64,000 nt of DNA from Betaproteobacteria bacterium. Lineage in GTDB: Bacteria; Pseudomonadota; Gammaproteobacteria; Burkholderiales; Methylophilaceae. Made by a program: the position numbers and the translations under genes. Of the stretch, positions 1 through 64,000 are shown piece after piece. Every line of letters starts with the position of its first letter. Within the stretch, counting starts at the first letter, position 1. The notes under the pieces are model-generated. The model ran no database searches and was not told the DNA's origin. It saw only the letters and a program-made list of their open reading frames with translations. The stretch spans positions 8,708 through 72,707 of the forward strand of contig JAHZMC010000021.1 of assembly GCA_022599515.1 (NCBI GenBank), given 5' to 3'.

Positions 1-591
1 TTGATTAATAGTAAAACCTTACGTGAAGTGATTGTCAGAAGCGAAAAAGGTGGTTTTGATGTTGCGCCGTCAAATCGCGAGTTGGCAGGTGCAGAGGTTG
101 AGCTGGTCAACGAGATTGCGCGCGAAACACGTCTGAAGCAAGCAATTGCGACTATTGATGGTTATGACTATGTTCTATTAGACTGCCCCCCTGCCCTCAA
201 TTTGGTAACAGTGAATGCATTAACGGCGGCAAATACCGTCATGATTCCGATGCAATGTGAATATTATGCATTGGAAGGTTTGTCGGATTTAGTGAATACG
301 ATTAAGAAGGTGCGTGCGCATCTCAATGGTAAACTGGAGATAGAAGGATTGTTGCGCACCATGTTTGATAGGCGCAATATGCTAGCGCAACAAGTTTCAG
401 CACAGTTGGAGGGTCATTTTGGCGATAAGGTTTATAAAACCGTTATTCCACGTAATATTCGGTTAGCTGAAGCGCCAAGTTATGGTTTGCCAGCATTGAT
501 TTATGACAAGACATCAAAAGGTGCAACAGCTTATCTGGACTTGGCTGCAGAAATTATTTCAAAAAATAAATCAATAAAATCAAAAGTTTAG
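1..591 (+). CDS. parA: Chromosome partitioning ATPase ParA/Soj (C-terminal 196 aa; 5-prime end lies outside the window)
   Basis: The translation matches the ParA/Soj C-terminal region (DCPPALNLVTVNALTAA, IPRNIRLAEAPSYGLP). It is directly followed by parB. The reading frame is open from base 1. Confidence 0.9.
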   Translation: MINSKTLREVIVRSEKGGFDVAPSNRELAGAEVELVNEIARETRLKQAIATIDGYDYVLLDCPPALNLVTVNALTAANTVMIPMQCEYYALEGLSDLVNTIKKVRAHLNGKLEIEGLLRTMFDRRNMLAQQVSAQLEGHFGDKVYKTVIPRNIRLAEAPSYGLPALIYDKTSKGATAYLDLAAEIISKNKSIKSKV

Positions 592-611
592 AATAAATAT
601 AGGGAAGTTTC

Positions 612-1463
612 ATGGCAAAACACAAGGGATTAGGACGTGGTTTAGACGCGCTATTAGCTGGAGATGATGAAGCAGCAAATAGTGAAGATGGATTGCGCAT
701 GTTAAGTGTTGCCCAGATGCAGTCTGGCAAATATCAACCGCGCTCACATATGGATGAAACAGCGCTACAAACGCTGGCGGACTCAATTAAGAGTCAAGGT
801 ATCATGCAACCGATTTTGGTGCGAGAAATTGCACCAGAGCAATATGAAATTATCGCTGGTGAGCGACGTTGGCGCGCCAGTCAAATGGCAGGTTTGACGG
901 AAGTGCCCGTATTGATTCGTGAAATTGAAGACGAGTCGGCTTTAGAGATGGCGTTGATTGAGAATATACAACGTGAAAATTTAAATCCGGTCGAAGAGGC
1001 GCTGGGTATTAAGCGTTTAATCGATGAGTTTGCCATGACACATGAAAAAGCAGCTAACGCGGTTGGGCGCTCACGTGTGGCGGTTTCCAATTTATTGCGA
1101 TTGCTGACTTTGGCTGGCGGTGTGCAGACGATGCTGATGGAAAACAAGCTAGATATGGGTCATGCACGTGCGTTGGTTGGATTAGATGCGGCGCAGCAAG
1201 TGATGTTAGCAAACAAAATCGTGCAGCAAGATTTATCAGTGCGTGAAGTAGAAAGTTTGGTAAAAAAAGTCGGTGTTGATACAAAACCAAAAGCGCAAAA
1301 AACTGATGCAAATCGTGATGTGCTTGCGCTTCAGAATAGGCTGAGCGAAAAGCTGGGCACAGGCGTGAGCATTGCGGCTAAGGCAAATGGTACAGGCACT
1401 TTGAAGATTAATTATAGTAATTTAGATGAGTTGGACGAGATTATTAAGAAAGTGACAGGCTAG
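612..1463 (+). CDS. parB: Chromosome partitioning protein ParB
   Basis: Contains ParB box motifs (GERRWRA, IENIQRENLNPVEEA) and an HTH region. Sits immediately downstream of parA. Confidence 0.9.
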   Translation: MAKHKGLGRGLDALLAGDDEAANSEDGLRMLSVAQMQSGKYQPRSHMDETALQTLADSIKSQGIMQPILVREIAPEQYEIIAGERRWRASQMAGLTEVPVLIREIEDESALEMALIENIQRENLNPVEEALGIKRLIDEFAMTHEKAANAVGRSRVAVSNLLRLLTLAGGVQTMLMENKLDMGHARALVGLDAAQQVMLANKIVQQDLSVREVESLVKKVGVDTKPKAQKTDANRDVLALQNRLSEKLGTGVSIAAKANGTGTLKINYSNLDELDEIIKKVTG

Positions 1464-1578
1464 GCGATGTTGGTTGTCATTAGCCAATAACGCTTGACTA
1501 AAGCAAGGGATTAATTCAAAATCGCGGCTTTGCTAAAAGCCACATTTTAAATTTAACTGTTTTTAGTGGATTTAAGAG

Positions 1579-1971
1579 ATGAATGATAAAGAAACAGGCT
1601 TAACGGCAAAAAGTACTTTCGAAGCAATGTTGCGCTCACAACTGATAGCAACAATAGCGGTAGCGGTCATTGCTTTCGTAATCTCCGGAATGAATGCAAG
1701 TTTGTCAGCAATAGCGGGCGGATTATCAGTTATTCTGGCTGCGTTTATCGCTTCAAAAGTAGCTATCAGTAAGCGTAAAGATGCAGCTTCAGTGTTAGGT
1801 AGTATGCTGAAAGCGGAGTTAATCAAAATTGTATTGATTATCTTGTTTTTATTCATCACTATCAAAGGTTTTAAAGAATTAGTGCCATGGGCATTGATTA
1901 TTGGGTTAGCCGCTGCGGCAATTATTTCTGGCGCAGCAATGAGTAAACGAAACGAACATTTAAAGATATAA
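1579..1971 (+). CDS. atpI: ATP synthase protein I
   Basis: Small hydrophobic 130-aa protein encoded directly upstream of atpB, at the head of the atp operon. Confidence 0.75.
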   Translation: MNDKETGLTAKSTFEAMLRSQLIATIAVAVIAFVISGMNASLSAIAGGLSVILAAFIASKVAISKRKDAASVLGSMLKAELIKIVLIILFLFITIKGFKELVPWALIIGLAAAAIISGAAMSKRNEHLKI

Positions 1972-1977
1972 ATCATT

Positions 1978-2883
1978 ATGGCGACAGAGCATACTACAGA
2001 GCACGCAGCAGAGCATTCGGGCGAGATGACGACAGCGAGCGATTACATCAACCACCATTTGTCATTTAATGTGCAACCAGTTGGTCAAGGTGATCACAGC
2101 TTTTGGAATGTGATTCATTTTGATATGTTCATTATTTCATTGGTGTTAGGTTTGATTGTTGCAGCAGCAGTTTGGTTCGTTGGACGTAAAGCAACATCTG
2201 GTGTGCCAAGTAAAACACAAGCGTTTGTCGAATTGATTTTTGATTTTGTTGATGGTCAAGTAAAAGGCATGTTCCACGGTGATCGTCATGCGTTTATCGC
2301 ACCAACCGCATTAACTATCTTCTTATGGGTGTTGGCCATGAACTTGATGGACTTGGTGCCAATTGATTGGTTTGCTAAATTCACTGGTTTATTTGGTGAG
2401 TCTCATGCGCCCTTCCGTCCATTGCCAACCTCTGATGTCAATACCACATTTGCTTTAGCATTATCGGTTTGGATATTGATGATTTTCTTCTCAATCAAAG
2501 CCAAAGGCGTTGGTGGTTGGATACATGAAATCTTTGGCGCACCATTTGGCATGCCAAAACTGTTTAAACCTAAATCTTTCATGGGCTTAGTTGGCTTGTT
2601 AGTTAGTCCTTTATTATTTCTAGCGAACTTTATGTTCAATATGATTGAATATATTTCGAAACCGCTTTCACATTCAATGCGTTTATTCGGCAACTTGTAC
2701 GCCAGTGAGGTTATTTTCTTGCTGATTGGTATGTTAGCTGCAACCAGTATCGTTGGTATGTTTGGTGCGGTGATATTAGGTGCTATGTGGGCGATATTTC
2801 ATATTTTGGTGGTGCCATTACAGGCATTTATTTTCATGATGATGACCATTGTTTATTTATCAATGGCACATGAACATCACTAA
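1978..2883 (+). CDS. atpB: F0F1 ATP synthase subunit a
   Basis: Polytopic membrane protein with the subunit-a signature [15 protein letters not shown]. Position in the atp operon fits. Confidence 0.92.
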
Positions 2884-2930
2884 AATTTTAGTTTAATGCA
2901 GGTGTTTTAGTTTAATTAGTAAATCTTTAA

Positions 2931-3203
<273 letters not shown>

Positions 3204-3277
3204 TTTTAGGATTGCTTAGATGATTGGGTTGGTCATTGGATTGACCCAAATGATTAAGTTTTAAACTTGGAGCAAAC

Positions 3278-3748
3278 ATGAACTTTAATTTAACGCTTAT
3301 TGCACAGGCAATTACGTTTGCGATATTGATTTTAGTTATCGTCAAATTCGTTTGGCCACCGCTATTGAAAGCGATTGAAGCGCGTCAAAAAGAAATTGCG
3401 GATGGCTTAGCTGCTGCACAAGAAGGTAAAAGTGCGTTAGAAAATGCTTCTAAAAAGTCTGAAGTGACTTTGAACGAAGCAAAACAAAAGGCCAGCGAGA
3501 TTATTGGTCAAGCAGAAAAACGTGCAAACGAAATTGTTGAAGAGGCGAAAACAACTGCTAAAACCGAAGCGGATCGTATTAAAGAAACTGCTAAATCAGA
3601 AATTGCACAAGAAGTGAATCGTGCGAAAGAAGGTTTACGTGCGCAAGTATCAGTACTTGCTATTTCTGGCGCAGAAAAAATCTTGCGTAAAGAAATTGAC
3701 GCAAAAGCGCATACAGCGATTCTTACTCAATTAGCGGCGGAGCTATAA
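3278..3748 (+). CDS. atpF: F0F1 ATP synthase subunit b
   Basis: N-terminal TM helix followed by a long charged coiled coil. Operon position fits. Confidence 0.9.
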
Positions 3749-3751
3749 CTC

Positions 3752-4288
3752 ATGGCTGAAATCTCTACCATCGCAAGACCGTATGCGGTTGCCGCTTTTA
3801 AGTTGGCTAAAGAAAACAAAGCACTAGCGAAATGGTCAGACATGCTGTCATTAGCAAGTGCGGTAAGCAGAGATACGCAATTAGCAACTTTTATCAATGA
3901 TCCTAAAATGAGTGGTCAAGTTTTGTTAGATGCTTTCTTAAAAGTATGCGGCGACAAACTAGACGCTGGTGGTCAAAACTTAATTAAAGTGTTGGTTGAA
4001 TATAAGCGCTTATCTATTTTGCCAGCAATTAGCAGTGCATTTGAAGCATTAAAAGCAGCTGAAGAAGGCACTTTAGATGCTCAAATTATTGCGGCAGTTA
4101 AACCAACTGCAGCAGTAACAAAAGACATTGTCAAAAAACTTGAAGCCAAGTTTGGTAAAAAAGTATCAGCAGAAGTTGCGGTAGATCCAGAGATTATTGG
4201 TGGTATGAAAATTATTGTGGGCGATACGGTTATCGATGCGTCCGTTAAAGGTCAGTTACAAAATTTAGCTTATTCGTTAACAGCGTAA
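3752..4288 (+). CDS. atpH: F0F1 ATP synthase subunit delta
   Basis: 178-aa OSCP/delta-like protein (ARPYAVAAF...) lying between atpF and atpA. Confidence 0.9.
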   Translation: MAEISTIARPYAVAAFKLAKENKALAKWSDMLSLASAVSRDTQLATFINDPKMSGQVLLDAFLKVCGDKLDAGGQNLIKVLVEYKRLSILPAISSAFEALKAAEEGTLDAQIIAAVKPTAAVTKDIVKKLEAKFGKKVSAEVAVDPEIIGGMKIIVGDTVIDASVKGQLQNLAYSLTA

Positions 4289-4318
4289 GCAAGCGATAAA
4301 AACTTTAGGAGTTTAGTA

Positions 4319-5860
4319 ATGCAATTATCTACATCAGAAATCAGTGAACTGATTAAAAGCAGATTAGAAAACTTTGAGGTCAGCAATGAAGCGCGTACTC
4401 AAGGTACTGTTATCTCAGTAACTGACGGTATTGTGCGTATTCATGGTCTTTCAAACGTCATGTCTGGCGAAATGATTGAGTTCCCAGGCAATACATACGG
4501 TTTGGCACTTAACCTTGAGCGCGATTCAGTCGGCGCTGTGGTGTTAGGTGATTACGAGCATATTACTGAAGGCGATATCTGTAAGTGTACAGGTCGTATT
4601 TTAGAAGTGCCAGTTGGTCCAGAATTGATTGGCCGTGTGGTGAATGCTTTGGGTCAGCCAATTGATGGTAAAGGTCCAATTAAAACAAAATTAACCGATA
4701 AAATCGAAAAAGTTGCGCCAGGCGTGATTGATCGTAAATCAGTTTCACAACCAGTACAAACTGGTTTGAAATCAGTTGACTCTATGGTGCCAGTTGGCCG
4801 TGGTCAACGTGAGTTGATTATTGGTGACCGTCAAACAGGTAAAACAGCAGTAGCAGTTGATGCAATCATCAACCAAAAAGGCGAAAACATGACTTGTGTT
4901 TACGTTGCGATTGGTCAAAAAGCATCAACGATTGCTAACGTAGTACGTAAATTGGAAGAAAACGGCGCGATGGAATACACCATTGTTGTTGCTGCAACCG
5001 CTTCTGATTCTGCCGCATTACAATTCTTAGCGCCTTATGCGGGTTGTACCATGGGTGAATACTTCCGCGACCGCGGTGAAGATGCATTGATTGTGTATGA
5101 TGATTTGACTAAACAAGCGATTGCTTATCGTCAAATTTCATTGTTATTACGTCGTCCACCAGGTCGTGAAGCGTATCCAGGTGACGTTTTCTATATTCAC
5201 TCACGTTTATTAGAGCGTTCAGCGCGTGTTAATGAAGAGTATGTAGAGAAGTTCACTAATGGCGAAGTTAAAGGTAAAACAGGTTCATTAACAGCATTGC
5301 CAGTGATTGAAACGGCTGCTGGTGACGTTTCTGCTTTCGTACCGACTAACGTGATTTCAATTACCGATGGTCAAATCTTCTTAGAAACTGACTTGTTTAA
5401 CGCTGGTATTCGTCCTGCAATTAACGCGGGTATTTCAGTATCTCGTGTTGGTGGTGCAGCGCAAACTAAAGTCATTAAAAAATTAGGTGGTGGCGTTCGT
5501 TTGGCATTAGCACAATACCGTGAATTGGCTGCTTTCGCGCAGTTCGCTTCTGATTTGGATGAAGCAACACGTCAACAGTTAGATCGCGGTCGTATGTTTA
5601 CCGAGTTAATGAAACAAGCGCAATATGCACCTTTGAGCGTATCTAACATGGCAGTAACATTGTTTGCAGCGAATAAAGGTTATTTCGATGATGTACCTAC
5701 AGCAAAAGTATTGGCTTTCGAAAGTGGCTTACATGGTCATATGAAATCGAAATATAAAAAGCTAATGACTGCGATTGAGAAAAACAAAGCAATGAGTGCT
5801 GAAGACGAAACAGCAGTTGAAGATGCGATTAAAGACTTTAAAGCAACAAGCGCATATTAA
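4319..5860 (+). CDS. atpA: F0F1 ATP synthase subunit alpha
   Basis: Walker A motif GDRQTGKT and highly conserved alpha-subunit sequence throughout. Confidence 0.97.
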
Positions 5861-5898
5861 TCTCTAGAAACTAAGACAAGACTTTAGGATATAAGACA

Positions 5899-6768
5899 AT
5901 GGCTGGTAGTAAAGAGATTAGAACCAAGATTAAGTCGGTAGAAAATACCCGCAAAATCACCAAAGCAATGGAAATGGTTGCAGCTTCTAAAATGCGTAAA
6001 GCGCAGGATAGAATGCGTGCAGCCCGTCCATATGCGGAAAAAATCCGTAACGTTGCTGCACATCTTTCTTATACACAACCTGATTACAAACATCCCTTTT
6101 TAATTAAACGGGATGTGGTAAAAAATGTTGGTTTGATTGTAGTGAGCTCTGATAAAGGGTTGTGTGGTGGTCTAAATACCAATATGTTGCGTTTATCTGT
6201 TAACCAAATGAAAACGTGGGAAACAGAAGGCAAAGGCATCAAAGTGAGTGCTTTTGGTAGCAAGGGTTTGAGTTTTATGACCCGTGTTGGTGCAGATGTG
6301 CAATCTAATACAACTGGATTGGGTGATGTACCGCATCTAGAAACCTTAATTGGCTCTATTAAAGTGATGTTGGATGCATTTGAATCAGGTGAAGTTGACC
6401 AATTATTTATCTGTTACACCAAATTCATTAATACCATGAAGCAAGAGCCTGTGATGGAACAATTGTTGCCATTGTCAGGTGAAAAAATGGGTAGCCCAGA
6501 AGGTAACTGGGGTTATATCTATGAGCCAGAAGCAGAAACTGTGATTGATGAGTTAATGACGCGTTATATCGAGTCGCTGATTTATAGTGCAGTAGCAGAA
6601 AATATGGCATCAGAACAATCATCTCGTATGGTCGCAATGAAGTCTGCATCTGATAATGCGAAAACAGTGATTGGTGACTTGAAGCTTGTGTATAACAAGG
6701 CACGTCAAGCGGCGATTACTAAAGAGATTTCAGAAATTGTTGGCGGCGCAGCAGCAATTTCAAATTAA
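5899..6768 (+). CDS. atpG: F0F1 ATP synthase subunit gamma
   Basis: N-terminal [26 protein letters not shown] and C-terminal [12 protein letters not shown] gamma-subunit signatures. Confidence 0.95.
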
Positions 6769-6795
6769 GATTTTATTTAAATTAAAAGTATCTGA

Positions 6796-8256
<1,461 letters not shown>

Positions 8257-8275
8257 GTTTAATAGAGAGTTAAAA

Positions 8276-8698
8276 ATGGCAAATACAGTTCGTGTTGACG
8301 TAGTAAGCGCAGAAGAGGAAATTTTCTCAGGTCAGGCTGAATTTATTGCAGCACCAGCATCTGCAGGTGAAGTGGGTGTTTATCCACATCACGCGCCGAT
8401 GATTACAACGATTAAACCTGGTGCTTTACGCATTAAATTACCAGATACAGCTGAAGAAACATTAATCTTTATTTCAGGTGGTATGTTAGAAGTGCAACCC
8501 GGTTTGGTCACTGTGCTAGCAGATACAGCGATTCGTGGTCATGATTTAGATGAAGCAAAAGCGTTGGCGGCGAAAGCCGCTGCTGAAGAAGCGATGAAAA
8601 ATAAAGCTTCTGATATGGATTATGCAAAAGCACAAGCCGAATTAGCAGAAGCAGTTGCGCAAATTCAAGCCATTCAAAAGTTACGTAAAACTAACTAA
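8276..8698 (+). CDS. atpC: F0F1 ATP synthase subunit epsilon
   Basis: 140-aa epsilon-like protein and last gene of the operon. Confidence 0.93.
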
Positions 8699-8710
8699 TG
8701 TTTGTCTATT

Positions 8711-8738
8711 AAAAAAGCGGCTTTTAAGCCGCTTTTTT
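8711..8738 (+). terminator. Rho-independent terminator of the atp operon
   Basis: aaaaaaGCGGCttttaaGCCGCtttttt: a GC stem followed by a T6 tract, 13 nt after the atpC stop. Confidence 0.8.
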
Positions 8739-8805
8739 ATTGTCAATATTTTATGTAATGGCTAAAGTCAACGAGTCTAGTAAAAGTAGTAAAATACTAT
8801 TAATT

Positions 8806-10185
8806 ATGCAAAATAAGCCATTAAACATCCTGATTCTCGCTGCTGGTAAAGGCACGCGTATGCATTCTAATCAGCCCAAAGTGTTGCATGAAATTGGTGG
8901 CCAGCCAATCTTGCGGCACGTGATTAACTGTGCCAAACACTTAAATCCGACAAAGATTATTGTGGTTTACGGTTATGGTGGTGAGCAAGTTAAACAAGCC
9001 TTCCAAGATGAGAATATTATTTGGGCAGAGCAAAAAGAGCAGCTAGGCACTGGTCATGCGGTACAGCAAGCATTACCGCATTTAGATAGTGAGTCTAACA
9101 CACTGATACTGCTCGGAGATGTGCCACTAGTGAGTACAGCTGCATGTGAAAAGCTACTTGCACAAGCAGATAATCAATTGATTATTCAATCATTCAAAAA
9201 AACAGATCCAACCGGTTATGGCAGAATTGTGCGTAATGAGCATGGTAAAGTGAATGCCATTGTTGAACAAAAAGATGCGACTACGTCACAGCAAGCGATT
9301 AATGAAGTCAATACAGGCATTATGGCAATGCCAACTAACCATTTATCAATTTGGCTACAGCGATTAACCAATAATAATGCCCAACAAGAATACTATTTAA
9401 CTGATATTGTAGGATTTGCAGTAGCGGATAAAGTTGAGGTGAATGCAGTTACGATTGATGATGAATGGTCTGTGACTGGTATAAACAGTAAGCAAGATTT
9501 AGCGCAGATTGAGCGTGTTTATCAACAGCGTCAAGCTGTAGATTTATTACAAAAAGGCGTTACTCTCTTCGACCCTGCGCGGATTGATATTCGCGGTAAT
9601 GTAGAAACAGCCAAAGACGTTGAAATTGATGTGGGTTGTATTTTTGAAGGTCAAGTAAGCCTAGGTGAAGGCGTAAAAATTGGCGCCTATTGTGTTATTA
9701 AAGATGCCACCATTGCAGCAGGTACTGTGATTGCGCCATTTACGCATATCGTCGAAACAACCATTGGCGAAAATAGCAAAATTGGACCTTATGCCAGATT
9801 GCGACCAGGCACCACATTGGGTAATGAGACCCATGTCGGTAATTTTGTTGAACTTAAGAATGCACAAGTTGATACAGGTAGTAAGATCAATCATCTTAGC
9901 TATGTCGGTGACGCATCGGTAGGTAAACAAGTCAATATTGGTGCAGGAACGATTACGTGCAATTATGATGGCGCCAATAAATTTAGAACAGTGATTGAAG
10001 ACAATGTTTTTGTTGGTTCTGATAGCCAATTGGTTGCACCAGTGACCATTGGTCAAGGTGGCACAATAGCCGCTGGTTCAACCATTACCAAAAACACGCC
10101 GGCAGAAGCATTGACGCTATGCCGAGCCAGAGAGCAAAAATCGATTGCTGGTTGGAAGCGACCAGTTAAAGCAAAGAAAGACTAA
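8806..10185 (+). CDS. glmU: Bifunctional UDP-N-acetylglucosamine pyrophosphorylase / GlcN-1-P acetyltransferase
   Basis: Contains the [11 protein letters not shown] motif and C-terminal hexapeptide repeats. I chose the ATG at 8806 because the ORF-track TTG at 8740 lies inside the atp terminator. Confidence 0.93.
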
Positions 10186-10187
10186 CT

Positions 10188-12017
10188 ATGTGCGGTATTG
10201 TGGGCGCTGTTGCCAAAAAGAATGTCGTTTTAACATTAATTGAGGGCTTAAGCCGCCTTGAGTATCGTGGTTATGACTCTGCTGGCATTGCCGTATTAGA
10301 TGGCGATATCAAGCGTGTACGAGCCGTTGGACGTGTTCGCGAGATGGAAGCTAAAGCCAAAAGCGAACAACTTTCTGGTTTGGTTGGCATTGGTCATACG
10401 CGTTGGGCAACCCATGGCGGCGTCACCGAAAGTAACGCGCACCCGCATGTTTCAAGAAATGAAATCGCTGTCGTCCATAATGGGATTATTGAAAATCATG
10501 ATGAACAACGTGAGCGCTTATCTGCTTTAGGTTATGAATTTACTTCAGAAACCGATACAGAGGTCATCGCCCATTTAATTCATTATTATCATGATAAAGG
10601 TGAGTGCTTACTGACAGCGACTAAGCTGGCAGTTAAAGAGTTAACGGGTGCATTCGCTATCAGTGCAATTTCAATCAAAGAGCCAGACAGTATGATTACT
10701 GCGCGGCAAGGCTGTCCTTTGTTAATTGGACTAAGTGATGAGGCTAATTATATTGCGTCAGATGTTTCAGCAGTATTATCACAAACGCGAAAAGTGATTT
10801 ACTTAGAAGATGGTGATGTTGCTGAGATAAAGGCTAACGGCGTTACTATTTGGGATAAAACAGATACGGTCATTGAGCGCACTGTGCATGTGAGTGATGT
10901 GTCATTGGCTAGCTTAGAACTTGGTCCTTATGCGCATTTTATGCAAAAAGAAATCCACGAGCAGCCGCGTGCTTTAACGGATACGATTGAAGCGTTGATT
11001 GATGATGCGAGCTTCTCACCAGCCTTATTTGGCAAAGGTGCTGAAGCCGTTTTTAAAGAAGTCGACAGCGTTTTAATCTTAGCGGCAGGCACCAGTTATT
11101 ATGCGGGATTGACCGCTAAATATTGGTTAGAAAGTATTGCAGGATTGCCAACCAATATTGAGATTGCGAGTGAATATCGTTATCGCGTTTCTGTCCCCAA
11201 TCATAGACAATTAATTGTGACGATTTCACAATCAGGTGAAACGCTCGACACCATGGAAGCGTTGAAACATGCGAAAAGTTTAGGTCAGGAATTAACACTC
11301 TCAATTTGTAATGTACAAGAAAGCGCCCTCCCGCGCGCCTCTAAATTAGTTTTTTACACCCGCGCTGGCGCAGAAATTGGGGTTGCCTCTACAAAAGCAT
11401 TTACCACGCAATTAGTGGCGCTATTCACACTCGCAGTTGTATTGGCTAAGCAAAAAAGCAAACTATCAACAACGCAAGAAGAAGAATATTTACATGCATT
11501 GCGACGGTTACCTGTTAGCGTGCAATATGCACTCAACTTAGAACCACAAATTAGAGAGTGGGCAAAACACTTTGGCGATAAAGAACATGCGCTGTTTTTA
11601 GGTCGTGGTATCCATTATCCAATTGCTTTGGAAGGTGCATTGAAGTTAAAGGAAATTTCTTATATTCATGCGGAAGCTTATCCAGCAGGTGAGTTAAAGC
11701 ATGGACCATTGGCTTTGGTTGATAGTAATATGCCAGTCGTCGTTATTGCGCCAAAAGATAGCTTGCTAGAAAAAGTAAAATCCAATATGCAAGAAGTGAA
11801 AGCGCGTGGTGGTGTATTGTTTGTATTTGCAGACGCAGACAGTCACTTCACGGAATCAGATGGTGTGTATGTCATTCGTACACCACGTCATGTTGGTGCG
11901 CTATCCCCTATCTTGCATACGGTGCCTGTGCAGTTGTTGGCTTATCACGTTGCTTTGCTTAAAGGTACCGATGTTGATAAGCCTAGGAATCTAGCAAAAA
12001 GTGTCACGGTAGAATGA
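10188..12017 (+). CDS. glmS: Glutamine--fructose-6-phosphate aminotransferase
   Basis: N-terminal MCGIVG nucleophile, two SIS domains and the C-terminal KSVTVE. Confidence 0.97.
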
Positions 12018-12027
12018 TGATAATTGC

Positions 12028-13265
12028 TTAAAAAAACCACCAACCAGCCCACATAGCGCCAACTTGAATCACTAAACCTAAGATGACCTTTGTCGCGAAA
12101 GTTTTACTACCGCTTGCGATGGCCATTACACTTTTTGATACAGCATTTACCGTTACCGCCACAAGAATAGGAACAATAGCATTGATAGCACTGATTTTAT
12201 CGGATGCTACCATTGTAGCAACCGATATGCTAGGAGAATGCGCATCGGCAAGCCCTGCAACTCCTGAGGCAACAATAAGTCCTTTTTGACCAAACCAAAC
12301 TTGTAGGGCGGCAGATACAATCAACACAATTGCAATCATGCCAGCAAACCAAAGTGCAGTTTTGATACTAAATGCAGATTCTTTATTAGGAGTGTCTTGT
12401 GTTTGCAGGTGCAATGATTGAAACGTTAACCAAGCACCATAAATTGCAATTGAAGTAATGGCAGCAATGAGCGGAATTTTTAACACGTTAAGCGTGGCTA
12501 TATCAATTGCTGCCAGCAAGATGGCAAGCTGAATAATGGTTGAAGCGCTAGAGAAAGTGGCTCCACAAGCGGCAGCATAAGTGATGGCTGTATTGTTTTT
12601 TGACTGTTCTCCCATGCTGCTGACTGTAGCAAGGCTAGAAATAAATCCAGAAAAAAACCCCACCACTGGCAGGCCAATACTTTGTCCAAGTATACGGAGT
12701 GCTAAATGTCCCAATACGTTTATGGACATAATAAAAATAACAATTAGCCATAAACTTCTTGGATTAATCGCATCAAATGGACCGATAAATGCATTCGGTA
12801 CTATCGGTAAAATAATTAATGTTGCTGCCGCCAACATTAAGAATTCATATAATTCGGCTTGTGTAACAGTTTTTAATACGAAGCCATGTAAACGCTTTTG
12901 ATTAGGAGTAATAATGCCGTTGCGACAGCTAGACTGGCCGCTAAAGCTGCATTTGTCATGGTTAAACCGCCTAAAATAACTGTTAGCAACAAACTGATGG
13001 CAGTGGTTAGGCCAAGTGCCTTATCTTTATTAGCGAAGTGGGCAACGGATACAAAAATGACCAGACTCATTAATGTAGCGATATGCAACCAAAGACTAAT
13101 CATAAACGAAGTTGCACCAAGTAGCGCAGCGATGGCAAAAGTACGGATGCCAGCGATAGTACTATTTTCATGTGCGGTTATGTTGCGCTCTCGATCAGTA
13201 CCAATAATCAGGCCAATGCCTAAGGCAACTGCAAAGTTGAGCCATAATGTATTTATGTCAATCAT
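12028..13265 (-). pseudogene. MgtC/SapB-family plus DUF4010 membrane protein, split by a 1-nt frameshift
   Basis: Two adjacent minus-strand ORFs lie in different frames: 12873..13265 (N-terminal part) and 12028..12837 (C-terminal part). The downstream frame stays open across the junction. One extra base in the T4 run at 12896-12899 would give a continuous ...LLLLIKKRLHGFVLKTVTQAELYEFLMLAAATLIILP... Confidence 0.7.
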
Positions 13266-13318
13266 ATAAGGGTAAATTTGCTAAAGGGCAAGTAAGTTGT
13301 AACTATGCTACTCTTATT

Positions 13319-14119
13319 TTATAACCAATCCCAATCAGTTCTTGCTTTGTGCGGCGCGTTACGCATTAAGCAATCCCATAATCTAGGTGGAATAAAGCGG
13401 AGCAATTTTGCCACCCATCCCATTTGCCATGGAATGATGATAAATCGACGTTGGTGCTCAATGGCAGAGATACACTTTTTAGCAAATACATCAGCCTCCA
13501 TCAAAAATGGCATTTTATAGGCATTAATATTCGTCATCGGTGTACGGATATAACCTGGTGCAACTGTGGTGACAGTAATACCATACCTTTGTATTTCTAC
13601 TCGCAAGCTTTCAAGGTAACTAATCGCTGCGGATTTACTAGCACTATAAGCACCTGCGCCAGGTAAACCGCGAATACCAGCAACACTGGCAATGCCAACT
13701 AATTGTTTTTGTTCATCTGTTGAATTGTTCATTGCCGTAATAAATGGGCTAAACGTATGGACCATACCCATTACATTAATGTCCATAATCGCTTGGAAAG
13801 CAGGAATATCTTCTTCATACTCGGTGAGTGTGCCACGACTAACGCCAGCGGCTGCAATAACGATGTTAGGTGTGCCGTAGCGCATCATAAAGTCAGTTGC
13901 GGCTTTCTGTAGTGCTGCACTGTCACGAACATCCAATGCATAGATAACACAAGTCGTGTTTGGTTGTGATTCAAGCTCACGCGCAATGCCTTCTAAAGCA
14001 GCTAATTTGCGCCCTATTAAACCTAAAACCACATTTTGATTGGAATATTGACTTGCATATTCACGTGCTAATGCTAGACCAATTCCGCTAGAAGCGCCTG
14101 TAATGAATATTTTTTTCAT
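13319..14119 (-). CDS. SDR family oxidoreductase
   Basis: N-terminal TGASSGIG Rossmann motif and a YSASK catalytic motif. Confidence 0.85.
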   Translation of the reverse strand: MKKIFITGASSGIGLALAREYASQYSNQNVVLGLIGRKLAALEGIARELESQPNTTCVIYALDVRDSAALQKAATDFMMRYGTPNIVIAAAGVSRGTLTEYEEDIPAFQAIMDINVMGMVHTFSPFITAMNNSTDEQKQLVGIASVAGIRGLPGAGAYSASKSAAISYLESLRVEIQRYGITVTTVAPGYIRTPMTNINAYKMPFLMEADVFAKKCISAIEHQRRFIIIPWQMGWVAKLLRFIPPRLWDCLMRNAPHKARTDWDWL

Positions 14120-14130
14120 AAAATAATATA

Positions 14131-14162
14131 AAAAACCCGCTAAGCAATCGCTTAAGCGGGTT
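14131..14162 (-). terminator. Rho-independent terminator downstream of dsbA
   Basis: CCCGCTaagcaatcgcttaAGCGGG hairpin, followed on the minus strand by T5. Confidence 0.65.
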
Positions 14163-14215
14163 AGTGTAAAGTTATTTAAGTTTAGAAGGCAACTTAATTT
14201 TATCAGCTGCCTTAT

Positions 14216-14872
14216 TTACTTTTTTGCTGAGGACTGCTTTTTAGCTGTTCGAATATTATTAACAATATAATCAGTTACTTCCAATGCTTGTGTATTGCCG
14301 CCAGCCATGGTGCCAGAAGTAATATATTTACCATCGATAACTAAGCTAGGCACACCCGTTGCACCTGAAGAGCGAAAAACTTGTGCCGCACGTTTTAAGT
14401 TGGCGTTCACTGTGAATGAATTAAATGTTTCCTCTACTTTTTTACGATCTAAACCACTGTTGTTTACAATCCAATTAAGTACCGCTTTTTGGTCAGTTGG
14501 ATTTAATGCTTTTTGCTTATGAATAGCATCAAATAATTTGTCGTGTAATTTCTCGCTAATGCCTAATGCTTCCATCGTGAAATAAGCTTGCGCCATTGGT
14601 GCCCAGCTTGGATTAGGCAAACCAGGCATGCGTTTAAAATTAACATCAGTAGGTAGTTTTTTTAACCAAGCATTAAGTGGTTGTTCCATATGATAACAAT
14701 GTGAACAGCCATACCAAAAAATTTCCATGACTTCGATTTTATTTTTGTCGTCTGTTGGTAATGTTTGTGCGACGGCATCAAATTCTTGCCCTATTTGCGG
14801 TGCAGCCAATAAAGGACTATTTAAACTAACTGCACCTAAAAATAGTGCAAATGAGAGCAACAGTTTTTTCAT
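14216..14872 (-). CDS. dsbA: Thiol:disulfide interchange protein DsbA
   Basis: Signal peptide and a thioredoxin-fold CSHC active site (WYGCSHCYHM). Confidence 0.88.
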   Translation of the reverse strand: MKKLLLSFALFLGAVSLNSPLLAAPQIGQEFDAVAQTLPTDDKNKIEVMEIFWYGCSHCYHMEQPLNAWLKKLPTDVNFKRMPGLPNPSWAPMAQAYFTMEALGISEKLHDKLFDAIHKQKALNPTDQKAVLNWIVNNSGLDRKKVEETFNSFTVNANLKRAAQVFRSSGATGVPSLVIDGKYITSGTMAGGNTQALEVTDYIVNNIRTAKKQSSAKK

Positions 14873-14982
14873 TACTTATCCTAACTTTTTTAATTAAATC
14901 GATTTTAATCAATATCGATGACTAATTGATATAACGTATAACAGACAACAAAAGATGACGATAGATTCACTCGTCATTTTTA

Positions 14983-15561
14983 TTATTCTGCATTCATTTC
15001 AGTTTGCACCTTAATGAGGTCAGCATTAAAGTCGTTGGCTAATAGTTCAGCACGAATTTTATTAATCGCCTCAATATTTTTTAATGGGCCAACACGAACG
15101 CGATGCCATGTGCCCTGCTCTGGAATGGTTGCAGTTTGCACAATGGCTTCAAATCCTTGTAGTGCCAAATTAGCTTTTAAATTATCGGCATCTGCTTCAC
15201 TTTGAAATGATCCAACCTGTAAAAAGTAATTTTCTTTTTTAGTGGTCATATCGGATTGCGAGATTTCTTCTTCTGTTACCGTGCTCTCAGTTTTTGGCAA
15301 AATAGTATAAAAATCAAACTTATCTTCTGGTTTATTTTGCGCCGATGTATTTTCTTCTGTATCCGCATCCGTACTTTCCGTTAGCGGTTCAATTGTCTTA
15401 GACTTACTTTTGTTATCTCGGAACGGGCTGGTATCACCCTGAATATACATGGTTAAGCCAGCGGTTAGAACTACTCCAAGTAAAAAGCCGATAAGAAACC
15501 CAGACAAAAATGGATTGCCACTATTTTCTTTTTTTGACCTTGGTTTGTAATCTCTACTCAT
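14983..15561 (-). CDS. SPOR domain-containing (FtsN/DedD-like) cell-division protein
   Basis: Short cytoplasmic tail, one TM helix, a low-complexity linker and a C-terminal SPOR-like domain (YFLQVGSF...WHRVRVGP). Confidence 0.75.
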   Translation of the reverse strand: MSRDYKPRSKKENSGNPFLSGFLIGFLLGVVLTAGLTMYIQGDTSPFRDNKSKSKTIEPLTESTDADTEENTSAQNKPEDKFDFYTILPKTESTVTEEEISQSDMTTKKENYFLQVGSFQSEADADNLKANLALQGFEAIVQTATIPEQGTWHRVRVGPLKNIEAINKIRAELLANDFNADLIKVQTEMNAE

Positions 15562-15607
15562 ATTCTTTACCCATTACTTTATGTGATTTTAGTTTTATAT
15601 TGAAGGT

Positions 15608-17266
15608 TTACATTTGGTTCGGTGCACTAACACCAAGCAATGCCAATCCATTTTTTAACACGTGTCTTGTCGCGGTGATTAACGCCATGCGCGCCAGTTT
15701 AGTTGACGCATCATCGACCAAGAACTTCGTATCATTGTAATAGCTATGCAATTCACTCGCACATTCTTTTAAGTAATTGGCAATCATGTGTGGCGCCAAA
15801 TCACTCGCTGCATTTTGCACAATGTCAGGAAATTCACTCAGTTTCTGCATAAGGCTGGTTTCACGTGGCGATGTCAGCGCGCTTAAATCGGCTGATGTAA
15901 GCGAAGAAGCATCGCCGCCCCATTGCGCCAACACACTACAAATACGCGCATGCGCATATTGAATGTAATACACAGGATTATCATTGGTTTGCGCGCGAGC
16001 AAGGTCAATATCAAAAGCCAATTGCGAATCTGCGCGACGCGCAGCCAAGAAGTAACGCGTTGCATCACAGCCCACTTCTTCGATTAAGTCACGTAGCGTA
16101 ACATAGCTACCAGCACGTTTAGACAGTTTAACTTCTTCACCACCGCGCATGACGGTCACCATTTGGTGAAGCACATAATCAGGCCAACCTTTTGGAATGC
16201 CGACATTCAATGCCTGCAGGCCAGCTCTCACCCGTGTAATCGTACTGTGGTGATCGGCGCCCTGCTCATTAATCACTTTTGTAAAGCCACGGTTCCATTT
16301 TTCTAAATGGTAGGTAACATCAGGGACAAAATAAGTGTAACCGCCCTCTTGTTTACGCATCACACGGTCTTTGTCATCCTCGAAATCAGTTGTACGCAAC
16401 CAAAGTGCGCCCTCTTCTTCATAGGTGTGACCACTTTTAATCAACGCTTGCACGGTTTCTTCTACTTTGCCGGAGGCATATAATGCGCTTTCTAGTGAAA
16501 ACACATCAAACTGAATTTGGAAGGCACGCAAATCTAAATCTTGTTCATGGCGTAAATAAGCCACACTGAAATGGCGAATAGATTCTAAATCAGCCAAGTC
16601 GCCACTTGCCGTGACTTTAATATCGTCTGCTACAACCGTTTCCTTGGCTAAATAGGCTTTCGCAATATCGGCAATATATTCACCGTGATAACCATTTTCA
16701 GGAAAGCTAGCATCATCTGTCGCAATGCCTTGTGCACGCGCTAATACTGATTTCGTTAGGTTATCAATTTGCGCACCCGCATCGTTATAATAAAACTCAC
16801 GGGTGACATCCCAACCATTGGCTGCCAGCAAACGCGATAAACAATCACCAACGGCAGCGCCGCGACCATGTCCAACATGTAATGGGCCTGTTGGATTAGC
16901 AGAAACAAACTCTACTTGTACCTTTTCACCTTTGCCAGTTTGGTTATGACCATAGTGTTCGCCAGCCTGCAAAATATCCTTTACGATATCGTGTTTTGTA
17001 TTAGCGGCTAAATAGAAATTAATAAATCCAGCACCAGCAACTTCTACTTTCTCAATTTGCGTATTTTTAGGTAGCGCTTGAATCAGTTGCTCTGCGATAG
17101 TACGTGGATTTTGGCGTAAAGGCTTTGCCAATATCATGGCGAGATTGCACGAAAAATCGCCATGATCGGCTGATTTTGGGCGCTCTAAAATAATGTTTAT
17201 ACTGGCAGTATCGGCAACCAAAGTTTTAGCCGCTTGCAGTAATAGGTCTGAGATGATGTCTTTCAA
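15608..17266 (-). CDS. argS: Arginine--tRNA ligase
   Basis: Class I HIGH-type motif ([11 protein letters not shown]) and an ArgRS anticodon-binding C-terminus. Confidence 0.95.
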
Positions 17267-17408
17267 GGGTCGTATTCTTAAAAAATAAGCTGGTTATTGT
17301 GAATAGATTGCATTAAATTCGTGAAGTCAGTATTTTAACCCAATAAGCCTTTACACTAAAATTATCTATACAACGTCTATAACAACCTAATATAACAAAT
17401 CCATAACC

Positions 17409-19592
17409 ATGCCAATGCAAATCCTCAGAATTGGACTTGATGTGCCGCTGAACCGTTTATTTGATTATCTCAATAACGGATTTAAGGCGCAGGTAGGTGC
17501 GCGCGTGGTTGTTTCTTTTGCGGGGCGTAATTTAGTTGGCGTGATTGTAGAAATTACCACTGAATCAGATGTGCCTTTGGACAAATTAAAGCCTGTACAA
17601 CATGTGTTTGAAGATGTGGTTTTTGATGCAAAGTTGTTTAAATTGCTGAAATTTTGTGCAGATTATTATCACTACCCATTAGGCCAAGCGATGATGGCCG
17701 CTTTGCCATTACGTTTGCGCCAAATTAAACCCGCTGTCACGCGCAAAAGTTATGTCTATCAGCTTAATGCTTCAGTTGATATGGCCTCGCTACCTAAACG
17801 CCAAGTGGTCTTACAACGTATCGTGCAAGCGTTGCAAGAGAATACCAGCTTGAGTGAGGCGCAACTAGCCGAGATTTCGCCAAGTTGGCGCAAAGCGATA
17901 GCTACGTTAACCGAGATGAACTGCCTGCAACAAACAACAGTGGTTGCAATAAAAGCGGGTTTGCAATCATCAAATGTTGTGCCTACGTTAAACGCGGAGC
18001 AACAGCAAGTAATTCAAGCAGTATTAGCCGAAGCTAATCATTTTAAACCGTGGTTGTTATATGGTATTACGGGCAGCGGTAAGACTGAAGTTTATATTCA
18101 GTTATTACAAACCGTGTTGGCAGAGCAAGATGCGCAAGCCTTAATTTTAGTGCCCGAAATTAATTTAACGCCACAACTAGAAGCGCGTTTTAGAAGTCGG
18201 CTAAGTCAATATCCATTAGCCACATTGCATAGTCATTTAAGTGAAAGTGAGCGCTTGCAATCATGGCAAGCGGCTAGCACTGGCGCAGCAAAAATTGTGA
18301 TTGGTACACGTTTGAGTGTATTTAGCGCTATGCCAAAGTTAAAACTTATCGTGATTGATGAAGAGCACGATAGTTCATACAAGCAGCAAGATGGCATGCG
18401 CTATCACGCCAGAGATATTGCCATTATGCGCGCTAAGCAACTGAATATTCCAATTGTGATGGGCAGTGCGACACCGTCATTGGAGACATGGCATTTAGCG
18501 AAGAAGCAACAATATGGTTTATTGCAATTAAAGCAACGTGCGGTCGAAAACGCGCAGCTACCCAAAATTCACTGCATTGATGTTGGCAAATCACCTACTG
18601 AAAATGGCTTATCCCCTATTCTGATTAAAGCCATGCGCGAACGATTAGCGCGTGGTGAACAAAGTTTGCTATTTCTTAATCGGCGCGGTTATGCGCCTGT
18701 TTTGCATTGCAATGCTTGCCAATGGATTGCGCCTTGCGTACGTTGTTCCGCGCGTTTGGTCGTGCATCTTGGGCAACGCCAACTGAAATGTCACCATTGT
18801 GGTCACGAGCAACGTATTCCGCTGCAATGCCCAGATTGCGGTAATCCAGATTTAAGCCCGATTGGTCAAGCGACTCAGCGGCTAGAACAAACCGTAGCCG
18901 ATTTATTTCCAACAGCAAATATTGCAAGAGTCGATCGCGACAGTGTGCGGAATAAAGATGCGCTGACCGATTTGCTGAAAAAGGTACACAACAAAGAAAT
19001 CGATATTTTGGTTGGCACTCAAATGTTGGCAAAAGGACATGACTTTCCACATTTAACCTTAGTCGGTGTGATTGATACCGACACTGCATTATTTAGCCCA
19101 GATTTTCGTGCGAGTGAACGGCTCTTTTCACAGCTCATGCAAGTGTCTGGTCGCGCCGGACGTGCAGAAAAAGCGGGCGAAGTATTAATACAAACCACAT
19201 TCCCTCAGCATGCCTTATTTGATGCCCTGCGTGCGCAAGATTATGAAACGTATGCGGATACTTTGCTTGATGAGCGTAACATTATGCAATTTCCACCAAC
19301 CATTTATTTCGCATTGCTAAAAGCAGAAGCGAGTACTTACCCTCAGGTGTTAGCGTTTTTAAATGAAGCTGTTGCATTGGCGCAAAAGATGCCAAATGAT
19401 GTGATGATTTATGACCCACTTAGGCCACAGATGGCGCGGCTAAACAATATGGAGCGAGGTCAGTTGCTGTTGCAAGCTAATAATCGTGGTGCATTACATC
19501 AATTATTAGCGCAATTGACGCCCTTATTGCGCGTGCATAAATTAGCCAATAAAGTTCGGTGGGTGTTAGATATTGATCCAATTGAGTTCTAA
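17409..19592 (+). CDS. priA: Primosomal replication restart helicase PriA
   Basis: Walker A motif GITGSGKT, DEEH box and the Cys-rich zinc-binding insert (CNACQW...CHHCGH...CPDCG). Confidence 0.95.
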   Translation: MPMQILRIGLDVPLNRLFDYLNNGFKAQVGARVVVSFAGRNLVGVIVEITTESDVPLDKLKPVQHVFEDVVFDAKLFKLLKFCADYYHYPLGQAMMAALPLRLRQIKPAVTRKSYVYQLNASVDMASLPKRQVVLQRIVQALQENTSLSEAQLAEISPSWRKAIATLTEMNCLQQTTVVAIKAGLQSSNVVPTLNAEQQQVIQAVLAEANHFKPWLLYGITGSGKTEVYIQLLQTVLAEQDAQALILVPEINLTPQLEARFRSRLSQYPLATLHSHLSESERLQSWQAASTGAAKIVIGTRLSVFSAMPKLKLIVIDEEHDSSYKQQDGMRYHARDIAIMRAKQLNIPIVMGSATPSLETWHLAKKQQYGLLQLKQRAVENAQLPKIHCIDVGKSPTENGLSPILIKAMRERLARGEQSLLFLNRRGYAPVLHCNACQWIAPCVRCSARLVVHLGQRQLKCHHCGHEQRIPLQCPDCGNPDLSPIGQATQRLEQTVADLFPTANIARVDRDSVRNKDALTDLLKKVHNKEIDILVGTQMLAKGHDFPHLTLVGVIDTDTALFSPDFRASERLFSQLMQVSGRAGRAEKAGEVLIQTTFPQHALFDALRAQDYETYADTLLDERNIMQFPPTIYFALLKAEASTYPQVLAFLNEAVALAQKMPNDVMIYDPLRPQMARLNNMERGQLLLQANNRGALHQLLAQLTPLLRVHKLANKVRWVLDIDPIEF

Positions 19593-19706
19593 TAACGCCT
19601 TTATAATTAAGAGCAACAAAGTTGCTGGCTCTAAATTGTTATTTATCTGTTTTAGGCAAATCAGTATAAAATTAGGCAAAACGATTTACATAAATATAGA
19701 GAGAAT

Positions 19707-20567
19707 ATGACAAAAACACCACCATGCGTGATGACATTTTCTGCTACTGATCCTAGTAGTGGTGCAGGATTGCAAGCTGACATGCTAACTTTGGCAAGCA
19801 TTGGTTGCCATCCCCTTTCCGTTGTCACAGGGGTGACGGTGCAAGACACGGTTGGCGTAGAAGGCGTGATGGCGCTGGATGCGGATTGGATTAATGATCA
19901 AGCGCGGACGATTTTAGAAGATGTGCAAGTGTCGGCTTTTAAATTGGGCTTATTGGGCAGTGTAGAGAATATTGCCGTCATTGCAGAAATCATGGCGGAT
20001 TATCCTGATGTGCCATTGTTAATTGACCCTATTTTAACTTCTGGACGTGGCGACGATTTGACTAACGAAGAAATGCAAGCGGCGATGTGTGAATTGCTGT
20101 TTCCGCAAGCCACACTCATTACGCCAAATAGTATAGATGCACGTCGTTTGGCTTTTTATGATGAAGGCGATGAAGTAAAATACACTTCATTAGAAGAGTC
20201 GGCGCAGCGCTTATTGGCGATGGGAACAGAATATGTGCTAATTACAGGCACGCATGAACGTTCTGCCGATGTAATGAACTCCTTATATGGCGCAGAAGGT
20301 TTAATTAAAGAATATCACTGGGAGCGATTGGCAGGTAGCTATCATGGCTCTGGTTGTACGCTAACCAGTGCAATTGCAGCTTGCATGGCGCATGGATTAA
20401 CCGTAGAAGAAGCGCTGCAAGAAGCACAAGAATATACTTGGCAAACGCTTAAAAATGCTTTTAGACCAGGCATGGGACAATTTATACCTGATCGCTTCTT
20501 TTGGGCGCGAGAAGAAACTGAAACATTAGAAACAGATTTTGAAAAGCCATCCTCTATTCAGCATTAG
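19707..20567 (+). CDS. thiD: Hydroxymethylpyrimidine/phosphomethylpyrimidine kinase
   Basis: DPSSGAGLQAD motif and the C-terminal GSGCTLTSAIAA ribokinase-family motif. Confidence 0.9.
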   Translation: MTKTPPCVMTFSATDPSSGAGLQADMLTLASIGCHPLSVVTGVTVQDTVGVEGVMALDADWINDQARTILEDVQVSAFKLGLLGSVENIAVIAEIMADYPDVPLLIDPILTSGRGDDLTNEEMQAAMCELLFPQATLITPNSIDARRLAFYDEGDEVKYTSLEESAQRLLAMGTEYVLITGTHERSADVMNSLYGAEGLIKEYHWERLAGSYHGSGCTLTSAIAACMAHGLTVEEALQEAQEYTWQTLKNAFRPGMGQFIPDRFFWAREETETLETDFEKPSSIQH

Positions 20568-20594
20568 TGTAATAAAGCGTTATCCCGGACATAC

Positions 20595-20968
20595 TTAAAC
20601 CGAGTAAGTCGTCATAAAATAGCCGATGTGTCATTACAGATTAGGCGCTGAAGATTGTCAGCTAGTAAGGCGCGAAAATTGCTTGGTAAGAACAAGATAA
20701 CTGGCTTTTCATGTTATAAACAGCTGGCTTTGGCGTAAAAGGCGCATGCAGATGGTGCAGATTGCACTGCTTTTGGTGCGCTTATCTTTTAAAATAAGCT
20801 CTTAAAATAAGCCAAACCTAAAGCGCCAAAAGTACCGTTAGACTTCTTTGCGTAAGTGAGGCAAGTAATATGGCAGTTGTTGGTATTGGTGAAATGACCT
20901 TAACCAATGCAATGCAAGTAAAACAGGCAGAGGCAGATGCAATTGTAGTGATTAGTGTACTTTCTTAA
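20595..20968 (+). pseudogene. thiE: Decayed thiamine-phosphate synthase (thiE) remnant
   Basis: Translation gives recognisable ThiE C-terminal segments: ...ADVSLQ..LSASKARKLLGKNKITGFSCYKQLALA*KAHADGADCTAFGALIF*...AKPKAPKVPLDFFA*, then in another frame MAVVGIGEMTLTNAMQVKQAEADAIVVISVLS*. There are in-frame stops at 20649, 20736, 20790, 20808 and 20853, plus a frame change before 20870. The N-terminal third is absent. Confidence 0.7.
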
Positions 20969-21034
20969 TGCAGACGCTAGTATATAAACCAGTAAGCAAT
21001 TTAATTTTTAGGCAATAACGATATAATTCAGACC

Positions 21035-22327
21035 ATGACTTCACAAAATCAAATTCTTTTCGAGCAATCTCAACATCTCATTCCAGGTGGTGTTAATTCC
21101 CCCGTACGTGCGTTTCGCAGTGTGGGTGGCACACCTATTTTCTTTAAAAAAGGCCTAGGCTCTAAGCTTTGGGACGTAGATGGTAAAGAATATATCGACT
21201 ATATCAACTCTTGGGGGCCAATGATTGTTGGTCATGCACACCCAGAAGTGATTGCGGCTGTGCAAGCTGTTGCTGCCAATAGTTTATCGTTTGGCGCGCC
21301 GACAGGTTTAGAGTTGGAAATGGCAGAGACCATTAACAAGTTAGTGCCGAGCATGGAGCAAATTCGCTTAGTGAGTTCTGGTACCGAGGCAACAATGAGT
21401 GCGATTCGTGTTGCGCGCGGTTTTACTGGCCGTAGTAAATTAGTCAAGTTTGAAGGTTGTTATCATGGCCATGCCGACTCACTGTTGGTTAAAGCGGGTT
21501 CAGGATTGCTGACGTTTGGTGAGCCAGATTCAGCTGGCGTGCCTGCAGAGGTGGCCGCTAATACTTTAACGCTACCGTACAACAACGTTGAGCAGTTGGA
21601 AGCTCTGTTTAAACAGTCAGGTGACGAGATTGCTTGCGTGATTATTGAGCCAGTTGTTGGCAATATGAATTTGGTTAAACCGACAGAAGCTTTTTTGAAA
21701 GCCTTACGTGATTTGTGTACCAAGCATGGATCGGTATTGATTTTTGATGAAGTGATGACAGGCTTCCGAGTACATTTAGGTGGCGCACAAGCGCTTTATG
21801 GCATCAAGCCAGATATGACAACATTGGGTAAAGTGATTGGTGGTGGCTTACCTGTGGGTGCTTTTGGTGGACGTAAAGACATCATGTCAGGTTTAGCGCC
21901 ACTAGGAAAAGTGTATCAAGCAGGTACATTATCAGGAAACCCAGTGGCTGTCACTGCAGGTCTTAAAACATTAGAATTGATTCAAGCACCTGATTTTCAT
22001 AAAAATTTAACAGTGCAAACACAAAAATTAGTTGATGGTTTGATGGCTGCAGCTAAAAAAATAGGTGTGACTTTTAGTGCGCAAAGTGTAGGTGGTATGT
22101 TTGGCTTATATTTCAGTGAGGCATGCCCAACTTGTTTTGATGAGGTGATGACATCAGATAAGGCCGCTTTTAATGTTTTTTTCCATAGCATGTTGGACAG
22201 TGGTATTTATCTTGGGCCATCGGCATTTGAGGCTGGATTTGTCTCTGCAGCCCATACGGATGGCGATATTGCAACAACGATAGCGGCGGCAGAAAAAGCC
22301 TTTCAGGTAATTTTATCCACAAAATAA
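21035..22327 (+). CDS. hemL: Glutamate-1-semialdehyde 2,1-aminomutase
   Basis: Full-length class III aminotransferase with the N-terminal [13 protein letters not shown] signature. Confidence 0.95.
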
Positions 22328-22348
22328 ACCTAAACGTGTGCTATGTGA

Positions 22349-22377
22349 TTGATAGCAAGCGTATTTAACGGTATTAT
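22349..22377 (+). promoter_or_regulatory. Candidate sigma-70 promoter of gltBD
   Basis: TTGATA (22349-22354), 17-nt spacer, TATTAT (22372-22377), about 25 nt upstream of the first gltB ATG. Confidence 0.4.
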
Positions 22378-22402
22378 TTAGGGTTCCGCTAAATGTACAG
22401 TA

Positions 22403-25400
22403 ATGCTTGAGAATAGAGTAATGAATACACACAATGCAATTAATCAGCAGGATTCTAAATTGACTAGATCGACACGAGTAACATCTACGCCAGAAAAACA
22501 AGGCTTATACAGCCCTAATAATGAGCATGACGCCTGTGGCGTTGGCTTTGTTGCGCATATCAAAGGCAAGAAGAGTCATCAAATCGTTCAGCAGGGTTTG
22601 GAGTTATTAACCAACTTAACCCATCGTGGTGCGACAGGATATGACCCTAAATTGGGTGATGGTGCTGGTTTATTGATGCAAATTCCAGATGCGTTTATGC
22701 GTGAAGAAGCGGCTAAATTAAATATTGAGTTGCCTGCTGTTGGGCAATATGCCGTTGGTAATTTATTTTTACCGCAAGTATCTAGCAATAGAGCGCAATG
22801 CGAAGGTGTGATTGAAAATATTCTGCAAGAAGAAGGTCAAGTGTTGCTTGGCTGGCGTGATGTGCCTGTAGACAATAGCAATATTGCTGAGGCGGCACGT
22901 GATGTAGAGCCGATGATGCGCCAATTATTTATTGGTAGTACATTCGACGATCCTGATGCGTTTGAGCGTAAATGTTTTGTCATGCGTAAGCGTATCGAGC
23001 ATGCGGTGCGTGCATTGGATATTCAAGATAATGCCTATTTTTATGTGCCATCCCTTTCTTCACGTACCATTGTTTATAAAGGGATGTTGTTAGCCAACGA
23101 AGTGGGTGTTTATTACAAAGATTTGATGGATGAGCGCGTGGTTTCAGCGCTGGCTTTAGTACATCAACGTTTCTCAACAAATACTTTCCCATCATGGCAT
23201 TTGGCTCACCCTTTTCGCATGATTGCGCACAATGGCGAAATTAATACGGTACAAGGCAATGTCAACTGGATGACAGCGCGCCATGCGGCAATGCACTCTG
23301 AGCTATTGGGTGAAGATTTAGAAAAAGTATGGCCGTTGATTGTGGCTGGTCGTTCAGATTCTGCTTGTTTTGATAACTGTTTAGAATTGTTGGTTGCTGG
23401 TGGTTATAGCGTACCGCATGCCATGATGATGATGATTCCAGAAGCGTGGAACGAAAAAACCATTATGGATGATGATAGACGAGCATTCTATGAATATCAT
23501 GCCGCGATTATGGAACCATGGGACGGCCCAGCAGCAGTTGCATTTACCGATGGCAAAATCATTGGTGCAACGCTCGATCGCAATGGTCTACGTCCTGCTC
23601 GATACTTAGTCACTGATGATGATATTGTGATGATGGCTTCTGAAATGGGTGTATTGAAATTCCCAGAAGAAAAAATCGTTAAGAAATGGCGTTTGCAACC
23701 AGGCAAAATGTTGATGATCGACATGGAGCAAGGTCGTATTATTGATGATGAAGAGGTAAAAAGTGCATTGACGACAGCCAAGCCATATCGTCAATGGATT
23801 GATGCAACCCGTTATAACATTTGCGATTTACCTAAGGTTGAAGCCAAATTTGACTTAAAAGCTAGCTTGCTCGATACGCAACAAGCGTTTGGCATGACGC
23901 AAGAAGACATTAAATTCTTACTAGAGCCAATGATTGAAAAAGGTGAAGAGGCTTCTGGTTCCATGGGTAATGACGCTGCGCTGCCAGTGTTGTCGAATAA
24001 ACCTAAAGTGTTATACAACTACTTTAAACAGTTGTTTGCACAAGTGACCAATCCACCAATCGATCCGATTCGTGAGGAAATGGTGATGTCTCTGGTGACA
24101 TTCCTCGGCCCTAAGCCTAATCTGCTTCAGATGCATGAGACCAAGCCAGATGCACGATTAGAAGGTAGTCAGCCAGTGCTTAGCGAAGAAGCTTTCGCTA
24201 AGATTATGGGGATTAAAGCAATCACAAAAGGTGATTACAATTCAATCTCATTGGATATGTGCTATCCAGTTTCACAAGGGATAGCTGGGATGTCAGGCGC
24301 GCTGAGCGCATTGTGTGCAAAAGCGGAACAATCAGTAGCAGATGGCTTTAATATTATCGTATTAAATGACATGAATATGGATAGCGACATGGTTGCTATT
24401 CCTGCTTTGCTAGCAACTTCTGCAGTGCACATGCACTTGGTTGAAACTGGTTTGCGGACACAAACGGGCTTAGTCGTTTCAACAGGCTCCGCACGTGAAG
24501 TGCATCACTTTGCCTTGCTAGCTGGTTACGGTGCTGAAGCAGTTTTCCCATGGTTAACTTACCAAACAATCGCGAGTATTTCTGACAAGCCTGTAGAGGC
24601 TAGCGAGAAATTTATCAAAGCGGTTGGTAAAGGCCTATACAAAGTCATGTCGAAAATGGGTATTTCTACCTATCAGTCATATTGTGGGGCGCATATTTTT
24701 GAAGCGATTGGCTTAAATTCACAATTTGTTGATGCTTACTTTAAAGGCACGACAACCCAAATTGAAGGTATTGGTTTAGAACAGGTGGCTGAAGAGGCGC
24801 TTCGTTTACATCAAGCAGCTTTTGGCCATGACCCAGTGTTAAGCAATGCGCTAGATGCCGGTGGTGAGTATGCTTACCGAGTGCGTGGCGAAGAGCATAT
24901 GTGGACACCGCAATCTGTGGCTAAGCTACAAAATGCGACACGTACCAATCAATATGAAACTTATAAAGAATATGCAAAATTAATCAATGATCAAACGCGC
25001 CGCCATATGACATTGCGTGGTTTATTTGAGATTAAACCTGCAGGAAAAGCGATACCGTTAGAGCAAGTTGAATCAGCAAAAGAAATTGTTAAACGTTTCG
25101 CAACAGGCGCAATGTCAATGGGTTCAATTTCGACTGAAGCACATGCTACATTAGCGATTGCAATGAATCGTATCGGCGGAAAATCCAATACAGGTGAAGG
25201 CGGCGAGGATAAAAAGCGCTATATTCCAGTAGCAACAGACACTAGCATGTCTGAAGTATTCGGTAAGGAATTTATTGAAGCAGATGTTAAATTAAAAGCG
25301 GGCGATTCAATGCGCTCTCGCATTAAACAAGTGGCGAGTGGTCGTTTTGGTGTGACAGCAGAATATTTAGCGAGTGCTGATCAAATTCAAATCAAAATGG

Positions 25401-27082
25401 CACAAGGCGCTAAACCAGGTGAAGGCGGTCAATTGCCAGGCCACAAAGTTAGTCAATATATTGCGATGTTGCGTTTTAGTGTGCCGGGTGTTGGTTTGAT
25501 TTCTCCACCGCCACATCATGATATTTACTCGATTGAAGATTTGGCGCAATTGATTCATGACTTAAAAAATGCCAATCCAAATGCATCTATCTCGACTAAA
25601 CTGGTTTCTGAAACGGGTATTGGTACGGTAGCGGCGGGTGTTGCAAAAGCAAAATCAGACCATATTGTGGTCGCTGGCCATGATGGTGGTACAGGTGCAT
25701 CGCCATTAACTTCGGTTAAGCATGCAGGTACACCGTGGGAACTAGGTCTTGCTGAAACACAACAAACCTTGGTGTTAAACCAATTGCGCGGACGTGTGAT
25801 TGTGCAAGCTGATGGTCAAATGAAAACAGGCCGTGATGTTGTGATTGGTGCCTTGTTAGGTGCGGATGAGTTTGGTTTCGCAACCGCGCCGTTGGTGGTT
25901 GAGGGTTGTATTATGATGCGTAAGTGTCATTTAAATACCTGTCCAGTTGGCGTTGCAACGCAAGATCCAGAGTTACGTAAGAAGTTTACGGGTAAGCCTG
26001 AGCATGTAGTGAATTACTTCTTCTTTGTTGCAGAAGAGATTCGTGAATTAATGGCAAGCATCGGTATCGCTAAATTTAGTGATTTAATTGGTCGTGCAGA
26101 TTTACTTGATATGCAAGCAGGCATTGATCACTGGAAAATTAATGGTTTAGATTTTAGCAAAATCTTCCATTTACCTGGTATGCCAGCAAGTGTTGCCAGA
26201 TACCATGTTGAAGACCAAGAGCATGGCTTAGTGAATGCATTAGATAATGCATTGATTAAACAGGCAAAAGCAGCCATTGAAAATGGCGAAAAAGTGGTGA
26301 TTGATACACCAATACTGAATACTAATCGTACTGTTGGAACAATGTTGTCCAATCAAATTGCGACAAAATACGGTAATGCTGGACTACCAAATGACACGAT
26401 TAATATTAACTTTACTGGTACTTCAGGCCAAAGTTTTGCCGCATTTTTAGCTAAAGGCATCACTTTTACTTTAACTGGTGAGGGTAACGATTACGTTGGA
26501 AAAGGCTTAAGTGGCGGCCGTATTATTATCAAACCGCCTGTGGCTTTCCGTGGTATTTCGCATGAAAACATCATTGTTGGTAACACCGTGATGTATGGTG
26601 CAACGGCTGGTGAAACCTACTTTAGTGGCGTAGCTGGTGAGCGTTTCTGTGTGCGTAACTCAGGTGCCTCAACGGTAGTTGAAGGTGTCGGCAATCATGG
26701 CTGTGAATACATGACAGGCGGTACGGTGGTTGTACTTGGCGTTACAGGTCAAAACTTTGCAGCGGGTATGAGTGGCGGCGTCGCTTATATTTATGATGTA
26801 GACGGCCAGTTCGCTAAACGTTGCAATATGAGCATGGTGACATTAGAGAAAGTTGAATCAGCTGATGCGGATATCGGTAAGGTGCAGCATTTGGGACAAG
26901 CAGATGAAGTCACTTTAAAAGGCTTAATTCAGAACCATGCTGATTTAACGGATAGCCAACGTGCTAAAGCTATTTTGGCCGATTGGGGTAATCAAAGAGC
27001 TAAGTTTGTTAAGGTAATGCCGACTGAATATAAACGCGCACTAACAGAGTTAGCCGCAACTGCAAGCAAGGAAGCCGCATAA
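22403..27082 (+). CDS. gltB: Glutamate synthase (NADPH) large subunit
   Basis: About 1550 aa with an Ntn amidotransferase Cys (EHDACGVGF), FMN and 3Fe-4S domains and a GXGXG C-terminal domain. The start could be 22403 or 22421. Confidence 0.95.
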
Positions 27083-28509
27083 TGGGTAAAGTGACAGGAT
27101 TTAAAGAGTTTGAACGACTATCGGAAGCCAATCTTCCAGTTGAGCAGCGCGTAAAAAATTACAAGGAGTTTGTGCTCCATTTAAGCGATGATGAAGCAAA
27201 AGTACAAGGCGCACGTTGTATGGATTGTGGTATTCCATTTTGTACGGCAGGTTGCCCAGTCAACAATATCATCCCTGATTTCAATGACTTGGTTTATCAG
27301 CAAGATTGGAAGCAAGCGATTGAAGTGTTGCATTCAACCAATAACTTCCCAGAATTTACTGGTCGTATTTGCCCTGCACCATGTGAAGCGGCTTGTACAT
27401 TAAATATTAATGATGATGCTGTTGGCATTAAATCAATTGAGCATGCCATCATTGATAAAGCATGGGAAAATGATTGGGTTACACCTCAGATTAATCCAAA
27501 TAAGACTGGTAAAAAAGTTGCAGTGGTAGGCTCAGGACCTGCGGGTTTAGCCGCGGCTCAACAGTTGGCGCGTGCTGGTCATGATGTCACTGTGCTAGAA
27601 AAGAATGACCGTATTGGCGGTTTATTGCGCTATGGGATTCCTGATTTTAAAATGGAGAAGTCGCACATTGACCGCCGTATGGCACAGATGGAAGCAGAAG
27701 GCGTCACGTTTAAGACCAATCAATACGTGGGCGAAAATGTTCAAGCAGATGATGTATTAAAAAATTATGATGCTGTTGTGTTGGCTGGTGGTGCTGAACA
27801 TCCACGTGATTTACCTGTTCCAGGCCGTGAATTAGATGGTGTACATTTTGCGATGGACTTTTTAACGCCTAATAATAAAGCAGTTGCAGGCGATAATGTT
27901 CAAGGTCAAATTAAAGCAACAGGTAAACATGTTGTAGTGATTGGCGGTGGTGATACAGGCTCTGATTGTGTGGGCACCTCTAATCGCCACGGAGCAGCAA
28001 GCGTTACTCAGTTTGAATTGATGCCACAGCCGCCAGTACGAGAGAATCGTGCGTTAACATGGCCGAACTGGCCACTTAAAATGCGTACATCAAGCTCGCA
28101 TGAAGAAGGCGCAGACCGTGATTGGTCAGTTGGAACCAAAGAATTAATTGGTGAAAATGGCAAAGTAACTGGTTTAAAAGCAGTGCGTCTAGAATGGGAG
28201 GGGCGTAATATGAAAGAAGTCCCTGGTTCTGAATTCACTATTAAAGCAGATTTGGTTTTATTGGCTATGGGCTTTGTTTCACCGCTACAAAATGTATTAG
28301 ATGCTTTTGGTGTCGAAAAAGACAATCTTGGTAACGCTAAAGCAACAACGGATGGCGAAGGTTGCTATCACACCAGTCAAGATAAAGTCTTTGCAGCGGG
28401 TGATATGCGCCGTGGTCAATCCCTAGTTGTTTGGGCTATTCGTGAAGGTCGTCAATGCGCCAAAGCGGTAGATGAGTTTTTAATGGGTTCATCAGTATTG
28501 CCACGCTAA
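27082..28509 (+). CDS. gltD: Glutamate synthase (NADPH) small subunit
   Basis: Fe-S Cys clusters and the [10 protein letters not shown] dinucleotide motif. The start overlaps the gltB stop (TAATG). Confidence 0.95.
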
Positions 28510-28549
28510 GCAGCTAAACTAATGTGATTTAAAATGGCAGTAAAATACT

Positions 28550-28580
28550 GGGGATACAAATGCTGTATCCCCAATTTTTT
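28550..28580 (+). terminator. Rho-independent terminator after gltD
   Basis: GGGGATACAaatgcTGTATCCCC followed by aaTTTTTT. Confidence 0.75.
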
Positions 28581-28594
28581 GAAAAAGAGTTAAT

Positions 28595-29665
28595 ATGCAA
28601 GTCCTTCAGAACGATACTTTTTTAAAAGCGTTAATGCGCGAATCCACCAGTTACACACCGGTTTGGATGATGCGCCAAGCTGGACGCTATTTGCCTGAAT
28701 ATAAAGCGACACGACAAGATGCGGGTAGTTTTATGGACTTATGCCGCAACGCCCAGTTTGCGACCGATGTGACTTTACAGCCTTTAGACCGCTATCCCTT
28801 ATTAGATGCGGCGATTCTATTCTCAGATATTTTAACTATCCCTGACGCGATGGGTTTAGGCTTGTCGTTCGAAGCAGGCGAAGGCCCTCGCTTTGAAAGA
28901 ACATTACAGCACGAAGCTGACATTAAAAAGTTAACAGTGCCAGATATGGCTGACCTTCAATATGTCTTCAATGCAGTTTCCAGCATTCGTAAAGCATTAA
29001 ATGGACGTGTGCCTTTAATCGGCTTTTCAGGCAGCCCATGGACGCTTGCAACCTACATGGTTGAAGGTAAAGGTGGCACAGACTTTTTAACAACAAAGAA
29101 AATGGCGTATACCAGACCTGATTTGTTACACCATATTTTAGAAACAACGGCACAGACAGTTATTCAATATCTCAACGCGCAAATTGAAGCTGGTGCACAA
29201 GCTGTCATGATTTTTGATTCATGGGGCGGTGCGCTCTCGCACAATGCCTACATTGAATTTTCACTCAATTATATGAAAAAGATTATTGCTGGTTTAACTA
29301 AAACTGCCGATGGTCGAAAAGTGCCTTGTGTGATGTTCACCAAAGGTGGCGGGCTTTGGTTAGAAGCTCAAGCAGAATCAGGCGCAGACGCGCTAGGCTT
29401 GGATTGGACGATTGATATTGGACTAGCGAGAGCGCGTGTTGGAAGCAAAGTGGCTTTACAAGGAAATTTAGATCCAGCAGTTTTATTATCAACACCAGCA
29501 GCAATAGAAAAAGAAGTAGCAAATATTTTAGTGAGCTATGGCGAAGGCTCAGGACATGTATTTAACTTAGGTCATGGTATTACGCAATGGACGCCGCCAG
29601 AAAACGCAGCTGCATTTTTAGAAGCAGTACGTAAACATAGTCAGCAATACCACATTAATAAATAG
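28595..29665 (+). CDS. hemE: Uroporphyrinogen decarboxylase
   Basis: N-terminal [15 protein letters not shown] signature; full length. Confidence 0.95.
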
Positions 29666-29681
29666 CAAATAGCAAGCAAAA

Positions 29682-29707
29682 AAAATGACCCAATGAAGGG
29701 TCATTTT
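29682..29707. terminator. Bidirectional terminator between hemE and cspA
   Basis: AAAATGACCCaatgaaGGGTCATTTT hairpin between convergent genes, with A and T tracts on either side. Confidence 0.7.
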
Positions 29708-29743
29708 AATCGAGGTTTTTATGCCTCAGGTTTTATTGCAAAC

Positions 29744-29947
29744 TTAAGCTTTTTGAATGTTAGAAGCTTGTTTACCTTTTGGACCATCAGTAACGTCGAA
29801 AGTTACTTTTTCGTTTTCTTTCAAACTTTTGTAACCACTATCAACGATTGCTGAGAAGTGAGCGAATAAATCGTCACCACCTTCATCTGGAGTAATAAAC
29901 CCAAAACCTTTTGAATCATTAAACCATTTTACTGTTCCTGTTGCCAT
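29744..29947 (-). CDS. cspA: Cold-shock protein, CspA family
   Basis: 67 aa with RNP1/RNP2 motifs (KGFGFI, DLFAHF). Confidence 0.92.
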
Positions 29948-30140
29948 GTCTTATATCTTTCATACTTTAAATAGGGAGGCACCCTGAAAACTTGGGTTTT
30001 AAAATCTAATGCCTACTGACTTAAAATTGAAAAATCCAACGCCTTAGTACGCTTTGTACACGCTAATGAAGAGAAAAACAAGCGGAAAATGCATTTATTT
30101 GCAAAAAAAGCACAAAAAAACGGCTTTTTTGGTGTTTTTG

Positions 30141-30169
30141 TTGCTAAACATGTCGTCTAAGCCTATACT
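30141..30169 (+). promoter_or_regulatory. Candidate sigma-70 promoter of infA
   Basis: TTGCTA (30141-30146), 17-nt spacer, TATACT (30164-30169). Confidence 0.45.
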
Positions 30170-30217
30170 GCGTGCGTTATTGCTTTTAGAGCAATGTAAA
30201 ATATTTTGGAGTTATAG

Positions 30218-30478
30218 TTGGCTAAAGAAGAATTAATTGAGATGAATGGTGTAGTAACAGAAGTCTTACCAGACTCGCGTTATCGTGTGACATTAGAAAA
30301 TGATCACAAGTTAATCGCCTATGCTGGTGGTAAGATGAAGAAAAATCATATCCGTATTTTGGCTGGTGATAATGTTACGCTTGAGCTATCGCCATATGAT
30401 ATTAATAATGGGCGGATTACTTTTAGACATATTGAACAAGGTAGCAATAACTTTACGCCTAGGAAAAAAAGATACTAA
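30218..30478 (+). CDS. infA: Translation initiation factor IF-1 (long form with a basic C-terminal tail)
   Basis: The S1-like IF-1 core is conserved ([26 protein letters not shown]...GRITFRH). TTG start with GGAG 6 nt upstream. An extra tail of about 14 aa ([15 protein letters not shown]) follows the core. Confidence 0.9.
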
Positions 30479-30500
30479 ATCATTTTTAATGATGCAAATA

Positions 30501-30530
30501 AAAAGCTCCACTTAGGAGCTTTTTTGTTTT
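30501..30530. terminator. Terminator between convergent infA and the cytochrome b561 gene
   Basis: AAAAGCTCCacttaGGAGCTTTTTTgtttt. Confidence 0.75.
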
Positions 30531-31116
30531 AAGGCAACATGCGTTGCATGGTTTCATCTTTATCGATAAATTTATGTTTTAAAGCGCCTAAGATATGTAA
30601 AACAATAATGGCTAGAAATATCAACCCTGCAATTTCATGTGTCTCATGAAAAATTTCTCTTATTGGTTTATTTTCGATTCCTGCAATAAAATCTAGACCA
30701 AACCACTTTACACCATACTTACCTGCCACCGACATAATCAAACCGCTCAATGGAACGAGCACCATCAATAAATACAGTAAATGATGGGCGCTAGTAGACA
30801 GTTTACGTTCCCATGCCTTGTAGCTTGTTAATAATGCAGGTGGCTTATGGGTAATACGCCATAAAATGCGAATAACAATAAGGCCTAATAAGGTAATGCC
30901 AATTGACTTATGTAAGTTGAAATAAAAAGCTCTAGGTGAGCTCTCTTTAGTTAGTTCCCAAGTGTAAATGCCCCAATCAAATACATCATATGACATTTGC
31001 TCTGGCGCTTCTCTTGGTAAACCCGTCATGTACCAGCCAAATGCAAACATACCTAAAATACCGAATGCAATCAGCCAATGCAGGATAATGGCAACTTTCG
31101 TATAACGCTTGTTCAT
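30529..31116 (-). CDS. Cytochrome b561 family protein
   Basis: Four-TM protein with the conserved N-terminal ...VAIILHWLIA... and a second His-containing helix pattern typical of CybB-like b-type cytochromes. Confidence 0.8.
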   Translation of the reverse strand: MNKRYTKVAIILHWLIAFGILGMFAFGWYMTGLPREAPEQMSYDVFDWGIYTWELTKESSPRAFYFNLHKSIGITLLGLIVIRILWRITHKPPALLTSYKAWERKLSTSAHHLLYLLMVLVPLSGLIMSVAGKYGVKWFGLDFIAGIENKPIREIFHETHEIAGLIFLAIIVLHILGALKHKFIDKDETMQRMLP

Positions 31117-31231
31117 GCTTCCTCCTTAAATTTAGTGCCACTCAACTTGATGTTTTGTGTGACAATCGTCACTACATTCTTGTTCAAGAAGCATTATATT
31201 TTAACCGTTAAAAACGGAAAGCGACTGAATT

Positions 31232-32149
31232 ATGCGACTTTTAAGCAAAATATTAATACTGTTCATGTTATCTAGTTGTGCTGAAAGCAAGCCTGCTGGA
31301 TTCTTGGAGAGTATAGGTGATGGTATTTATGTTCATCATGGAGAGCATTTAGATATTGATGTTGGCTATCAAGGTGATATTTGTAACATCAGTGTGGTGG
31401 TTGGCAGCAAGGGTGTAGCGGTTATTGATACGGCAGGCAGTCTAAAAGTTGGACAACAGTTGCGCGCTGCTATTGCGGAAATTACCAAGTTGCCGATTTT
31501 GTATGTAATTAATACCCATGTGCATCCAGATCATATTTTTGGTAATGCCGCTTTTACTGCAGATAAACCGACTTTTGTTGGGCATGAAGCGTTAGCCGAA
31601 GCCATGCAGTTGCGTGAAGAGGCTTATAACAAACTAAATGCAAAGTATTTGGGGGAAGAAGCTAAAGGGAGTGAGATTGTGCTACCTACTTTAGCGGTGA
31701 AAGATTCATTGAATCTGGATTTAGGCGATAGAAGCTTGCAATTACAAGCATATCCAGTTGCGCATACTAATACTGATATTACAGTGATTGATTCTAAAAC
31801 ACAGACTTTGTTTACTGGCGATTTATTGTTTATAGAGCGTACGCCGGTGATTGAGGGCGATATCAAAGGGTTGATTGCAACTTTGGAGCAATTAAAAACG
31901 TATCAAGATGTGAAACAAGTTGTGCCAGGCCATGGAGCGCAGACCAAAAATTGGAAAGTTGCTATTGGTAATGAATTACGCTATTTAAATGTCATGTTAA
32001 GTGATGCGCGGACCGCAATTGAAAATGACGTTGGCATGGTAAAAGCAATGGATACTGTGGCGGCTAGTGAAAAAGATAAGTGGGTATTGTTTGATGTTGC
32101 CAACCGACGTAATGTCAATACAGTTTATCCCGCGCTAGAGTGGGAATAA
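31232..32149 (+). CDS. MBL-fold metallo-hydrolase, probable lipoprotein
   Basis: HxHxDH motif (NTHVHPDHIFGN) and a lipobox-like MLSSC signal. Confidence 0.8.
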   Translation: MRLLSKILILFMLSSCAESKPAGFLESIGDGIYVHHGEHLDIDVGYQGDICNISVVVGSKGVAVIDTAGSLKVGQQLRAAIAEITKLPILYVINTHVHPDHIFGNAAFTADKPTFVGHEALAEAMQLREEAYNKLNAKYLGEEAKGSEIVLPTLAVKDSLNLDLGDRSLQLQAYPVAHTNTDITVIDSKTQTLFTGDLLFIERTPVIEGDIKGLIATLEQLKTYQDVKQVVPGHGAQTKNWKVAIGNELRYLNVMLSDARTAIENDVGMVKAMDTVAASEKDKWVLFDVANRRNVNTVYPALEWE

Positions 32150-32150
32150 A

Positions 32151-32174
32151 AAAAGCGGCAATTGCCGCTTTTTT
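32151..32174. terminator. Bidirectional terminator between the MBL hydrolase and DoxX genes
   Basis: aaaaGCGGCaattGCCGCtttttt between convergent genes. Confidence 0.8.
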
Positions 32175-32203
32175 AACAAATGAACTATTGTTCACTAAAG
32201 TTT

Positions 32204-32587
32204 TTATTTCTTGCGGTTATCTAAGCTGCAAGCTGTTTGAGGATACAAACTTAACAGTAGTAATCCACCTACTATGCCCAAGTGTATGAACATAGATTGA
32301 AAATCGTGTTTGCCAGAAATGACTGCTAAAAATATTGTTAGTGTTAATAATAAATATGCACATGCCTTTGTCTTATAGCCGAGAAGCAATCCGATGCCAC
32401 CAACTAACTTTATTAAAATTAATAAAGGAGCAAAAATAGTTGCCAATCCTACACTACCTAATTCTAATTGGTATTGCATATAACCATCAGCACTACTGAA
32501 AATTTGATTCAATCGAAGTATAACCGGTCCTAAAAAAACCAATGCAAGTAACACTCTCGCAACTGTTGTTTGATATTTTTGCATCAT
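32204..32587 (-). CDS. DoxX family membrane protein
   Basis: 127-aa four-TM protein with a DoxX-like pattern (ARVLLALVFL...KLVGGIGLLLG). Confidence 0.75.
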   Translation of the reverse strand: MMQKYQTTVARVLLALVFLGPVILRLNQIFSSADGYMQYQLELGSVGLATIFAPLLILIKLVGGIGLLLGYKTKACAYLLLTLTIFLAVISGKHDFQSMFIHLGIVGGLLLLSLYPQTACSLDNRKK

Positions 32588-32667
32588 CTCATCCTTAAAT
32601 TCACATATTAAAATTATGCATGCATAATGCCTGTAAGCACTATCGACTGCAAGTATTACAAAAATCT

Positions 32668-33093
32668 ATGCAAGAATTTTATATTAAACAAGTCACTTGG
32701 GCTACACATGAAACACAGTTAAGGCTGATTCGTGAGCAAGTGTTTATTCTAGAGCAGCATGTTCCAATTGTATTGGAATGGGATGATTTAGATGCGGGTG
32801 CAACGCATTTATTAGCCTTTGATCAACAAGCGCAAGTCATTGCTTGTGCACGGTTGTTGGACAACGGCACTATTGGGCGCATGGCTGTTTTGTTAGAAAA
32901 GCGTGGAATGGGTATAGGAAGCGCACTATTACAAACAGCAATCAATATTTGTAAGCAACAAAGCTTAAAAGCTGTGACACTCTCTGCGCAAACCCATGCA
33001 ATTGTCTTTTATCAAAAAGCAGGCTTTGTTATTGTGAGCGACGTTTATTTAGATGCCAACATTCCGCATGTGGATATGCAACTAAAGATTTAA
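32668..33093 (+). CDS. GNAT family N-acetyltransferase
   Basis: Acetyl-CoA binding motif (RGMGIGSALL...FYQKAGF). I prefer the internal ATG at 32668 (MQEFYIKQVTW...) to the ORF-track start at 32620. Confidence 0.8.
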   Translation: MQEFYIKQVTWATHETQLRLIREQVFILEQHVPIVLEWDDLDAGATHLLAFDQQAQVIACARLLDNGTIGRMAVLLEKRGMGIGSALLQTAINICKQQSLKAVTLSAQTHAIVFYQKAGFVIVSDVYLDANIPHVDMQLKI

Positions 33094-33102
33094 GTCAGTA
33101 GT

Positions 33103-33131
33103 TTTAAATCACCGCATTAAAATTGTATAAT
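33103..33131 (+). promoter_or_regulatory. Candidate sigma-70 promoter of the fae-family gene
   Basis: TTTAAA, 17-nt spacer, perfect TATAAT (33126-33131), 40 nt upstream of the ATG at 33171. Confidence 0.45.
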
Positions 33132-33170
33132 GAGCGATTGTTTTTCAGTTCATTTCTAAAAGGTATTTTT

Positions 33171-33713
33171 ATGTCAAAAATTATTTTTAAAGCAGGCGAA
33201 GCAACCTTGTACACAGAAGGTAAAGATACATCAGCAGCAATGCCAGAAATTCTTATCGGCGCAGTTGATGGCCCAGTTGGTCAAGCGTTTGCTAACTTAA
33301 TGCAACAAACTAAAGGTCACACCGCGATGTTTGCCGTGCGTGATTTAAATCAAATGGTGCGCCCAGTGTGTATGACAGTACCAAAAGTGACATTGAAAGA
33401 TTCAGCCAACATTGAATTATTTGGTGGCTTGGTGCAAGCAGCAACAGCAGATGCGATTTTAGATTGCGTGATTGAAGGCATTATTCCAAAAGACCAAGTG
33501 AATGACCTATGCATTATCAGCTTGGTATGGATTGATCCAGGTGCAGCTAAAGACCCTAACTTAGATAAAAAAGATATGTACAAAAATAACTACGAGGCGA
33601 CTAAGCTAGCAATTAAACGTGCATTAAACGATGAGCCTAGCATTGATGAACTCATTGCTAACCGTCAAAAAGTAAAACATTGCATGTGGGAAGACAGCTG
33701 GGATCAAGACTAG
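33171..33713 (+). CDS. Formaldehyde-activating enzyme family protein (Fae paralogue)
   Basis: Strong C-terminal match to the Fae signature (NNYEATKLAIKRALNDEP). The start is set at the ATG at 33171, because the ORF-track TTG at 33123 lies inside the promoter -10 region. Confidence 0.85.
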   Translation: MSKIIFKAGEATLYTEGKDTSAAMPEILIGAVDGPVGQAFANLMQQTKGHTAMFAVRDLNQMVRPVCMTVPKVTLKDSANIELFGGLVQAATADAILDCVIEGIIPKDQVNDLCIISLVWIDPGAAKDPNLDKKDMYKNNYEATKLAIKRALNDEPSIDELIANRQKVKHCMWEDSWDQD

Positions 33714-33723
33714 TTAACACGAT

Positions 33724-33749
33724 AAAAAGTAGCTCCGGCTACTTTTTTT
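33724..33749 (+). terminator. Rho-independent terminator after the fae-family gene
   Basis: AAAAGTAGCtccgGCTACTTTTTTT. Confidence 0.8.
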
Positions 33750-33772
33750 ATATCTGTGATTAAGGAAGTAAA

Positions 33773-34422
33773 ATGAAAGTAGCATTTATCGTAATGATTA
33801 GAATGATAATCTTATGTTTATTGAGCATAGGATTTGTCGCTTGTAGTAGTGGTGAAAAGTTAGCTGCTGTTCCCACAGGCGCAACTGTATTGATATTGGG
33901 CGATAGCTTAAGCTATGGCACAGGCGCGGCCAAGGGAGAAGACTACCCTACGCTACTAGCACAACGTACAGGATGGGATATTATCATGCAGGCGTGCCCG
34001 GCGATACCAGTGCAGAAGGCTTGACGCGATTACCTAGATTATTGGAAAAGTATCAGCCTGCCCTATTAATGATTGAATTAGGTGGTAATGATTTTTTACG
34101 CAATATCAATATTAGCCAAACGGAGGCTAATTTACGCGCTATTATTCAAGCGGCACAGTCCAAAAATATTCAGACTGTGTTAATCGCTATTCCAGAAAAC
34201 CAACCAGTCAAAGCCGCCTTAGGCGGATTATCAGACCATCCAATTTATCCGAAACTAGCTGAGGAAAACAACATTCCTTTGGTGGAAGATATTTTCTCTG
34301 ATGTGCTGTCTAAAAACGCGCTAAAGGCAGACTATATTCATCCTAATGCGGAAGGATACAAGATGGTTGAGGAACAGTTGAGAGCGGCTTTAAATGAAAT
34401 TGGTTTGTTAAAAGCTGAGTAA
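33773..34422 (+). pseudogene. GDSL/SGNH arylesterase (TesA-like lipoprotein) interrupted by a 1-nt frameshift
   Basis: ORF 33773..34024 carries the lipobox and GDSLSYG block I. ORF 33973..34422 carries GVPGDTS, ELGGNDFL and the C-terminal DYIHPNAEG block. Reading attATCaTGCAGGC with one extra A at about 33986 gives a continuous ...TGWDIINAGVPGDTS... Confidence 0.75.
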
Positions 34423-34447
34423 TGCTCTTGCTTAATGATTGAATTGC

Positions 34448-35509
34448 TTAATGTTTAAATTGCATCATTAATAAAATATTGCGCACAGGCGTCGGTATTG
34501 CCGCACCAATCGCCTCATCTATGCCCATCCATATGTAGCCAGCTTTTTCTTTTTGCTTTGGTGGGCTGACGACTTGTAATGGTTGCGGTGTAATAGCCAG
34601 CTTGTAATGGGTAAACACGTGATTCACAATCGGCAATGGTTCATCAGCCTCTGTTGATAAGCTAAATTTTTGTTGCGCAACTTCGTAGGCGATTGCTGTC
34701 ATGTCAATTTCTGGTAAGCTCCATAGCCCTGCCCAAATACCTTTTTGTGGACGTTTTTCTAACAGAACTTCCTTACCCATAAGGATAATTAACATCGTCG
34801 TTTCTTTTTGCGGTAATACTTTTTTCGGCTTTGGAGTGGGTAAGTTTTGCGTTTGGTTCTCTGCGAGTGCCTGACAGCTTTTATGCAGCGGACAAAGCGC
34901 GCACTTTGGTTTGCTGCGGGTACAAATAGATGAGCCTAAATCCATCAAGCCTTGGGTGTAAGCAATGGCATCATGGTTTGTATGATTAGCGCTTGGATTC
35001 TCGCGCTCAGCAATTGCCCATAGTTTTTGTTGAATGGCTGGCTTACCTGTCCAACCTTCAATCACAAAATGGCGGGCGAAAACACGTTTCACATTGCCGT
35101 CTAAGATAGGTTGTGGTTTGTTTAAAGCAAAGGTTGAGATAGCCGCTGCCGTAGAGCGACCAATGCCAGATAAACGTTGAATATCATCAAATTCAGTTGG
35201 AAACATACCATCAAATTCATCTACGATGGTTTGCGCGGCGCTGTGTAAATTGCGTGCGCGTGAGTAATAACCTAGTCCGCTCCAAGATTGTAATACCTGT
35301 TCTTGCGTGGCATTGGCGAGGGCTGCAATATCAGGAAAGCGTTGCATAAACGCTGCATAATAACCAATGACGGCTGTTACCTGCGTTTGCTGCAACATGA
35401 TTTCAGACACCCAAATAGCATAAGGGTCCGTGGTATTTTGCCATGGCAAATCATGCCTGCCATGGTCTTTTTGCCATTCAATAATGGCATTTGCAAAAGC
35501 GCTCATCAA
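34448..35509 (-). CDS. mutY: A/G-specific adenine DNA glycosylase
   Basis: HhH-GPD region, 4Fe-4S Cys cluster (C..CALCPL..C) and a NUDIX-like C-terminal domain. Confidence 0.93.
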   Translation of the reverse strand: MMSAFANAIIEWQKDHGRHDLPWQNTTDPYAIWVSEIMLQQTQVTAVIGYYAAFMQRFPDIAALANATQEQVLQSWSGLGYYSRARNLHSAAQTIVDEFDGMFPTEFDDIQRLSGIGRSTAAAISTFALNKPQPILDGNVKRVFARHFVIEGWTGKPAIQQKLWAIAERENPSANHTNHDAIAYTQGLMDLGSSICTRSKPKCALCPLHKSCQALAENQTQNLPTPKPKKVLPQKETTMLIILMGKEVLLEKRPQKGIWAGLWSLPEIDMTAIAYEVAQQKFSLSTEADEPLPIVNHVFTHYKLAITPQPLQVVSPPKQKEKAGYIWMGIDEAIGAAIPTPVRNILLMMQFKH

Positions 35510-35510
35510 A

Positions 35511-38198
35511 CTAAAACTTTAATATGCCTTTGAGTTTTTCTTTTGCTTTGTCTTCAACTGTTTCTGGTTTTTCAGCGGGTGCTGCTTCTGTTGTTGCACC
35601 TTCAGCCGCTGGTTCGGTCGCAGCTGCATCTGACGCCGTATCTGCAGGTTTTTTCTTACCGAGTAAACCTTTAATCGCATCTATTTTGTTGTCGCCGCCA
35701 ATAAGCTCTTGTACGGCAGCACCCTTTTCGCCGCCTACTTTTTCTAATAATTTAGATTTAGCTAGGCCTGTCACAATGGCTTGGGTGTCTAGTCCAAATT
35801 TTGGATCAGCGAAGGTACCTGATATTTTTAATGGAATACTGATGCCAGCCAGCTCATCTAAATTTTCACCACCTTGGCCTTTTATCGATTTGACGATGGT
35901 TGGCGCGGCTGTGTAATTCAGGGTTTGGTTACCAATATTAATATCGCCAAAGCTATCGCCTTTTGCTAAGCGTAGGATAGGTGCTTTCATGTTTAAATCT
36001 TCGTTGTGGGCGATGCCATTTTTAATAGTAAAGCTAGCATTCAGCTCACTAAAGTCTGTTTTTTGCTTTTCGTCAGAAGCGGTTTCTACCGCTTTGCCTT
36101 TTAGCAAATTGACCTTACTTTTAATATCGCGAATTTTCCCCGCAATATCAATGCCTTTCAGTGCGCCATCAGCTAATGCGAGTGAAGAGGTGCCCGCTAA
36201 GTTTTTTTTAAACGTATTAACCTTATTACCTTGCGTTGCAATATCAATATTAACCGTGCCAGTTCCAGACAGCATGTCGTTATTAATAGTGTCTTGTAAT
36301 AATTGGCCAACAGCCACACTGCTCATGCTTTGTTTAAAGGCAATGTTAGGTGTTGCGCGGGCATCTACATTGAGCGAGCCTTGCATATTGCCGCCATATA
36401 AGCTGGCAGAAAATGGCGCTAGTGTTGCTACGCCACCATCAGCTTTTAGGTCTATGCGTACGTTTTGCAATTTTGTTTGACCATAACTGAGTTTGCCTAT
36501 GCGTAGCGAGCCATTCGCGTTTAACGCTTTTAATGCGCTTAAATCAATCACTTCATCGCCTGTGGTTTTTGTGTCTGAAGTTTCTTCTGCATTCACATAA
36601 TCATTCAAATCAAGCTCATTAATATCAAGGTCGAATGTGTATAACGGCTTAGCAAATTGACTGACGCTTAGTGCGCCTTTGATTTGGCTGTCATTTAATT
36701 TAACGTTTAAACCATTAATCGCCACTTTTTTACCATCTGCTTTAACGCCAAGATTCAACCCTGAGATTTGGTGTTTGTCATACAGAATGCTATTGATATT
36801 CACTTTACCGTCTAGTAGTAAGGTATTAAGCGCTGTCAGATCCGCTGGCTCTTTAGAAGCAGATTCGCTAGCAGCTTTTGGAGGGCCCAATAATTTATTA
36901 AGGTCTAACTTATCTGCATTCAAGTTGAATTTAATATTCGGCTGTTTAAAGCTAGCAACCGCAACATCGCCATTGAGTTTAGTGTCTTCTAACACAATAT
37001 TAAACTTGCTGTTAGCCAACTCTTTTTTAATATCGGCATGCGAACTTAAATTGAATGTGCCTTTAACTGTGCCATTCGGTAAGCTAGGGTTTTTAATATC
37101 GAGCTTGCCAACCAGTTTTGGAATATCAAAGATTAATGCTTCGATATTGCCTTTAAATGGTGAAGAGAATTCACCCTTCACAGTGCGTTTACCTTGCACC
37201 ATTGATAAATCACCTGTGATGCCGCTACTTTGAATCGCTTTAGGCGAGCCTTCCATATTGGCTAACACCATATTCACTTTTAAATCGCCGTCAGTTTTGG
37301 TTTGCGCAAGGTTGATAGTGATTTGTTTACTATTAACCTTGTCTTTTGCAATATTGACAGCTGGTGCGCTTAAATTAACCGCTTCTTTTACGCCTTTAAA
37401 ATCGCCAGAAGCAGCCAGTTTTAGATCATTAATTAAAAATTCCATGCTTTCTGTTTGCGCATCAATATCACCAGTGGCGGTAATATCAACATCTTTGCCA
37501 TCAAGCATTTCGCCTTGCATACTGCCATCTAAGCCTTTCACAACAAAGCGTTTATTGTCAGGATCGTATAAGAAATTACCTTTAATCGCAGTATTAGCAG
37601 CAATGGCAGGCTGATTCGCTTGAATCATGAAGTTAGTGTCTAAATCAACCGGCTCACCTAGTGCAATATGGCTCGAGCTTAAATTAAATTGACTGATGTT
37701 ATAGGTAGCTTCGTTTGCCTCATCAGCATAATTCACTTCCGAATTCGTGACATTAATGCCCTGCACATTAAATTCAATTTCTGATGATTCAGATTCATCT
37801 TTGCTTAAGAAATCATCGTAGTTGGTTGTGCCATCCTTATATTTCACAATATTGGCTTTAGCGCCATCAATGTAAATAGTGTCAACTACCAGTGATTTTT
37901 TAAGTAAGGGCATAACCGCAAGCGCAACTTTAGCGCTGTTGATAGAAGCAAATTGGTTGTTCGAGGCATGTTCAGAAATAGCCACTTTGCCTAAATCTGC
38001 GCCCAATTTTGGCCAAAAAGACAAGCTAATATCACCATCAATGGTTAAATCGCGGTCATATTTTTCTTTAACAAGTTGGATGACTTGCGGTTTATAGTCA
38101 TTCGGATTAAAGGTCGCCGCAAAGTAAGCCATCACCAGTGATGTTAAAAGAATAATGCCACCAAGCACCAAGGCAGTTATTTTTAAATACTTTTTCAT
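35511..38198 (-). CDS. AsmA family outer-membrane biogenesis protein
   Basis: 895 aa with an N-terminal TM anchor, a long beta-rich repetitive body and an AsmA-type C-terminal region. Its stop lies 1 nt from the mutY start. Confidence 0.85.
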   Translation of the reverse strand: MKKYLKITALVLGGIILLTSLVMAYFAATFNPNDYKPQVIQLVKEKYDRDLTIDGDISLSFWPKLGADLGKVAISEHASNNQFASINSAKVALAVMPLLKKSLVVDTIYIDGAKANIVKYKDGTTNYDDFLSKDESESSEIEFNVQGINVTNSEVNYADEANEATYNISQFNLSSSHIALGEPVDLDTNFMIQANQPAIAANTAIKGNFLYDPDNKRFVVKGLDGSMQGEMLDGKDVDITATGDIDAQTESMEFLINDLKLAASGDFKGVKEAVNLSAPAVNIAKDKVNSKQITINLAQTKTDGDLKVNMVLANMEGSPKAIQSSGITGDLSMVQGKRTVKGEFSSPFKGNIEALIFDIPKLVGKLDIKNPSLPNGTVKGTFNLSSHADIKKELANSKFNIVLEDTKLNGDVAVASFKQPNIKFNLNADKLDLNKLLGPPKAASESASKEPADLTALNTLLLDGKVNINSILYDKHQISGLNLGVKADGKKVAINGLNVKLNDSQIKGALSVSQFAKPLYTFDLDINELDLNDYVNAEETSDTKTTGDEVIDLSALKALNANGSLRIGKLSYGQTKLQNVRIDLKADGGVATLAPFSASLYGGNMQGSLNVDARATPNIAFKQSMSSVAVGQLLQDTINNDMLSGTGTVNIDIATQGNKVNTFKKNLAGTSSLALADGALKGIDIAGKIRDIKSKVNLLKGKAVETASDEKQKTDFSELNASFTIKNGIAHNEDLNMKAPILRLAKGDSFGDINIGNQTLNYTAAPTIVKSIKGQGGENLDELAGISIPLKISGTFADPKFGLDTQAIVTGLAKSKLLEKVGGEKGAAVQELIGGDNKIDAIKGLLGKKKPADTASDAAATEPAAEGATTEAAPAEKPETVEDKAKEKLKGILKF

Positions 38199-38263
38199 GG
38201 TGATCCTTCGTTTAATTTAATGATCTATGTCAATCATGTTTGATGCAACTATCACTATAAAGT

Positions 38264-39061
38264 TTACCAGTAATAAAAGAGCACCAACGCACCAAATGCA
38301 ATACGATACCATGCAAATATGGTGAAATCATGACTGGCGATATAGCGTAGTAATACTTTAATCACGATAAGAGCCGCGATAAATGCAGTGATAAAACCAA
38401 TCGCAAAAATTAGAAAATCATCAGCGGCCAGTAAATCTCTGCTTTTATATAAATCGAAAATAGTTGCGGCAAACATTACAGGAATGGCTAAAAAGAACGA
38501 AAACTCAGTAGCGGCCGTTCGAGATAAGCCAAACACCATGCCACCGATAATGGTTGAGGCAGCTCTAGATGCGCCCGGGATTAATGCAATCGCTTGCGCA
38601 AAGCCCACTTTTATTGCCTGCTTCCAGTCCATGTCATCTACAGAATGAACAGTCACTTTAGGCAATTTTTTCTCTACCCATAAAATAATAAAACCACCAA
38701 TAATCAGCGCAATCGCAACCGATTTTGGATTGAATAATAAGGCTTTAATTTGCTCGTGAAACGCTAAGCCGATAATGGCTAATGGCAAAAAAGCGATGAA
38801 TAGATTAATCACTAATTGCCGAGATTTTTGTTCATTCAAATGCGTGGTGACATGCATGACTTTGGTACGATATTGCCATACCACTGCCAAAATCGCGCCT
38901 AATTGAATCACAATTTCAAACACATCACGTTTTTCTTTACTCAAAAAGTTGAGAATATCACCACTGATGATGAGATGGCCGGTGCTGCTGACGGGTAAGA
39001 ATTCTGTAGCGCCTTCGACGATACCCATGATGATGGTTTTGAGAATTAACAGTAAATCCAT
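38264..39061 (-). CDS. uppP: Undecaprenyl-diphosphate phosphatase
   Basis: BacA/UppP signatures (GIVEGATEFLPVSSTGHL, PGASRAAST). The start is set at the ATG at 39061, because the longer ORF start at 39118 lies inside the yidB terminator hairpin. Confidence 0.9.
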   Translation of the reverse strand: MDLLLILKTIIMGIVEGATEFLPVSSTGHLIISGDILNFLSKEKRDVFEIVIQLGAILAVVWQYRTKVMHVTTHLNEQKSRQLVINLFIAFLPLAIIGLAFHEQIKALLFNPKSVAIALIIGGFIILWVEKKLPKVTVHSVDDMDWKQAIKVGFAQAIALIPGASRAASTIIGGMVFGLSRTAATEFSFFLAIPVMFAATIFDLYKSRDLLAADDFLIFAIGFITAFIAALIVIKVLLRYIASHDFTIFAWYRIAFGALVLFYYW

Positions 39062-39104
39062 GATTGTTCTAAAAGTGATTTCTATTTGATAGTGACGGAC
39101 GATT

Positions 39105-39140
39105 AAAAATGCAGACATTAAGTACTCGTCTGCATTTTTT
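39105..39140 (-). terminator. Rho-independent terminator after the yidB-like gene
   Basis: aaaaATGCAGACattaagtactcGTCTGCATttttt. Confidence 0.75.
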
Positions 39141-39152
39141 GAATGATTTATC

Positions 39153-39542
39153 TTATTTAAGCATGCCTAAAACAGTGCCAAGCAAGTCATTAGAGTTGTT
39201 ATTCACTTCACCATTCGGCGTCATTTTATCGATAACATTCGGTAAATGCTCTGCTAATTGACCGCTAAGCATATCTGGGCTGAGACCAAATTTTCCTGCA
39301 ATTTCAGCAATGGTATCTGCGCCCAAGGCATCTGTAATTTGGTTAGATGAAACTGGCGCATTTTTGCCATTGCCAACCCATGTTGCTGCAATATCCGCTA
39401 AACCGCCTTCTTTGAGCTTAGTCAAAACACCGTCTATCCCGCCAAATTTGTCGAGCATCTCCATGGCAACTTTTGCCATATCCGATTTTTCACCCAACAT
39501 TTTGCCTAAAACTGCGCCTGCAACACTATCAAATAAGCCCAT
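39153..39542 (-). CDS. YidB family (DUF937) protein
   Basis: 129 aa, Gly/Leu-rich, with N-terminal MGLFDSVAGAVLGK and a DUF937-like pattern. Confidence 0.7.
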   Translation of the reverse strand: MGLFDSVAGAVLGKMLGEKSDMAKVAMEMLDKFGGIDGVLTKLKEGGLADIAATWVGNGKNAPVSSNQITDALGADTIAEIAGKFGLSPDMLSGQLAEHLPNVIDKMTPNGEVNNNSNDLLGTVLGMLK

Positions 39543-39626
39543 TGTTCTGTCCCTTTGTTAATTATGATTTTGAACTGAGAAGAATACCTTAAAATTGCTC
39601 GTTGTCGCGTAAATAACGCCACATGC

Positions 39627-40916
39627 CTAGTGGTATTTACCTAAATTTACACTTCCAATACGCACGCGTTTTAAGCCTACAACATGCAAGCCAACCATTT
39701 CACACATGCGTCTAATTTGGCGCTTCTTACCTTCGCGTAACACAAAGCGTAATTGGTCTTCATTTTGCCAGCTGACCTTAGCTGGTTTCAGTTGTTCGCC
39801 ATCTAAACTTAAGCCATGATTAAGTAGCGCCAAGCCTTTTTCGTCTAACTCACCTTCAACGCGGACTAAATATTCTTTCTCTACGCTCGAGTCTTGACCA
39901 ATCAAATGGCGTGCAACACGACCATCTTGAGTAAGCACTAACAAACCTGTTGAATCAATATCCAAGCGCCCTGCTGGTGCAAGTCCTTTTAAGAATCCAC
40001 GTTGAAATTCTTTTGCGTTATGTTCATTTAAATCAGGATCTTCTAGCCATTCATTATCAGGATGCACTAAAACAATTGCTGGTTGATAACCATCTTCAGC
40101 TTGTCCGCTGACATGGCCTACTGGCTTATGCAGCAAGATGGTCACGTTTTCAGCTTGGTGCTCCATCGCATAGCCGCTGACAACAATCTCAGCATCAGGG
40201 CTTACTCGTGTACCTAAGACATCGATAATTTCACCATCCACTTTTACCCAGCCGTTGACAATCCATTCATCTGCTTCACGACGCGAGCATAGCCCTAGTT
40301 CTGCCATGCGTTTTGATAACCTTGGTGATGAGTCATCTTGCTGGTTGGGTAGTTTCGCCGCTGCTTGTTGATGCGCAGATTTTTTTGCCGCACGCGTTTT
40401 ATCAAATTCACTGGCTACAAAACCATCACGCGCTTTACCGCCACGTCTTGGCGGGTTGCGGTTAGCGCCCTCGCGGTCAGCATATTGGCGGGTAGTATCT
40501 GATTGTATTTTTCCACCATCGTCTTGTCGTTTGCTAGGCGCCCTAGCGTCATCACGTTGAGGTCTGTCTCTTGCGCTATCGCGTTGCGGTCTATTTCGAG
40601 TATCATCACGTTGCGACCTATTAGGTTCACGTTCACTTCTTTTATCGACAAAAGAGCGATCTTTGAACTCGCTTCTTAAAATTGGCGCATCTGAGGCTGG
40701 TGCAGCAGCTTTGTTCGCAGGCTGCTCATGCAAGCTACCATCATATTTATGGTTACGCTGACGCGCGGGTTTCTCCGCAGCATGCTCGCTCACAAATGTT
40801 GGCTTTGGCGGCGGCGCTTTACTGCGGTCACGTTTCGATGGGTCAGCACGGCGTACAGGCGCTTTGCGCGCTGTCGGTTGGTCTGATGGTTTTTTGTTAA
40901 GCTTTAGTGTGGTCAA
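39627..40916 (-). CDS. RsuA/RluB/RluF-family rRNA pseudouridine synthase with an Arg/Asp-rich N-terminal extension; 3-prime end probably frameshifted
   Basis: S4 domain ([21 protein letters not shown]) and catalytic motif ([17 protein letters not shown]). The ORF stops at ...VNLGKYH*. One extra base in the T3 run at 39636-39638 gives the family-typical end ...[18 protein letters not shown], with a stop at 39589-39591. Confidence 0.85.
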
Positions 40917-40998
40917 AATGGGTTTCCTATTGTAATCAGCATTTTAACAGAAGCTGATTAACTTGCTTGCCACATATTTAACAAGCTGACTGATTGGA

Positions 40999-41487
40999 TT
41001 ACGCTAATAAACTGACTTTTACATCAACATGCATGGTGGCTTTATTTGATGGCAATCCCAAAAAACTCCCTGCAACTGGTGGGACAGCTTCAGGATTGCG
41101 GGCGACGGCAGTCGCAATATGTTTGCTACTGGTCACTTCTCCTGAGGTCGGGTCAAAGCCTTTCCAGCCAGTGCCAGGTAGATACACTTCTACCCAAGCA
41201 TGGGTGCTAGCATGGCCTTGCTCTGTCGCAGGCGCAACATCAATCTCATCAGCCGTTAAAATATCCGCAGAGGTCCGTATCGAAAATTCACCAGCAGGCG
41301 CAATTAAACGCTGACATAAATTACCATAATTGTCGGTATATTCCACCGCATGAATGCTGCTTGGTTTAAGTGTGTAAGACTCGCGCGCAATCCATTGCTG
41401 CAGGCCGCTACGTGGACGCAACATCAGTGTAAACGGTGTTTCGACGCTCACATCAAAAGTAATATCACAACCAGTACGAAGCCACAC
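40999..41487 (-). pseudogene. Transglutaminase-like protein lacking the catalytic Cys core (in-frame internal deletion)
   Basis: At 162 aa it is far shorter than the roughly 270-290 aa I recall for this family. It keeps an N-terminal Bact_transglu_N-like part (..DNYGNLCQR..) and the C-terminal His/Asp part (HAWVEVYLPGTGWKGFDPT). The segment that normally carries the nucleophile Cys (G.C.DF-type) is missing. Confidence 0.5.
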
Positions 41488-41570
41488 AGCATTTCCTTAA
41501 TAAAATGATTGATTGAAAGTAATAGAAAAGATTGTTAGCCGTTTGTATGAAAGTTAAAGCGACGGCTAAT

Positions 41571-41599
41571 AAAAAAAGCCAGTATACACTGGCTTTTTT
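41571..41599 (-). terminator. Rho-independent terminator after the TM-helix-repeat gene
   Basis: aaaaaaaGCCAGTatacACTGGCtttttt. A second hairpin (TTAGCCGT...ACGGCTAA) lies at 41535-41569. Confidence 0.8.
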
Positions 41600-41622
41600 A
41601 TTGTGAGCGACAGGATAATTGT

Positions 41623-43092
41623 TTATTTACCGTCACGCATTTTCTTAAACCAATATTCTAATTGTTTGCCAGCAGCTTCACGACCACCAAGGCCAAATGC
41701 TAGGGCAACGGCTACAGCAACTGAACCAAGGGTTAAGCCAAATGCCATGTTGACGATGTCATCTGCAATGCCCATTGCGCGTAGGCCCATTGCGACCACA
41801 AGGCCGACGATGGCAATGCGGGCGATATTGGCTAGGCCTGTTGATTTTTCGCCGCTTGCACGATCAATTGCATGGTAAGCAAGGTTGGCTAACCAGAAGC
41901 CAATGACTAGAATGACTGAGCCGAGTAGGATATCGCCACCAAACTGAATGAAGATGCTGACAATGTCGCTGACTTCTGAGAAGCCTAAACGATTGGCTGC
42001 TTCCACAGTGGCAAATAACATGGCAAAGAAAATGACGATTTTTCCAACAATGTCAGCGATTGTTGATTTTTTGTTAAATGTTTTTGCATAGCCTAGTTTC
42101 TCAGGCAGCTCGTTAAAACCGATGCTGGTGAGTAGATTGACAATCAGTGCGGCAACAAATTTAGCCACATAATAGGTGATGGTTAATATAACCGCTGCCG
42201 CTAAGATATTGGGCACCGCTTCAAACATCATGGAGAGCATATTGCTGGCTGGCTGAGAAACAGCACTCATTTGTAACGCATCTAAAGCGGCGATTAACGT
42301 TGGAATAAACACAAAGATAAACACCAACATACCAACAACGTTAGATAGTTTAATGGCGTTTTTACCATCCATATCCACTGCTTTTGAAACATTATCAATA
42401 CCGCTGGTTGCTAAAATATTGGTGACTAAACCGCGTAAAATTTTAGCAACAATCCAACCGACAAGTGCGATTACACCACCAGCAAAGATATTAGGAATCA
42501 TGACTAGAAATTCATCTACCATGCCTTGCACGGGTGCTAGTAAGCCGTTGAGTTCGAAGGTGGAAAGTAACGCAGGTAAGAACATTAAAATAATGATCCA
42601 AAACAGCATATTACCAACATTATTGCTCATTGGTTGCATGCCAGCTGCAGCGCTTAGTTTTTCGTCTAACTTGGTCGTTGCTAGTGCTTTAGTGACTATC
42701 AGTCTGACTAAAGTTGCAATTCCCCAAGCAATGGCTAGCAAAATTAATCCCGCAAAAATACGTGGTAAATATTCAAATATTTGCGTCACCATGACATTAA
42801 AAGGTTCAGAAACTGCTTGTAAATTTAAGCTACTAAATACGCCAATTAAAGTAATCAGTAGGATTAGAATAAAAGCGCCAAACGAGATGCCAGAAGCAAT
42901 ATCAACTTCTTGCCCCGTGCTTTCAGAGATTCTTTTGTTAATGCCTATCATGTTTAAAAAGCGGTTTAAGCCAGCGCGAACGAGTACAGCAATCAGCCAA
43001 CCACCTATCAACACAGCAAGCGCTCCAAAAATACCTGGTAGATGTTGACCCAATTGACCCTGCAAACTGTTCACAAGTGTAGAAAAGTCCAT
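41623..43092 (-). CDS. Conserved TM-helix-repeat (CmpX-like, mechanosensitive-channel-related) inner-membrane protein
   Basis: 489-aa polytopic protein made of repeated helix pairs of the type (..GGWIVAKILRGLVTNIL..GID..). Confidence 0.7.
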   Translation of the reverse strand: MDFSTLVNSLQGQLGQHLPGIFGALAVLIGGWLIAVLVRAGLNRFLNMIGINKRISESTGQEVDIASGISFGAFILILLITLIGVFSSLNLQAVSEPFNVMVTQIFEYLPRIFAGLILLAIAWGIATLVRLIVTKALATTKLDEKLSAAAGMQPMSNNVGNMLFWIIILMFLPALLSTFELNGLLAPVQGMVDEFLVMIPNIFAGGVIALVGWIVAKILRGLVTNILATSGIDNVSKAVDMDGKNAIKLSNVVGMLVFIFVFIPTLIAALDALQMSAVSQPASNMLSMMFEAVPNILAAAVILTITYYVAKFVAALIVNLLTSIGFNELPEKLGYAKTFNKKSTIADIVGKIVIFFAMLFATVEAANRLGFSEVSDIVSIFIQFGGDILLGSVILVIGFWLANLAYHAIDRASGEKSTGLANIARIAIVGLVVAMGLRAMGIADDIVNMAFGLTLGSVAVAVALAFGLGGREAAGKQLEYWFKKMRDGK

Positions 43093-43262
43093 TTGAAGTC
43101 CTCCTGAATTTTTATGAAATTGCAGATTCAGTTTACAACTAATTTCAGATAATACAAGGGAAAGGGGACAGTTAGCTGGGATTGGAGGCTAACGGTATCG
43201 TGGATATAAAGCGTAATTTAGGGGAGTATTCCCCTAAATTTTCTTAATGAGTTAGAAGTAAA

Positions 43263-43406
43263 TTATGTTCTCCATGGATGTTGTGGTAAATCACATTCAC
43301 CACATTTAGTCGCGCCAGCTACCGCAACGATATGGTCATTTTCAACCGTATCGCCACTCACACCAACAGCGCCAATCAGCATGCCAATCTGAAAAATCCA
43401 ACTATT
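43263..43406 (-). pseudogene. Remnant of a GlcG/DUF336 (heme-binding) gene, C-terminal end only
   Basis: The minus-strand translation ...[37 protein letters not shown]...* matches the conserved GlcG C-terminus ([11 protein letters not shown]...D..VA.A). A stop codon lies immediately upstream and there is no N-terminal part. Confidence 0.55.
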
Positions 43407-43438
43407 TCAATGACTTACTATTATCTTAGAAAACAAGC

Positions 43439-43495
43439 ATGCATTTTTTGCATGAAATGAAAGAAAGCATAATGGGTTCTATGCAAAATTTGCAG
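43439..43495. promoter_or_regulatory. Paired TGCA-N5-TGCA boxes (candidate enhancer/UAS) upstream of the cptA-like gene
   Basis: ATGCATTTTTTGCAT (43439-43453) and ATGCAAAATTTGCAG (43481-43495), 27 nt apart. They match the two boxes at 45461-45518 at 13/15 and 14/15 positions. Confidence 0.45.
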
Positions 43496-43595
43496 TTTTA
43501 TGTTGTTTATTACTCGCTTCGATTATTAAAATTAAAACAAGAATAACAATACGAATCAGTAATTTAGCTTGATTTAATTAATCGTTTACTAAACA

Positions 43596-43611
43596 TGGTA
43601 TTATCATTGCT
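43596..43611 (+). promoter_or_regulatory. Candidate sigma-54 (-24/-12) promoter of the cptA-like gene
   Basis: TGGTATtatcaTTGCT has GG-N10-GC spacing with TTGCT at -12. It lies 36 nt before the ATG at 43647, 101 nt downstream of the box pair, and is separated from it by an AT-rich tract. Confidence 0.5.
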
Positions 43612-43646
43612 CATAGCATTGGACAATTCAATCAATAAGCCATGAC

Positions 43647-45401
43647 ATGCAAACAATCAAGAAACTATTTAACAAGTCACTTTTTAGCAAGCTAGCAATT
43701 AACCCATCATCGTTAATGTCGTTTTTACTCTTTTGGTATCTCACCAGTATCACGCAATTGCTCATTAGTTTATCGGGTGCTGCCTCGTTTGAAGGCTTTA
43801 AAGATGCCACCATTACGGCATTTTTATGGATGATTCCTGTGCTGTTATTTCCGCAGCAGGTAAAAAGAATTACCGCAAGTTTAGGCATTATGCTTTGGCT
43901 ATTTGCGTTGCCTGGCTTTGGTTATTACCTTATTTATCATCAAGAATTAACGCAAAGTTTGATGTTTATTATTTTCGAATCTAATCAATCCGAATCAACC
44001 GAATATTTACAAAATTATTTGTCCATTGGGATTGTTTTAAGCTATATCGCGTTTACCTTAGTGCCTCTTTATATTTGGACAACAATAAAGCCTTATGAAA
44101 GCACAAGAAAACCAGCCAATATCACCAGCTTCATTTTAATAACACTTATTTTTATGACGCCTGTGAAACGTGCAATTCAATATGGTGACATTAATGCAGC
44201 TTATAAAAATTTAAATCGCCATTTGTCAGCGGCGCCGCCATGGCAACTTGGATTTGGCTACAGCAATTATCAGCGAGAGTTAAAAGAAGTCGAAGCACAA
44301 CTGCTCAATTTAAACAAAATTCCAGCGCTCAAAAATTTTACAGAAACGAAAAAAGAACTGCCGACAACAGTTGTGCTGGTGATTGGTGAATCGACGACGC
44401 GCGTACACATGGGCTTGTACGGCTATGGCCGAGACACGACGCCAAAACTTTCTAGCATGAAAGATGAATTAATGGTTTTTGACAATGTATTTGCATCCAG
44501 ACCAAATACGATTGAGAGTTTGGAGCAAGTGCTCACTTTCGCCAATCAAGCCCAGCCTGATTTATATAAAACCACGCCTTCTTTAATCGCCATGATGAAG
44601 CAAGCGGGTTATAAAACCTATTGGATTACCAATCAGCAAACGCTCACACAACGTAATACTATGCTCACCACGTTTGCCAAGCAAGCAGATGAACAGGTGT
44701 TTTTGAATCATGGGCGCCGTCAAAATTCTTATAGTTTTGATGCCAAAGTATTGGCACCATTTGCCGAGAAATTGCTTAAACAAGATGAAAAGAAACTCAT
44801 CATCGTCCATTTGCTCGGTACCCATATGAAGTACGCCTATCGATATCCAGCGGACTACAACTTTTTTAATAATGCAGAAGGTATACCTGAAGTCATTTCT
44901 GCCGATTCTGACAAAGTGACACTGGTGAATGAGTATGATAATGCCGTTCGTTATAACGATTACATTGTGCACGCACTGATTCAACAATTGAAACAATCAA
45001 CTGCAAGTGCTACACAGAGCTTATTGGTTTATTTTTCTGATCATGGAGAAGATGTCTATGACTCGGCGCCACACGCATTTAAAGGGCGCAATGAAGGCGC
45101 GCCAACCTACCCCATGTATGCCGTGCCATTTATCGTATGGCATTCGCCAAACTGGCAAAACGCGCAACAGCTAGCGGATTCTGCAATCCGTCACCGCCAG
45201 TATGATAATGCTGATTTTATTTACACGTGGTCAGATTTAATTGGGCTGACCTACGATGGTTATCGCGCAGATGAAAGTCTTATCAATAACGCATTTGGCG
45301 AAGATACCATCCTAGTAGGCGATCCTTATCATGGCAATTTGCACGTGCTCGATGGCACGATTAAACCAGTGAATCTGCCAGTGAATACGCAGAAAAACTA
45401 G
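43647..45401 (+). CDS. cptA: Phosphoethanolamine transferase, CptA/EptC type (LPS core heptose)
   Basis: Similar along its length to E. coli CptA as I recall it (..VLVIGESTTR..LYGY.R.TTP..., MKQAGYKTYWITNQQT, LIIVHLLGTHMKYAYRYP, YFSDHGE). It has an N-terminal TM domain and a sulfatase-fold domain. Confidence 0.85.
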   Translation: MQTIKKLFNKSLFSKLAINPSSLMSFLLFWYLTSITQLLISLSGAASFEGFKDATITAFLWMIPVLLFPQQVKRITASLGIMLWLFALPGFGYYLIYHQELTQSLMFIIFESNQSESTEYLQNYLSIGIVLSYIAFTLVPLYIWTTIKPYESTRKPANITSFILITLIFMTPVKRAIQYGDINAAYKNLNRHLSAAPPWQLGFGYSNYQRELKEVEAQLLNLNKIPALKNFTETKKELPTTVVLVIGESTTRVHMGLYGYGRDTTPKLSSMKDELMVFDNVFASRPNTIESLEQVLTFANQAQPDLYKTTPSLIAMMKQAGYKTYWITNQQTLTQRNTMLTTFAKQADEQVFLNHGRRQNSYSFDAKVLAPFAEKLLKQDEKKLIIVHLLGTHMKYAYRYPADYNFFNNAEGIPEVISADSDKVTLVNEYDNAVRYNDYIVHALIQQLKQSTASATQSLLVYFSDHGEDVYDSAPHAFKGRNEGAPTYPMYAVPFIVWHSPNWQNAQQLADSAIRHRQYDNADFIYTWSDLIGLTYDGYRADESLINNAFGEDTILVGDPYHGNLHVLDGTIKPVNLPVNTQKN

Positions 45402-45458
45402 CTTTAACCAAAACGCTAGCTAGGCCTATCGTCACGCCCATTCAGTAGCAACGTTAAC

Positions 45459-45520
45459 GCCTGCATTATTTGCATTACCTATAGCATTAGTCTCAATGGA
45501 TGCATGCAAAAGTTGCAGGC
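45459..45520. promoter_or_regulatory. Paired TGCA-N5-TGCA boxes (candidate enhancer/UAS) upstream of the methyltransferase-PAP2-eptA operon
   Basis: GCCTGCAttaTTTGCAT (45459-45475) and ATGCAAAagtTGCAGGC (45504-45520) form a 17-nt imperfect inverted pair (14/17), 28 nt apart. Confidence 0.5.
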
Positions 45521-45604
45521 TTCAATCCTATTTCACTATGCTTTAATTTTATTAAAGTCAAAATAAACAATAGGTTAAAAGATATTTTATTCAATTATTA
45601 CAGT

Positions 45605-45620
45605 TGGCATGCCGCTTGCT
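45605..45620 (+). promoter_or_regulatory. Candidate sigma-54 (-24/-12) promoter of the methyltransferase-PAP2-eptA operon
   Basis: TGGCATgccgcTTGCT is near-identical to the TGGCAC-N5-TTGCW consensus. It lies 40 nt before the ATG at 45660, with AAGGGA as the RBS. Confidence 0.65.
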
Positions 45621-45659
45621 CAATAGCCTTAGTCAGTGAACAAACACTAAGGGAAATAA

Positions 45660-46355
45660 ATGTTTAACCATGCAGGTAAAGCAGAACCGCAAGCCGAAGC
45701 AACATTAGCTTTCTCTAACAAATACGACCAACAACATGCGCAACAATATTTTGAAAAACATGATGATGGTATTTGGCGCAAACTATCCAATTGGCGCGAT
45801 CAGCAAATTGCTAGAAAAGCACTCAAAATAGCGGGCAATCCAAAATCGGTACTTGATACACCCTGCGGCACAGGTCGCTTTTGGGGTGTGCTTGCGGAAA
45901 ATAACAATAGAATTATTCACGCTAGTGATTACAAACAAACCATGATTGATGTTGGCGTGCTTAATCGTCCGCAATCAATCACTAAACGAATCAAACATTT
46001 TCAAGCCTCGGCGTTTGAATTGCCAGTGCCAGATCAATTTGTAGACAGTATTTTTTGCATGCGCTTCATACACCATTTGGGCGAATCTGCAGACAGAGTA
46101 AGGTTGCTAAAAGAGTTTCACCGCGTAACAAAAGAAACAGTGATTATTTCACTTTGGGTTGATGGCAATATCAAAGCAAAAAGAAGGTTGGCACTTGATC
46201 AAAAACGTCCTCCAAAAACGTATCAAAATCGCTTCGTTATTCCAGCTAAAACAATTGAAGAGGAGTTTAGAGCAAACGGATTTACAGTTATTGAAAAGCT
46301 TGATTTTTTAAAGCATTACCATATGTGGCGCACTTATGTAGTGCGTAAAGTCTAA
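45660..46355 (+). CDS. Class I SAM-dependent methyltransferase
   Basis: Motif I VLDTPCGTGRF with downstream motifs. 231 aa and soluble. Confidence 0.8.
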   Translation: MFNHAGKAEPQAEATLAFSNKYDQQHAQQYFEKHDDGIWRKLSNWRDQQIARKALKIAGNPKSVLDTPCGTGRFWGVLAENNNRIIHASDYKQTMIDVGVLNRPQSITKRIKHFQASAFELPVPDQFVDSIFCMRFIHHLGESADRVRLLKEFHRVTKETVIISLWVDGNIKAKRRLALDQKRPPKTYQNRFVIPAKTIEEEFRANGFTVIEKLDFLKHYHMWRTYVVRKV

Positions 46356-46373
46356 AACAGGTATAGTAATAAC

Positions 46374-47069
46374 ATGTTTTCTTTTAAAACGCTCAGAACA
46401 GCACTTTTTGTATTGTTATTCTCAGGTGTATTTTTTGCAGTAATCTCTCAGTTTACCAGCATTGATGTGAACATCGAAGATTACTATTACGACGCTCAGA
46501 AACACCAATTTATTTGGAAAAATAGCTGGTTTGCAAAGCAATTGATGCATACCTATGTCAAAGACGTGATTATCGTATTAGCGCTATTGCTTATCATTGT
46601 TGTAGTGGTCGATATAGGCAAACCAATCAGCAAAATAAGCGCATGGACGCGCATTAGGCTGCGGTTTGTAAGCGTTGCAGCGATTGTTATTCCCTCTTTT
46701 ATCTCTAGCGCAAAACAACTGTCAGTCATGCATTGCCCATGGGATGTTGAGCGCTATGGCGGTGCCGTGCCTTATCTAAGACTATTTGACATGATGCCAG
46801 CGCATATAAAAGCAGGTCATTGCTTTCCCGCAGGACATGCTTCAACAGGCTTGTGGTTGGCGGCATTTTGCGTCTTTTGGTTACCTTACCATCCGCGCAA
46901 GGCATTGCTGGTTTTTTTAGCGGGCTTGGGCGTTGGGTTTGTACTCGGCTGGGTGCAACAAATGCGGGGCGCGCACTTTCTTTCTCACACTTTATGGTCA
47001 GTGTGGATAGCCAGCGCCATTATTCTGCTCATGCTCTGTGTTAGCCAGTCATTCATCAATCGTCATTAA
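46374..47069 (+). CDS. PAP2 superfamily membrane phosphatase (LpxE/PgpB-like)
   Basis: Polytopic protein with PAP2 C2/C3-like motifs (FPAGHAS, MRGAHFLSHTLWS). Adjacent to eptA. Confidence 0.8.
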   Translation: MFSFKTLRTALFVLLFSGVFFAVISQFTSIDVNIEDYYYDAQKHQFIWKNSWFAKQLMHTYVKDVIIVLALLLIIVVVVDIGKPISKISAWTRIRLRFVSVAAIVIPSFISSAKQLSVMHCPWDVERYGGAVPYLRLFDMMPAHIKAGHCFPAGHASTGLWLAAFCVFWLPYHPRKALLVFLAGLGVGFVLGWVQQMRGAHFLSHTLWSVWIASAIILLMLCVSQSFINRH

Positions 47070-47086
47070 TTTTACAGAAACAAGTT

Positions 47087-48730
47087 ATGCTCAATACTCG
47101 CTTTACTAAACTCATCAATTCACAAACAGGCGCTATTTTCTTGGTTGTATTGTTTGTGATGCTTACCGCTAATATGTCGCTCTTTCAGCATATTGTAGAA
47201 ATTTACCCACTCAATCTGCGCAATATCCCGTTTTTAATTTCATTATCTATTTTTTTCAGCTTATTAACGGCTTTGTTTTTCATGGCAATTAGCTTCGGTA
47301 GAAAAGGTCGCTGGCTGATTGCTTTGCTATTAATCATCAGCGCGCAAGCCGCTTATTATATGGATAATTTCGGTGTATTGATGGATAGCGTGATGATAGA
47401 CAATATCATACATACCGACGCTAAAGAGGTGGAAGGTTTAGTGAATGTTGGTATGGTGATGCATCTCTTGTTGCTAGGCGTCTTGCCTGCTTGGTTGGTG
47501 ATTCGATATTGGCCAACAGTGAACAATATCAGTGCTGAGATTAAAACGCGGTTTTTGTGTTTATTGCTATTGATTATTGCACTTGTTGTCGTGGTATTGC
47601 CATTTACGGCGGGTTATACCAGCTTTATCCGTGAACATAAAATCACCCGTTTTTATGCTAATCCTACCTACCCAGTTTATTCATTAATCAAATATGCGCA
47701 ATTACAATTAAAGGACAAACAACAAGCTGACATCACAAAAACGGCAAATGATGCTCAATTTACAGAGGGGAGTATTAAAAATGAATTGGTGATTATGGTT
47801 GTTGGTGAAACCGCGCGAGCGGATAGATTCTCACTCAATGGCTATCACAAAGAGACAAACCCGCGCTTAGCAAAAGAAGATATTGTGAACTTTACCAATG
47901 TGAGTTCATGCGGTACTTCTACTGGCGTTTCAGTTCCGTGTATGTTTTCAGAATTAGGTCGAAAAGACTACGACAAGCAGAAAGCATTAAACCAAGAAAA
48001 TATATTGGATGTGTTAGCGAAAAACGGTATAGAAGTGTTATGGCGTGATAACAATTCAGATTCAAAAGGCGTTGCGACTAGGGTTCAATACGAGGATTTC
48101 AAAACGCCGACTCACAATCCTGTTTGTGAAGGTGAATGCAGAGACATTGGTATGTTGAGTGGGTTGGATGCTTATATAGCTTCTAAAAAAGGCAAAGATA
48201 TCATGATTGTGTTGCATCAAATGGGCAATCATGGCCCTGAATATTATCGCCGCTATCCAAAAGCATTCGCAAAATTTCAACCAATGTGTATGACAGGTGA
48301 ATTAAGAGATTGCACAAAAGAAGAGGTAAATAATAGTTACGATAATGCGATTTTATATACGGATTATTTTTTATCAGAAGTCATTCAATTCTTAAAAAAA
48401 TACGATGACGATTATGAAACGGCGATGTTGTATGTATCTGATCATGGTGAATCGCTAGGTGAAAATGGCGTTTGGTTGCATGCCGCACCTTATATGATGG
48501 CGCCAAAGACGCAAACGCATGTGCCAGCTATTTTGTGGTTAGGACAACACTTTGATTACAACATATCGCAAGCGGAAGTTTATAAAGACGCGCCATTAAG
48601 TCACGATGATTTATTTTGCACCTTACTCATCGCTTATGAGCTGGATGCGAAAACCTGTATTGCAAAAAGAGAGATGCTCATGAATAACTTAGCTATTCAA
48701 GCAGCGTTAACTATTGAGAAAAGGCGATAG
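47087..48730 (+). CDS. eptA: Phosphoethanolamine--lipid A transferase
   Basis: Five N-terminal TM helices and a sulfatase domain with EptA motifs (VVGETARADRFSLNGY, SCGTSTGVSVPCMFS, HQMGNHGPEYYRRYP, VSDHGESLGE). Confidence 0.88.
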   Translation: MLNTRFTKLINSQTGAIFLVVLFVMLTANMSLFQHIVEIYPLNLRNIPFLISLSIFFSLLTALFFMAISFGRKGRWLIALLLIISAQAAYYMDNFGVLMDSVMIDNIIHTDAKEVEGLVNVGMVMHLLLLGVLPAWLVIRYWPTVNNISAEIKTRFLCLLLLIIALVVVVLPFTAGYTSFIREHKITRFYANPTYPVYSLIKYAQLQLKDKQQADITKTANDAQFTEGSIKNELVIMVVGETARADRFSLNGYHKETNPRLAKEDIVNFTNVSSCGTSTGVSVPCMFSELGRKDYDKQKALNQENILDVLAKNGIEVLWRDNNSDSKGVATRVQYEDFKTPTHNPVCEGECRDIGMLSGLDAYIASKKGKDIMIVLHQMGNHGPEYYRRYPKAFAKFQPMCMTGELRDCTKEEVNNSYDNAILYTDYFLSEVIQFLKKYDDDYETAMLYVSDHGESLGENGVWLHAAPYMMAPKTQTHVPAILWLGQHFDYNISQAEVYKDAPLSHDDLFCTLLIAYELDAKTCIAKREMLMNNLAIQAALTIEKRR

Positions 48731-48771
48731 GGTAAAAACGATAATTAATTTCAAAAATATTGTTCACTTCA

Positions 48772-49266
48772 TTATTTTTCGCAACTTTGCAGTGACGGTT
48801 TGCTTTTGAGTATCTCGCCACCAGGCATGAGCCAAAATAAGCTTTGAACACGCTCATCCAGATTGCAAGCGTTAACATAACCGATAGCGCCTTTTGTGTT
48901 CGAAACATAGCGCAATACGGCTTCCTCTGAGTTAACAGAATAAGGGGGCAGTATCCCGTTAAAGTATTGACCGTTCCAATAATCAATTTGTGTTTCTGGT
49001 GAGCCACCTAAAACCGCTTCTGAAAATTGTATTCTTACGGCATTTTTCGCATTTAAATTGACGGGTTTAATTTGTATACCTTGCGGCCAAAAAAGTTGCT
49101 TACGCCAATAAATTAAATTTAAATTCTTGGCGCTCAGATTAAGTTCGCTAGCCTTTTGCTGGCTCGAAACAACCACAGCGATAATAGTTTGATTTTCCTT
49201 TGCTAAGGAAAGGCTGGGCAATATCATTGCACTTGCTACAATAAGAAACAAGAAGCGCCTATACAT
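48772..49266 (-). CDS. Small periplasmic PBP-like (PstS-type half-domain) protein
   Basis: Signal peptide and a PBP-like pattern (LNLIYWRKQLFWPQGIQIKPV..., GAIGYV). Its start overlaps the stop of the upstream barrel gene (TAATG). Confidence 0.6.
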   Translation of the reverse strand: MYRRFLFLIVASAMILPSLSLAKENQTIIAVVVSSQQKASELNLSAKNLNLIYWRKQLFWPQGIQIKPVNLNAKNAVRIQFSEAVLGGSPETQIDYWNGQYFNGILPPYSVNSEEAVLRYVSNTKGAIGYVNACNLDERVQSLFWLMPGGEILKSKPSLQSCEK

Positions 49267-50264
49267 TAGAAGAACAATGCAAATGAAGTTAAGAAACCAC
49301 GAGGTGATTCAGGCTGATCTCCGCTGCCACCAGTAAACTCAAACTTTAATAGTTGCGTGGGCTTAATGCGCCAAGTGGCGCCAACTAACCAGCGCTCTGC
49401 CGTTGCTTCATCTGGTCGTTGCAGGGTTTCTACACGGGTAATCCAATACCAATTATTAAAGCCGATTGGCTTTAAAGGCACGGCAGATTGTAGATAGGCG
49501 CCGCTACCGCCATCCTTATTTCTTATATCAAAGCGCTGAAAAAATTCACCACTGACTTCTACCTGTTTAATATGAGTAATAAAGTCTAAGCCAAGCATGC
49601 GGTAACTATTATCAATGCCCTTTTCGCGGAATGATAATATCGAGATGCCAATATCCGATTGATTTTTATAGCTAAATCTGGCCCCTTTTACATGCTCAAA
49701 GGCTAATTCATCTCCATCTTGCTGTTGGTCTTCTAACAATTCAGCAAAGATTTTGTATTCAAATGCACCATTCATAAATGGGGTTGCACCAAAAACCATG
49801 ACACCATTAGTGCCTTCTGGGAAAAGTCTAGAAGTGGCTAATGGACGTGTGCTGGTCCAAACGAGTGGAGGTGCGTGTAAAAGATTCCAGCGGCTATTTG
49901 GGGTTAAAAATCGTCCACCGCGAAAATTGACTTTTTCTGTGATGTTGTAATCTAAGTAAAGCCGCTCTAAATCAAAACGAGATTCCTGGTCGTGAAATTG
50001 CCGCTCATCATTCCAAGATAATGGATTTTCAAGTTCCAGTTCACCAAAAAAACTTAAACGACTATCGCCATTCCATGTCACCAGTAAACTGACTTCATTC
50101 AACGCTGCTTGGGCTTCTTGATCTCTTTCTAATGTCAGGCCAGCACTGGAGTAACCGCCGATATTAAACCCATCAAGCCAGCTAGGTGTATCATCAGCAA
50201 ATACGTGCTTGCACAGACAGAGCAGGCTAGCTAAACTGGTGAATATAATGATAAATTTTTTCAT
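49266..50264 (-). CDS. Uncharacterised outer-membrane beta-barrel (porin-like) protein
   Basis: Signal peptide (..CKHVFA/DD), alternating amphipathic strands and a C-terminal aromatic residue (..SFALFF). Confidence 0.6.
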   Translation of the reverse strand: MKKFIIIFTSLASLLCLCKHVFADDTPSWLDGFNIGGYSSAGLTLERDQEAQAALNEVSLLVTWNGDSRLSFFGELELENPLSWNDERQFHDQESRFDLERLYLDYNITEKVNFRGGRFLTPNSRWNLLHAPPLVWTSTRPLATSRLFPEGTNGVMVFGATPFMNGAFEYKIFAELLEDQQQDGDELAFEHVKGARFSYKNQSDIGISILSFREKGIDNSYRMLGLDFITHIKQVEVSGEFFQRFDIRNKDGGSGAYLQSAVPLKPIGFNNWYWITRVETLQRPDEATAERWLVGATWRIKPTQLLKFEFTGGSGDQPESPRGFLTSFALFF

Positions 50265-50364
50265 ATTGATTTCAATTGTTGGATCTTTAACGCTTACTCT
50301 GCGTAATAAGAAGACCGCGTCAAATGGAATTGTCTCATTACATGCTTAATAAAAGAAATAATCA

Positions 50365-52032
50365 ATGTTAAAAAGATTAAGTATTAAGCAATTATTGTTG
50401 CTGGCCTTTTTGTTAGCGGGCTTGCTGCCGGCGATGTTAGTCAGTTTTTTAAGTTTCTATCAAAGCCGTTCTGTTCTCAAGCAAGAAATTACGCGTGATA
50501 TGCAAACATTGAGCACGGCAGTTGCCAATGATATGGAGCGCATGATGTTTGAACGTTTGCGCAATGTGCAATCATGGAGTCAGCTCTCTATTATGCAAGA
50601 GCTCAAAATTGGGGATATTGATAAACGCTTATCTGTTTTTTTGAATGGTTTAGCACAGAGTTACGGCAATATTTACCATGTCATTTATGTTGAAGATTTG
50701 CAACATAGGGTGATTGCCAGCAGTAATGCTAAGAAAATCGGACTACAAAATCAGCCTCAGCCGCCTTGGTTTTCTGCCAGCTTATCTGGCAGGTCATTAA
50801 GTATTGCTAAAATCAACGGCAATGTTTTAGCGATTTCTGCAGAAATTATTGATGAAACGACCAACATTCCTATGGGTCAGCTTGTGGTCGAATTTAACTG
50901 GGATATCGTGCAAAATGCACTGAATAATGTGATCAAAAAACCAACAGCAGCAGCATTGCTAGATACGAATGGCAATGTGTTGGCGGCGACCTCAAATTGG
51001 GCAGAAATTCATTCTGGATATGGTATGTATGCGATTAGTCAATTTAGTCAGCAATCACCAATGCCCCAATGGCGGGTGCAAGTTGAAAAGCTACACTCCA
51101 TAGCAGTCGCGCCTGTACATAAATTGGGCCATATCTTTTTGGGTTTGTTGGCGGCAACTTTGCTATTGGCCGCGTTAATGGTCAGGCCGATTGCACAAGC
51201 TATTACGCAACCAATCTCGCAATTAACCCAATTTGTAAAAGGTTTTGCGCGACAAACAAAGGCGAAACCGCCACAGTCTGGGCCACCAGAAGTACGTGAG
51301 TTAGTCGCTGCTTTTGAAACGATGACAGAAGATTTAGCCAAGTCGCAAGAAAAGCTAACGCGCGCTGCAAAGCTAGCGGTTGTTGGTGAAATGGCTGCGG
51401 CGATGAGTCATGAAGTGCGCACGCCGCTAGGCATATTACGTTCTTCAGCGGATGTATTAAAGCGCGAAAAAACCTTATCTGACGAAGGTAGAGAAGTGCT
51501 GACGTTTATTGGCGCAGAAACAGAGCGGCTCAATAAATTAGTATCTACTTTAATTGATGCGGCGCGTCCGCGTTTGCCTATTTTTTCTCAGCTTAACTTA
51601 ACAGAATTAATCGCCAATACAGTCGCCATGTTGCGGAATCAAGCGCAGGCAAAACAGATTCATCTGACATTTGATCGCCAAACGCCGACGGTAACCGCAG
51701 CGGTTGATGCAGACCAAATGACGCAAGTCATGATGAATTTAATCATGAATGCAATACAAGTGTTGCCAGAAGGCGGACATATTATGATTGTGTTAGAACA
51801 TATCGGTCATCAAGCGGTGATTCGTGTGGAAGATGATGGCGAAGGGATTAGCGAGGAACATCAGGCGCAGATTTTTGAGCCATTTTTTACTAAACGTGCA
51901 GGCGGTGTTGGTTTGGGATTGGCGGTGGTGCGACAAATTGTATTGGCGCATGGCGGTGAAATTCATTATCAAACCAGCCAAATGCATGGCGCGCAGTTTA
52001 CAATTCTCATTCCAATACAACAGGCAAGTTAA
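50365..52032 (+). CDS. Sensor histidine kinase with a periplasmic (Cache-like) domain, HAMP, HisKA and HATPase domains
   Basis: Two TM segments flank a loop of about 230 aa. H-box (MSHEVRTPL) and N/G boxes (NLIMNAIQ, DDGEGI, GGVGLGLAV) are present. Confidence 0.88.
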   Translation: MLKRLSIKQLLLLAFLLAGLLPAMLVSFLSFYQSRSVLKQEITRDMQTLSTAVANDMERMMFERLRNVQSWSQLSIMQELKIGDIDKRLSVFLNGLAQSYGNIYHVIYVEDLQHRVIASSNAKKIGLQNQPQPPWFSASLSGRSLSIAKINGNVLAISAEIIDETTNIPMGQLVVEFNWDIVQNALNNVIKKPTAAALLDTNGNVLAATSNWAEIHSGYGMYAISQFSQQSPMPQWRVQVEKLHSIAVAPVHKLGHIFLGLLAATLLLAALMVRPIAQAITQPISQLTQFVKGFARQTKAKPPQSGPPEVRELVAAFETMTEDLAKSQEKLTRAAKLAVVGEMAAAMSHEVRTPLGILRSSADVLKREKTLSDEGREVLTFIGAETERLNKLVSTLIDAARPRLPIFSQLNLTELIANTVAMLRNQAQAKQIHLTFDRQTPTVTAAVDADQMTQVMMNLIMNAIQVLPEGGHIMIVLEHIGHQAVIRVEDDGEGISEEHQAQIFEPFFTKRAGGVGLGLAVVRQIVLAHGGEIHYQTSQMHGAQFTILIPIQQAS

Positions 52033-52034
52033 GC

Positions 52035-53393
52035 ATGGACACCCAAAAACGTATTCTCGCAGTTGATGATGAGCCGAATATGCGGCGCTTGCTGGAGATT
52101 AGTTTGCGTCAAGCAGGCTATCAAGCGTTGACCGCCGCCAATGGAAGAGAGGCATTAGAGACCCTCAAAACAGAGCAAGTGGATTTGGTCGTTAGCGATT
52201 TGCACATGCCGGGCATGAGCGGTTTAGAGTTGCTTAAACAAATGCGCGCAGACAGTGATGCCATTCCTTTTATTATGGTAACGGCACAAGGTGAAATTAA
52301 TACCGCAGTTGAGGCGATGAAGTTAGGCGCGGCGGATTATATCTTGCGCCCTTTTGATTTAGAGGTGCTGGAAGTTGCAATTGCCAAAGCTCTAGATATC
52401 CAAAGATTACAGCTTGAAAACACCTATTTAAAATCGACAACGCAACCGATTGTGCAAGGCCTAATTGGCGAAAGTTTAGCGATGCAAACATTGAAGCAAA
52501 TGATCGCACAAGTCGCGCCAGAAAAAGCCACCGTATTAATTGCAGGTGAAACAGGCACAGGTAAAGAGCTTGTTGCAAAAGCCATTCATACCGCCTCGAG
52601 TAGAAAAGACGGTTTATTTGTTGCGGTCAATTGCGCGGCGATACCCGCAGATATGTTGGAATCTGAGTTATTTGGCTATGAAAAAGGCGCTTTCACAGGC
52701 GCAGTTAAAACACGGGTCGGTAAATTTGAATTGGCAGATAAAGGCACACTATTCTTAGATGAAATTACTGAGATGCCTATCCATTTGCAAGCTAAGCTAC
52801 TACGTGCATTGCAAGAAGGTGTAATTGAAAAATTAGGCAGTAATAAACAAATTGCTTTGGATAACCGCATTGTTGCGGCCACCAACCGCGATGCCATGCA
52901 AGCGGTCAAAGATGGTAAGTTGCGAGAAGATTTATATTATCGATTGAATGTATTTCAGTTGAATGTACCCGCCTTAAAAGAACGTACAGGCGATGTGGCT
53001 TTATTAAGTCATTTCTTTTTGGCCAAGCGTGAGGGTGAAGAACGTAGCGCTCAAATAAGTGATGAAGCAATGCAGCAGTTACAACGTTATGATTGGCCTG
53101 GTAATGTGCGTGAGCTAGAAAATGTACTAGAGCGCGCTTCTATATTGTCATCAGGCGGTCAGATTGAAACGCATCATTTGCCGAGTGATATTGTAGGCAA
53201 TACTATCAGCGCAGTAGATAATACGACGCTACAAAATGATTTTTCCATCCCAGCGCAAACACAAAGGCTAGAGAAAAAACTAATCACTGAAGCAATTGAG
53301 CGTTGTAATGGCAATAAAGCAAAAGCAGCCAAATTACTCGAGATTAGTGAACGCTCACTCTGGTATAAGCTAGATCAATACCAACTAAAATAA
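52035..53393 (+). CDS. Sigma-54-dependent response regulator (NtrC-family enhancer-binding protein)
   Basis: REC domain (DDEPNM..D..MPGMSG), an AAA+ domain with GETGTGKE and the GAFTGA loop (EKGAFTGA), and a C-terminal Fis-type HTH. Confidence 0.92.
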   Translation: MDTQKRILAVDDEPNMRRLLEISLRQAGYQALTAANGREALETLKTEQVDLVVSDLHMPGMSGLELLKQMRADSDAIPFIMVTAQGEINTAVEAMKLGAADYILRPFDLEVLEVAIAKALDIQRLQLENTYLKSTTQPIVQGLIGESLAMQTLKQMIAQVAPEKATVLIAGETGTGKELVAKAIHTASSRKDGLFVAVNCAAIPADMLESELFGYEKGAFTGAVKTRVGKFELADKGTLFLDEITEMPIHLQAKLLRALQEGVIEKLGSNKQIALDNRIVAATNRDAMQAVKDGKLREDLYYRLNVFQLNVPALKERTGDVALLSHFFLAKREGEERSAQISDEAMQQLQRYDWPGNVRELENVLERASILSSGGQIETHHLPSDIVGNTISAVDNTTLQNDFSIPAQTQRLEKKLITEAIERCNGNKAKAAKLLEISERSLWYKLDQYQLK

Positions 53394-53580
53394 ATGAAAA
53401 TAAACATGCTAACGGTATTGTTTTTGCCAGCGCTCTATGCAGCATGGTTTAAAATCAGCGTACCAAAAGAGGCGGAGCCAATATTTGCACAAGAAGTTAC
53501 AGAATAATGGTTGTAAGTGCTAATACTGTTTTACACTATCGCATATACAAAACAAAGAGTCGGAATAACTAGGTTTAACT

Positions 53581-54255
53581 ATGACATCAGTACAAAAAAG
53601 TCTCGGTAACGAGCAAGCACGTTTTAATATGATTGAACAACAAATTCGCACATGGGAAGTATTAGATCCCAATGTGTTGCAACTGTTGCATAAAGTGCCA
53701 CGTGAACATTTTGTGCCAGAAGCCTATCAAGGCTTGGCGTTTGCTGATATTGAAATACCGCTGATTGATGGGCAGTCTATGTTGTCACCTAAATTAGAGG
53801 CACGGATTTTACAGTCGTTGGCGATTAAACCCAGCGATCAAGTTTTGCATATAGGCACTGGTAGCGGTTACTTCACCGCTCTACTCGCCAACATGGCGGC
53901 ACATGTCTATTCAGTTGAAATTAACGCTGAGTTAAGTGCAGCAGCCGCATACAAATTAGCAGAGCATGATATTCATAATGTGACGATTGAACTAGGTAAT
54001 GGTATTGATGGACTAAAAGCACACCAACCTTATGATGTCATTGTGTTAACTGGATCATCCCCAGTTGAGCCATTAAACTTACGTGATCAATTAGCCATCG
54101 GCGGCAGCTTGTTTGTGGTGTTAGGGTCTGCACCAGCGATGGAAGCAACGTTAATTACGCGGGTTTCTGAAACGGGCTTTAATAAACAAGTGATTTTTGA
54201 AACTTGTCTACCTGAATTAGCAAATGCGCCGCAAGGGAATACGTTTAGTTTCTAA
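53581..54255 (+). CDS. Protein-L-isoaspartate O-methyltransferase family protein
   Basis: SAM motif VLHIGTGSGYFTALLA. The pcm-like/tolC gene pairing is conserved in proteobacteria. Confidence 0.85.
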   Translation: MTSVQKSLGNEQARFNMIEQQIRTWEVLDPNVLQLLHKVPREHFVPEAYQGLAFADIEIPLIDGQSMLSPKLEARILQSLAIKPSDQVLHIGTGSGYFTALLANMAAHVYSVEINAELSAAAAYKLAEHDIHNVTIELGNGIDGLKAHQPYDVIVLTGSSPVEPLNLRDQLAIGGSLFVVLGSAPAMEATLITRVSETGFNKQVIFETCLPELANAPQGNTFSF

Positions 54256-54277
54256 GTGATTGTTTCTAATTAAATTA

Positions 54278-55813
54278 ATGAAAAAATTAATCATCTTTTT
54301 AGTATTAATGACGTCAAATATGACATTTGCCGCATTTGATTTGATGCTGTCTAAACTGTTAGTCAGCATTGATCCTATGGTGATTGAGAACGAAGCACTG
54401 CCTTTAAAACAACAAACTTTGTTCGATGTTTATCATCAAACCTCGGCTAATGATCCTGCCTTATTAGGTTTGGTCATGACAATAAAGTTGGCGGCACTTG
54501 ATACGCCTTCAGCGACAAAGTTTGTTGGGCGCTTCAAACAGCAGACTTTGCTCGACATTTATCAGCAAGCTTTAGCCAATGACCCAACATTGGCTTCTGC
54601 CTTAAGTGGCAATCAATCAGCCCATGAGTTGATTGAGCAAAGTAACGCACTGTATCGGCCAAAAGTGAATTTAAGCGCGAGCGCGAGTGCTTCTGAAACC
54701 AATATTGAATTTATTGGGGCCAGTATTTTTCGTGGTGATGGGCGCCAATCTTTTGAAAGTCGCAGATACGCATTAGAGGCAAGACAGCCCATTTTCCGTA
54801 AGGATAGCTGGGTGAAAATGAAACAAGCCAGAACACAAGTCAGTCAGGCTGATAAGCAATATCATTTAAGCCAACAAGATCTTATTTTGCGCGTCACTGA
54901 GGCTTACTTTGATGTGTTAATTGCACAAGATCAAATGGATTTAATTCAAGCGCAAAAGACGGCCATACTTGGTCAATTAAAACAAGCGCAGGCTAATTTC
55001 GAAGTGGGCACTTCCACCATTACCGATGTGAATGAAGCGCAAGCACGGTTTGATTTAGTGGTTTCACAAGAGATTGCGGCAGAAAATGATTTCCTCATCG
55101 CAAAAAGAGCGATAGAAGCCATCACCAATGAAGAGCCACAAAAATTAGCCACAGTGAAATCGGATATTAAAGTCGCCGTTTTAGGTCAAACCATCGAAGA
55201 TTGGCAGCAAGTGGCTCTTGAAAATAATTTAAATGTGCAAATTCAGCAAGATAATTTAGCGATTGCTGAGCAAGAAATCTCAGCAGCAAAAGCAGGGCAT
55301 TTACCGACGTTAGACGCGGTTGCTAGTTTCAGTAATAACTATGCAAACGGCAGTGCTAACGGCTTTGGTAGTGATTTAGATAATGCCACTATCGGCGTCG
55401 AGGTAAACGTACCCATTTATCAAGGTGGTTCAATTAGTTCAGCAGTAAGACAAGCGATGTACGATAAGCAAAAAGCGCAAAATGAATTAGATGTGACTTT
55501 GCGTAAGGCAAGCTTAGAAACACAGCGTAATTACCTAAACTTAGGCAGTAGCATTGCGCAAGTACGTGCCTTAGAGCAAGCCTTATCAAGTAGTCAAAGT
55601 CAGCTAGATTCAACCACATTGGGTTATGAAGTGGGTGTGCGAACCAGCGTTGATGTGTTGGATGCGCAGCAACAATTATTTTCGGCTAAACGTGATTTAT
55701 TACAAGCAAGATACAGTTATTTAGTGAATATTATCCGTCTTAAATTTGTGACGGGCTTGGTCTCTGTTGAAGATTTAGAAGAAATTAATAATCAATTGGT
55801 TGTAGGTAGTTAA
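54278..55813 (+). CDS. tolC: TolC family outer-membrane efflux channel
   Basis: Signal peptide MKKLIIFLVLMTSNMTFA, and two OEP repeats with the ALANDPTL...Y.PKV pattern. The start is set at the ATG at 54278. Confidence 0.88.
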   Translation: MKKLIIFLVLMTSNMTFAAFDLMLSKLLVSIDPMVIENEALPLKQQTLFDVYHQTSANDPALLGLVMTIKLAALDTPSATKFVGRFKQQTLLDIYQQALANDPTLASALSGNQSAHELIEQSNALYRPKVNLSASASASETNIEFIGASIFRGDGRQSFESRRYALEARQPIFRKDSWVKMKQARTQVSQADKQYHLSQQDLILRVTEAYFDVLIAQDQMDLIQAQKTAILGQLKQAQANFEVGTSTITDVNEAQARFDLVVSQEIAAENDFLIAKRAIEAITNEEPQKLATVKSDIKVAVLGQTIEDWQQVALENNLNVQIQQDNLAIAEQEISAAKAGHLPTLDAVASFSNNYANGSANGFGSDLDNATIGVEVNVPIYQGGSISSAVRQAMYDKQKAQNELDVTLRKASLETQRNYLNLGSSIAQVRALEQALSSSQSQLDSTTLGYEVGVRTSVDVLDAQQQLFSAKRDLLQARYSYLVNIIRLKFVTGLVSVEDLEEINNQLVVGS

Positions 55814-55818
55814 ATAAG

Positions 55819-56370
55819 ATGACTACCCAATTGATTCGCGCTACCAAAAGCCAGTTAGCGATTATTGATGTGCAAAGTAAGCTTTGTGCGGTAATGCCAG
55901 CTGAAATGCAAGCCGTGACCAAAAACATCAGTATCTTGTTGCAAGCAGCACATCATTTGCAAGTGCCAGTATTGGTAACGGAACAATATCCGCAAGCATT
56001 GGGTGAGACTGTGCCAGAAATTGCGCAACACTTTGTTGCCATTAAACCCATAGAGAAAATGGCTTTTTCTGCTTATGCTGAACCTAAATTTAAAGCGCAA
56101 TGTCAGCGCGATAAATCACAAATCATCTTAGCAGGCTTAGAAACGCACATTTGCGTTTTGCAAACGGCACTTGATTTAATCGCGCAAGGCAAGCAAGTCA
56201 TCGTGGTTGAAGATGCTGTTATTTCACGCAATGTTGATAATAAGCGCAATGCTATTAATCGACTAGCGAATGCAGGTTGCATCATCGCCAATACAGAATC
56301 AGTGGTATTTGAATGGCTTGGTCACGCCAAGCACGAAGCGTTTAAGGAAATCGCCAAACTGATTAAATAA
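55819..56370 (+). CDS. Isochorismatase-family hydrolase
   Basis: 183 aa with the catalytic region LAGLETHICVLQTALDL. Confidence 0.8.
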   Translation: MTTQLIRATKSQLAIIDVQSKLCAVMPAEMQAVTKNISILLQAAHHLQVPVLVTEQYPQALGETVPEIAQHFVAIKPIEKMAFSAYAEPKFKAQCQRDKSQIILAGLETHICVLQTALDLIAQGKQVIVVEDAVISRNVDNKRNAINRLANAGCIIANTESVVFEWLGHAKHEAFKEIAKLIK

Positions 56371-56385
56371 GCGGATAGGTGTAAT

Positions 56386-56982
56386 TTGAACTGGAAGCTC
56401 ATTCTTTTTATCGCGCTCATTGGCTATGGCGCTTATCAACATTTTAATCAGCGCCCTGTGGTTTATGGTGACGGCGTTGTGGCGAAGCAGCTACCACTCC
56501 AATCGAATACTAACGACGTAAAATTTGAGCATAGCGGCTATACCATTACGCCGTTACAATCCTTTGAAATTGAAGCGCGTATTTTATCGACAAAATATTA
56601 CACGTTTGATCGAGGCGCCGATTTATCACCAGTTGATTTAGCCTTGGGTTGGGGTCGCATGTCAGATGAGGCTGTCTTAAAAAAGATAGAGATTAGTCAA
56701 AGCGGTCGTTTTTATTATTGGCGGGTCAATGAATTTCCGATTCCGCGTAAAGAGATTGAAACCCATAGTGCAAATATGCATTTGGTACCTGCCAATTCAC
56801 AAATAGAAAGCCTATTAAAAAACGTCAAGCCAGGTCAAGTTGTGCGTATTCAAGGCGATTTAATACAAGCAAATGCAGCTGATGGCTGGCACTGGAAAAG
56901 CTCGCTCAGCCGTAATGATATAGGTGCTGGCGCTTGTGAATTAGTCTGGGTTAAAACGTTTAGCGTTAAACCGCTAAGCTAA
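56386..56982 (+). CDS. Membrane-anchored conserved hypothetical protein
   Basis: TTG start with AGGTG 6 nt upstream, an N-terminal TM helix and no recognisable motif. Its stop codon overlaps the convergent waaA stop codon. Confidence 0.55.
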   Translation: MNWKLILFIALIGYGAYQHFNQRPVVYGDGVVAKQLPLQSNTNDVKFEHSGYTITPLQSFEIEARILSTKYYTFDRGADLSPVDLALGWGRMSDEAVLKKIEISQSGRFYYWRVNEFPIPRKEIETHSANMHLVPANSQIESLLKNVKPGQVVRIQGDLIQANAADGWHWKSSLSRNDIGAGACELVWVKTFSVKPLS

Positions 56983-58265
56983 TAATCAACTAATGATGCT
57001 TTAACCGATAAATAAGGCGCAATGATAATCAACATTTTTTGCGTAGCGCCAGTGGCCGCTTGACTATAACTAATCGCTGCTTTACCCATTTGCTCACGTT
57101 TGCTAGTGTCTTGTAACAACAGTTGAATCTGCGCACGTAGATCTTCAACACTATTTGCACGAATAGCTGCGTTATTTTCAATTGCATTCGCAGCCGCATC
57201 AGCAAAATTAAACGTATGTTCACCAATTAAAATCGGCTTGCCCATTACCGCCGCCTCAATTAAATTTTGCCCGCCAAAGTTGAGTAGACTGCCGCCAATA
57301 AACGTAAAATCGCAAGCCGCGTAATAATGATACAACTCACCCATGCTATCGCCCAACACTATTTTCGTTTCTACTGAAATGGGTGCAGTTAGTTCGCTTC
57401 GGCGAGCAAATGACAGTTTGCGCTGTTTAAGCAAGTTAGCAACCTCATCAAACCGTTGCGGGTGACGTGGCACAATTACCGTTAAAACCGCCAAATCACG
57501 CACGGCATCTAGAATAAGCGCTTCTTCTCCTTCACGTGTACTGGCCGCTAAAAAGATAGGGCGAAGTTGCTTAGTTGAGGCGCCGTTGAAAAGTTGGCGT
57601 AACTGCGCGCCCTTTTCTTTGCTATTTTCGGGTGGTTTAACATCGAACTTTACATTGCCTGTCACCGTAATATTGTTTGCACCCAATGCGGCTAAGCGTT
57701 TTGCATCGGTTAAAGTTTGCGCACCAACTGCAGTCAAATTGCTTAAGCCATTGCGGGCTAACTGACCTAACTTAGCATAGCCAGTTGCTGATTTTTCAGA
57801 TAGCCGCGCATTCATCAATAACAACGGCACATCACTTTTTTTACAGGCGGCGATTAGATTAAACCAAAGCTCTGTTTCCATTAATAAACCGATGTTTGGT
57901 TGAAAGTGATTCAAAAATCGGCGAATGGCAAACGGCACGTCGTATGGCAAATAAACACGCAGCACATTATCCGCAAACAATTGCTCACTCGCGGCGCGGC
58001 CTGTTGGCGTTGTATGTGACAACAGAATTTGATGTTTTGGATAGGCTTGCTGGAGCGCTTTAATTAAAGGCACAGCGGCATGCGTTTCGCCCACCGAGAC
58101 ACAATGCAACCAAATGACCGGCTTTTGCGGCAGCTCATTATAAAAACCAAAACGCTCGCGCCAATGTTGTCGATAAGCTGGTTGTTTAATGCCGCGCCAC
58201 CATAATTTAAACGGCACCAATGGCAAAATGAAGTAAAGCAACAGTGTGTATAAAAATCTTGGCAT
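56979..58265 (-). CDS. waaA: 3-deoxy-D-manno-octulosonic acid (Kdo) transferase
   Basis: N-terminal anchor, WLHCVSVGE motif and a GT30 C-terminal domain (GGSL..GGQNLIEAA). Confidence 0.92.
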   Translation of the reverse strand: MPRFLYTLLLYFILPLVPFKLWWRGIKQPAYRQHWRERFGFYNELPQKPVIWLHCVSVGETHAAVPLIKALQQAYPKHQILLSHTTPTGRAASEQLFADNVLRVYLPYDVPFAIRRFLNHFQPNIGLLMETELWFNLIAACKKSDVPLLLMNARLSEKSATGYAKLGQLARNGLSNLTAVGAQTLTDAKRLAALGANNITVTGNVKFDVKPPENSKEKGAQLRQLFNGASTKQLRPIFLAASTREGEEALILDAVRDLAVLTVIVPRHPQRFDEVANLLKQRKLSFARRSELTAPISVETKIVLGDSMGELYHYYAACDFTFIGGSLLNFGGQNLIEAAVMGKPILIGEHTFNFADAAANAIENNAAIRANSVEDLRAQIQLLLQDTSKREQMGKAAISYSQAATGATQKMLIIIAPYLSVKASLVDY

Positions 58266-58502
58266 ATGCTATTTTCTCACAAATCGACAGCTTGCTAATT
58301 TCGGTAAACAATTTGAAACACAAAGATTACATTTTTGTCTAGCAACATATTTTTTATATTGTTTATTGGTGTTGGTAATCACTCACATTAGCTGAATCCT
58401 ACGTATAGCTTAACCTTATCTTTTATGCCCAAAAATGGTGCAAAATGCAGTTGTAAAAAAGTGTTGCAAAACACATCATAAAGGCATAAATTATCACTGG
58501 CG

Positions 58503-58518
58503 ACACAATATGTTGTGT
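58503..58518. promoter_or_regulatory. Candidate NrdR box upstream of nrdJa
   Basis: ACACAATATGTTGTGT is 14/16 self-complementary and fits the NrdR consensus acaCwAtATaTwGtgt. A weaker box, ACACATCATAAAGGCA (58471-58486), is centred 32 bp upstream. Confidence 0.55.
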
Positions 58519-58638
58519 TGATGAGTCAGTTTTTCGTATATAAATAATGATTATTTATATAAATCAAAAAGTTAGATTAGACATAGATTAAAGTGCTGTA
58601 AAAATACGGTATAAACAGAATAAAAGCGGGGAGCGAGT

Positions 58639-60816
58639 ATGCTAAAAGCAGTAGAGCCATCAAAAAAATCAAGTGTGGAAGCCGGTGTGAACGATAATAA
58701 AAACATTCCAATTCAGTCAGTTTCTTTAGATATTTGGGATAAAAAATATTGTCTTAAAACCAAAAATGGTGAGCCAGTTGATAAAAACATGGATGACTCT
58801 TATTCGCGCGTGGCACGTGCCTTGGCCGATGTTGAAACCACAGAAGATTTAAAAGAAACATGGCATGAGAAGTTTTTATGGGCATTGCGTCATGGTGCCA
58901 TTCCTGCAGGCCGCATTACTTCTAATGCCGGCGCGTTAGAGCACAAGCCAGCCACCTCTACTATTAACTGTACTGTTTCTGGCGTGGTTGAAGACAGCAT
59001 GGATAATATTTTAGATAAAGTACACGAAGCAGGCTTAACCCTTAAAGCAGGTTGCGGTATTGGTTACGAGTTTTCTACACTACGTCCAAAAGGTGCTTTT
59101 GTTGCAGGTGCAGGTGCGCATACCAGCGGTCCTCTATCATTCATGGATATCTACGACAAAATGTGTTTCACCGTATCATCTGCTGGTGGTCGCCGTGGTG
59201 CACAAATGGCAACGTTTGATATTAGCCATCCAGATGTTACAGACTTTATTAAAGCCAAACGTGAAGATGGTCGTTTGCGTCAATTCAACCTATCTTGCTT
59301 AATTACCAAAGAGTTTATGGAAGCGGTAAAAGCCGATGCTGAGTGGAAATTAGCGTTTCCAGTCACAGAAAAAGAAGCGATTGTTGATGGTTTAGATACC
59401 AATAATATCGAGCAAGTAGTATGGCGCGAATGGCCAATCAAAGGTAAATACCTCACCAAAGAATCAGGCGTAGATGCTGGAAAAGTAGCTTGCCGTGTTT
59501 ACAAAACCATTAAAGCGCGCAATTTGTGGAATGTGATTATGTCTAGCACATACGATTTTGCAGAGCCTGGCTTTATCTTGATTGATCGTGTCAATGAAAT
59601 GAACAATAACTGGTTCTGCGAAAATATCCGCGCAACCAATCCATGTGGCGAGCAACCATTGCCACCTTACGGCGCTTGCTTATTAGGCTCAGTTAACCTA
59701 ACTAAATTTGTGAAAAAACCATTCACTGATGAAGCTTATTTTGATTGGGCAGAATATAAAGAAGTGGTTGCTATCTTCACGCGTATGCTCGATAACGTCG
59801 TCGAAATTAACGGTTTACCGCTAGAAAAACAACGAGAAGAAATTGCCCGTAAACGCCGTCACGGCATGGGTTATTTGGGTTTAGGTTCAACCTTAACCAT
59901 GATGAAGCAGAAATACGGTGATGAAGCATCATTGAAATTCACAGAGGAAGTGACTCGTGTGATGGCAGAAGTGGGTTGGGAAGTTGGCGTACAACTAGCC
60001 GAAGAAAAAGGCCCAGCACCAATTATGGATGAGAAATTCACCGTGACAGCAGATATGTTGGCCAAACGTCCAGAGATGGCGGCAGATGGTATTAAAGTCG
60101 GTAATAAAATTGCAGGTAAAGTGTTAATGGGTAAATACAGCCGCTATATGCAGCAATTCCCAGTTGGCCTACGCAACCAAATTGCAGAAAAAGGCGTGCG
60201 CTTTACCCACCATAGTTCTATCGCACCAACAGGTACTATTTCATTGTCATTGGCAAATAACGCCAGTAACGGTATTGAGCCAAGCTTTGCTCATCACTAC
60301 AACCGTAATGTGATTCGCGAAGGTAAAAAATCAAAAGAAAAAGTCGATGTGTTCTCATTCGAGCTATTGGCTTACCGCGAATTGATTAATGCGAAAGCCA
60401 TGCCTTTTGGTCAATCAGAAGAAGAGAAATTGCCAGATTACTTTATGGACTCTTCAACCATTAAAGCTAAGGCGCATGTGGATATTCAAGCCGCCGCCCA
60501 AAAATGGATTGATAGCTCAATCTCAAAAACCATCAACGTGCCAACCGATTATGATTTTGAAGATTTTAAAAACATCTATCTATACGCATACGATAAAGGC
60601 TTAAAAGGTTGCACCACCTTCCGTTTCAATCCAGAAGCATTCCAAGGTGTATTGGTGACAGAGAAAGATTTAGAGAATACAACATACAAATTTACCCTAG
60701 ATGACGGCACTGAGATTGAAGCCAAAGGTAATGAAGAGATTGAATATGATGGGGAGATTCATAGTGCAGCCAACCTGTACGACGCTCTAAAAGAAGGTTA
60801 CTACGGCAAGTTTTAA
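58639..60816 (+). CDS. nrdJa: Class II (adenosylcobalamin-dependent) ribonucleotide reductase, large N-terminal polypeptide
   Basis: RNR barrel with the TNPCGEQPL active-site finger loop. It ends where P. aeruginosa-type split NrdJa ends. Confidence 0.93.
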   Translation: MLKAVEPSKKSSVEAGVNDNKNIPIQSVSLDIWDKKYCLKTKNGEPVDKNMDDSYSRVARALADVETTEDLKETWHEKFLWALRHGAIPAGRITSNAGALEHKPATSTINCTVSGVVEDSMDNILDKVHEAGLTLKAGCGIGYEFSTLRPKGAFVAGAGAHTSGPLSFMDIYDKMCFTVSSAGGRRGAQMATFDISHPDVTDFIKAKREDGRLRQFNLSCLITKEFMEAVKADAEWKLAFPVTEKEAIVDGLDTNNIEQVVWREWPIKGKYLTKESGVDAGKVACRVYKTIKARNLWNVIMSSTYDFAEPGFILIDRVNEMNNNWFCENIRATNPCGEQPLPPYGACLLGSVNLTKFVKKPFTDEAYFDWAEYKEVVAIFTRMLDNVVEINGLPLEKQREEIARKRRHGMGYLGLGSTLTMMKQKYGDEASLKFTEEVTRVMAEVGWEVGVQLAEEKGPAPIMDEKFTVTADMLAKRPEMAADGIKVGNKIAGKVLMGKYSRYMQQFPVGLRNQIAEKGVRFTHHSSIAPTGTISLSLANNASNGIEPSFAHHYNRNVIREGKKSKEKVDVFSFELLAYRELINAKAMPFGQSEEEKLPDYFMDSSTIKAKAHVDIQAAAQKWIDSSISKTINVPTDYDFEDFKNIYLYAYDKGLKGCTTFRFNPEAFQGVLVTEKDLENTTYKFTLDDGTEIEAKGNEEIEYDGEIHSAANLYDALKEGYYGKF

Positions 60817-60819
60817 GCT

Positions 60820-60930
60820 GCTACGCTCGGGATTGCGTTGTTGAAAATTGGTTTTAAATCCTCATGTACTCAAATGTACATTCCGGTTCAAAACCAATTT
60901 TCGCCTAGCACTCCCATCGCTCGCGACGCT
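60820..60930. repeat. Palindromic MITE/REP-like element in the nrdJa-nrdJb spacer
   Basis: Perfect 13-nt inverted repeat GAAAATTGGTTTT (60843-60855) / AAAACCAATTTTC (60890-60902), with imperfectly complementary outer arms and an inner ATGTAC/GTACAT hairpin. Confidence 0.6.
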
Positions 60931-60954
60931 TAAAACGAGTATATGAAACTAAAA

Positions 60955-61051
60955 CGTCATTCCGACGAAAGTCGGAATCCAGTGACTTAAAGACATAAGT
61001 AAAGAGTGTAAAAACAAAGACGCTAGATTCCATGTCTAGCATGGAATGACG
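60955..61051. repeat. NIME/dRS3-like element: two ATTCC...GGAAT hairpins flanking a 48-nt core
   Basis: cgtcATTCCGACgaaaGTCGGAATcc (60955-60980) and gATTCCATGtctagCATGGAATgacg (61026-61051). The termini CGTCATTCC / GGAATGACG are inverted. Confidence 0.65.
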
Positions 61052-61102
61052 ACGATTAACAACGGAACGGGAAAGCCAAAAAGACCCCAAAGGAGAGAGA
61101 AA

Positions 61103-61798
61103 ATGGCAATTAAAATTGATAAAAAAATCACTGGTTACAACTTGGTCACACCAGAGAGCAAAGAAGAGAAAGCCAAAGCAGAAGCGGCGGCGCAGAGCAA
61201 TGTGATTCAAATGGGCGAGCCGTTAAGCCGTCCAGAAGAATTGGTGGGTAACACGTATAAAATTAAAACACCGGTAACAGAGCACGCGCTTTACATCACC
61301 ATCAACGATATCGTGATGAACGCAGGCACGCCGCAAGAGCACCGCCGTCCGTTTGAAGTATTTATCAACTCTAAAAACATGGAGCACTTTCAATGGATTG
61401 TTGCCCTAACCCGCGTCATGTCTGCCGTGTTCCGTAAAGGTGGCGATGTTACTTTCTTGGTAGAAGAGCTTAAAAGCGTATTTGAACCAAGCGGCGGCTA
61501 CTTTAAAAAAGGTGGCAAGTTTGTACCAAGTTTGGTTGCTGAAATTGGCGAAGTCGTCGAGAAGCACTTACAAAATATCGGCATGCTAGAAAAAGCAGGC
61601 TTAGATGAACACCAACAAAAACTAGTCGAAGAGAAAAAAGCAGAATACTTAGAAAAACACGCAGAAAGCGGCGAAGCCATGAATGATGAAGGCTTCCCAA
61701 AAGGCGCAACACTCTGCAAAAAATGTAACACCAAAGCCAGCATTATTATGGATGGCTGTTTGACTTGCTTGAATTGTGGTGAAAGTAAGTGTGGTTAG
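61103..61798 (+). CDS. nrdJb: Class II ribonucleotide reductase, small C-terminal polypeptide
   Basis: Strong RBS (AAAGGAGAGAGAAAATG) and a C-terminal CxxC...CxxC zinc motif (CKKCN...CLTCLNCGESKC). The ORF-track start at 61046 lies inside the repeat element. Confidence 0.88.
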   Translation: MAIKIDKKITGYNLVTPESKEEKAKAEAAAQSNVIQMGEPLSRPEELVGNTYKIKTPVTEHALYITINDIVMNAGTPQEHRRPFEVFINSKNMEHFQWIVALTRVMSAVFRKGGDVTFLVEELKSVFEPSGGYFKKGGKFVPSLVAEIGEVVEKHLQNIGMLEKAGLDEHQQKLVEEKKAEYLEKHAESGEAMNDEGFPKGATLCKKCNTKASIIMDGCLTCLNCGESKCG

Positions 61799-61830
61799 TT
61801 AGTGAAAATTCGATAAATCATATAAGAAGA

Positions 61831-61950
61831 CCATTGTCGACTGGAAGGGATTACACCCGCAAGAGTAATAGGGGGCAGACCACAATTTCTCCAGTCAATC
61901 AATGGATTCAGCCCGTACAAAGAGCTGGTAGGGCTGACTCGTTTACAGTC
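61831..61950 (+). other. Candidate structured RNA element (nrdJb 3-prime UTR or small RNA), class unknown
   Basis: A long-range helix pairs CCATT/GACTGGA (61831-61845) with TCCAGTC/AATGG (61890-61905). It encloses a GCAA-capped hairpin (61850-61869). Two further hairpins follow (61909-61936, 61936-61950). No coding potential is recognisable in any frame. Confidence 0.3.
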
Positions 61951-62026
61951 CGCCTCATGAATATTTGCAAAACTTCACCGACGTTTGCTAAAGTCACTTA
62001 AACTTCAATAAATAACCCTATATTAG

Positions 62027-62248
62027 ATGGTACGACTTATGGAAAATAACGAAGAAGCAATTATAGAGTTACAAACGAAGCTATCATTTCAAGAGGATTT
62101 ATTGGAAAGCCTTAACCAAGTTGTTATTGATCAGCAGGGTCAGATTGCAAAACTACAACGCACAGTTGAGGCGATGATAGGGCAAATGGATAGCATGCAA
62201 AGCGCGACGCAGGAGAATGGGCAGCAAGAGATACCGCCGCATTATTAG
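62027..62248 (+). CDS. slyX: SlyX family protein
   Basis: 73-aa coiled-coil protein with the SlyX pattern (ELQTKLSFQEDLLESLNQVV..QQ..I). Confidence 0.8.
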   Translation: MVRLMENNEEAIIELQTKLSFQEDLLESLNQVVIDQQGQIAKLQRTVEAMIGQMDSMQSATQENGQQEIPPHY

Positions 62249-62283
62249 CAGTTTCTATTGATTTAAGAGCGAAGAAAGAAACT

Positions 62284-62378
62284 GTCATTCCCCACGTGAA
62301 ACTAGCAAAAAATGACATATCGACTTCTCATTACCATTGCAAAATGGATTGCTTAGTCGTTTTACTCCTCGCAATGAC
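62284..62378. repeat. Degenerate copy of the GTCATTCC...AATGAC palindromic repeat family
   Basis: The left end GTCATTCCccacgtgaaac resembles 60957-60975. The right arm GGATTGCTTAGTCGTTTTACTCCTCGCAATGAC matches 63278-63310 at 28/33 positions. Confidence 0.5.
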
Positions 62379-62384
62379 TGAGAA

Positions 62385-62666
62385 TTATTGGGTAATCTCT
62401 ACACCTTTCCAAAAGGCGAGGTAGTTTTTGATATTGGCGGCTTGTTCTTTGGGTGTGTTGTAAACCCATGCAGCGTTTTGATTTATTTCACCATCAACCA
62501 CAACAGAATAATAGTTAGCCACGCCTTTCCAACCGCAGGTGGTGGTGTGGTCGGTTTTGGTTAAATAGCTATGGTTAGTCGATTCTGGTGGGAAGTAGTG
62601 ATTGCCTTCTACCACAATTGTATTCTTTGATTCTGCGATGACTTTATTCTTCCATATTGCTTTCAT
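62385..62666 (-). CDS. DUF427 domain-containing protein
   Basis: 93 aa with the DUF427 pattern (..IVVEGNHYFPPE.....T.C.WKG.A.YY). Confidence 0.8.
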   Translation of the reverse strand: MKAIWKNKVIAESKNTIVVEGNHYFPPESTNHSYLTKTDHTTTCGWKGVANYYSVVVDGEINQNAAWVYNTPKEQAANIKNYLAFWKGVEITQ

Positions 62667-62803
62667 TGTTGGCCTCTGGTGTTAATTGATTAATGAAGCG
62701 TTAAAACGCTTATGATGGACAAGCTAGGTTTACTAAACGTTCGCTGTCATATAAAGATAAGACAGATTGCAACTTGCAGTGACTGATAGCTAGACATAAA
62801 AAA

Positions 62804-62824
62804 ATGGGCATTTGCCCGTTTTTT
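62804..62824 (-). terminator. Terminator downstream of the 62848..63213 ORF
   Basis: ATGGGCatttGCCCGT hairpin flanked by an A7 tract (T7 on the minus strand) and T6. Confidence 0.6.
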
Positions 62825-62847
62825 AGTTAACCGCTATGAATCAAATG

Positions 62848-63213
62848 TTATTCAAACTGATAGTTCATGTTTGGTCGTTTGCTTGTAAATTGACGATTTA
62901 ATCTTTTACTTGTTTTAGCCTCTTGTTCGTCCACATAAGTTGCGCCAACCCAATTATCCGTTGCGCTGTAAGCTTCTTTATTATGTACAGCTGGGTTATA
63001 TGCAGCTCTTTTGCTAATAAATTTAAGTCGTGTTGCGTTGTGTACAACATCATCTGTTTGTGAGGCATCAGCTAGATGTACTTTATTGCTTGCTGCTTGT
63101 TGACCATTGTCTTGGTTTGCATATGCATTGATTGATACAGTTAATAAAAGTGCGCTTGAAGGGTCAATAGAAAATCTACTGGCATACCTATATCGGTATA
63201 TACCATACGGCAT
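62848..63213 (-). CDS. Hypothetical protein, possibly secreted
   Basis: 121-aa ORF with its own downstream terminator. The internal ..SALLLTVSINAYA/NQD looks like the end of a signal peptide, but the N-terminus is atypical. Confidence 0.4.
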   Translation of the reverse strand: MPYGIYRYRYASRFSIDPSSALLLTVSINAYANQDNGQQAASNKVHLADASQTDDVVHNATRLKFISKRAAYNPAVHNKEAYSATDNWVGATYVDEQEAKTSKRLNRQFTSKRPNMNYQFE

Positions 63214-63275
63214 ATTTTAAACCATTTCCATCTTACGATTTAGGGTCCGAGCGATTGGTAAAAACAAAACAAATG

Positions 63276-63349
63276 CTAGATTGCTTCGTCGCTTTGCTCC
63301 TCGCAATGACCAAGGTCTGTCACTGCGAGCGTAATGCGTGGCAGTCCAG
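63276..63349. repeat. Palindromic REP/MITE-like repeat (GATTGCTTCGTCGC...CTCGCAATGAC / GTCACTGCGAG... type)
   Basis: CTCGCAATGAC (63300-63310) and GTCACTGCGAG (63319-63329) form a 10/11 hairpin with extended imperfect arms. Related to 62346-62378. Confidence 0.6.
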
Positions 63350-63401
63350 TTTTGCTACTTTTAATTAAATATTAGTTGCTTATTACAACAGTATTGAAAA
63401 T

Positions 63402-63428
63402 AGGGTTAAGACCACAGGGGTCTTCCCT
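63402..63428 (-). terminator. Possible terminator after the bestrophin-family gene
   Basis: AGGGttAAGACCacaggGGTCTTCCCT hairpin about 30 nt past the stop, with a weak T-rich tail on the minus strand. Confidence 0.4.
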
Positions 63429-63459
63429 AATCTCGCTAGGTGGTAAACCACTAAGCTGA

Positions 63460-64000
63460 TTAAGACAATAATTCTTCTACATGCTTTTTAATATTGGCCG
63501 CCATTTTTTTGGTGGGTAAGTCGTTGTCATCATTGCCGAAAGGATCTTCAATTTCTTCGGCAATTAACTCTAAGCTGGCTAGCACATAGAAAATAAAAAC
63601 AACGACGGGAATGACGTAATAGCCGAGGCTGAAGACATAGCCAAAAGGCAAGGTCATCACATAAAAGAAGATGAATTTTTTGATAAACGAGCTGTAAGAG
63701 TATGGGATTGGTGTGTTTTTAATGCGTTCGCATGCGCCGCAAATATCAGTAAACGATTGTAGTTCGGCATTGATAATATAAAACTGGTCGCCACTTATTT
63801 TGCCTGATGTGTAAAGATCGTTTGCTCTTTGAAACAAGATTTTAGCCACTTGGTTGGGTTGGTGTTTTTGATGGTCGATTGATAAATCTAAACCTTCAAA
63901 AAGCATCTGGCTGACTTCTTCATTCATTAAATGTTTAGAAAGCACGGCAGCATAAGTTGCAATGGCATTTTTGAAAAAATCACGTTCAGTCTCTTCTGAA
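63460..64000 (-). CDS. Bestrophin-family (YneE/UPF0187) anion channel; N-terminal part lies outside the window
   Basis: C-terminal bestrophin-like region (..IKNTPIPYSYSSFIKKF..., EEIEDPFGND). The frame stays open to base 64000, upstream of the ORF-track start. Confidence 0.8.
   Translation of the reverse strand, partial: SEETERDFFKNAIATYAAVLSKHLMNEEVSQMLFEGLDLSIDHQKHQPNQVAKILFQRANDLYTSGKISGDQFYIINAELQSFTDICGACERIKNTPIPYSYSSFIKKFIFFYVMTLPFGYVFSLGYYVIPVVVFIFYVLASLELIAEEIEDPFGNDDNDLPTKKMAANIKKHVEELLS

Follow-up and report, generated by a model that had tools for sequence, protein, structure and literature searches.

Why should genes for an outer-membrane barrel and a small relative of a phosphate-binding protein stand divergently beside those for a sensor kinase and a sigma-54 activator? 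The question is raised by four genes in the window, the 64,000-nucleotide stretch of Methylophilaceae DNA analyzed here. On the reverse strand lie the gene for a 332-aa outer-membrane protein, a 16-strand porin-like barrel (49266–50264), and that for a 164-aa secreted protein (48772–49266), a single-lobe relative of PstS-type phosphate-binding proteins that we term the mini-PBP. The reading frames share base 49266, common to the barrel's TAA stop and the mini-PBP's ATG start (TAATG), an overlap that suggests the two proteins may be made together. On the forward strand, the histidine kinase gene (50365–52032) encodes a transmembrane segment, a periplasmic dCache domain of ~225 aa, a second transmembrane segment, HAMP, HisKA and HATPase_c; 2 nt after its stop begins the gene for an NtrC/AtoC-type sigma-54 enhancer-binding response regulator (EBP; 52035–53393) with REC, AAA+ (with GAFTGA) and HTH_8 domains. 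The original prediction had described this overlap, the divergence of the pair from a kinase with a large periplasmic domain and the close spacing of the EBP, and the reading frames bear it out on each. It had also seen no sigma-54 promoter in the 100-bp divergent region (50265–50364) and had doubted that the barrel/mini-PBP operon is a target; both views hold well beyond the window. The region contains a conserved element, AATGAGACAAT, with neither a sigma-54 site nor a TGCA-N5-TGCA activator box, and site or box occurs in 0 of 73 orthologous barrel/kinase intergenic regions, for which reason autoregulation by the EBP is rejected.

The arrangement is strongly conserved. Among 80 Methylophilaceae loci, barrel is followed by mini-PBP in 74, and these 74 pairs are accompanied by a divergent dCache kinase at 73 loci and by the EBP at 66; a PBP-superfamily gene adjoining a sensor gene, the hallmark of binding-protein-dependent kinases of the LuxPQ, HptAS or TorTS kind, is thus kept at 73 of 74 loci, and in other families too. 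Cultured carriers of the module include Methylotenera oryzisoli La3113 and Methylophilaceae bacterium 11. The four-gene unit recurs in other families of Burkholderiales, with barrels 31–36% and mini-PBPs 40–46% identical. There the pair keeps its kinase and EBP, and operons for glycosyltransferases or for T_hemolysin/AMP-ligase take the place of the LPS genes. Six barrels form a single clade (support 100/100), nested among the module barrels, that is accompanied by neither mini-PBP nor kinase. Four of them directly follow an EptA paralogue and all lie among metal-efflux genes, in metal-resistance islands whose other members include czcA/czcD-like, MgtC-like and P-type-ATPase-like genes. This clade hints at a link to metals or LPS and, since its members lack the mini-PBP and kinase, at a barrel that can work without signaling partners.

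Across the phylum, searches for the mini-PBP family were positive for 74 of 401 Burkholderiales genomes and for 59 of 401 from Pseudomonadota, and a single genome may carry as many as 9 copies. Of 20 Burkholderiales loci that were fetched, 16 place a barrel-family HMM match next to the mini-PBP gene; of 20 loci drawn from the whole phylum, at least 15 place a sensor there. The ~410-aa barrels of these other trios are homologous to the window barrel (hhalign 93%, E 3e-7), and the sensors beside homologous pairs have manifold outputs: kinase, hybrid kinase, GGDEF, GGDEF-EAL, SpoIIE-PP2C and MCP. Pairs that sit beside sensors with so many different outputs therefore follow the pattern of an input device, not that of a target. 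A sensor domain common to all trios was rejected (distant sensors against the dCache profile, hhalign 1%); the distant sensors are not detectably homologous to the dCache domain of the window kinase, and therefore no single conserved docking surface is expected. No LPS genes were identified near the trios across the phylum. The three-compartment signal-input route put forward in the original prediction thus gains support from genomic association, through varied sensor outputs and a linkage that the neighborhood survey found conserved, with the kinase at 73 of 74 Methylophilaceae pair loci and in distant Burkholderiales families.

What kind of protein is the mini-PBP? Its cleavable signal peptide (ending ...SLA, ahead of KEN) precedes a mature part of ~140 aa, roughly 15 kDa, that forms a single lobe. 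The window protein matches PBP_like_2 (PF12849) at E 0.0055, its 16.9 bits lying under the Pfam cut-off of 27, and the match spans profile positions 95–192 of 267; 26 of 30 members of the family alignment, counted by E-value, match the same profile, the best at 2.9e-6. A broad family profile detects solved PstS proteins in the PDB—4exl at 1.1e-9, 1twy at 1.1e-8 and 4ecf at 3.7e-8—in an alignment that covers PstS residues ~79–216, which is to say the second lobe only and not a complete two-lobe Venus-flytrap protein. Two narrow profiles had no significant match among PDB sequences, NCBIfam had no match for the mini-PBP, and the AlphaFold2 model was poor (pLDDT 63), its fold search being uninformative with no match at E < 0.5. 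A lobe of 140 aa cannot close on a ligand as a normal two-lobe binding protein does. In the short HMMER alignment, PstS 'NRAAGSGS' stands opposite 'NLNAKNAV' of the window protein, and 'NREASS' is retained in other subfamilies; we tentatively suggest that the anion-binding Arg and Ser-Gly-Thr/Ser loop of PstS are not retained in the clade of the window mini-PBP. Identity to the window protein is 52–88% among 29 aligned relatives, and the alignment has 46 invariant columns. Cys134 and Cys162 form a conserved pair, and F81, W97, G104, P107 and P108 are invariant throughout the wide family.

The barrel carries a cleavable type I signal peptide (...VFA, ahead of DD) and ends in ...FALFF; it is not a lipoprotein. 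Its AlphaFold2 model (pLDDT 75) has 16 strands, and Foldseek matches it best to Omp32, OmpU and OmpF-type porins, with probability 1.0 and TM about 0.5. Residues 121–150 lie in the long loop that joins strand 5 to strand 6, at the L3 position, and contain a long run of invariant columns. The 29 aligned relatives are 65–93% identical to the window protein, unusually high conservation for a porin. The window barrel has no Pfam or NCBIfam match and hence no curated porin family model. Of its remote relatives, one marginally exceeds the Porin_O_P cut-off, and others have sub-threshold matches to BBP2 or Porin_O_P; among the trio barrels, three match Porin_4 with scores over its cut-off and one with a score under it.

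The kinase and EBP are more conventional in their domains. In the kinase, a periplasmic stretch of ~225 aa (residues ~32–255) separates two hydrophobic segments ahead of HAMP-HisKA-HATPase; the dCache_1 match is below cut-off in the window protein and present in 19 of 19 relatives (best 3e-18), and the sensor domain has a weak PDB match to the periplasmic domain of RsbU (6mab). Pfam assigns REC, Sigma54_activat (GAFTGA present), AAA_lid_14 and HTH_8 domains to the EBP, the E-values for REC, AAA+ and HTH_8 being 1e-71, 1e-31 and 2e-14. The best NCBIfam matches are AtoS for the kinase core (E 1e-57) and AtoC for the EBP (7e-142). Membership of AtoSC was rejected, with 196 versus 646 bits for AtoS and 473 versus 714 bits for AtoC, both far under the equivalog cut-offs. 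Besides rpoN, the genome encodes no more than three EBPs of NtrC type; the other two are, going by position alone, probably NtrC and PilR, since one lies ~4 kb from the sigma-54 site ahead of a glutamine-synthetase-like gene and a further such site belongs to a pilin-like gene.

The likely targets of the EBP are found close by, all on the forward strand. A sigma-54 promoter, TGGCATgccgcTTGCT (45605–45620), stands 39 nt upstream of an operon (45660–48730) for a SAM methyltransferase (45660–46355), a PAP2 lipid A phosphatase (46374–47069) and EptA, the phosphoethanolamine-lipid A transferase (47087–48730), an operon convergent with the mini-PBP gene; relatives are likewise arranged. Upstream of this promoter are two TGCA-N5-TGCA boxes, 43 bp apart (45462–45474 and 45505–45517, spanning 45462–45517), which are putative EBP sites. 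A second, weaker sigma-54-type promoter, TGGTATtatcaTTGCT (43596–43611), stands 35 nt upstream of the gene for a 584-aa membrane sulfatase-family protein of phosphoethanolamine-transferase type (43647–45401), and it too has two such boxes, 42 bp apart (43440–43452 and 43482–43494, spanning 43440–43494). Orthologues of this gene in relatives have canonical TGGCAC/T-N5-TTGCT sites. TGCA-N5-TGCA occurs five times in the window against 0.44 expected, and the pairs at 43440–43494 and 45462–45517 are the only paired boxes genome-wide. In 1.26 Mb of related loci there are 67 strict sigma-54 sites; the nameable genes that follow them are, with two exceptions, sulfatase-family, methyltransferase, PAP2, EptA-like or T_hemolysin genes, and 50 of the 67 have TGCA-N5-TGCA boxes at most 220 nt upstream (background 0.04). 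The paired boxes are probable binding sites of the EBP, and the methyltransferase-PAP2-EptA operon together with the 584-aa sulfatase-family gene is its probable regulon, as judged from motif and conservation. Most likely, then, the trio here feeds a switch for LPS-modifying genes. An EptA, PAP2 or sulfatase-family gene flanks 49 of the 74 module loci; at the remaining 25, no LPS gene lies within the 9-kb flank.

We consider it rather likely, from sequence and gene context, that the dCache kinase is served by a three-part input in which the barrel acts at the outer membrane and the mini-PBP in the periplasm, the output through the EBP and sigma-54 being LPS remodeling. Because both divergent operons would be expressed without sigma-54, the sensing apparatus is probably always present. 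A stimulus would pass through, or act on, the porin-like barrel with its run of invariant residues in the L3 constriction-loop region, and the single-lobe PstS-like protein would bind that stimulus or relay it to the periplasmic domain of the kinase. The kinase would then phosphorylate the NtrC-type activator, which may bind the paired TGCA-N5-TGCA boxes—the motifs and their conservation being observed—and open the two neighboring sigma-54 promoters. These would drive the methyltransferase-PAP2-EptA operon and the second phosphoethanolamine-transferase-type gene, and LPS and lipid A would be remodeled as a result. Our best guess is that the stimulus is a metal cation or another envelope insult. 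Several observations count against this reading: the six barrels that do without mini-PBP and kinase, a mini-PBP that has one lobe, a poor model and, tentatively, no PstS anion loop, the sensor domains that differ in distant trios, and the 25 module loci whose flanks show no LPS gene.

Could the association mean less than this? Since neither protein rises above a curated family threshold, one might argue that a two-component system has, by chance, a porin gene and a degenerate PstS fragment for neighbors. This is refuted by the neighborhood survey, at 73 loci and in several families, and sits badly with 46 invariant columns in the mini-PBP, intact signal peptides and the hundreds of same-length homologues. 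Chance adjacency is excluded because the linkage is conserved, and what probability it keeps is minute. A more substantial proposal is that barrel and mini-PBP are themselves envelope effectors, such as a channel for metals or anions and its periplasmic chaperone, which act alongside EptA, and merely share an island with LPS genes and their regulator. The six-barrel clade speaks for it, having no kinase or mini-PBP and sitting beside an EptA paralogue among metal-efflux-type genes, as do the EptA, PAP2 or sulfatase-family genes that flank 49 of 74 modules. Yet effector genes are marked by a sigma-54 promoter and activator boxes, neither of which the pair has (0 of 73); other families keep it with kinase and EBP while the LPS genes are swapped out; and phylum-wide it tracks sensors whose outputs vary widely, in neighborhoods where no LPS genes were identified. 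We accordingly rate the effector proposal as improbable.

The other rival accepts signaling and disputes what the mini-PBP does. Were this a relay for envelope surveillance, like YfiBNR or RcsF, the mini-PBP would be no ligand shuttle; the barrel would hold or free it depending on the condition of the outer membrane or LPS, as set by metal loading, a loss of divalent cations or cationic peptides, and the free form would switch the kinase such that LPS is remodeled. The conserved trio is also compatible with such a relay, and joint production of barrel and mini-PBP, as the TAATG overlap suggests, would suit it. So would a single lobe in which the PstS anion loop is, tentatively, not retained, a barrel more alike among relatives than the mini-PBP (65–93% versus 52–88%) and high in identity for a porin, LPS modification as the output here, and the barrel clade beside EptA, which ties the barrel to LPS chemistry. 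However, there is no homology to YfiR (no DUF4154 match), YfiB or RcsF; nor is the barrel a lipoprotein; the invariant run at the L3 position is expected of a substrate-specific pore; and chemoreceptor-coupled trios are easier to reconcile with a chemical ligand than with a stress relay. On this evidence the relay seems unlikely as an account of the locus. Its broadest form is a doubtful extension: the pair may be a widespread, undescribed outer-membrane surveillance device whose mini-PBP docks on the barrel until metals, divalent-cation loss or cationic peptides perturb the outer leaflet; on its release or change of partner, word would reach kinases of the inner membrane, enzymes of c-di-GMP, PP2C phosphatases or chemoreceptors. 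Here it would close a feedback loop onto phosphoethanolamine modification of LPS through sigma-54.

The stakes reach beyond one locus. The mini-PBP family is present in roughly 15% of sampled Pseudomonadota genomes, often in multiple copies, and curated models reach neither it nor the barrel family. An input role for the pair, which we favor, would assign a sensing route to many orphan sensors and reveal how signals are gated at the outer membrane. The module also appears to put phosphoethanolamine modification of lipid A under sigma-54, for which our literature searches found no report, the titles and abstracts returned for sigma-54 control of phosphoethanolamine transferases or eptA holding only incidental co-mentions. 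EptA-type enzymes are chromosomal relatives of the MCR polymyxin-resistance enzymes, a kinship that raises interest in the module. The portion of the literature that our searches covered held no paper on a porin/small-PBP/sensor trio and nothing for Methylophilaceae, and such a system is not mentioned in reviews of sigma-54 (PMC3162934) and of binding proteins in signaling (PMC8050422), the latter nowhere mentioning the outer membrane.

How does the module compare with systems already described? AtoS/AtoC of Escherichia coli supplies the best NCBIfam matches to the kinase core and EBP, but AtoS has no dCache domain, barrel or PBP partner, and the target is atoDAEB rather than LPS genes. PmrAB, PhoPQ and ColRS control eptA/arnT, typically in response to metal cations, and oprH-phoPQ of Pseudomonas couples an outer-membrane barrel gene. 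These resemble the present locus as two-component systems that lie beside or control phosphoethanolamine modification of lipid A; they differ in being of the OmpR family and sigma-70-dependent, and PmrAB membership was rejected on finding an NtrC-family sigma-54 regulator here. In YfiB/YfiR/YfiN of Pseudomonas aeruginosa, a signaling protein of the inner membrane is encoded together with a small protein of the periplasm and a component of the outer membrane, and the set responds to an envelope-related input. The likeness lies in a three-compartment set encoded together, whereas YfiB is a Pal-like lipoprotein, not a barrel, and the output of YfiN is c-di-GMP. Membership of YfiBNR was rejected: no DUF4154 match was found (E up to 1), and the barrel has a type I signal peptide, unlike a Pal-like lipoprotein.

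Two further comparisons bear on binding proteins that work with sensors. In the ChiP/CBP/ChiS route of Vibrio, the outer-membrane channel is ChiP, a chitoporin. As proposed here, an outer-membrane channel, a periplasmic binding protein and a sensor kinase act together, but chiP is a target gene that lies elsewhere and CBP, a full-length SBP_bac_5 protein, belongs to an ABC transporter, whereas barrel and mini-PBP form an operon of their own and are not targets. The Vibrio pair CBP/ChiS itself joins a chitin-binding protein to a dCache-like sensor kinase, and binding-protein-dependent dCache sensors are established in LuxP/LuxQ, HptA/HptS, NspS/MbaA and ScrB/ScrC (PMC8050422). Systems of the LuxP/LuxQ kind share with our module a PBP-superfamily gene beside a dCache-type membrane sensor, with outputs that include kinases and GGDEF-EAL; their partners are full two-lobe proteins of 35–60 kDa rather than a single lobe of ~15 kDa, their operons have no dedicated outer-membrane barrel gene, and LPS modification is the output here. 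A sigma-54 activator, LuxO, stands at the end of the LuxQ pathway as well. In essence, the module would be a variant of binding-protein-dependent sensing: where such sensing was previously known only with full two-lobe proteins and no dedicated outer-membrane partner, what would be new is a single-lobe partner and an outer-membrane barrel of its own.

The four genes lie where the original prediction had placed them. In the ORF list, a 164-aa gene for a small PstS-related protein, the mini-PBP (48772-49266), and a 332-aa outer-membrane barrel gene (49266-50264) occupy the minus strand, divergent from a 555-aa histidine kinase gene (50365-52032) and a 452-aa gene for a sigma-54 activator, or enhancer-binding protein (EBP; 52035-53393), on the plus strand. 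The TAATG overlap of barrel and mini-PBP leaves one base common to the barrel stop and the mini-PBP start. The genome itself is a 1.64-Mb assembly in 87 contigs, whose nearest relatives are Methylophilaceae/Methylotenera MAGs. Cleavable signal peptides can be read in the barrel and the mini-PBP, as can the FALFF C-terminus of the barrel. The barrel finds no match in Pfam or NCBIfam. Its AlphaFold2 model, from a 30-sequence alignment, has 16 strands (pLDDT 75), and Foldseek pairs it with Omp32, OmpU, OmpF and chitoporin (probability 1.0, TM about 0.5). Residues 121-150, between strands 5 and 6 of the model, are partly helical and take the position of constriction loop L3 in classical porins; within this segment, TPNSRWNLLHAPPLVWTSTRPLA, many successive columns of the alignment are invariant.

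The mini-PBP, for which the structure model is poor, gives a sub-threshold match to PBP_like_2 (profile positions 95-192 of 267), which is also matched by 26 of 30 relatives. A wider profile of the family reaches PstS proteins of known structure (E 1e-9 to 4e-8), covering PstS residues about 79-216 only, and the earlier description of a PstS-like half-domain is therefore accurate. To judge from sequence, the PstS anion loop may not have been kept in the clade of the window's protein. The kinase combines HAMP, HisKA and HATPase_c domains with a periplasmic domain which, foreseen at about 230 aa, spans ~225 aa and is of dCache_1 type, matched in 19/19 orthologues tested. The activator is a complete NtrC-type EBP with GAFTGA present.

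The proposed four-gene linkage proved to be conserved in a gene-neighbourhood survey, in which species-representative genomes scanned with the barrel alignment yielded 80 loci. The mini-PBP gene directly follows the barrel in 74; a dCache kinase diverges from the pair in 73 of these 74 and an EBP is present in 66, with the shortfalls at contig ends. Adjacency by chance has next to no credibility in our view. An EptA, PAP2 or 584-aa sulfatase-family gene lies within the 9-kb flank at 49 of the 74 module loci. At five loci of other Burkholderiales families the full set is arranged likewise, with identities of 31-36% (barrel) and 40-46% (mini-PBP); the surroundings differ there, with either glycosyltransferases and an ABC exporter or a T_hemolysin/AMP-ligase/SDR operon. 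Two complete, diverged copies of the module occur in some genomes (L015/L026, L018/L019, L011/L024), each with a PAP2 gene nearby, and the loci L015 and L026 share one contig, about 15 kb apart.

Further afield, the mini-PBP family occurs in 74/401 Burkholderiales genomes and 59/401 Pseudomonadota genomes, and one genome can have as many as nine copies. Neighbourhoods were sampled at 40 loci (20 Burkholderiales and 20 phylum-wide), and the phylum-wide figures come from this sample, home-made domain probes and four Pfam checks. The gene beside the mini-PBP matches the barrel-family HMM in 16 of the 20 Burkholderiales loci, and a 360-480-aa protein adjoins it in most of the phylum-wide ones. Ten of these latter neighbours were scanned against Pfam: three exceed the Porin_4 cut-off and most have no match. 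Thirteen of about 410 aa, co-aligned, match the barrel profile (hhalign 93%, E 3e-7, 268 columns). The third gene of the trio is usually a membrane sensor, be it a kinase, hybrid kinase, GGDEF or GGDEF-EAL protein, SpoIIE-type PP2C with HATPase_c_2, or chemoreceptor, and most of those scanned against Pfam contain HAMP. The dCache of the window recurs in nearby trios (BLASTP 23-30%), and distant sensors do not match its profile (hhalign 1%); by these comparisons the sensor domains are not uniform. Fixed accessory genes with varying output domains typically point to an input device. One family (L123:7385-8632; L125:7424-8710) has no classical sensor after the barrel/mini-PBP pair, and instead encodes a BrkB/YihY-type membrane protein fused to a cyclic-nucleotide-binding domain.

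Probable targets of the activator emerge from sigma-54 promoters. A near-consensus promoter (45605-45620) stands 39 nt before the methyltransferase-PAP2-EptA operon, and a weaker sigma-54-type promoter (43596-43611) precedes a second sulfatase-family gene. Upstream of each are two TGCA-N5-TGCA dyads, 42-43 bp apart, to which the EBP would bind. The motif has five matches in the window against 0.44 expected, and the two pairs are its sole paired occurrences genome-wide. Related loci (1.26 Mb) contain 67 strict sigma-54 sites, whose nameable downstream genes are, with two exceptions, sulfatase-family, methyltransferase, PAP2, EptA-like or T_hemolysin; a dyad lies within 220 nt upstream at 50 of the 67, versus a background of 0.04. 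The window's small genome encodes rpoN and no more than three EBPs. Position alone makes NtrC and PilR the probable identities of the remaining two: about 4 kb separate one from a sigma-54 site preceding a glutamine-synthetase-like gene, and a sigma-54-type site also precedes a pilin-like gene (C13, C16 and C38). The suspicion that the barrel/mini-PBP operon is not a sigma-54 target was well placed. A site or dyad occurs in 0/73 barrel/kinase intergenic regions, so the sensing genes do not belong to the targets.

The divergent region does carry a conserved element, AATGAGACAAT (window 50290-50345), with counterparts in L002, L004, L007 and L008; in several relatives it sits within an inverted repeat, ATGAGAC-N17-GTCTCAT, overlapping a TTGACG hexamer, and it may be an operator for some regulator. 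In relatives, the LPS genes diverge from a 212-aa T_hemolysin-family (PF12261) gene (L006:17528-18166; about 25 loci have an equivalent), which comes with a sigma-54 promoter and TGCA boxes of its own. In other families this gene opens an AMP-ligase/haem-oxygenase-like/SDR operon adjoining the module. The window's LPS genes have no such neighbour, and an MS-channel-type gene (41623-43092) lies upstream there. In one Methylotenera lineage (L016, L020, L022 and L025, about 14800-16600), the PAP2-EptA operon downstream of the sigma-54 promoter begins not with the methyltransferase but with a gene of some 650 aa that bears a distant resemblance to EptA (26-27% identity).

Taken together, we lean towards barrel and mini-PBP as a sensory input module: a stimulus would pass through or act on the barrel, and the mini-PBP would relay it to the dCache domain of the kinase. 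Two other readings are kept alive mainly by six barrels that lack both mini-PBP and kinase (L033, L036, L037, L038, L045 and L048) and group as a single clade (100/100) inside that of the module barrels. In four (L033, L036, L045 and L048; about 7390-9990) an EptA paralogue directly precedes the barrel, and all six have neighbours whose lengths and N-termini suggest an RND (CzcA-like) pump, a CDF (CzcD-like) exporter, MgtC, a SIS-domain protein and a P-type ATPase. The barrel can therefore work without its signalling partners, in a setting of metal resistance and LPS modification, and this setting makes a metal cation our best guess for the stimulus. A variant of YfiBNR/RcsF-like surveillance is unlikely, and an effector role for barrel and mini-PBP slightly more so. 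The L045 contig, labelled as an Ohtaekwangia (Bacteroidota) MAG, is probably mis-binned: its barrel and that of L048, a Methylotenera locus, are neighbours in the tree with very short terminal branches (0.011 and 0.0011), and the gene order agrees.

Literature searches returned nothing relevant on sigma-54 control of phosphoethanolamine transferases or on the barrel/mini-PBP/sensor trio. Among known systems, an AtoSC equivalog was rejected by NCBIfam comparison, YfiBNR membership by a domain search with the mini-PBP family, and a PmrAB-type OmpR system in view of the NtrC-type activator. Of the established kinds of sensing, the nearest is that through binding proteins and dCache domains, as in LuxPQ, HptAS, NspS/MbaA and CBP/ChiS (PMC8050422). 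The present module departs from it in the partner protein, a lone lobe of about 15 kDa, in the barrel gene encoded alongside that partner, and in its probable output, LPS modification driven by sigma-54.
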